This document shows, piece by piece, positions 1-33,086 of a stretch of 33,086 nt of DNA. Position numbers and translations under genes: made by a program. The stretch covers positions 1 to 33,086 of IMG/VR virus record IMGVR_UViG_3300021120_000002. The stretch is one strand, 5' to 3'. Position 1 is the stretch's first letter, and the number at the start of each line of letters is the position of its first letter. Under the pieces are notes generated by a model. The model was not told the origin of the DNA. It worked only from the letters and a program-made list of their open reading frames with translations, and did no database searches. The stretch is from a virus. Taxonomy: Duplodnaviria; Caudoviricetes.

Positions 1-114
1 AACAATCATTTTCTTTTTTTCGCCAAGCCCAGCTAAATAACCTTTAGCTTTTGAATAATCCAATTTAAATTTTTCGTAAATATCATAAGCGTTGTATGGG
101 TTAAATTCTTTCAT
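1..114 (-). CDS. hypothetical phage protein (runs off the window edge)
   Basis: Hand-translated: ATG at 114, MKEFNPYNAYDIYEKFKLDYSKAKGYLAGLGEKKKMIV...; ATGA overlap with the upstream ORF. Confidence 0.65.
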   Translation of the reverse strand, partial: MKEFNPYNAYDIYEKFKLDYSKAKGYLAGLGEKKKMIV

Positions 115-257
115 TTGAGATTCAACCAAAGACCAGTTTGACCTATTGCATAGCCAATCCAAATAATAGAATTAGCTGTAGCCCCTTTTTGAAACTGTAG
201 AACTCCGGTGATTAAATACCCAATCCCTGTTGCCCCGACAATGTATTTTTCCAGCAT
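111..257 (-). CDS. small membrane protein, 48 aa
   Basis: Hand-translated MLEKYIVGATGIGYLITGVLQFQKGATANSIIWIGYAIGQTGLWLNLK; AGGGGG RBS; two hydrophobic segments. Confidence 0.65.
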   Translation of the reverse strand: MLEKYIVGATGIGYLITGVLQFQKGATANSIIWIGYAIGQTGLWLNLK

Positions 258-445
258 TTGTATTCCCCCTTGTTTCCATGTTTGTATTGCGTATAAAAGT
301 CATCAAACATTACTTTACTAAAGTTTTTGTCTGTAATGTAGCTCCTAAACCAACTTAATCCTTTTGTGTGGCGTAAGTGCAACAAATACCTTACAGCGCA
401 TTTATGCTTGTGTTCTAGATCGCAATTCCCTTTGTTTGATGACAT
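212..445 (-). CDS. hypothetical protein
   Basis: ORF track; fills the gap in the leftward operon. Confidence 0.5.
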   Translation of the reverse strand: MSSNKGNCDLEHKHKCAVRYLLHLRHTKGLSWFRSYITDKNFSKVMFDDFYTQYKHGNKGEYKCWKNTLSGQQGLGI

Positions 446-1202
446 AATCCTTCATTTCGTAGTAGCTTCCAAAACGAGCTAATTTTGGGTCTTTACCGCA
501 CTCAATTTTATATGCTTCTTCAATTTGCTCATTTGTTACTAACGGAAGTTGTTTTTGTCTAGCAACTTCTTCTTTTACCCATTCGGCTTTAAACCCTGCC
601 CAACCACGCTCACAACACATCTGCATTACATCTGAGAGTGACATCTTAGCTTTGTCAGCTTCTCTTTGTAAACCCTTGTGAGCAGTTTCTGTCCATTTTG
701 CTTTTTTTGCTTTACGAACTTCTAAATAATCTTTAAATAAAGACACATCGACACCTTTAGGTGGTGCTATGTTTTTATTAGTTGTTGTTAAAGGTAAAGG
801 TGATGGTGAAGGTGATGGGCATTCCTTAAGCATTGCTTGTGCATTGCTTGTAGCATTATTTTCTTGTTTATCCCATCTAGCCTGTGCAGCTTTTGATGCT
901 CTTTCGTGCATTTTGGCTTTATTTTGCATTGCAAGAGCCAATTCTTTTTCAACTCTTGTATGAATCCAATAACCATCTGAAATACTAAAAAATTGCTTAA
1001 GCATTGCTTTAGCATTGCCCCAAGCATCAGGCGATAATTTAGAAATCTGAGCTAAAACTTGATCATTGTCTGGTAATCGACCAGATCGCCAATAATCCAT
1101 AAGAAGCAATAAATATGCTCCGTGCTGTTCGGTGGTAAGTCTAGCTGTATCTGCTAGATAGTCCCCAATATAAAGGGGCATCCATATATCTGCTTTTTGC
1201 AT
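402..1202 (-). CDS. phage replication initiator, DUF1376/YdaU-like N-terminus
   Basis: WMPLYIGDYLADTARLTTEQHGAYLLLLMDYW motif, PSPSPSP linker, C-terminal CCERGWAGFKAEW; AAGGA RBS before the ATG at 1202. Confidence 0.85.
   Translation of the reverse strand: MQKADIWMPLYIGDYLADTARLTTEQHGAYLLLLMDYWRSGRLPDNDQVLAQISKLSPDAWGNAKAMLKQFFSISDGYWIHTRVEKELALAMQNKAKMHERASKAAQARWDKQENNATSNAQAMLKECPSPSPSPLPLTTTNKNIAPPKGVDVSLFKDYLEVRKAKKAKWTETAHKGLQREADKAKMSLSDVMQMCCERGWAGFKAEWVKEEVARQKQLPLVTNEQIEEAYKIECGKDPKLARFGSYYEMKDYVIKQRELRSRTQA
825..1026. repeat. iteron-like repeats, putative replication origin inside the initiator gene
   Basis: CTTAAGCATTGCTT occurs exactly at 825-838 and 996-1009, with further GCATTGC copies at 841 and 1012; core AAGCATTGCTT is palindromic. 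Confidence 0.6.
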
Positions 1203-1315
1203 ACAATTCCTTGTCAAAGGTAGTCAAAATAGGGTGGACTTGGCAGAGAAGTGACTAAGTTCCTTTTTGGGTCAAGTAATGAGCTTTTCCCTAGCCTGTC
1301 CATAGATTTTACTAC

Positions 1316-1516
1316 TTATTTCTGTTTTTTAGTTCTTTTTGGCTGAACAACAGTCTCAGTTTCTTCGGGTTTAATTTTATATTCATCAATTGCTTTGGTA
1401 AGGATACCCACAAGACCCCATTGGACAAGGGTTTCAAGCCCTTCTTTGTCAAAGTCAACTTGAGCGTTGGCTGATCCATCTTCGTTTTCCTTAATGATTT
1501 TTACGTCAATTTTCAT
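1316..1516 (-). CDS. hypothetical protein
   Basis: ORF track; GGGGGA RBS; ATGA coupling. Confidence 0.7.
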   Translation of the reverse strand: MKIDVKIIKENEDGSANAQVDFDKEGLETLVQWGLVGILTKAIDEYKIKPEETETVVQPKRTKKQK

Positions 1517-1671
1517 TTTGTTGATCCCCCATAGACTTGATGATCCATATAGTTTAATCGTTCTCTAAGTTGTGATAATTCTTTTGTTAAAAAATCAGTT
1601 TTGTATTGTAATTGTTTAATTTCTTCGTCTGCTCTTGCAAGCATTTTAAGTAACATTTCTTCTTTATTCAT
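1513..1671 (-). CDS. hypothetical coiled-coil protein, 52 aa
   Basis: Hand-translated MNKEEMLLKMLARADEEIKQLQYKTDFLTKELSQLRERLNYMDHQVYGGSTK; ATGA overlaps at both ends. Confidence 0.7.
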   Translation of the reverse strand: MNKEEMLLKMLARADEEIKQLQYKTDFLTKELSQLRERLNYMDHQVYGGSTK

Positions 1672-1901
1672 TGTAGTTCGGGCCAAATAATGTGCCAGGA
1701 CTTAGGAAATATATCCTTGCGAGTAATTAAACCATGCGACTCTTTTTCAAGAGTTGCGCCTAAAAATGCAAATTGCGATGATGGTATGTTGTTTTTTCGC
1801 CACATTGATACAGCATTTGGTGAAATACCTACCAATTTAGCAACTTTTGTAGTACCACCTAGCAAATCAATTATTGCTGAATCTGTTAGTTTTAGCTTCA
1901 T
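1668..1901 (-). CDS. Cro/YdaS-like HTH regulator
   Basis: IIDLLGGTTKVAKLVGISPNAVSMWRKNNIP helix-turn-helix, IWPEL C-terminus; first gene of a divergent operon. Confidence 0.8.
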   Translation of the reverse strand: MKLKLTDSAIIDLLGGTTKVAKLVGISPNAVSMWRKNNIPSSQFAFLGATLEKESHGLITRKDIFPKSWHIIWPELQ

Positions 1902-1907
1902 TCAATT

Positions 1908-1936
1908 ATCTTACATCGTATGTCGTTATTTTGCAA
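1908..1936 (-). promoter_or_regulatory. leftward sigma70 promoter, probably leaderless
   Basis: TTGCAA-17 nt-TAAGAT; 6 nt separate the -10 from the cro ATG. Confidence 0.55.
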
Positions 1937-1943
1937 ATAGTTC

Positions 1944-1971
1944 TTGACAGCCTATGAAATATGCTTACAAT
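1944..1971 (+). promoter_or_regulatory. rightward sigma70 promoter
   Basis: TTGACA-16 nt-TACAAT upstream of the ORF at 2013. Confidence 0.7.
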
Positions 1972-2012
1972 CAATTTTATAGCAATTTCGCTATGTATTT
2001 CGGGGGAACGAA

Positions 2013-2219
2013 ATGGGTGAATTACACCAACTGATGTTAGAGCATGAAGAATTTTTAGAAAAGGCTTTAGATGATATGGAATTCAGTAATGAATTTATGT
2101 CACAAGCGCAAGTTGATTGCATACGCCAAGCGTGTGGTAAGCCACGCAACGCACAAGTTAATCTTGTATTGCGTGATGTTATTAATGACTTTGGCAAAAT
2201 CTTTGGGGGTCAATTATGA
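2013..2219 (+). CDS. hypothetical protein
   Basis: GGGGGA RBS; coupled to the erf-like gene. Confidence 0.75.
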   Translation: MGELHQLMLEHEEFLEKALDDMEFSNEFMSQAQVDCIRQACGKPRNAQVNLVLRDVINDFGKIFGGQL

Positions 2220-2689
2220 ATCAATCAGATTCAATCGCTAAATTAGCAACTGCTTTGTCAATTGTTCAGGGGAAATTAAGCCATGCTAAAAAAGATTCAG
2301 AAAATCCGTTTTTCAAGTCTAAGTACGCTGATCTTGAGTCTGTGTGGGATGCTTGCCGTGATCTTTTGGCTGCAAACGGCCTTAGTGTTATCCAGCTTCC
2401 TGGAGAAACTATTGTAAATACAATAGTAGCTAATGAAAGAGAAACAGTTATTGCAGAAATGTCATTAACAACAATTCTTGCTCATAGCTCTGGCGAATGG
2501 ATAAGCCAACAAATGTCTTTACCTATGTCAAAGGTAGATGCTCAAGGCGCAGGGTCTGCGTTAACTTATATGCGTAGATACGCATTAGCAGCAGTAGTAG
2601 GAGTAGTACAAGCTGACGATGATGCAAATGCAGCAGTAGTAAGCAAGTCTAGTAGTGCAATGAAAACCATAGCCAAAGATATTTTATAA
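2216..2689 (+). CDS. erf: ERF-family single-strand annealing protein
   Basis: [44 protein letters not shown] and DDDAN motifs. Confidence 0.9.
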
Positions 2690-2699
2690 AGGAAACAAC

Positions 2700-2960
2700 A
2701 TGGCATATATACCTAAAGAAGGCTCAGGGAGTCTATTTAAAAATGATCGCAAGACTACAGATACGCACCCTGATTGGACAGGCACAATTATGGTTAATGG
2801 TAAAGAACATTGGCTTTCGGGTTGGGTTAAAGAAGGCAAAAAGGGTAAGTTTTTTAGCATATCAATTGGCAAAGAAAAACTGCCTATGGGATTTAAAGCT
2901 GCTGGATCGGATGAGCTACCTAAATCTGATCCTTTTATTGATGATAGTGTTCCTTTTTAG
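2700..2960 (+). CDS. putative ssDNA-binding protein (DUF736-like)
   Basis: GSLFKN...HPDWTG...W and acidic DDSVPF tail; adjacent to ERF. Confidence 0.65.
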
Positions 2961-2969
2961 GAGATAGTT

Positions 2970-3176
2970 ATGCAGAACCAAATTAAAGACATTATTGAAA
3001 CTAAATACACGGAAAAAGTATGGATGGGGGTCAATGTTGATGAAGAACAACAACTCATTAGTTTTAGACCGGAAGATTTAGCATCAGTCATTAAGGCGGT
3101 TCTGCTTGTTGCAGCAGACTTATGCGTATTTCAAGAAGATAGCATGAGAATTACTAACTACTCTAAGGGCATTTAA
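2970..3176 (+). CDS. hypothetical protein
   Basis: AGGAG RBS; operon context. Confidence 0.7.
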   Translation: MQNQIKDIIETKYTEKVWMGVNVDEEQQLISFRPEDLASVIKAVLLVAADLCVFQEDSMRITNYSKGI

Positions 3177-3415
3177 TGGCCTGCAAAAACTGTAAATTTT
3201 ATGTATTTATGCAAAATGATATGCTTGGTGCTTGTAAGCTCAATCCTGTTGTGGTTAATAAATCGCCATCAGATTGGTGCGGTCAAGAAATCCCAGCACA
3301 ATATGAAGCAGCAATAATTCCAGATGCACCTGTAGAAGTTGTGTATGACATTAACACGGATGAAGTAAAACCAAAAAGGGGAAGAAAAAGTGCTAATAAA
3401 GGACAGTCAAAGTGA
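3176..3415 (+). CDS. small Cys-rich (CxxC...C...WCG) protein
   Basis: CKNC, ACKLNP, DWCGQ; TAATG coupling. Confidence 0.7.
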   Translation: MACKNCKFYVFMQNDMLGACKLNPVVVNKSPSDWCGQEIPAQYEAAIIPDAPVEVVYDINTDEVKPKRGRKSANKGQSK

Positions 3416-4160
3416 GAGTGGGCATTGGTATGACGAATTGGGCAATCCAGCCTACGAAATCATCGGTGCAAACGGAAAACAAAGAGCGACAACCTTACGA
3501 GATGCCAAGAAACTTGGTTTATTGCCCAGCGTTACCACAGTCATTGGAGTTGCAGCAAAGCCAGGACTTGACAGATGGAAACAAGAACAGGCCATCCTTG
3601 CTGCACTTACATTACCTCGCCTAGATGGTGAAGAAGAAAAAGATTGGCTTAGTCGTGTATTAAGCGATTCAAGGGCGCAAGGAAAAGATGCTGCGGCAAG
3701 GGGAACTGCCATTCACAACATCATTGAGAGCTTCTTTGACGGCATTTTGCTGGAATCAGTACCTACCTATTGCCGTAACGTAGAAAACGCCTTACAAGCC
3801 GCTTATGGGGCTAGGGCATGGCTTCCTGAAGTTAGTGCAAGCCATACAGAATTAAAGTTTGGTGGCAAAGTGGATTTATACGCTAAAGCAGACAAGATTA
3901 AAGGTGTGCCAGGCATAGTTGTAGATTTTAAGACTAAAGAAGTCCCTTTGGAAAAGGTCGTTCCATACGATGAGCATATCATGCAAATGGCAGCTTACCG
4001 AGAATTGCTTGGTTTAGAGGGTGCTAGATGCGGAATTATGTTTGTAAACGGCTTAACTAATGAAGTGAAGTTGTGCGAAATCCCAGAAGATGAGCTACAA
4101 AAGGGATTAAAGTGCTTTTTCCACTTGCTTCGTTTTTTTCAGTTAAAATCGGGACTATAG
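3390..4160 (+). CDS. PD-(D/E)XK exonuclease (Cas4/RecE-like recombination nuclease)
   Basis: LPSVTTV, RGTAIH, GKVDL, VVDFKT and QMAAY motifs. Confidence 0.85.
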   Translation: MLIKDSQSESGHWYDELGNPAYEIIGANGKQRATTLRDAKKLGLLPSVTTVIGVAAKPGLDRWKQEQAILAALTLPRLDGEEEKDWLSRVLSDSRAQGKDAAARGTAIHNIIESFFDGILLESVPTYCRNVENALQAAYGARAWLPEVSASHTELKFGGKVDLYAKADKIKGVPGIVVDFKTKEVPLEKVVPYDEHIMQMAAYRELLGLEGARCGIMFVNGLTNEVKLCEIPEDELQKGLKCFFHLLRFFQLKSGL

Positions 4161-4167
4161 AATTTAT

Positions 4168-4221
4168 GGGGCTGGCATTGGTGATCCCCCGCCAAAAATC
4201 CTTCCGTGAGGTGTCAGCCCC
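4168..4221 (+). ncRNA. three-way-junction structured element (putative small RNA)
   Basis: Outer stem GGGGCTGGCA/TGTCAGCCCC enclosing two small hairpins. Confidence 0.4.
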
Positions 4222-4225
4222 ACCC

Positions 4226-4243
4226 TGTTGTAAAAATACAACA
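4226..4243. promoter_or_regulatory. palindromic operator-like site, copy 1
   Basis: TGTTGTAAAAATACAACA; overlaps a possible TTGTAA-17-TATTTT promoter. Confidence 0.55.
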
Positions 4244-4264
4244 CCTAAATTATTTTTAAGAATA

Positions 4265-4306
4265 TTGACCTAGATCAAGATTTTTATTCAAATTCTGTAA
4301 TAAATT
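4265..4306 (+). promoter_or_regulatory. FNR/CRP-family box with -10 element (class II geometry)
   Basis: TTGACCTAGATCAA at 4265-4278 is one mismatch from TTGAT-N4-ATCAA; TAAATT at 4301-4306 places the box centre at -41.5. Confidence 0.55.
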
Positions 4307-4312
4307 ACATAC

Positions 4313-4387
4313 ATCAGGTCAACGACACTATTCAGCTCTATGGCTCTTAGAGATTTCAGACTAAAAAGACTTTGACCTGACTTTTTT
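4313..4387 (+). ncRNA. putative ~75-nt small RNA or attenuator leader
   Basis: TCAGGTCAA (4314-4322) pairs with TTGACCTGA (4372-4380); inner CTCTA/TAGAG hairpin; followed by a T6 run. Confidence 0.45.
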
Positions 4388-4402
4388 AATTTTGGGGGAA
4401 AT

Positions 4403-4507
4403 ATGAAAGCAACTTTAATAGAATTAGCATTAGGTGGCCTTATGGGTCTGGTAATTGCAATCGTTATTTTTGGTGTTAATTATTTACGGACAGGGTATGT
4501 AATATGA
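4403..4507 (+). CDS. 34-aa single-TM membrane peptide
   Basis: Hand-translated MKATLIELALGGLMGLVIAIVIFGVNYLRTGYVI; GGGGGA RBS; ATGA coupling to the next ORF. Confidence 0.65.
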   Translation: MKATLIELALGGLMGLVIAIVIFGVNYLRTGYVI

Positions 4508-4722
4508 TTGATAAATCTGTTTTTTCCATACGAATGATGGAAACCCTTAAAAATAGGGAAATGTTTAAGAATAGAGCGCAGATTACTTTATTGTTAGAAC
4601 GCAGAGGTAAAACTTTAGAAGCAAAACGTAAGCTAATAATGATTGCTAATTCGCCATTGTTTTATGCTTTTGGATATGAATATAACGCTCAAGAAGGAAG
4701 AAATTATGGTTTTGGATACTGA
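4504..4722 (+). CDS. hypothetical protein
   Basis: ORF track, operon context. Confidence 0.65.
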   Translation: MIDKSVFSIRMMETLKNREMFKNRAQITLLLERRGKTLEAKRKLIMIANSPLFYAFGYEYNAQEGRNYGFGY

Positions 4723-4954
4723 ATTTGACGTGCCTGATAGGGCTAATTACAAATGCTATAAATTAGGCAATGTAATGTATATACCCCATTATGAGTTACC
4801 TGGTGTGTTTGTAGGTCCTAGTAAACGTAAAGAAAGCAAGTTTATACGAGCAGATTACGTTGCACGACACTTCTATAAAAGTGAACTTGTAAAGATGGGT
4901 GCTACAGAACATATTGAGCAGCTTTGGACAACTTCAGCAAGGGATCAAAAATGA
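4706..4954 (+). CDS. hypothetical protein
   Basis: ORF track; start reassigned to the ATG at 4706 after AAGGA. Confidence 0.65.
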   Translation: MVLDTEFDVPDRANYKCYKLGNVMYIPHYELPGVFVGPSKRKESKFIRADYVARHFYKSELVKMGATEHIEQLWTTSARDQK

Positions 4955-5166
4955 GCTTATGGGATGAAGCTGGTGAGCTTGAAAAAATCGCTAATCAAAT
5001 AAGCTGTTTAGGCAATGTTTTAGAGTTAGTTGCTGAAAAACTTACAGAAAATACAGAAAGTGGCACTCTTTGGCTTTGTAAAGACGTTTGTGTCAATATT
5101 TCTGAGCGTTTAAATCAACGTATTGTTGCTCTGTTAAACATGGACATGGACAATAAAAAGAAATGA
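4951..5166 (+). CDS. hypothetical protein
   Basis: ATGA coupling at 4951. Confidence 0.65.
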   Translation: MSLWDEAGELEKIANQISCLGNVLELVAEKLTENTESGTLWLCKDVCVNISERLNQRIVALLNMDMDNKKK

Positions 5167-5360
5167 ACGCAAATGAACTAGCTGATTTAATTGGTTTGTG
5201 CGGTGATGGTGGATATAACCAAGATGCCGCCACCATGCTACGCCAACAACAAGCAGAAATAGAAGAATGGAAGCGTAAGTACAAAGATATGCACAACTTG
5301 GCTACACAGACAATGAGCCGAGTGCATCAACTAGAAAAGGCAAAAGCAAATGAACAATGA
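5163..5360 (+). CDS. hypothetical coiled-coil protein
   Basis: MNANELAD...AATMLRQQQAEIE, typical of phage early accessory genes. Confidence 0.7.
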   Translation: MNANELADLIGLCGDGGYNQDAATMLRQQQAEIEEWKRKYKDMHNLATQTMSRVHQLEKAKANEQ

Positions 5361-5634
5361 ACCAGTAGCGTAAATTATAGAATCTGACGAAGAATTTAAA
5401 AATGGTAAAAATTATCCGACTTTGGATTGGTATGTAAAAGATATTTTAAATCTTCCAATAGGAACAAAGCTCTATACCCATCCAGTAAAAGAACTAACAG
5501 ATGATGACATATTAAAATTAGCCAAAAAATCAGGTTTTGTTTTATACAAAAACAATATCGACTGGAGTAGCAATTATGATAAAGAAATAAAGCAATTTGC
5601 TAGAGCAATACTAAAAAGGGCTTCTGAAAAATGA
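5350..5634 (+). pseudogene. accessory gene with in-frame TAA at codon 8
   Basis: MNNEPVA*IIESDEEF...LYTHPVKELTDDDI...FARAILKRASEK; ATG at 5350 is in frame with ORF 5422..5634. Confidence 0.55.
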
Positions 5635-5927
5635 AAGATTTGTTTGAATATAAAGATGGCGAACTTTATTGGAAAGTTAGTCGTGGTCGGCAAAAGGCTG
5701 GCAGTTTGGCTGGTGCAACCATTACAGACGGCTATAAACAAGTTTCTATTAACAAAAAACGATATTTAGTGCATAGAATAATTTTTCAAATGTTTCATGG
5801 TTATATGCCTGAAGCACCTTTAGAAATTGACCATATCAATCGAATTAGACATGACAATAGAATCGAAAATTTAAGGGTTTTAAGTCATGCTGAAAACATG
5901 AAACATCGAAAGGCAAGTGAGAAATGA
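5631..5927 (+). CDS. HNH endonuclease (free-standing, short)
   Basis: YLVHRIIF...EIDHINRIRHDNRIENLR motif. Confidence 0.85.
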   Translation: MKDLFEYKDGELYWKVSRGRQKAGSLAGATITDGYKQVSINKKRYLVHRIIFQMFHGYMPEAPLEIDHINRIRHDNRIENLRVLSHAENMKHRKASEK

Positions 5928-6139
5928 TTGATTATCTTAACAACGGCAAAGTCTTAATTAGCTCTAGGTATGACGAAAACCCACTTAAACCTCGTTATAC
6001 AGAGCACGACCCAGATATGTTAGAGATTCAAAAATGGTTAATTGGCGATCCTTATAAGCTGCGTTTTGAATATTGGTGCAATGTGGCTTATATTCTTTTT
6101 CTTTGTTTTGTAGTTTTAGTGCTTGCGCTTAAACATTGA
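5924..6139 (+). CDS. hypothetical protein with C-terminal TM helix
   Basis: ATGA coupling; hydrophobic C-terminus. Confidence 0.65.
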   Translation: MIDYLNNGKVLISSRYDENPLKPRYTEHDPDMLEIQKWLIGDPYKLRFEYWCNVAYILFLCFVVLVLALKH

Positions 6140-6564
6140 AGCCATTTAGCCAATATTTACACGATAAATATGATGCGCCTGCTCGTAAAGCTGTATCTGA
6201 TTGGGTGCAGATGAAATGGGGAGTAGAGTGTAAAGATAACCCTAATAAGTATGGAGTTGATCTAATCGTTTGTCGATCAGGTGTTCCAGTTGGTGCGCTT
6301 GAGGTAGAAGTTCGTCAAGAAGGGTTTGATCAATTTGGTAGTATTCACAAAGCGCAACGTAAAGACAAGCTAACTCTAGGTAATCTGCCTGTTTTATTTT
6401 TTGCTTTAACTCATGACTTACATCGTGCTTATTGGGCAAAAGTAAGCTCTTTAGAGAATTGCCCATTAATTGAAGTCCCTAACAAATATGTTGCTAAAGG
6501 GGAGTTGTTTTACGACTGCCCCATCAAATTATTTAAAATAGCTGAATTAACAGACCTATTTTAA
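6136..6564 (+). CDS. hypothetical protein, possible PD-(D/E)XK fold
   Basis: YGVDL...LEVEVR motif; TTG start overlapping the previous stop. Confidence 0.6.
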   Translation: MKPFSQYLHDKYDAPARKAVSDWVQMKWGVECKDNPNKYGVDLIVCRSGVPVGALEVEVRQEGFDQFGSIHKAQRKDKLTLGNLPVLFFALTHDLHRAYWAKVSSLENCPLIEVPNKYVAKGELFYDCPIKLFKIAELTDLF

Positions 6565-6764
6565 TATTTTCGCATATTTGGTAAAGGAGCTTCTTTTTGG
6601 CTTGCTTGGTGCGGATGGTGAGCTTTCTCCATAGGCAAAGCAATATGTTTATCTAGCTTTTTTTCTAAGCGTTCTAAACGATCTTCTGTGCGATGCTCAG
6701 AGTCTTTAACATAATGACCTGTTTTTGTAAGTTTTTGCTTATGTTCTTTAATTTCAAATGCCAT
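6561..6764 (-). CDS. hypothetical protein (end of late operon)
   Basis: GGAG RBS before the ATG at 6764. Confidence 0.6.
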   Translation of the reverse strand: MAFEIKEHKQKLTKTGHYVKDSEHRTEDRLERLEKKLDKHIALPMEKAHHPHQASQKEAPLPNMRKY

Positions 6765-7281
6765 TTGCTTCTCCAATCATTTTTAATGCGTTAAATTTAA
6801 CATCTTCAACTCGTTTAAGCCAGCCTTTACCAAATACAGGAAAAGTCTTTAAACCTTCATAAAAGTTAATTTTACGCTGACTAAACGCATCTACAATATC
6901 TTCTGGTTTCTTTTGATCTAAAAGCTGCATAGTTCTTGGGCCAATAGTGCCATCAGGCATACATTGTATGGCTTCTTGTAAGAGCTTTACAGCCCTTCCG
7001 GGCCCCATGTTGACTGCTGCATCAAATAAGCAATAATCAACGCCTAAAGGCAACTGTGGTGCGTAGCAAGCCATCCAATACTTAGCCTTATAAAGTCCTG
7101 ATACTTGATCAGGTGTAAGGTTACGCATAATCTTGTCATCTACAGGATGACCTAGCCATTCTTCAAGAACTCGTTGAGTTACACCTAAATTAGTAACTCC
7201 ACCTGGGTCTTGACTATTATTAACGTAGCCACCTTCTGATTTAAGAACTAAATCAAGGCATTTATCAAAGTTGTTTTGCAC
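6754..7281 (-). CDS. endolysin, glycoside hydrolase family 108 with peptidoglycan-binding C-terminus
   Basis: EGGYVN..DPGGVTNLGVT, FDAAVNMG, DGTIGPRT, FGKGWLKRV. Confidence 0.92.
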   Translation of the reverse strand: MQNNFDKCLDLVLKSEGGYVNNSQDPGGVTNLGVTQRVLEEWLGHPVDDKIMRNLTPDQVSGLYKAKYWMACYAPQLPLGVDYCLFDAAVNMGPGRAVKLLQEAIQCMPDGTIGPRTMQLLDQKKPEDIVDAFSQRKINFYEGLKTFPVFGKGWLKRVEDVKFNALKMIGEANGI

Positions 7282-7705
7282 TATCTAATCCTATTTGAGT
7301 CCGAATCCAATCTTGGGTTGATTCGAGTTGTTGGGTGGTTGTGGCACATTGTTCGGCAAAATCCAATGTGTTGATGGTAGTGCCATTAATTGTGATGGTG
7401 GCGTTGGGAACGCTGGACATTGCACCGCTACCGGTGTCGTTGAGCATCCTGTGATAAAAATTGTGAATATTACTGACATTAGCGTTGTACGCATCTGTTA
7501 CTCCTCTATTTATTAATTCTTGTTCTTTAAGTTTTGCCTTGTTTTCGGCAATTTGTTGTTCTGCAACAATTTTGACTTTATCTTGGAAATCAACAAAGCG
7601 AATATGCTCAATATAGAAACCACTAGAAAAACTACCAAGTACAAGTACAAGATATATGTAAGTTTGTCCACTTAGACCGCCTAAAAGATTAAGTAAAAAG
7701 CTCAT
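7265..7705 (-). CDS. Rz: i-spanin (Rz-like)
   Basis: N-terminal TM helix, coiled coil, late Cys; next to the endolysin. Confidence 0.7.
   Translation of the reverse strand: MSFLLNLLGGLSGQTYIYLVLVLGSFSSGFYIEHIRFVDFQDKVKIVAEQQIAENKAKLKEQELINRGVTDAYNANVSNIHNFYHRMLNDTGSGAMSSVPNATITINGTTINTLDFAEQCATTTQQLESTQDWIRTQIGLDSAKQL
7291..7494 (-). CDS. Rz1: o-spanin lipoprotein (Rz1-like) embedded in Rz
   Basis: Signal peptide with lipobox ITGC, Pro-rich mature part, alternate frame wholly inside Rz. Confidence 0.75.
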   Translation of the reverse strand: MRTTLMSVIFTIFITGCSTTPVAVQCPAFPTPPSQLMALPSTHWILPNNVPQPPNNSNQPKIGFGLK

Positions 7706-7932
7706 TGTGGCTCTGCACCAGATACTTGTTTTGCTGCTACTGAAGCTGCGCCTGAACCTGATACGATTCCTAAAGCACCAGCTAATTCAGTAAGGCTAAT
7801 ATCTTTGCCTGTATAGATTAAATAGATTGCAGAACAGCCAACAAGCAAAAATCCAAGCATCCATGCCCATTTAGCAATGTCATGCGTATTGTTGTCTTTA
7901 CCTGTCAATATGTGTGTAAAAATTTCATTCAT
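7702..7932 (-). CDS. holin-like two-TM protein
   Basis: Two hydrophobic helices; within the lysis cassette. Confidence 0.55.
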   Translation of the reverse strand: MNEIFTHILTGKDNNTHDIAKWAWMLGFLLVGCSAIYLIYTGKDISLTELAGALGIVSGSGAASVAAKQVSGAEPQ

Positions 7933-8381
7933 AATTTATAACCCCATGTTAAATACCATGATATTAATGCTGCAACTGCAAAACAATAAAACTGTACTTT
8001 ACGCACTTCTTTTAGATCATGCTTGAACGCTTCATTATTTGCACGTTCCATATTTTCTATGTCTAGCTTGATCTTTAAAACTGCATCCCATTCTTTAGCT
8101 CCATATTTCTTAACAAAATCTATCTTTAACTTTGCTTCTTTGTCGCTAATTTGTTTCTTTTGTTGCCAATCTTCTAAAGCCTTAATTAAGGCCGTTTGCT
8201 TACGATGTTCTTCTTCTCTTGCTACTCTACGTCTTTCCGTTGCTTTTTGTTGCGCTACAGCAAGTCCGTCATGCTGTATTCCTTCTATGCTTTTAGTTAA
8301 ACCTTTACTAGCCTCTCTGCTTGCATCAATACTGCTGCTAAGAGTTTTTGCCCCTTGTGCAATACCGAATGGGTCTGACAT
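7929..8381 (-). CDS. hypothetical protein with C-terminal TM helix
   Basis: ORF track; coupled within the lysis region. Confidence 0.65.
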   Translation of the reverse strand: MSDPFGIAQGAKTLSSSIDASREASKGLTKSIEGIQHDGLAVAQQKATERRRVAREEEHRKQTALIKALEDWQQKKQISDKEAKLKIDFVKKYGAKEWDAVLKIKLDIENMERANNEAFKHDLKEVRKVQFYCFAVAALISWYLTWGYKL

Positions 8382-8384
8382 GGT

Positions 8385-8591
8385 TCATTTTGCGCTGAAA
8401 TAATGAGCTATAAAACCTATAAAAGAACTAATGCCTGATACCACCATCATGCCTACCCAAAAGCCACCACGACCTTTATTTGCCATAGCTAATAGTTCTT
8501 TAACATCTGCTCTTAGCTCTGAAACTTCATGCTCCATAGCTTCAACCTTTTGCCACATTACCCCTATTTTTACTGGATCAAGCTCTATCAT
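8385..8591 (-). CDS. XhlA-like/holin-like membrane protein
   Basis: Coiled coil, then ANKGRGGFW and a TM helix. Confidence 0.6.
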   Translation of the reverse strand: MIELDPVKIGVMWQKVEAMEHEVSELRADVKELLAMANKGRGGFWVGMMVVSGISSFIGFIAHYFSAK

Positions 8592-8593
8592 TA

Positions 8594-9325
8594 TTATGCT
8601 TTCTGGATGTATGCCAAAGCATAATAAGGTGGAAGATTCTGATTTGTACCGCTTGTACCAGCAGTAGCAATAGTTGTTCCTACTGTAATTCCAGTAGTTG
8701 AAGTACCAGTAGTTGTAGAACCAGCTAATGCTCTTGTTGGCTGATCTTGACCACCTAATCCACCAGTAGTTGTAGCTAATGTATGGTTATGTCCTGGGTC
8801 AGTTACAGTTGAAGTAGCAGTATGAGTATGGCTTACTACAATAGCATCTGCTGTACCGCCTGTTGCGCCTACTGCATATGTATTGCCTGCGCCTACAATA
8901 AATGAGTTGCGTAAATCAGGTGTTCCGTTTGTACCATCGCACAAATACCATCCACTAGGAACTGAGCCTGTAGAACCTGACCATAAAATAATACCGCCAC
9001 TAGGAACTGCTGGTGCGCTTGTGGGAGCGTTTTGAAGAATAGGGTATAGATTATCTAAAGTTTGTATAGAAGTCGCTGTAGCAGACTGTATAACGAATTT
9101 ATAGCTATATCCTGTAAACATCCATATCTCGTATGGAACACGACCAGCAGAGTCCAAAACAATAGGATTAGCGTTAGCAACTGTTCCGCCATTGTCTGTA
9201 TAAGTAGCTAATGGGGTGCTTGTACCAGCTTGATAAGTATAAATTAACCCACCAGCTAAAGGTACACCATTATTATCAAAGTATTGTTGACCTACGCCAA
9301 CTGGGGATAGTAGAACTGATGCCAT
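8594..9325 (-). CDS. tail fibre/collar-domain protein
   Basis: N-terminal GVPLAGGLIYTY...ANPIVLDSAGR attachment domain; PSGWYLCDGTNGTPDLR collar motif; NLPPYYALAYI tip. Confidence 0.8.
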   Translation of the reverse strand: MASVLLSPVGVGQQYFDNNGVPLAGGLIYTYQAGTSTPLATYTDNGGTVANANPIVLDSAGRVPYEIWMFTGYSYKFVIQSATATSIQTLDNLYPILQNAPTSAPAVPSGGIILWSGSTGSVPSGWYLCDGTNGTPDLRNSFIVGAGNTYAVGATGGTADAIVVSHTHTATSTVTDPGHNHTLATTTGGLGGQDQPTRALAGSTTTGTSTTGITVGTTIATAGTSGTNQNLPPYYALAYIQKA

Positions 9326-11376
9326 TATTGAGTACCTTTTTCTTTTTGTACTTGTTGCAAATAAGATTCAAACGATGCAAGTGGAATTTTACCTATGCCA
9401 TATTTGCTTGGTGCTTGTAATAAATCTTTTAATGCTGTGCTTCCAATGCCTTTTTCAAGATAAGAAGCAAAAGCTGGGCTATAAAGTGCTTTTTGCAACG
9501 CTTTAGGTGCTATATATGCACTTGTACCAATTCCCAATGCTTTTCCTATATCGCCTTCTTTTGCATAATCATAAGCAGCTAAAGCGGTAGGAATTGCTGC
9601 TTGTCCTGCCAATCTAGCGGTAGTTCCACTATTTGCCATTTTTTCAGGAAGAATATTTTTTCCAGCTTGAGCTAATTTAGCAAGTTCAGGATCATTTTGA
9701 TAAAAAGCACCACGTTTTCCTTTTGTGGTTAAAGAGTTATATAACAAAGATGGGCTTACATGACCTTCAGGGTCTTTAAGAGCAATATCCTCAATCTTTT
9801 TCATATTGCCATATTGTTTATTTGTGGCTTTAAGTAAATCAATGTCCCCTTTTTTGCCAAATTTATCTACAGTATCAGATAAACCATCTAATAATTTATT
9901 TTTAATTTCGCCAGCATAATGAGCAGATAAACCACCTTGCTTTTCTAAAGCATCTAATTGACGTTTAAATGCTTGATATTGTTTTCCATCTAAATGTCCC
10001 ATATTGGATTTAGATTTATCAATAATGTCATTTACAATATTTCCAACAGCTTTTTCATTTGAAGGCAAAATTCTTTCTGCTTCATTTTTTAAACCATTTA
10101 AATCATTTTGAAAGTTTCTTGTAACACGAACACCATTGCGTTCAAAAAGTTGATCGTAAGTATCACCTAAACGAGATTTAGCATTTTGTATTACTTCAGG
10201 GGTAATTTGTTCTACATCTTCCCCCATTGTTTTTGCTACTGCTTTTGTATAAGCATTATTTTGAACATGAGAAAATGCTTGATTTTCACCACCAGTAAAA
10301 GGATTATCAGATGTAAGTCTTTTTGCCCATTGTAATGCTTTAGAGCCTGTAGCTTGTGCCGCATCTAATGGAACGCCTGCATTCTTAAGAACTTGAACTG
10401 ATTTTTCACCAATATCGCTTAAACCTTTACCAATAGGTTGAGCAGCTTTACCGATTGCGCCAACAATTCCTTGACCAGCACCACCTAAAACAGCTCCTGA
10501 AGCAATATTAAATGCTTTGCTTTCTTCTGGTAATGTAGGTTGAACTGCGCCCATAGTAGCACCAGTTAAGGCTGCTTTACCAATAGTACCACCTGGTAAT
10601 GCAATAGCTTGACCAACTTCTCCAGCAACATTACCTAACATCCCTGGCGTTGTTTCTAATAAAGGTTTATTAGCTTCTCTTTGTGCAAGAATTTCAGCTT
10701 CACGATTAGCGGCAACTTCTTTAGCAGAAGGTAACCCTAGTTTTTCTGCTGCTTTTGAAACTTTTGGAAATGCTTTTTCTAATTGTTGAGCTAATGGGTC
10801 TAATGCTTGACCTATTCCGGTTATAGTAGTTTCACCAGAAGCCTTTAAACCTTTAAGAAATAACTCAGATTTACTTAATCCTTTAAGATTTTCAGGTAAA
10901 TCTTTAGTAACTTCTTCCGCTTTAATAGGTTCAGAAATTTGCACTTCAGAAGGGTTTATAGGTTCATAACCAGAAACTTTAACTGACCCTAAAGGCTCAA
11001 CTTGAGATGAATCAATAGCCATCTTTGATCCAACATTTTTAAGGTAATTTTGTGTTTCAGTTGCCGGTGGTTCATTTCCAGCTAAAACAGCTTTAGCAGC
11101 TTTTGTGCCACCATTGTAATGAGCAACAGCAGCTTTCCAACTGCCATATTGATTTTTTAAATCTGATAAATATTGCGCTGCACCTTTGGCAGAGCTAATT
11201 GGATCAGAAGTATCAACTCCATAAGCATCAGCCGTTGCTGGCATAAACTGAAATCGACCTTTAGCACCTTTGGGGCTTATTGCGGTATCACCACTTTTTT
11301 CAGCACCGACAATAGCGGATAATGCACCTTCTGGCAAATCATATCTCTGCTCAAGAGAAGCATATAAATTATCCAT
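9325..11376 (-). CDS. ejection (internal virion) protein with N-terminal SLT lytic transglycosylase
   Basis: EKS, SPKGAKGRFQFMPATA, AVAHYNGG, ETQNY motifs. Confidence 0.85.
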   Translation of the reverse strand: MDNLYASLEQRYDLPEGALSAIVGAEKSGDTAISPKGAKGRFQFMPATADAYGVDTSDPISSAKGAAQYLSDLKNQYGSWKAAVAHYNGGTKAAKAVLAGNEPPATETQNYLKNVGSKMAIDSSQVEPLGSVKVSGYEPINPSEVQISEPIKAEEVTKDLPENLKGLSKSELFLKGLKASGETTITGIGQALDPLAQQLEKAFPKVSKAAEKLGLPSAKEVAANREAEILAQREANKPLLETTPGMLGNVAGEVGQAIALPGGTIGKAALTGATMGAVQPTLPEESKAFNIASGAVLGGAGQGIVGAIGKAAQPIGKGLSDIGEKSVQVLKNAGVPLDAAQATGSKALQWAKRLTSDNPFTGGENQAFSHVQNNAYTKAVAKTMGEDVEQITPEVIQNAKSRLGDTYDQLFERNGVRVTRNFQNDLNGLKNEAERILPSNEKAVGNIVNDIIDKSKSNMGHLDGKQYQAFKRQLDALEKQGGLSAHYAGEIKNKLLDGLSDTVDKFGKKGDIDLLKATNKQYGNMKKIEDIALKDPEGHVSPSLLYNSLTTKGKRGAFYQNDPELAKLAQAGKNILPEKMANSGTTARLAGQAAIPTALAAYDYAKEGDIGKALGIGTSAYIAPKALQKALYSPAFASYLEKGIGSTALKDLLQAPSKYGIGKIPLASFESYLQQVQKEKGTQ

Positions 11377-12605
11377 TATTTATATTCCCAAGTTTTACCA
11401 CCATCATGGCTTACTACATCATGGCCTTTATATTTTCCATAAGTTGGATTGCCACGTTCTTTTCCTGTAACAGTATTTTGTTTTTGAGCAAACTTTTCTA
11501 AAATATGTTGTTGTGATTCTGCAACATGAGTATCAGGATTTAAAATTCCTTTTTTAGCTTTTTCAAGCAAAAATTGTTGTTCTTCAATAGGAATAGCATT
11601 TTGTTTATGACCAAATTCAAAGAAACGTTGCAATGCTCTTGGGTCGCTACTAATATCAGGATTATTTTTAAGATAATCGTTCATCATATTAGCCGTTGGA
11701 TTACCTTGCATTTGACCAATGTTAGCGGTTACAGTTTGAGCAATAAATTTGTTTAAAGATTGTGCCGCAGATAAATCACCTTTGGCAACTGAATCAACTA
11801 AAGATTGTGGTGCGCCTACAGCTTGTAATTTTTGAGCAATATCTACATAAGTTCTTGAGCCAGCACCAGGCTTAAACTCTTTCATTAAGTTTTCAGCTTC
11901 ATTTAGTCGCATTTCAACTTGTGTAGCACCAGCAACACGATTAGTTAAATCTTGCTGATATTGATTAAAGTTTGCAACTCCTGGTGTTGTTGGGTTTGAT
12001 TCTCCAAGCGTTTTTCTTGTTTCTTGTATTGGATTTGTAATGACAGTTTGACCTAAAGCGTTTGTTGATGGCTGTTGTAATGCTGTTTGTGCTTGTGTAT
12101 CTAAGCCAGCAAGCATACGAGTTTTAAGAAATTGTCTTAATCCTTGACCATTTGTTTGATTTACTGCTTCAAGATAAGGGGCATTAAGTTCTGCTGCTTT
12201 TGTTGGGTCTAATCCCATTTCTGTAGCAGCTTTAGCTTGTCTTTCAACTAATTTAGCAATCTTGTCTTTATTTGCTGCTGCAAATTGTGGGTCTTGTTCT
12301 GCTTGCACAATTAAAGGATCATTAATTAATGAAATTTGATTTTGTCGCATTTTGTCAGCAAAATCTGTAGATAACCCTAATTTAGCTTTAGCTGCACTTG
12401 TTTCTGCTGTTTCTGCTGCTGCTTTACCAGCACGAATTTGCGGTTCTAATAAAGCCTTTTCTTTTTGCAAAGCATTAGAACTACGACTGAGATCAACTAT
12501 GTCGCTTAAACTCATTCCTTTAGGAGCTTCTTTATTGCCATAAATGCTAGGATCAATAGTTTGACCCATTGATGGTACTGAAACTCCGCTTGTGCCGATT
12601 GCCAT
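11376..12605 (-). CDS. ejection/DNA transfer protein
   Basis: Ala/Gln-rich helical protein in the P22 gp20 position. Confidence 0.6.
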   Translation of the reverse strand: MAIGTSGVSVPSMGQTIDPSIYGNKEAPKGMSLSDIVDLSRSSNALQKEKALLEPQIRAGKAAAETAETSAAKAKLGLSTDFADKMRQNQISLINDPLIVQAEQDPQFAAANKDKIAKLVERQAKAATEMGLDPTKAAELNAPYLEAVNQTNGQGLRQFLKTRMLAGLDTQAQTALQQPSTNALGQTVITNPIQETRKTLGESNPTTPGVANFNQYQQDLTNRVAGATQVEMRLNEAENLMKEFKPGAGSRTYVDIAQKLQAVGAPQSLVDSVAKGDLSAAQSLNKFIAQTVTANIGQMQGNPTANMMNDYLKNNPDISSDPRALQRFFEFGHKQNAIPIEEQQFLLEKAKKGILNPDTHVAESQQHILEKFAQKQNTVTGKERGNPTYGKYKGHDVVSHDGGKTWEYK

Positions 12606-12615
12606 ATTTTTTTCC

Positions 12616-13419
12616 TTAATCCGCTATAAATCCAGAAGTTGATGGCCCACCACCAATAGGAGTTGCAGTCATTGATAAACCAGATGGCATTGTAAAGTCT
12701 CCAGCACCAGTAAAAGCACCACCGCCACCAGAACCACCAGCAGCTATTGAGCTAGTATTCATAGGTTGATTCATGCTATTTAATGCGCTGTAACCAAGCA
12801 TATTGCCTGCTGTATTAGCTACACCACCATAAATATTGCCTTGTGCAATTTGACTAGCAGCTTGAGCGTTTGCTGCGCCAATGCCTAAGTTAGCTACGTT
12901 TGTGGCTGTGCCAATTTGAGCGTTTGCAGAACCTGTAGCACCAGCAAGGCCTAATTGAGCTTGATTCAAATTCATAGTATTAATATTGCTTCTTTGGGCT
13001 TGATAATTATTAAACGCATTTTGATACGCTGTACCAGCATAATTTTGCGTATAGTCTTGTAAAGCCTTTTGAGCATTACCGCCTGCTATGCCACCTGTAG
13101 CATTATTTGCTTGTTCATTACCTAATTGCCCTTGTTGTAGTTGAAAAGCATAATTAGGGGCTAATTGAGAATTTAAATCTTGATTACTAAATTGATTATT
13201 AAAATATGCGTTATTAGAAGCAAGATTAGATAGCGCAGTAGTTCCTGCTGCTGAATAAGGGGTAAATTGTTGTGATGCTTGTTGCCCAGCAGCAAGAAGA
13301 TTGGCTTGTTGCGCCATAGCAGCATTAGCTTGCGTATTGGCAGCATTTTGCGCCCCTTGCCCAGCCATATATCCACCAACTAATGTTCCACCTACTACTG
13401 CTACGGCTACCCAACTCAT
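12616..13419 (-). CDS. ejection/pilot protein (P22 gp7-like)
   Basis: Gly/Ala/Gln-rich; PNYAFQLQQG...GNAQKALQDY; gene order. Confidence 0.7.
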   Translation of the reverse strand: MSWVAVAVVGGTLVGGYMAGQGAQNAANTQANAAMAQQANLLAAGQQASQQFTPYSAAGTTALSNLASNNAYFNNQFSNQDLNSQLAPNYAFQLQQGQLGNEQANNATGGIAGGNAQKALQDYTQNYAGTAYQNAFNNYQAQRSNINTMNLNQAQLGLAGATGSANAQIGTATNVANLGIGAANAQAASQIAQGNIYGGVANTAGNMLGYSALNSMNQPMNTSSIAAGGSGGGGAFTGAGDFTMPSGLSMTATPIGGGPSTSGFIAD

Positions 13420-13886
13420 AATTTACCTTCCAAAGCCATTTTTTGGCTTTCAATAACAATTTTTTTCAATTTATTACTTGAATCAAATAAAGCAAGTTCA
13501 TCAGGTTCAATCAATTCTGCCTCTATTTCATCTAAATCAGTTTTATCTGTTTTATGTACAGTAATTCCTATAGCATCAGACAAAGCAAAAGTCACTCGTT
13601 TTGTTCCAGGTTTAGACTCGATTATATCGCCTGGAAGCAGTTTTTTCATCCCATTTTCAGTCCAAGCTATTATTTCTCCCATAGCGCACATAAAAAAATG
13701 ATCTTTTAGGTGAACTTTACCAACAATTAACGTACCGGCTGGTCTAGTTAGCTTTCTACAATACATACCTTCAGAGAAGTAATGTTCTGTTTTAAGTTCA
13801 ACTTGTGGCATACAAGTCATTTCTGCTTGTAATTTTAATATTTGTTCTTGGGTAGGAATACCCATTTTTTCAATAATGTCAGACAT
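13416..13886 (-). CDS. conserved phage protein, cupin-like
   Basis: HYFSEGMYCR...GTLIVGKVH...SKPGTKRV. Confidence 0.65.
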   Translation of the reverse strand: MSDIIEKMGIPTQEQILKLQAEMTCMPQVELKTEHYFSEGMYCRKLTRPAGTLIVGKVHLKDHFFMCAMGEIIAWTENGMKKLLPGDIIESKPGTKRVTFALSDAIGITVHKTDKTDLDEIEAELIEPDELALFDSSNKLKKIVIESQKMALEGKL

Positions 13887-14115
13887 TGTAATAAGGCACT
13901 TTATAAGGTTTACCAGCTACTGTAATGTTAATAAAGCCTACAGGATTGCTAGGAAGCGTTCCTGTCCCTTTTGTTGCGTTTGTTGCGCTTGTAAAGTTCA
14001 ATATATTCAAAAAATACTGTTGCCATGCCCTTGTAGGCATTTTTGTTTGTTCGTCTAAAACAGGTGTATTCGGGTAACTATTTGATTGACTGTTACCCCA
14101 TAAGACATTAGCCAT
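13879..14115 (-). CDS. small tail-associated protein
   Basis: Follows the tail hub gene; TRAWQQYF and KVPYY motifs. Confidence 0.65.
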   Translation of the reverse strand: MANVLWGNSQSNSYPNTPVLDEQTKMPTRAWQQYFLNILNFTSATNATKGTGTLPSNPVGFINITVAGKPYKVPYYNV

Positions 14116-16238
14116 TAATTTTCCCCTGCGCTTGCTTTAAGGTTAGCAGACACGATTACAGCGTTTATAGGGTCTGTAACCACTACTTCATAGATTCTAT
14201 CTCTTGCCCAGCCTAATCTGCGCCAAATAATACGATTTTTGTATCTTCCGACTTTACCAATTCCTGACCAATGCTCGTTACTCCATGTTGAGCCACCATC
14301 TGATGACCAACGTAACATAGCTTGAGGGTTTGCACCAATAGTTTCAGCATTTAAAGGTGGATCGGTAATACCTTCTAAACCTACGCCTGGCTGAAATTGT
14401 ATTTGTAATTCGTCAAAATATTGACGTTGTAAGTCTGTAGTTAAATGTGGGCATCTACGCAATCTGCGTATTGAATCGCTATTATCTGTGTAATTGTTAG
14501 GGTCTAATTGATAGATTTGACCATTTTGCCAATCACCTACTAAAACTACGTTTTGAAAGAAAGCAGAGCAATTTGAGCGATGACGATGATAATTATTTTG
14601 ACTATCTGTCCATAGCCATTTATGCCATAACTGAGTCGTAATGTCATACACCCAAGTAATATCAAGACTAGGGAACGTCACTACATAGCACTCATGGCCC
14701 TCTAATTGATAAGTATAAGCAATAGCATCAGAAATGCTTTGATTAACAAGAGTGTTTTCTACAGCATGAGTTGATATTCTTTGAGGAAAATATCCATTCA
14801 TAATGACTATTTCAGCTTGCCCACGATTGTTTTTAGCTACATAAGCAAAAGAATTGCCTAAACGAGCAATTGAATTGGCTGCGGCTAAACCATGTTGACT
14901 TGATGAGCCAGGAATTCTTTGAAAAGCAAATGGGAATGTACCTTGATCTGCCCATACTTCTGAAGTTTGTTCACCTAATAAATAGACTTGTCCATGATCG
15001 CAGACTAAAGAAACAAGGTTATCAGGCCCTGTAAATTTGCTTGCATAGCTTAATCCATAAGTAATAGGGCTTAAAAGATTAGAAGCTGCCCATTGTTGGG
15101 TGCTTGGTCTGTTATAAACAAAGTAATTATCTACTATATCTACAATTGAAGCACCTTGAAATGCGCCATCAGAGCTAGGTAATACGCTAAAGTTAAGCAA
15201 ATACATTGTTTCAGACGAAACAGTTTGTGATCCACTTACTACATAATTACCTGTTGAACCTGATCCTGTACCAAAAGTGAGATTAAGGGTTAACCCTGTT
15301 CCTGCACCATTTGAAGATGTAGAAGCTGGGTTTGTAGGAATAGAAGTATATTGACCGGCAAATGTTTGAGTCAATCCAGTAACAACGCCTGCTGAAATAG
15401 ACGATACAGTATAAGTAGCTGGGCTTGAGCCATAAACACCACCTAAGACAGTTATAGTGTCATTTATAGCGTATCCTGTGCCGCCTGTAGCAATAGACTG
15501 ACTTAATACAGTTCCAGAACCTAAAGCTGTAACTACAGTATTAGAAGCTACACTTGTTCCTTGAATTGTTTGACCTGGGTAAATTGTTCCACTTGTAACG
15601 GCTGTTACAGTAAGGGTTGACCCTGATATAGAAGCTGTTATAACACCAGCTACAGCAGCAGAGTTCATTTGAATAGCAGTTGCAATACTAGCTGTGTTAT
15701 TGATTGTCCAAGTTGTTCCACTACCGCTAACAATAACTGTTTCGTTAGGAACGCCAATACCAAACAATGATTGATTTACAGCAATTGTGCCGCTAATTAC
15801 TCTTGTTATTGTAAGAGTCGTTCCTGAGATTGTGCCTTGAAATACTGCTGCGCTAGGTGCTGAAATACGCCATGTATAGCGATATGATCCATCAACTATA
15901 TATACGTTTGTTCCGTTATCACTAATGCCTACTTGACCTGTTGAGCTATTTAATTGCCCAATAATTGTAGGGGTAAAAGTAGAATTTAAAACGTAAACGT
16001 ATGGGCCACATACTGCAACGCAATATTGACCACCGCTTACTGTTCTCATACCACGAACTACTTGGGCATTTTGCAAAGTAACTACGTTAGTAAGACCAGG
16101 CGTGGGATAAAGTGCGACAACACCTCTTGCGCCTTGACCTTTAGTTGGGTCAATTTCAGGCCGCCAATTGATGCACTCTTGGTCATCTTGATAAATAGAC
16201 GGAGCTGTGTACGATGCGCCAACAAAGCCAAAATCCAT
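14115..16238 (-). CDS. tail hub/DNA stabilisation protein (P22 gp10-like) with inserted beta-rich domains
   Basis: LYPTPGL, TWVYDITTQLWH, VGDWQNG, MLRWSSDGGSTWSNE, WRRLG motifs. Confidence 0.85.
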   Translation of the reverse strand: MDFGFVGASYTAPSIYQDDQECINWRPEIDPTKGQGARGVVALYPTPGLTNVVTLQNAQVVRGMRTVSGGQYCVAVCGPYVYVLNSTFTPTIIGQLNSSTGQVGISDNGTNVYIVDGSYRYTWRISAPSAAVFQGTISGTTLTITRVISGTIAVNQSLFGIGVPNETVIVSGSGTTWTINNTASIATAIQMNSAAVAGVITASISGSTLTVTAVTSGTIYPGQTIQGTSVASNTVVTALGSGTVLSQSIATGGTGYAINDTITVLGGVYGSSPATYTVSSISAGVVTGLTQTFAGQYTSIPTNPASTSSNGAGTGLTLNLTFGTGSGSTGNYVVSGSQTVSSETMYLLNFSVLPSSDGAFQGASIVDIVDNYFVYNRPSTQQWAASNLLSPITYGLSYASKFTGPDNLVSLVCDHGQVYLLGEQTSEVWADQGTFPFAFQRIPGSSSQHGLAAANSIARLGNSFAYVAKNNRGQAEIVIMNGYFPQRISTHAVENTLVNQSISDAIAYTYQLEGHECYVVTFPSLDITWVYDITTQLWHKWLWTDSQNNYHRHRSNCSAFFQNVVLVGDWQNGQIYQLDPNNYTDNSDSIRRLRRCPHLTTDLQRQYFDELQIQFQPGVGLEGITDPPLNAETIGANPQAMLRWSSDGGSTWSNEHWSGIGKVGRYKNRIIWRRLGWARDRIYEVVVTDPINAVIVSANLKASAGEN

Positions 16239-16240
16239 AA

Positions 16241-16849
16241 TTATTCGCTTTCCTTGTATGAATCACCACGTAACAAGGTTTTCATACTAGCACGACTTAA
16301 TTCAAATTTTTCCATTAATTGTAAAACAGTCATACCATTTTTCCTAAGTAATCTAGCTTCTCTAGCTTGATCCATTGTAAGTTTGCAACGTGGGCCAGAA
16401 TCTTGTGGAAATCTTTTTTGTCTGCCTTTGGCAACTTTATCAGCCATATTATCAGCATGAGTGCCAACCCATAAATGTTTTGGATTACAGCAAGAAGGAT
16501 TGTCGCAAGTGTGTAAAAGAAATCCTGAATTATCTGTAAATTTGGGCGCACTAAGGTTAATCGTGTTTGGATAAGCAAGCGAATAAATGACTCTATGAGC
16601 ATAGTAGCCTTTGTCATTAATCCAAGTCCTTCCATAACCATCATGATTTATAAAACCTTTCCAATTCCAACATTCATCTTTGCTACGTTTATCAACTTTG
16701 CTCCAAAGCACTTTAGGAGTGTTTGCTGGTTTTCCTGGCGCACCTATTTCTCTGTTTACTTTTCTTGCGTATGCTTCGTTATCTTTTAATCTTTTTATTG
16801 CTCTGTTTACTTTTAATTTTTCTGCTTTTAATTCTGCTAGTGTTTTCAT
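16241..16849 (-). CDS. free-standing HNH homing endonuclease
   Basis: ECWNWKG, YYAHRVIY, LHTCDNPSCCNPKHLWVGTHADNMAD, C-terminal HTH-like segment. Confidence 0.9.
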   Translation of the reverse strand: MKTLAELKAEKLKVNRAIKRLKDNEAYARKVNREIGAPGKPANTPKVLWSKVDKRSKDECWNWKGFINHDGYGRTWINDKGYYAHRVIYSLAYPNTINLSAPKFTDNSGFLLHTCDNPSCCNPKHLWVGTHADNMADKVAKGRQKRFPQDSGPRCKLTMDQAREARLLRKNGMTVLQLMEKFELSRASMKTLLRGDSYKESE

Positions 16850-16852
16850 GAT

Positions 16853-16884
16853 AAGAATCCTTTGTTAGAATCTTTATTATATCA
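16853..16884 (-). promoter_or_regulatory. extended -10 promoter and RBS-sequestering hairpin of the HNH gene
   Basis: TG-A-TATAAT at 16884-16876; AAGATTCT can pair with AGGATTCTT, covering the SD. Confidence 0.5.
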
Positions 16885-16902
16885 CACTATCGAACAAATA
16901 CT

Positions 16903-17874
16903 CTATCTAAAGAAACCCCCACTCAAAATCCATCCTGCATCTTTTTGTCTGCTTGCCAACATAGCATCAGCAAATCGAGCAGATTGAACAGGTTTCATAT
17001 TGATACGTTTAACAGTAGCTTTAGCTTGAGCAGCATAGGCGTTAATCATCGTTATTTGCGTTGCACTAGATTTTCCATACATAGGCATCAAACGCTCTGC
17101 TAGACACCATCTGAGAGCCATTGTGTAGCCCTGTGGAAGAATAATCGTATCATTTAGATTTGTATAGCTTTGAAACAAATTATCTGTAAAAATGTGCATT
17201 TCGCCTTGCGATGGATTAGGCCATACATAGATGTTTCCTAATGTTTCGCTAGGCTGATAATAAAGAGCTTTAGGCCAAGGCCCATTTAAAGTCTTTAAAC
17301 CAATCATTTGATAATCTTCTACTGCAAGAATAGAGATTGGGTAGTCCAAGCCACCATTTACAATAGGTACACCATTACTATTAGTATTAATGCGTACAAA
17401 TGCTGAATCAATGCTTAATGGGCGTTGATAGTAAAGGTTGATAGTTTCAGAGCTTACAGTTTGACTAATATTTAAACGATATGTGCCTGCTTCATTGACG
17501 TTGTTTCCTGCGCCTGTGAGCATGGCTACAATTTTAGTTCCTGATGTAATTCCTGTACCACTAAGGGTTTGCCCTACGTTAATTGCGCCAGAAGTAATGC
17601 CTGTAACAGTTAAAGTTGTGCCTGAAATTGATCCTGTGATAATTGCGCCTATTTGACCACCAGGGCCAATAGTATATTGAGTCTGACCAGGAACGATAGG
17701 AAATACAATTTCGTTCTTGTAATAGACCATCATTTCTTCGTTTGACCATTGATCTATTAGATCATTGAGCATATCAAAAGCATCTTGAGCTGCATCTGCG
17801 CTAGGGCTTTCCCCAGCCTCTAATGCGCCTATGTCTTTTAATGCTCTAGAAACAATATCGTAGGGGGTTGTCAT
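16903..17874 (-). CDS. head-tail adaptor (P22 gp4 position) with inserted beta-rich domain
   Basis: [15 protein letters not shown]...[13 protein letters not shown]; [22 protein letters not shown]. Confidence 0.75.
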
Positions 17875-18185
17875 AGTTGAACCTTAAATACTTGTGGTTT
17901 CCAAGGCATAGGAACTGGTTTATGTAATTTTAACGCTTCTACTTGATTTTCGATACCCATTTTGATATGGTTTTTGCCATCAAAAATAGCTTCATTTTCT
18001 AACCAACCAATAATTGTGCTTTCTGTAATTTGTGCAAAAGGCACTTTTTCAGTAGGCTCTTCAAAATAAAAATTTCCTTCTGTTTCTACAGAATATTCAC
18101 CTTCTGTGCCTATTAAATGATATTTAACACCTGTAATAACAGTATCTTTAGCAAATACTTCTAAAATTTTCCATTTATATTCCAT
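17871..18185 (-). CDS. hypothetical tail-associated protein
   Basis: MEYKWKI...[14 protein letters not shown]...PMPW pattern. Confidence 0.65.
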
Positions 18186-18187
18186 GA

Positions 18188-18505
18188 TTATCCTATCAAT
18201 GCCTTTACTTCATCTTGGGTTAAACCTAATGCGGCTAGTTTAGCTAGTGCAGAAGCCTTTGCAGTTATTGGTGCTTGAATGGCATCAATAATGGCTTGTT
18301 TTTTAGTTTCATTAACTACTACTTGACCATCTACTAATTCCCAAGCATTAAAATACTGATTGTCAGTAGGTAAAGAATTGGTATCAACAATCATTGCACC
18401 TTCAGGACAATCTTTAACTAACACTTCTTCAATAGACAATTCACCAGTAGGGGTGCAAACTGATACACCGCCATTGGAGTTAGTAAAAATAATTGCTTGT
18501 GTCAT
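18188..18505 (-). CDS. tail fibre assembly/chaperone-like protein
   Basis: KDCPEG...LPTDNQYFNAW; follows a fibre gene. Confidence 0.6.
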   Translation of the reverse strand: MTQAIIFTNSNGGVSVCTPTGELSIEEVLVKDCPEGAMIVDTNSLPTDNQYFNAWELVDGQVVVNETKKQAIIDAIQAPITAKASALAKLAALGLTQDEVKALIG

Positions 18506-18520
18506 TTTGGTTGTCCTTTA

Positions 18521-19006
18521 TTAATCAAATACTGCGGTACATACAAATCTAGTAGCAAATTGCCCAACACCATAAACACCTGTATTTATTGCGTAAGTTG
18601 TTGTAGTTGGAGTAACTGCATTACCACTATTATCTGTAAATACTGTTGCCGTAACATTTCCGTTTGAACCAGTTGATGCTGTAGCAGTTGCAATAGCGGC
18701 ATAATCTGCATTAGGCAAAGCGTTAGTTAAATTTACTGTGTAATACCCAGTTGAATTTACAGTAATGCTTGAAACATTGTATGAAGCAGAAATAGTACCG
18801 CTATTATTAAATTTAGCCCAAGCCTTTGCAGAACCTTTAATAGCGTTAGTAGAAGAAGTGCTATTAGTGCCGTCTGATAGGGTTGTTGTAGTTAGCGTTG
18901 TTACTGTGCCTGTAGCAATAGTTCCACCAGCAACTAAACCAGCACTAGCTTGTGTAGTGGCGTTGTTAAATGTTAGACCATTAGTCCCATCAATAATCAT
19001 TGACAT
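18521..19006 (-). CDS. short fibre/receptor-binding module
   Basis: GSAKAWAKF...SYNVSSIT...GYYTVN motif. Confidence 0.65.
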   Translation of the reverse strand: MSMIIDGTNGLTFNNATTQASAGLVAGGTIATGTVTTLTTTTLSDGTNSTSSTNAIKGSAKAWAKFNNSGTISASYNVSSITVNSTGYYTVNLTNALPNADYAAIATATASTGSNGNVTATVFTDNSGNAVTPTTTTYAINTGVYGVGQFATRFVCTAVFD

Positions 19007-19167
19007 TATTCATTCTCCGCTGGTAATGGTGTGTTGCCTTCAGAAATCCATTTTAGGTAGGCTTCATCAAATTCATTGCAAGTAACTCGGCATAAACCAT
19101 CATCGTCAATTTTGGCATAAATTTTAATGCCATCTTGATTTGTTCTTAATAGTTTGTATGTCATCAT
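19006..19167 (-). CDS. small fibre-associated chaperone-like protein
   Basis: YLKWISEGNTPLPA motif; start reassigned to 19167. Confidence 0.6.
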   Translation of the reverse strand: MMTYKLLRTNQDGIKIYAKIDDDGLCRVTCNEFDEAYLKWISEGNTPLPAENE

Positions 19168-20261
19168 AACTCCGCAGAAACAGCTAAATAACCAGCCGAA
19201 TTTAAATATCGTAATTGGCATCCACCGCCAGCAACTAAACCAGCAGTAACAGTTCCAACAACTGAAACTGTATTTATCGTTGCATCGTTAAATGATGGTA
19301 CTGCACTACAAGTAGTATCTGTATTTAAATTAGAAATAGCATAATGAGATGCAGTTCCATCTGTTTCTAATGCCGTTGGAGAAGTTCTCATTGATACAGG
19401 CATATTTAATACATGAAGTGCTTGAGTTGTAGTTGTGATATAGCCTGATAAAACTCTAGAATTTCCCGAACCATTAATTATTTTGTAATAGTAACGCTGA
19501 CACAATGCTAACTCTTGACCATACTGACGATATTCAAATCCAGTAGCACTACTACCTACTTCTAGTTGAACACCAGTAATGTAGAAGGTTGCTCCGCTTG
19601 TTCCTACTACGGATGTATTTCCAGTTGCACCAAAATAAGCTGAACCAGCCCAAGTATTAGCAGTTCCCAAGTATGTTGAGCCTGAACCTAAATTAAAGAA
19701 AACTCCAATACCACGACTATTGGTTGTTAACCAAGTTCCGCTTGTATCACCAGCAATAGTAATGCTAACTGTTGTCCAAGTGTTTGCAGAAGAAACTGTA
19801 AAGCTAAATGGATAACTTCTGTTTTGTGCCCCATTTTGCAAAGCACCACCAAAAGTTCCAGTCAATGAAGAATAAACTTGAAATGACAAAGTAACTGTTT
19901 TGGCATTAGCAGTTCCCCAAGCTAAATCTGCACAATTAAATCCTTCAATAAATTGCTGAATATAAAAAGCATCTCCAGAAGCTACTGAATAAGCAGAGGA
20001 TGAAGTAATTAATAAAGAGTTAGAAAATCCTACTGGTGCTGTTGAAGATTGTTGTGCTGTAAATTTAGATGCTTGAGTTAATCCACATCCCCATCTATCT
20101 AAACTAAATTGTCCGTTTGTAGGGGTAATACTAGCACCAGCATTTCTTTGGTCAATAACCATCGCACCATTGATAATACGATTACGCATAACAGAACTAA
20201 TAGGGCGCAATACTCCACCATTTGAATCAGTTATAGTATCGCCGCCATATGTAATGCTCAT
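19164..20261 (-). CDS. tail fibre/receptor-binding protein with carbohydrate-binding-like domain
   Basis: RNRIINGAMVIDQR...GVQLEVGSSATGFEYR..GQELALCQRYY. Confidence 0.75.
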   Translation of the reverse strand: MSITYGGDTITDSNGGVLRPISSVMRNRIINGAMVIDQRNAGASITPTNGQFSLDRWGCGLTQASKFTAQQSSTAPVGFSNSLLITSSSAYSVASGDAFYIQQFIEGFNCADLAWGTANAKTVTLSFQVYSSLTGTFGGALQNGAQNRSYPFSFTVSSANTWTTVSITIAGDTSGTWLTTNSRGIGVFFNLGSGSTYLGTANTWAGSAYFGATGNTSVVGTSGATFYITGVQLEVGSSATGFEYRQYGQELALCQRYYYKIINGSGNSRVLSGYITTTTQALHVLNMPVSMRTSPTALETDGTASHYAISNLNTDTTCSAVPSFNDATINTVSVVGTVTAGLVAGGGCQLRYLNSAGYLAVSAEL

Positions 20262-20425
20262 GCTAATTGCTCCGCAGTTGGTTTAGCTAGTGTTGGGTGA
20301 TTCCAAGAAGCAATGTAATCGCCTTTGCCGTCTGAATCGTTTTGAAGTTGAATTGTTCCTCTTGGGGAAAAATCGTCATCTGTTAAAGATGGGTAAATTG
20401 CTTTAATTTTTTCGTATAAATTCAT
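20258..20425 (-). CDS. XkdW-like small protein
   Basis: LQNDSDGKGDYIASWNHPTLAKPTAEQL. Confidence 0.65.
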   Translation of the reverse strand: MNLYEKIKAIYPSLTDDDFSPRGTIQLQNDSDGKGDYIASWNHPTLAKPTAEQLA

Positions 20426-20970
20426 TATGCAGTCCTTACAAGGCAACCTGAAGCAAAAGTGTAATTTAAAGAAGCATTGATTGTATAACTTGCAGTACCT
20501 TGTGCATAAGCATAAAATTCAATGTAATCAGTTGAGCCATTGCAATAAATAATATTGCTTGCAGTTCCTATTGCCGTAGTTCCGCCTGACGCAGATAAAT
20601 ATTGACCAGAACTAAAAATGCTTCCATTTTTATAAATAAATGGCTCTATTATTGTTAAAGCTACGGATGTTATATAAACACACATATTAAATTGGTAATA
20701 CCCAGCTACTGTTGGTGTAAAACGATAATTAGATGTATTAAAACAAGAAGCAGAATCGTAAAGTTTTGTGTCAAAAGCTATTTTATTAAGTGTGCTAATT
20801 GTCAATCCTGTTTGATTAGCACTTGAATAAACGCTAAATACTGGTTGATTACCTGAAACTAAAGCAGTACCAGTAGCGGCAGGAAGCGTAATAGTATTTG
20901 TACCAGCTACGGCTGGGGCGGCTAATGTAATAGTACCGCTTGTATCGCCTGAAATGACTACTGAACTCAT
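20425..20970 (-). CDS. fibre module with C1q/TNF-like head
   Basis: GDTSGTITLAAPAVAGTNTITLP stem; YRFTPTVAGYYQF...NGSTDYIE head. Confidence 0.7.
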   Translation of the reverse strand: MSSVVISGDTSGTITLAAPAVAGTNTITLPAATGTALVSGNQPVFSVYSSANQTGLTISTLNKIAFDTKLYDSASCFNTSNYRFTPTVAGYYQFNMCVYITSVALTIIEPFIYKNGSIFSSGQYLSASGGTTAIGTASNIIYCNGSTDYIEFYAYAQGTASYTINASLNYTFASGCLVRTA

Positions 20971-23228
20971 AGAACCACCCACCTTTGACCTGAACTTACT
21001 GTAACTGATTGACCGCTTGCAATTGTCATAGGACCAACACTCATTGCATTGTTTCCTGTGGCTATTGTGTAGCTTGTAGATACAGTAGAACTATTTAGTT
21101 GTAATCCGTTAGAAGCTATAGTGATAGGTGAAGTTAATTCGCCTGTTGATGGCTTATAAAGATATTTAGTTGAACTTGTATATTCAGTTGAAGCAGTACC
21201 GCTTGTTACTCTTGCATATAGTGGGTAATAAGCAGTTGCAGAACTTGTATCGTCTGAAATTGTTACGCCTGTTGCTGGTGCGGCAGCCCAAGTAGGAACA
21301 CCACTAGCTAAAGTCATAATATAGCCGTTAGTACCAGCCGCTAAAAATGTTGTTGCACCGCTTCCTGTTTGATAAGGAACAGAACCATTAGCACCGCCAG
21401 CTATATTTGTTGCTGTAGTTGCTGAAGTAGCAGAAGTTGCAGTTGTGGCATTACCTGTTAATGCTCCTACAAAAGTCGTGGCACTAAAAGAACCAGTAGA
21501 AGGAACATATTGAAGTTTTGTAGAGCTAGTGTCTATTGTGTTTGTAGTGCCTGAAGTAGCATTTACAAATACAGGATAAAACACGCTTGCAGATGATGTT
21601 TGGTCACTAATCGTTACGGCAGTTGTTACTGTTGTCCATGATGGAGCAGAAGTACCATTAGATGTTAAAAACTGACCTGTTGTTCCATTGGCTACAAAAG
21701 CAGTTGTTCCAGCTCCAGTTTGATAAGGTATTTGACTAGCAATACCACCAGCAAGATTAGTTGCTGTTGTTGCTGTAGAAGCTGATCCTACTGACAATGT
21801 GCTTTGAGCAACGTATTGTGGTGCAGAGCCAGTTGACGTTAATACATAGTTTGCAGAACCAATACCTAAAAACGTTGTTGCGCCTGCGCCTGATTGATAT
21901 GGCAAAGAACCAGCTAAACCGCCTGATAGATTAGTAGAGGTTGTAGCTGATGCTACTGCACCACTAACAATAGAGCCTAGAATTGATGTAATCCAAGTAG
22001 GATTTGAGTAGCTACTAGTTGTATATACACCATTCGTTACTGTAGCAGCGTTGCCTGTAACATTTATTCCCCATGTGCCACTTGCGCCTGTACCTGTAGT
22101 GCTAGGTGCGCCAATAGTATTGTAAGAAATAGTCTGAGCAACAGAGCCATTAAAAGTTGTGCCTGATGCTGCGCCTGTACCACCATTATTAAATGTAACG
22201 CTATTAGTTACACTTCCGGCTGTGGTAGCTGATCCAGCAGAGCCACCAATAGATAATGAAGTTGCTGTGCCTGTTAGCCCAGTTCCAGGACCGCTAAAAC
22301 TACTATTAGCAGTAATGGTAGTACCAGTAACAGTTGAAGCAGTAGAAGCCCCAATAGTTGTGCCATTGATTGATCCACCTGTAATTGCTACGTTATTGGC
22401 ATTTTGCGTTGACATTGTGCCAAGCCCAGAAACCTGAGTATTAGCAATTGCGATACTTGTATTCGTTACGCTAGTGACTTGACCTTGAGCGTTTGTAACA
22501 AAAACAGGAACTGCGCTTGCAGAACCATAAGTGCCTGCTGTGCCTGTGTTTGTAATGCTAAATGTATAGCCTGTAAGACTTAATCCTGTGCCTGCGCTAT
22601 AAGTAGCTGAAGTCGTAAATTGCGCCCAAGTTACAGGAGTTACGCCTAATGTACCGCCAGGAGTTACTGTACAGAACCATGCGCCACCAGCTTGTGAACC
22701 ATATTCAATAAATGCAATAGCTGAAACTAACTCATTCCATGTATCTGCATCTGTAGAACGAGTCCAAGCACCGCTAGAGGCAATATAAATGCCATTGTTA
22801 GCACTTGTACTCTGATTTTTAACAATGACTCTATCGCCTGATAAAGTCGTGTAAGTGTCAATTGTTTGCAGACCTGAAAGCGTAATATTGGCTGTTGTTG
22901 CACAAGCTACAGGTTGTTTCCAGCTTATTCCAGCAGCATACGATTGCAAAGCAAGCAAGTTAACAATGTCAGTAGCACCGCTAGGTTGAGTTGTTATTTG
23001 ACCTGTAGTTGTTGTGATATTAGTAAAAACCCCAGTAGATGGGGTAGTAGCACCAATAGTCGTGCTATCAATCGTACTATTTGTAATGGTTAACCCTGAC
23101 TGAACAGGGTTAGTAGTAGCGTAAAAGGGCATATTCTGCCCTATAAACGTATTAAAAGACCCATCCAAGTTAAAATACGCTTGGACAGGCAGTAGATTCT
23201 GAGTTACAGAATCATTTATGTTTGCCAT
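20967..23228 (-). CDS. long tail fibre protein
   Basis: Thr/Ser/Gly-rich; GDRVIVKNQ...NGIY...AWTRSTDAD domain; internal repeats. Confidence 0.8.
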   Translation of the reverse strand: MANINDSVTQNLLPVQAYFNLDGSFNTFIGQNMPFYATTNPVQSGLTITNSTIDSTTIGATTPSTGVFTNITTTTGQITTQPSGATDIVNLLALQSYAAGISWKQPVACATTANITLSGLQTIDTYTTLSGDRVIVKNQSTSANNGIYIASSGAWTRSTDADTWNELVSAIAFIEYGSQAGGAWFCTVTPGGTLGVTPVTWAQFTTSATYSAGTGLSLTGYTFSITNTGTAGTYGSASAVPVFVTNAQGQVTSVTNTSIAIANTQVSGLGTMSTQNANNVAITGGSINGTTIGASTASTVTGTTITANSSFSGPGTGLTGTATSLSIGGSAGSATTAGSVTNSVTFNNGGTGAASGTTFNGSVAQTISYNTIGAPSTTGTGASGTWGINVTGNAATVTNGVYTTSSYSNPTWITSILGSIVSGAVASATTSTNLSGGLAGSLPYQSGAGATTFLGIGSANYVLTSTGSAPQYVAQSTLSVGSASTATTATNLAGGIASQIPYQTGAGTTAFVANGTTGQFLTSNGTSAPSWTTVTTAVTISDQTSSASVFYPVFVNATSGTTNTIDTSSTKLQYVPSTGSFSATTFVGALTGNATTATSATSATTATNIAGGANGSVPYQTGSGATTFLAAGTNGYIMTLASGVPTWAAAPATGVTISDDTSSATAYYPLYARVTSGTASTEYTSSTKYLYKPSTGELTSPITIASNGLQLNSSTVSTSYTIATGNNAMSVGPMTIASGQSVTVSSGQRWVVL

Positions 23229-23237
23229 AAATTACCC

Positions 23238-23708
23238 TTAATAGGCAATACAGTTAATTAAAACCACATCTCCAGCAGACATATTTGCAGCAGCACCTGT
23301 TGTAACAGAATAGCTAGTAAATGTAACTGATGTTGCTGTGCTACCTGTTAGCTGTAAAAACAATGAACTACCACTTGTTACATCGGCAGCAAAAGAAAGC
23401 CATCCATTAGGGGCTGTAGGAAGGCTAATTGTTCCGTTAGCTGCGCCACCTGTGCCAACTGTTACTTTAAAACAAAAAGTGTTATTAGCAAGAACAGTAG
23501 GGCCTGTGCCAAAACCGCTAGAAACTGTAGGAAGCGTGGTAGAAGCAACTAAATTATTGCCAATAGACAATGAACTAGCATTGTATGGGGCATATAAAGC
23601 ATTACCACCTTGACCATATAGACCTAAACAATTGTTATTAGCATCGTATTCAGCCTGAACTGGCAATAGATTGATAACTGAACTACTTGCTACGCCTGGG
23701 TTTGCCAT
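23238..23708 (-). CDS. virion structural protein
   Basis: Beta-rich composition; late operon. Confidence 0.65.
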   Translation of the reverse strand: MANPGVASSSVINLLPVQAEYDANNNCLGLYGQGGNALYAPYNASSLSIGNNLVASTTLPTVSSGFGTGPTVLANNTFCFKVTVGTGGAANGTISLPTAPNGWLSFAADVTSGSSLFLQLTGSTATSVTFTSYSVTTGAAANMSAGDVVLINCIAY

Positions 23709-23717
23709 AATTATTCC

Positions 23718-24071
23718 TTAGTTTTGATCGACCATAGGCAATACATATAGCGTATTAGCTGTTCCAATAGCTGTAATAGCAAAGCTAGGCGGTACAGCAA
23801 TCACAGTAGGCTGTGACATTGAAATGCCTAAAACAAAGCTCTGTGAGCTATTTCCACCTGTTGGGAGAACGGCTGCTGGTGCAGTTGTCGTTGTTCCTGC
23901 AACGGCTGGAGCAATAGTAATAGCGATAGGTGTTGTACCTACGTTTAAAAAGCCACAAAAGTTCGCTTGATCATTACCATTAGGGGTAATAGTTACAGAA
24001 GTTGAACTAGATGTAGTTACTGATATGGCCGTTGTCGGGCCAACAAAGCGGTAAGCTGATACGTTAGCCAT
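23718..24071 (-). CDS. virion structural protein
   Basis: AAGGA RBS; late operon. Confidence 0.65.
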   Translation of the reverse strand: MANVSAYRFVGPTTAISVTTSSSTSVTITPNGNDQANFCGFLNVGTTPIAITIAPAVAGTTTTAPAAVLPTGGNSSQSFVLGISMSQPTVIAVPPSFAITAIGTANTLYVLPMVDQN

Positions 24072-24080
24072 GATTTATCC

Positions 24081-24407
24081 TTAAACAGCAGTAGATGGTG
24101 CTGGGCCTTCTAAGCGAGTAATTTGAATAGCATACAAGCCAGAAGCTGGAGTAGCACTAGCGGTAGCACAGTTTCCAAATTGAACTGACAATACGTTTGC
24201 AGTTAAGCAATCAGCTTCAGCAACAACAATACCAGCAGTTTGTGTGCCTTGATAACCAATAACATTTACAAAATCAGTAGTTTGTAAGCCAGGAACGCTA
24301 AAAGTCTGTGCAGCAGTTGTATTTAAAGCAACTTGGGCTGGAGTTAATGATGGGGTAATATAAAAAGTTTCGTGGGAATTGCCACGAGTAACTGTGGTAC
24401 TAGACAT
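24081..24407 (-). CDS. virion structural (decoration-like) protein
   Basis: AAAGGA RBS; close to the coat gene. Confidence 0.65.
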   Translation of the reverse strand: MSSTTVTRGNSHETFYITPSLTPAQVALNTTAAQTFSVPGLQTTDFVNVIGYQGTQTAGIVVAEADCLTANVLSVQFGNCATASATPASGLYAIQITRLEGPAPSTAV

Positions 24408-24447
24408 AATTTTTCCTTTGCAAAGGGGTAGTGTGGTAAATCTACAA

Positions 24448-25128
24448 CTATTTTACATTGTTTTGTTGATCTCTCAAGTGTTTTCCACAACTTCCTTTAA
24501 AAGTTTTGTAGCCAATGTGACCTAGCTCAAATTCAAGATTTGCCCATACTTTGCCACCTATATCTACCCATCTTTGGCAAAAACTAAAATCTTCACTTAA
24601 ACGATTGCCGTCAGGCGTTTCATAAGGATCAAATAAAGGCCAAAACTGACTGTTTTCACTTGTGCTTCTTAAAGTCTGACGAGGATATGCTTCAATCATC
24701 TTTTCGGCACAATTACGGCTAATCTTCATAAAGCCACCTGGCAAGCCTAATACTTCCATTAACCCTGTTTCTGGGTCATTACGATATTCTTCTTTTATGC
24801 CAATTTTAAAAGGCCATTCAAATGGGTCTTGTTTTTTAGGGTAAATACCACCTACTACATCTACAGGGTAATCAATTAACTGAATTAACGCTCCTGGCTC
24901 CCAAAATACGTCATCATCAATAAACACTAGCGTATCTGCTTTAGAACGTACAAAAGCACCAAATAATGCGCCTCTTGAGCCTGCTATATCGCTATTACCA
25001 ATATCTTCTGCAATACTAAATTTATCGCCACGACCAATAATATTGATAGCATCTAACAAAATAGCTCTCATAGTCGGAAAATGTACCTTTGCTGAATAGC
25101 AAGGCATTGCAATCATTACATTTTTCAT
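24448..25128 (-). CDS. GT-A fold (family 2-like) glycosyltransferase
   Basis: VMIAMPCY, LVFIDDD (DxD), GGFMKISR, LSEDFSFCQRW, LGHIG. Confidence 0.8.
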   Translation of the reverse strand: MKNVMIAMPCYSAKVHFPTMRAILLDAINIIGRGDKFSIAEDIGNSDIAGSRGALFGAFVRSKADTLVFIDDDVFWEPGALIQLIDYPVDVVGGIYPKKQDPFEWPFKIGIKEEYRNDPETGLMEVLGLPGGFMKISRNCAEKMIEAYPRQTLRSTSENSQFWPLFDPYETPDGNRLSEDFSFCQRWVDIGGKVWANLEFELGHIGYKTFKGSCGKHLRDQQNNVK

Positions 25129-25147
25129 AAACTCCCCTCAGAATGTT

Positions 25148-25176
25148 AAAAACCCACCCTTTTTTAAGGGGTGGGC
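25148..25176 (-). terminator. rho-independent terminator after the coat and decoration genes
   Basis: GCCCACCCCTTAAAAAAGGGTGGG followed by TTTTT. Confidence 0.75.
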
Positions 25177-25193
25177 TTCTATTTTACAACAGA

Positions 25194-25628
25194 TTACTGT
25201 GCTGACAAATCGTAACCATATACATATACGTCAATTGTGCCTGTTACAGCAGCAGAAGATACGTTTACATACAAAGTTTGAGCAGATGTTGCACTTGCTA
25301 CTAAAGTTGCAGCTACAACTGATGCGTTAGCGGTAGTTGTGTTAGTTGCTAAAGCCGCTTTAGTGTAAACAGCCGTACCACCAGCAGATAAGCCTGTGTA
25401 AACACCTAAATAAGTGCTTGCTGTAGATACTGCTGCGCCAGCGTTGTTACAGTTAGCCGTAATAACGGATACTGGAACATAGCTAGTTACATCAATTACG
25501 TTAACTGCGGTATCACCTAAAGTTGCCAAGCTAACACCTTGAGCAGTTGCGATCAAACGCAATGCTTGGTTAGAGCCTAAAACTTGTGGGTGAATCGAGG
25601 TAGTTACTGCTGGTCCTGGATTAGACAT
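25194..25628 (-). CDS. putative capsid decoration protein
   Basis: Immediately follows the coat gene; Ala/Thr/Val-rich; DVYVYGYD C-terminus. Confidence 0.65.
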   Translation of the reverse strand: MSNPGPAVTTSIHPQVLGSNQALRLIATAQGVSLATLGDTAVNVIDVTSYVPVSVITANCNNAGAAVSTASTYLGVYTGLSAGGTAVYTKAALATNTTTANASVVAATLVASATSAQTLYVNVSSAAVTGTIDVYVYGYDLSAQ

Positions 25629-25654
25629 TTTAGTTTCCTTTCGTTATTCGTGAA

Positions 25655-27413
25655 TTAAGCTGCAACACGGCAAGCGAGTTCAGGATACAAGTTAGCCCAA
25701 CCATACAGAACGTCTAAACGAGTAGGAATAGAGTCGTTGTTAATGGTGTATTGACGAACTACACGCATTGACAGACCGATTTCCTTGTCGCTTGCACGAC
25801 CAGCAAAGTGAACACCCTCTGGCAACTCAAGGTCGGCTACTGCTAGAGTAAACGCATTGCGGTGCATGATGATGTTTTGTGGGGAAACAGTACCAGAGCT
25901 ATTAAAGAAGCTAACAGCAGCAGTTGCTGAAGTAGAAGGGATAGATACGTTCTGGAACTGACCAGCAGTAATAACCGCAGGGCTTACGTTAACAGTAATC
26001 GTGCTACCTGAACCACTAACAGCAGTATTAACAACAAAGTTGCGTAGCTTGTTTGAACCATAAGCCTGACGATTTTGTGGGTTAACTGCATAAACGCCAG
26101 CGATTGTGAATGTATCGCCTTGGTTTAATGAAACACCATTGGTCAATGTCAAAGTGATGTTTGAGCTTGATGCCCAACCACTTGTCAAGAAACCAGTAGC
26201 AGTTGTAGTTGCTACAGTAGCTGTACCAGCAAAAGAACCGAATGTATGTGCTACAACGTTCTGATCCATCTTCCAGTTCATACCAGCAGAGTCACGACCC
26301 ATCAAGCCTTTACGATACTGTTCGCCAATAGCTTCTTGTGGCACAAATAAGCCTTTCAAGCTGTCAACGATAGTAGCGGAAGTAAACGGCTCAACGATAC
26401 ATGATCTACGACCATCACGTGGTGCGCCTTCAGAGTCAAGGTAAGCAGCAGCAGTCAAATAGGTGATCAAACCTGTTGGTGGAGTGCCAGCAGTACCGAC
26501 AATATTGGCGGTGTTGTTAGCGGCCTGTAACGTACCGTCACGGTCGATTTTGTTCGCAATTGCAGCACATTCTGTTACTTCGGCTTTCGCCTACTGACCA
26601 TTTCTGGCGGGGCAACTTCTTCGAATCACCCTCTAGAACTTTGTTTACATCTAGTTGCGTTCTAGTTCAGACTATCGCATCCCATTTCAGGGCCATCCCA
26701 CTTAGTCGTTCAGGCTGCACAGAGTTTCCTCTTGCTTGCCCCTTGTTGTCCTCTACAGGAGTTCCAAGTCAATCAGGGACAGTTTTCCTAGCTCTTAGTG
26801 AACTAGGCCGCTACTGTTAACGGCTGGCTTCAATACACGATCAGAGAACATATCTAAAGACAATGCCAAATCTTGTGTTGTGAACTGTGTGTCAACGTGG
26901 AACTGTGTTGACAAAGTTACAGGCACAGAAGTTTCATTGAAATCTTCTACGTTCAGGGCTGGCCCTGTAGTTCCAATAAAGCGTCCAGGTTTCATTCTGT
27001 TACTTTCAGTCTTTCGACTTACTGACCATTTTCATGGCGGTGCAACTTCTTCGAATCGCACTCTAGGACTTCTTTAGTTATATCCTAGTTCAGACTATCG
27101 CATCCCTTTCGGGGCTTCTCACTTAGTCGTTCAGGCTGCTTTCGCTTGCCCCTTGTTACCCACTTCTGGGACTCCAAGTCAATCAGAGAAACTTTTTCGT
27201 CCGCACACCTAACTCTTTTTACGGACGTTTACTGTGTTACCGATCTTACCACCTCAAATATAAGATCCACAGTAAAAACTGAGGCAGGCTTTATACCACA
27301 GCGAATTGATCGTCATAGTTACGATCTACTTCAGATGTAAATGTTAATTCGTTTTCTAAGACCATCAACGCTTCGTTAGTGATCTTGGAAATGGTTAGCA
27401 AATTATTTGCCAT
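25655..27413 (-). CDS. major capsid protein (P22 coat-like), four exons: 27413-27295, 27254-27221, 26992-26820, 26567-25655; 412 aa spliced
   Basis: Joined exons (119+34+173+913 = 1239 nt) give one open frame: MANNLLTISKITNEALMVLENEL...DDQFAVV-GGKIGNTVNVR-KPGRFIG...VLKPAV-AAIANKID...RLDVLYGW; AAAGGA RBS. Confidence 0.9.
26568..26819 (-). mobile_element. group I intron B, 252 nt, no ORF
   Basis: P1 GCCGU/GCGGC with U-G at the 5' splice site; P10 CAGUA/UGCUG; P2 CCUAG/CUAGG; P3 GUCCC/GGGAU; P7 GACUA/UAGUC; ends AACAGAAUG; removal restores the frame. Confidence 0.9.
26993..27220 (-). mobile_element. group I intron A, 228 nt, no ORF
   Basis: P1 CGUCCGU/GCGGACG with U-G at the 5' splice site; P10 AGGU/ACCU; P3 UUCUC/GAGAA; P7 GACUA/UAGUC; ends AACAGAAUG; removal restores VNVRKPGRF. 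Confidence 0.9.
27255..27294 (-). other. 40-nt core-less group I-like mini-intron
   Basis: AUAAAGCCUGCCUCAGUUUUUACUGUGGAUCUUAUAUUUG; follows U, ends in G; GCCUGCCUCAGU is complementary to the ligated junction GCUGUGGU|AGGU; carries an in-frame UAA and shifts the frame. Confidence 0.7.
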
Positions 27414-27444
27414 GATTTATTTCCTTTATTAAATATTGGGTATA

Positions 27445-28356
27445 TCAGCGTATCCGTTTAGCCTGTCTTGCAGCTTTCCATTGGGCATAAGTCCCATGAA
27501 ATGCTCCATTGCCATCAATAAGAACGTCTGAAGTTCCTTTTCCGGCAGTTAAAGGCTTAATCGGTGCTGGTGCTTTACTACGAGCAACAGTTTCGCTTTT
27601 CTCAACAGGAGCTTCTTTACGCTCGAATTGAACTTCCAATTTCCCTAATTCCTTGAGTGCTTTATTAGTCGGCATTGCTGCCAATTTACTAGCGTAATCA
27701 TCATCTGATGCTAGGTGATATAGGATTTGTGGGCCTACATCTGATTCTAGAATTGCATCTCGTACTTCATCTCGTACTTGCACGTTGCTAGAAGCTACCA
27801 TATCGTCAAAGTCAGGAATATCAGCTTTAGCAGATTCGAGTTTTGCAGACCACGACTTGATTACTTCGTTTCTCTGTTCATCTACCTTGCGTTGCTGTTC
27901 TTGTATATCACGCTGTTCTAATGCCTTTTCTGCGCTCCATTCGGCTAATGCTTCAGCGTATTCAAAAGCATCATTAAACTGCGATGCTTGTGGTTTTTCG
28001 ATGACAGGATCAACTTTTGGAGATGCAGGGGCTTGTCTGCTCTCAAGTTCTTGTAAACGTGCTTCTAAACTTGCTTTATCTGCCTCTGCTTGTTTGGCTC
28101 GTTTTGTAAGTTCTGAAAATCGTTTTTCAAGTTTGGGATTTTGTTTAGGCTTGTCTGTTACTTGCGCTTCATCTTCTGCCTCTGGTTCACTCTCAGCTTG
28201 TGCCTCAACTGCTGGCTCTGAATCAGGAGTTTCCTCAACTGCTTCAGCCGCAACAGGGGCTTCCTCACTAGCTAAACCAAGTTTATTAGCAGTCCATTCC
28301 GCTAAATTATCGCTTGTTACGACATTATCTGCCGTTCTTACATTTGCTTCTGACAT
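27445..28356 (-). CDS. scaffolding protein
   Basis: Acidic N-terminus, KRFSELT, coiled coil, GPQILYHLA, SKAPAPIKPL; between portal and coat. Confidence 0.85.
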   Translation of the reverse strand: MSEANVRTADNVVTSDNLAEWTANKLGLASEEAPVAAEAVEETPDSEPAVEAQAESEPEAEDEAQVTDKPKQNPKLEKRFSELTKRAKQAEADKASLEARLQELESRQAPASPKVDPVIEKPQASQFNDAFEYAEALAEWSAEKALEQRDIQEQQRKVDEQRNEVIKSWSAKLESAKADIPDFDDMVASSNVQVRDEVRDAILESDVGPQILYHLASDDDYASKLAAMPTNKALKELGKLEVQFERKEAPVEKSETVARSKAPAPIKPLTAGKGTSDVLIDGNGAFHGTYAQWKAARQAKRIR

Positions 28357-28417
28357 GGATAACTCCAAGAATTAACCCAATGAACCCATTGGTAGGTAAA
28401 TGCTTTTATAACATAAA

Positions 28418-28435
28418 TGTTGTGTTTTTACAACA
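28418..28435. promoter_or_regulatory. palindromic operator-like site, copy 2
   Basis: Minus strand TGTTGTAAAAACACAACA; overlaps a possible TTGTAA-17-TATAAA promoter for scaffold/coat. Confidence 0.55.
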
Positions 28436-28801
28436 TTATTCTGGTTCGTAATTTTTTAGTTGCCCTTTGTGCATTTCAAAATGACCCAAATGTTCTTTAG
28501 CTAAATTTTTATATTCATTTCCAGCCATACTCCAAGAGGTATGCGCTCTGTTGTGCATATTGGCTGCATGAAGGTGGTTTTTATGGTTTTCTTTTTCCAT
28601 TGCCGTTTGAGTAGCTTTATATGCTTCTGAAGAATGACCATGAGCTTCAATAGTTTTATGGTGAGGATTAGCTTCGTACCATTCTCTTTTAGGTTCTTTA
28701 GGTCTTGTTTTGTTTGCCAATCCTTTTGTTTCAGGTTTGTTACCCATTTTTTTGGCAATGAAATCTTCACGATTTTCTGAAGTGACTGTTTCTCTTGTCA
28801 T
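28436..28801 (-). CDS. His-rich hypothetical protein
   Basis: ORF between portal and scaffold. Confidence 0.7.
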   Translation of the reverse strand: MTRETVTSENREDFIAKKMGNKPETKGLANKTRPKEPKREWYEANPHHKTIEAHGHSSEAYKATQTAMEKENHKNHLHAANMHNRAHTSWSMAGNEYKNLAKEHLGHFEMHKGQLKNYEPE

Positions 28802-28802
28802 T

Positions 28803-30878
28803 TTAAATAGCTCTTTCTGTAGTTTCTGCGTTAGCTAGTTCAGCTTGTTTATGATCCATATTTGCAAGCAATATAGCTACTTGCGCTTTTAACTGCTCTA
28901 CTTCTAATTGAGTCTGAGTCTTGATAACTGTGTCATGCGCTTGTGTATCAGTACGCATCTGAGTATCTTCACGCTTAACATCTAAACGCATCTTCTCACG
29001 CTGTGTTTCAGCTTCTTGTACTTGTTGTTGGACAGTAGCACGATATTTCTTATCCATTTCTTCAGCTTGAATCTGCTGTTGAAGTTGCTGGATCATCTGT
29101 TTGCTTTGAGCCAACTGCATCTGTACTTGTGGTGGAATAGGTGACTTATCGTCAATTTGCGCCATAGGATTGGCTGCTGCAAGTCTATCTGCAATGACTT
29201 CTGCGCCTGGGAAGTCCATATTACGGAATATTAGATCACCAGCAGTTTGCATCAATGTAGGATCAGCACCTAATAAACTCATCATAGAATCGACTGCTTC
29301 TTGACGTTTAGAGTTGTAACCAGGGCCTGTTTCCATTACTACGTCATATTCGCCTACAGTTACGTCATTTAAGACTTTAGACACGCCTTGCTCGTCTTGA
29401 CCTTGCTCATTGATAGTAACCATCTCAGGCTTACCATCATCGCCAATAATACGCATTACACGCTGTCTATCGTAGATTTTAGGAATTAGATCAAGAATGA
29501 TACGACCTGTATGACGGATTGAGCGAGTCAAATTGTCATAGTAGTGAAAGTTAGTCATATCAGCTTGAGATTGCTGACCTTGCAATGACTTGCCAGATTG
29601 CATACCTTGTGGCAATTGACCAGGATCAAAGATACCTACAACTGCTTGTAAGTCTTGATTCATGCCTTGCAATGCAGTCATTACGCCTGCTGGTGGTGGT
29701 TCTGGCTGTAATCTTGTAGGTGCTGGAGCAGTCCGACCTTCAATATCTGTCTGCTTATAACGTAATACAGGCATAGCTTTAATGTTAGCCATTGCCCATT
29801 CGTTCTCATGACCTTCGTCTTGACCTTCAGCAAGCAACCATTTAGCTTTAGGAGCTAATGCTACAGTTTCAGTCAATGCTGTTGACCAGTAGTTATACAT
29901 ACGTTGTGGGTCTTTAGCCATACGCACTAGACCAAACTTCTTATGCTTATCGTCAACTCTTACTTCTTGACCATATACCGGCACGATAGGAATAAACTTA
30001 CCAGCCCATTCGCCTTCTTCAAGGATTTGCATAGCCGTTAGCTTGCACCATTTAATCTTTTTGCGCCAGGTATCACGCTTATCAATCACAGTAATACCAG
30101 CAGCAGCCAATGCTTCTTTGCTTGGCATTTCATCGCTATAGCCTGTTGTGCCGTCTGAAAGCTGAATAATCATTGCTTTCTCACGCTCAGTATAGAAATA
30201 CTCAGCTATGCGTATATCTTCCTTTGTGACCCATTCCGACTCCGTATCGCCCGTTCCTCTACTGGAAAATCCTTGAGTGTCCTCTGCATTTGGATACATT
30301 TTCTTGAACACGGCTTTACTGACAACTGTTGTAACAAGGCACTTTTCAGCATCTGAGCCATCAGGTTCAACGCTATTAGGGTCAAAATAAACGCTAAAAG
30401 GATTTTCAATACGCTTAATGTAGATTTCTTGATCAAAGCTGTCATCCCTTACATAGTCTGTAGTTACACGCCAATAGCCCCAACCCATCTTTACGCAATA
30501 TTCAAACGCATGATCATAGGCTTGATCTGCATCGCTTTGATTCTCAATATGACGAGTAATGCCTGTAATAATCTCGGCTACTTTGGCATCTGAGTCATTG
30601 TTCATGCCATGCACTTTGATGCGTGGGCGTTGTTGACGTTGCTGATTACAAATTTGACGGATATAAGCATCTACCTTATTAATCGTCAAACAAGGTCTAG
30701 CTTCTAATACTCGGCTATTTTGTACATCTACAGGCCATTGATCGCCTGCTGCAAATCTCACATCATCTAACGCTTCAGCACGATTGTTGCTATCAGAATC
30801 GTTACAAAGCCTTAAAAACTGCTTGGCTTCTTCAATTCTGCCGTCTGATTGTGAGTCTGCAACGCTATCGTATGCCAT
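28803..30878 (-). CDS. portal protein (P22 gp1-like)
   Basis: GDQWP, RPCLTINK, IPIVP, KDPQRMYNYW, GEYDVVMETGPGYNSKRQEA, C-terminal Gln-rich barrel. Confidence 0.93.
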   Translation of the reverse strand: MAYDSVADSQSDGRIEEAKQFLRLCNDSDSNNRAEALDDVRFAAGDQWPVDVQNSRVLEARPCLTINKVDAYIRQICNQQRQQRPRIKVHGMNNDSDAKVAEIITGITRHIENQSDADQAYDHAFEYCVKMGWGYWRVTTDYVRDDSFDQEIYIKRIENPFSVYFDPNSVEPDGSDAEKCLVTTVVSKAVFKKMYPNAEDTQGFSSRGTGDTESEWVTKEDIRIAEYFYTEREKAMIIQLSDGTTGYSDEMPSKEALAAAGITVIDKRDTWRKKIKWCKLTAMQILEEGEWAGKFIPIVPVYGQEVRVDDKHKKFGLVRMAKDPQRMYNYWSTALTETVALAPKAKWLLAEGQDEGHENEWAMANIKAMPVLRYKQTDIEGRTAPAPTRLQPEPPPAGVMTALQGMNQDLQAVVGIFDPGQLPQGMQSGKSLQGQQSQADMTNFHYYDNLTRSIRHTGRIILDLIPKIYDRQRVMRIIGDDGKPEMVTINEQGQDEQGVSKVLNDVTVGEYDVVMETGPGYNSKRQEAVDSMMSLLGADPTLMQTAGDLIFRNMDFPGAEVIADRLAAANPMAQIDDKSPIPPQVQMQLAQSKQMIQQLQQQIQAEEMDKKYRATVQQQVQEAETQREKMRLDVKREDTQMRTDTQAHDTVIKTQTQLEVEQLKAQVAILLANMDHKQAELANAETTERAI

Positions 30879-30936
30879 AGGTATTCCTTAGTATTTGGCT
30901 GATTTTAAGCCAACTGTATCATTTTTACTACACATT

Positions 30937-32226
30937 TTAGCCCATCCATGAACTTGGTAGGTTATAAGTTGATTTTTGTTTGGGTGCTTTTCTAGGCTCG
31001 TTAACCATAAGTCCGATGTAACGGAAAGCATCTGCTCCGTGGCTGTAGTTGTCATGCAAGGGTTTTTGACTAAATTGCTTGGTATCTGGATCAACGTCAT
31101 ACCTATAATGTCTGAGGCATTGTAAGCCTTCATGGGTGTTTGTGCGGTCAAACCAGCACTTATTGAACATCATTCGTGCAGCATTGATTGAATCTACGAT
31201 AGGAGTTCTTTCGATAACTCTTGTATTGAAGTTTGCAGCTCTGACCACTTCCTCGATACTTTTGCCGTGTGAGGCCAAAGTTTTGTTGCCAGCATCATGT
31301 GGTAACCAAATAGTGTCGATAATGTATCCATAAGACTGTATTTTAGCAAGATAATGAGCAATTGTCTGTTGATTGTCCTCGTGATAGCGTATCAATCTGA
31401 CTTCTTGGGCAATAAATTGAACAACCCAATAAGCAGTAGAGTCTGCCCAGCCCAAATCAAAAACAACGTGACAGGGCTTGATTGGATCGTAGGGTAAATT
31501 GCATATTCTGCCATCTAGCTCTGCCATAGTCAATTCTTTAGCAAAGATAGCACCATCTACTGTCTGACGGCATAATCCTTCCCAGACTGTGTTGTACGCT
31601 TCTCTATCCCTACTAAATAAGGCATCTTTCTCTAATTTGAGAGTATCTGGGAACCAGGGATTGTCTGACCAATTAATCTTAGCAACTTTGCAGTTCTCTG
31701 GCGGTGATACCACGAACCTTTGATAGGTTTCATCGCTTTCAAGCTCCGGATTGAACGTAACCCAGATTTCTGATTGTTCTTTACGGATGGTAGGGATAAG
31801 AATATTCCACGAAGTTTTTGATACCGATTGTGCTTCTTCCACCCAACAGAGGTCAACACCCTCAAAAGACTTGATGTTTGTGACGTTGTTTTTAAGGCCA
31901 ACAAACGCAAATTCAGTACCATTCTTGCCTCGAATGGAGTTTTGTGTAATTTCATAGAACGATTCTAGTTTTAAAGCAATGATTTGGTCTGATAGCAGTT
32001 TATGAACTGATTGACCTATTGAATTTTGGAACTCACGAGCGCATAGCACCCTTGTAGGCTTCTTTACGCCAATAACGAGTAATGCACGAGCGACCCCCCA
32101 AGATTTAGCACCACCACGACCACCATAAAGCACCTTATATCGGCATGGATCAAATAGCATTTGCAGCTTGATTGGAAAATCAACCTGACTAACAGCTTCC
32201 CTAATCTCTGATGTGATTTCACTCAT
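30937..32226 (-). CDS. terL: terminase large subunit (PBSX family)
   Basis: Walker A YGGRGGAKS, Walker B CWVEEAQ, TFNP, FDLG, HGADAFRY. Confidence 0.95.
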   Translation of the reverse strand: MSEITSEIREAVSQVDFPIKLQMLFDPCRYKVLYGGRGGAKSWGVARALLVIGVKKPTRVLCAREFQNSIGQSVHKLLSDQIIALKLESFYEITQNSIRGKNGTEFAFVGLKNNVTNIKSFEGVDLCWVEEAQSVSKTSWNILIPTIRKEQSEIWVTFNPELESDETYQRFVVSPPENCKVAKINWSDNPWFPDTLKLEKDALFSRDREAYNTVWEGLCRQTVDGAIFAKELTMAELDGRICNLPYDPIKPCHVVFDLGWADSTAYWVVQFIAQEVRLIRYHEDNQQTIAHYLAKIQSYGYIIDTIWLPHDAGNKTLASHGKSIEEVVRAANFNTRVIERTPIVDSINAARMMFNKCWFDRTNTHEGLQCLRHYRYDVDPDTKQFSQKPLHDNYSHGADAFRYIGLMVNEPRKAPKQKSTYNLPSSWMG

Positions 32227-32530
32227 CTACAGGTGGTGAAATGATAGATGGAACATGAAAACGCACTTCTAATGAAGTTGTTACATTGTTTCCTTCGCCA
32301 TCTTCAAAAGTTGTCGCTTGTACTGCTTTACCATCTGTTCTGTCAGCTAAGAAGTTAACAGCCCACGGCTCACCTTCTTCTGCTTTCTCTAATACTTTGT
32401 CAGCAGCATTGCGTAGCTTCTGTGGGTTCTGAGCAATAGACTTGCGTAGAGCATCTAAAAATGGCTTATTCTTTGTGCCATTCTTGTTACCAGGCTGTCC
32501 ACCTCTTGAATTATTCGACTTTTCTTCCAT
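32219..32530 (-). CDS. terS: putative terminase small subunit
   Basis: RGGQPGNKNG N-terminus, DRTDGKAVQ; overlaps the terL start. Confidence 0.65.
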   Translation of the reverse strand: MEEKSNNSRGGQPGNKNGTKNKPFLDALRKSIAQNPQKLRNAADKVLEKAEEGEPWAVNFLADRTDGKAVQATTFEDGEGNNVTTSLEVRFHVPSIISPPVDE

Positions 32531-32541
32531 GTTCTTGATTA

Positions 32542-32559
32542 TGTTGTTTTTTTACAACA
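32542..32559. promoter_or_regulatory. palindromic operator-like site, copy 3
   Basis: Minus strand TGTTGTAAAAAAACAACA, 11 nt upstream of the terS ATG. Confidence 0.55.
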
Positions 32560-32560
32560 C

Positions 32561-32737
32561 TTATGATTGTGAAATATCAGGTTCTTTAATCTCATCAGAC
32601 TGTTGTTTTTTTGCAACATCCATTTGAGCTTGAGCAATAGCATTGATACCATCTATGAGGTTCTTGCTATACACATAAGGTAATTGCCCTAATGCTTGTA
32701 GCAACTCATTTACTTGTTGTACTGTAAAAGTGATCAT
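32561..32737 (-). CDS. hypothetical protein, 58 aa
   Basis: Hand-translated MITFTVQQVNELLQALGQLPYVYSKNLIDGINAIAQAQMDVAKKQQSDEIKEPDISQS. Confidence 0.7.
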   Translation of the reverse strand: MITFTVQQVNELLQALGQLPYVYSKNLIDGINAIAQAQMDVAKKQQSDEIKEPDISQS

Positions 32738-32739
32738 TC

Positions 32740-33060
32740 TTATACTCTCTTAGCTTTAGTTTTCTTAGTTGCTGCACGTTTCTCGCTATAGGCAATTGCA
32801 AGAGCCTGAGCTTTTGGTTTTCCTTCTTTCAATTCTTCTTTCAAATTTGATACAAATGCTTTTTTGCTGGCTGATTTTTTGAGAGGCATCGTTTTGCTCC
32901 TAGTTGTAGCCTTTTTAAGGCTTGGTTTACGTTTAACTTCGTCATTAATAGGGAAATGCCACGCATTAGATGGCTTTATTGGTTCAGGCTCTACTTGGTC
33001 TTGCATCCATTTCCAAATGGCTTGTAATCTATCCCAAATTTTGTGTAATGTACTGTACAT
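32740..33060 (-). CDS. hypothetical protein with internal start (32889) for a small basic MPLKK protein
   Basis: AGGGG RBS before the ATG at 33060; AGGAG RBS before the in-frame ATG at 32889 (MPLKKSASKK...QALAIAYS). Confidence 0.65.
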   Translation of the reverse strand: MYSTLHKIWDRLQAIWKWMQDQVEPEPIKPSNAWHFPINDEVKRKPSLKKATTRSKTMPLKKSASKKAFVSNLKEELKEGKPKAQALAIAYSEKRAATKKTKAKRV

Positions 33061-33086
33061 TTTTTCCCCTATTCTACCCAGCAAAC

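Follow-up and report, generated by a model that had tools for sequence, protein, structure and literature searches.

A short element without a catalytic core interrupts the capsid gene of the window, the window being the entire 33,086-nt virus record that was analysed. This core-less, intron-like element is real and conserved among relatives, and its removal from the capsid mRNA is probably carried out by the core of intron A, the full intron that lies just downstream and to which predicted base pairs tether it. The evidence consists of compensatory changes between the element and both of its exons, its strict linkage to intron A and one joined contig from an RNA run. The record originates from freshwater metagenomes, is estimated to be 94% complete and contains P22-like portal, terminase and coat genes. 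A host look-up by genome matching returned mixed metagenome bins and Burkholderiales relatives at 49-55% identity.

Capsid gene organization

The capsid gene is divided by three inserts, the mini-intron, intron A and intron B (Table 1), the removal of which gives a single open frame. The joined frame agrees with that of the intact relative L003 (120 residues of L003 were compared with the first 140 of the frame). A preliminary description made from the window had the capsid frame halting at FAVV-UAA and resuming 40 nt later as GGKIGNTVNVR, with an insert preceded by U and ending in G. Both features were confirmed on the minus strand (27294-27255), where the sequence across the insert reads TTC GCT GTG GT/ATAAAGCC...ATTTG/A GGT GGT AAG (slashes mark the insert ends). 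An assembly artefact, considered in the same description, was excluded by a contig of DNA run X3 that spans 26898-27311 with 0 differences; X3 is not listed among the window's sources and, as the insert is unchanged in this independent run, mis-assembly is ruled out. Contigs spanning the unspliced mini-intron are also contained in DNA runs X7 and X8.

Table 1. Features of the interrupted capsid gene in the window
Feature	Position	Strand	Remarks
Capsid exon 1 (MANN...FAV-V)	27295..27413	-	Last 8 nt form the 5' strand of mini-intron P1
Mini-intron, core-less, 40 nt	27255..27294	-	In-frame UAA at 27293-27291; ends UUG, terminal G at 27255
Mini-intron internal guide	27278..27289	-	P1 with exon 1 (U27295.G27285 at splice site); P10 with exon 2 +1 to +4
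Tether helix PX, 5' strand	27260..27276	-	3' splice site inside the PX loop
Capsid exon 2, 34 nt (GGKIGNTVNVR)	27221..27254	-	Holds the P10 strand, the PX 3' strand and then directly the 5' strand of intron A P1
Intron A, ORF-less group I-type ribozyme, 228 nt, without P2; proposed helper	26993..27220	-	
Intron A elements	Guide 27204-27198; P3 27191-27186 / 27120-27115; P7 27130-27124 / 27097-27092	-	
Capsid exon 3	26820..26992	-	
Intron B, same family as A, 252 nt, with P2-like hairpin	26568..26819	-	
Capsid exon 4; P22 coat protein family PF11651	25655..26567	-	E 9.8e-26

Guide sequence and tether helix of the mini-intron

The guide had been described as pairing with 11 of 12 positions of the ligated junction, with a wobble on the 5' splice site; this pairing was reproduced (27289-27278, with U27295.G27285 at the site); the sole mismatch is a U.U at -4. 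The same number of guide pairs was reached by 3,804 of 200,000 shuffles of the window insert (1.9%), so that the evidence from the single sequence is modest and the comparative evidence carries the case. A second helix, PX, which had been overlooked in the preliminary description, is formed between 27276-27268 and exon 2 at 27228-27236. Its extension (27267-27260 with 27242-27249) is present only in variants of 40-41 nt.

As in group I introns, the mini-intron ends in G and its guide forms P10 with the 3' exon, and a catalytic core P3-P9 of its own with a P7 G site is missing. There is indeed no space for P3-P9, as had been stated: the 32-41 nt of the insert are consumed by P1 and PX, and no Rfam match was obtained. 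In the 32-34-nt variants the insert is filled by P1, at most three linker U, PX and the final four bases, so that no G site fits. Splicing by the mini-intron alone with the help of exon structure, as claimed for the 63-75-nt rRNA introns of Phialophora, is therefore considered extremely unlikely. P1, P10 and a helix that joins the intron middle to the 3' exon occur in those introns as well, but they are drawn with a P7 (PMC3160393), for which the mini-intron has no room. Autonomy would also not predict the strict linkage to intron A described below.

Introns A and B

Introns A and B are ORF-less and have a common core. In the consensus fold of 25 variants, covarying helices lie where P3-P6 and P9 are expected in intron A, and two-sided changes were found in 21 of 62 pairs across the element. 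Besides these covarying core helices, intron A has the invariant strands GACUA and UAGUC, which we take to be the conserved P7 strands on the basis of the group I consensus, with G27128-C27093 as the predicted G-site pair. An Rfam search of the window gave no group I match up to E = 1 and left A and B unclassified. The invariant CUGAUU that follows P3 in intron A (27186-27181) is complementary to an invariant GGUCAG in its 3' domain (about 27028-27023); the two may form a long-range pair characteristic of the family.

In sibling introns elsewhere in the capsid gene, P1 is accompanied by a hairpin and an A-rich linker (20 contexts inspected by eye), and it is the hairpin that is missing in A. 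The idea that A is without P2 because of the mini-intron was weakened by L319 and L380, which are P2-less with no mini-intron upstream. Both are closely related to intron A, have an almost identical P1 and interrupt other phage genes, where the frame is open.

About ten sites in the capsid gene of relatives are taken up by this ORF-less family, which Rfam does not detect (family-bearing genes L012, L025, L110, L164, L166, L183, L186, L236, L443 and L484), and some of these genes, such as L186, contain up to four full introns plus the mini-intron. In the GenBank phage MW202674.1 (L484), which has a sibling intron at a different site (about 1757-2023), the annotation consists of two coat pieces and a hypothetical ORF over the intron. 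In Roseobacter phage CRP-118 (OR420741.1, L485) the ribonucleotide reductase gene is interrupted by an unannotated gap at about 1183-1582 that bears a weak resemblance to intron B (E 6e-3).

Covariation of P1, P10 and PX

26 distinct variants of the mini-intron were found and 25 were used, one with an N being dropped. Covariation of the guide with the exons, which the preliminary description had named as a check, was observed for both exons: all 11 guide pairs are kept in 25/25 variants, with compensatory changes in P1 and in P10. At P1 position -6 the pairs are U-A (15), A-U (9) and G-C (1), and at -2 they are G-C (24) and A-U (1); in one lineage a Val to Ile change at -2 is tracked by the guide (G-C to A-U). 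P10 is paired from +1 to +4 in 25/25 variants, and at +4 each of the four exon bases is matched (U.G 14, U-A 3, A-U 3, G-C 4, C-G 1). The guide-matched changes at -6 and at P10 +4 fall on synonymous codon positions. P10 is the most telling pairing because in it the guide pairs with the start of exon 2, which is sensible only for ligation. All listed mini-introns from the search by the intron A 3' end terminate in TTG.

In PX, exon 2 positions 19-27 are matched by the 3' half of the insert, again with two-sided changes, for example at position 25 (U-A 16, A-U 5, C-G 3, G-C 1), and the helix ends directly against P1 of intron A in 25/25 variants. The PX register in the pairing table is the best of four offsets. 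In a formal count, which omits the +4 pair and includes two misaligned PX rows, 98.5% of 598 cells were paired and 20 cells were changed on both sides; 0 of 500 shuffles were as high, and slid controls were 35-47% paired. The structure was drawn from the same sequences that were scored for pairing. The variants are related, and as 15 of the 20 inner branches in their poorly resolved tree are open, the counts refer to variants and not to independent changes.

The same alignments bear on the reading that the insert is never spliced and that ribosomes hop over it with the assistance of the hairpins. Bypass of the T4 gene 60 type uses matched take-off and landing codons. The stop does follow the last sense codon and lie inside a stem-loop in 21/21 junction variants, but the resumed frame is preceded by UGA in all 21 and never by the take-off codon, which occurs in the landing frame in only one of them; matched codons are thus lacking at the site. 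Bypass, which would also leave the P10 covariation with the ligated joint and the joined RNA contig (see below) unexplained, is judged very unlikely, and excision of the insert at the RNA level is preferred.

Predicted folding

In local folds the P1 of the mini-intron has a probability of at least 0.83 in 23 of 24 variants and in long folds of at least 0.74 in 21 of 24; variant L147 fails in both. In the long fold of the window itself this P1 falls to 0.16-0.31 because exon 3 competes. The region of the mini-intron 5' splice site (27301-27288) can pair with exon 3 at 26965-26982, which beats P1 in the model. According to the model folds, such competition by exon 3 is not seen in most relatives.

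Linkage of the mini-intron to intron A

Inserts of 32, 33, 34, 40 and 41 nt are found at the same capsid site in relatives, and these lengths span all three reading frames. Selection by exon 4 gave 80 capsid relatives, 78 with the site in view, of which two have both the mini-intron and intron A and 76 have neither. A search with the intron A 3' end, made without regard to the insert, returned 50 matches, four of them non-capsid and three cut short; the mini-intron is carried by 43/43 of the capsid genes found in this way on IMG/VR contigs with the site in view. Intron A is seen in 29 of the 30 contigs found via the mini-intron, the other contig ending 5 nt past exon 2. Among 265 scorable loci (repeats included) there was no mini-intron with an uninterrupted exon 3 and no capsid intron A without a mini-intron. 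The expectation that such inserts occur only alongside a full intron was thus borne out by the alignment of related coat genes. No mini-intron was found elsewhere in the capsid among the loci compared, in which short gaps occur only between residues 40 and 41. Three records of GenBank phages were matched; no mini-intron was seen in those examined, which include MW202674.1 of the two coat-gene matches (the other being MW202520.1).

Intron A and intron B had both been put forward as the helper. Intron B is variably present among the mini-intron-bearing relatives and missing from many of them, and in L443 it is found without the mini-intron or A. The complete genomes G002 and G006 bear the mini-intron and have one exact core motif each, inside intron A; the motif search detects this intron family only, and G002 also has a one-mismatch match. 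A helper core of this family would therefore have to be that of A. Intron B as a needed helper was ruled out by its absence from many relatives and by these two genomes, and of the two candidates A is supported by linkage. The proposal of a core acting in trans stands, on inference, in so far as the core lies outside the insert; free action is replaced by a predicted tether through the exon 2 helix.

The later exons of the cassette-bearing capsid genes are 71-99% identical to an intact reference, and the near-identical neighbours L003 and L025 (296-299 of 300 nt just upstream) are without the cassette; together these comparisons suggest that the cassette has spread horizontally. Two free-standing HNH endonuclease genes lie in the window at 5631-5927 (+) and 16241-16849 (-), and by collaborative homing their products could spread the ORF-less cassette. 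In the intron-less alleles L463 and L466 the 34 nt of exon 2 equal those of an insert-bearing lineage and the end of exon 1 differs; these alleles are possibly recipients or recombination products.

A lethal remnant, left by deletion of an intron in defective genomes and rescued by co-infection, or a mis-assembly, is scarcely credible. Two narrow patterns gave no full intron at the mini-intron site, which is compatible with a remnant: the 3'-end pattern had four matches, all non-capsid, and the metagenome 5'-end pattern had 115, of which 29 were capsid and all of these had the mini-intron (the metagenome records may overlap those of IMG/VR, and their counts are not additive). The insert is nevertheless present in an independent run, in 43 IMG/VR contigs and in complete genomes. 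With the identity of the later exons to the intact reference and the compensatory changes, this spread contradicts the lethal deletion remnant that the preliminary description had named as a refuting outcome.

Evidence from RNA runs

A 4,943-nt contig from the lake metatranscriptome run X20 is joined exactly at both sites, skipping 40 nt and 228 nt. It has 0 differences from the mini-intron-bearing L086 over 671 nt upstream plus exon 2 (705 nt) and 47 differences over 1,252 nt downstream. The exact 40-nt skip is absent from 3/3 DNA-like runs of the complete joint table, DNA runs X7, X8 and X13, whose joint table is 8 rows short, not being counted as skip controls. The RNA evidence consists of this one contig from one run, in which no contig covers the mini-intron or A, so that neither precursor nor excised intron was seen there.

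Record G001 (L478, L482; 3,018 nt), the molecule type of which is not given, has the same joined allele as the X20 contig at 20/20 listed sites. Among 40 different intron-less junctions, only that of G001 has codons typical of insert-bearing alleles. A search for a DNA record of the exact X20 allele plus introns gave 0 matches, the nearest differing at 12 of 401 nt. The start of G001 near a promoter was unusable as a sign of RNA origin (nine sites compared with 12 expected by chance). The X20 contig fits a spliced mRNA and is counted as support, not proof; together with G001 it could also fit an intron-less phage allele from which both inserts were precisely lost. If G001 is DNA, such an allele exists and the contig proves nothing. 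The junction that was to be sought in metatranscriptomes is thus present as predicted and may belong to an intron-less DNA allele.

Proposed mechanism

In the precursor the order would be P1 of the mini-intron, PX, P1 of intron A, an A-rich linker (AAAAAG) and the core, i.e. two substrate helices for one ribozyme. The core of A would dock P1 of the mini-intron and a guanosine would attack after U27295; P10 would then form, and exon 1 would attack after G27255 and be joined to exon 2. Intron A would be removed by the same core at its own sites in the ordinary way. The conserved UU before the mini-intron terminal G could pair with the GA after P7 in A in a P9.0-like manner. The order of excision may be flexible, since freed A would stay beside PX on the exon 2/exon 3 joint via its guide; if A left first, its terminal G could start the mini-intron reaction, as in trans-excision-splicing (PMC2532722).

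Skipping of exon 2 would shift the frame, and the middle exon must therefore be kept. It is possible for a downstream intron to act on a distal 5' splice site, and in engineered tandem introns differing P1 sequences suppress exon skipping (PMC10136302); the differing P1 sequences of the mini-intron and A may act in the same way. The simplest account of the origin of the mini-intron would be that a full intron upstream lost its core.

We favour, with rather less assurance than excision by A as such, a wider reading in which the mini-intron, exon 2 and A constitute one mobile element. Its single core would excise two segments and keep the exon between them, the freed mini-intron held by PX might provide its terminal G as the nucleophile for the second excision, giving a mini-intron-A fusion RNA, and the element would be self-addicting. 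Loss of A alone would leave the stop codon in the capsid gene, so that A would be indispensable.

Splicing by something other than tethered A, whether a free ribozyme of phage or host, a protein nuclease with a ligase, or A with an essential protein cofactor that performs the recognition, is unlikely. The RNA contig shows removal and not what catalysed it, the linkage to A could partly reflect hitchhiking across 34 nt, and the motif search was limited to one intron family. On the other hand, the U.G pair, the terminal G and the covariation of P10 are the signature of group I splicing, PX abuts P1 of intron A in all 25 variants and no mini-intron was found without A; these points argue for the core of A.

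Significance and comparison with known systems

Natural group I introns are regarded as having a ribozyme of their own. If the excision by A is true, the mini-intron represents a new class of non-autonomous intron, core-less and served by a neighbour. It would be a living model for self-splicing introns splitting into short substrates and a shared catalyst, and a natural step from cis-splicing introns towards the division into substrate and enzyme seen in the spliceosome. It would also provide a route by which an ORF-less intron becomes indispensable, loss of the ribozyme killing the capsid gene, and would show how nature can arrange a single ribozyme to form two joints, the whole unit being about 300 nt. 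In phage annotation such inserts make capsid genes resemble pseudogenes.

A natural core-less group I intron with a helper was not found by searches of full-text literature with few subscription papers; nothing similar appears in the available parts of PMC11878797, PMC6247863 and PMC3562157.

The mini-intron resembles the self-splicing group I introns of phage mRNAs, including those of Twort, and the introns of Coxiella in the U.G pair at the 5' site, the terminal G, the guide that forms P1 and P10, the close spacing of introns around a short exon and the in-frame stop in the P1 loop (PMC10136302). Twort orf142 has three self-splicing introns with short exons, and the Coxiella 23S rRNA gene has two introns around a 34-nt exon (PMC10136302). 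Each of those introns has its own core and cross-talk leads to exon skipping (PMC10136302), whereas here one is without a core and exon 2 needs to be retained for the frame.

The small 'degenerate' PaSSU introns of Phialophora lie in fungal SSU rRNA, measure 63-75 nt, are drawn with a P7, have a terminal U and are claimed to be self-splicing (PMC3160393). The mini-intron, in contrast, has 32-41 nt, a terminal G and no P7-like helix, and belongs to a phage mRNA, where it is linked to a full intron. The group III introns of euglenoid plastids are likewise short and have lost the core of their parent class, but they derive from group II, have a domain VI with a bulged A and are not known to depend on one adjacent helper via an exon (PMC8393795), whereas the ends of the mini-intron follow group I rules. 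In organelle trans-spliced (split) group I introns and twintrons parts also cooperate, or one excision depends on another (PMC8393795). Split introns reconstitute a single complete intron that serves one joint, and in twintrons complete introns are nested (PMC8393795); in the present case a single core would form two joints, with the intervening exon retained.

Engineered systems form a further parallel. Trans-excision-splicing ribozymes do exist, as the preliminary description had it (PMC2532722), and in these and in spliceozymes a group I core removes a core-less segment that ends in G and joins the flanks (PMC2532722, PMC4094466). Those systems are artificial and carry the guide on the ribozyme (PMC2532722, PMC4094466), whereas the present one is natural and carries it on the removed segment, and, unlike in the engineered systems, the proposed core is that of an adjacent intron, which also has to excise itself. 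The arrangement of the mini-intron is new and fits none of the families tested; its chemistry would be the known group I reaction.
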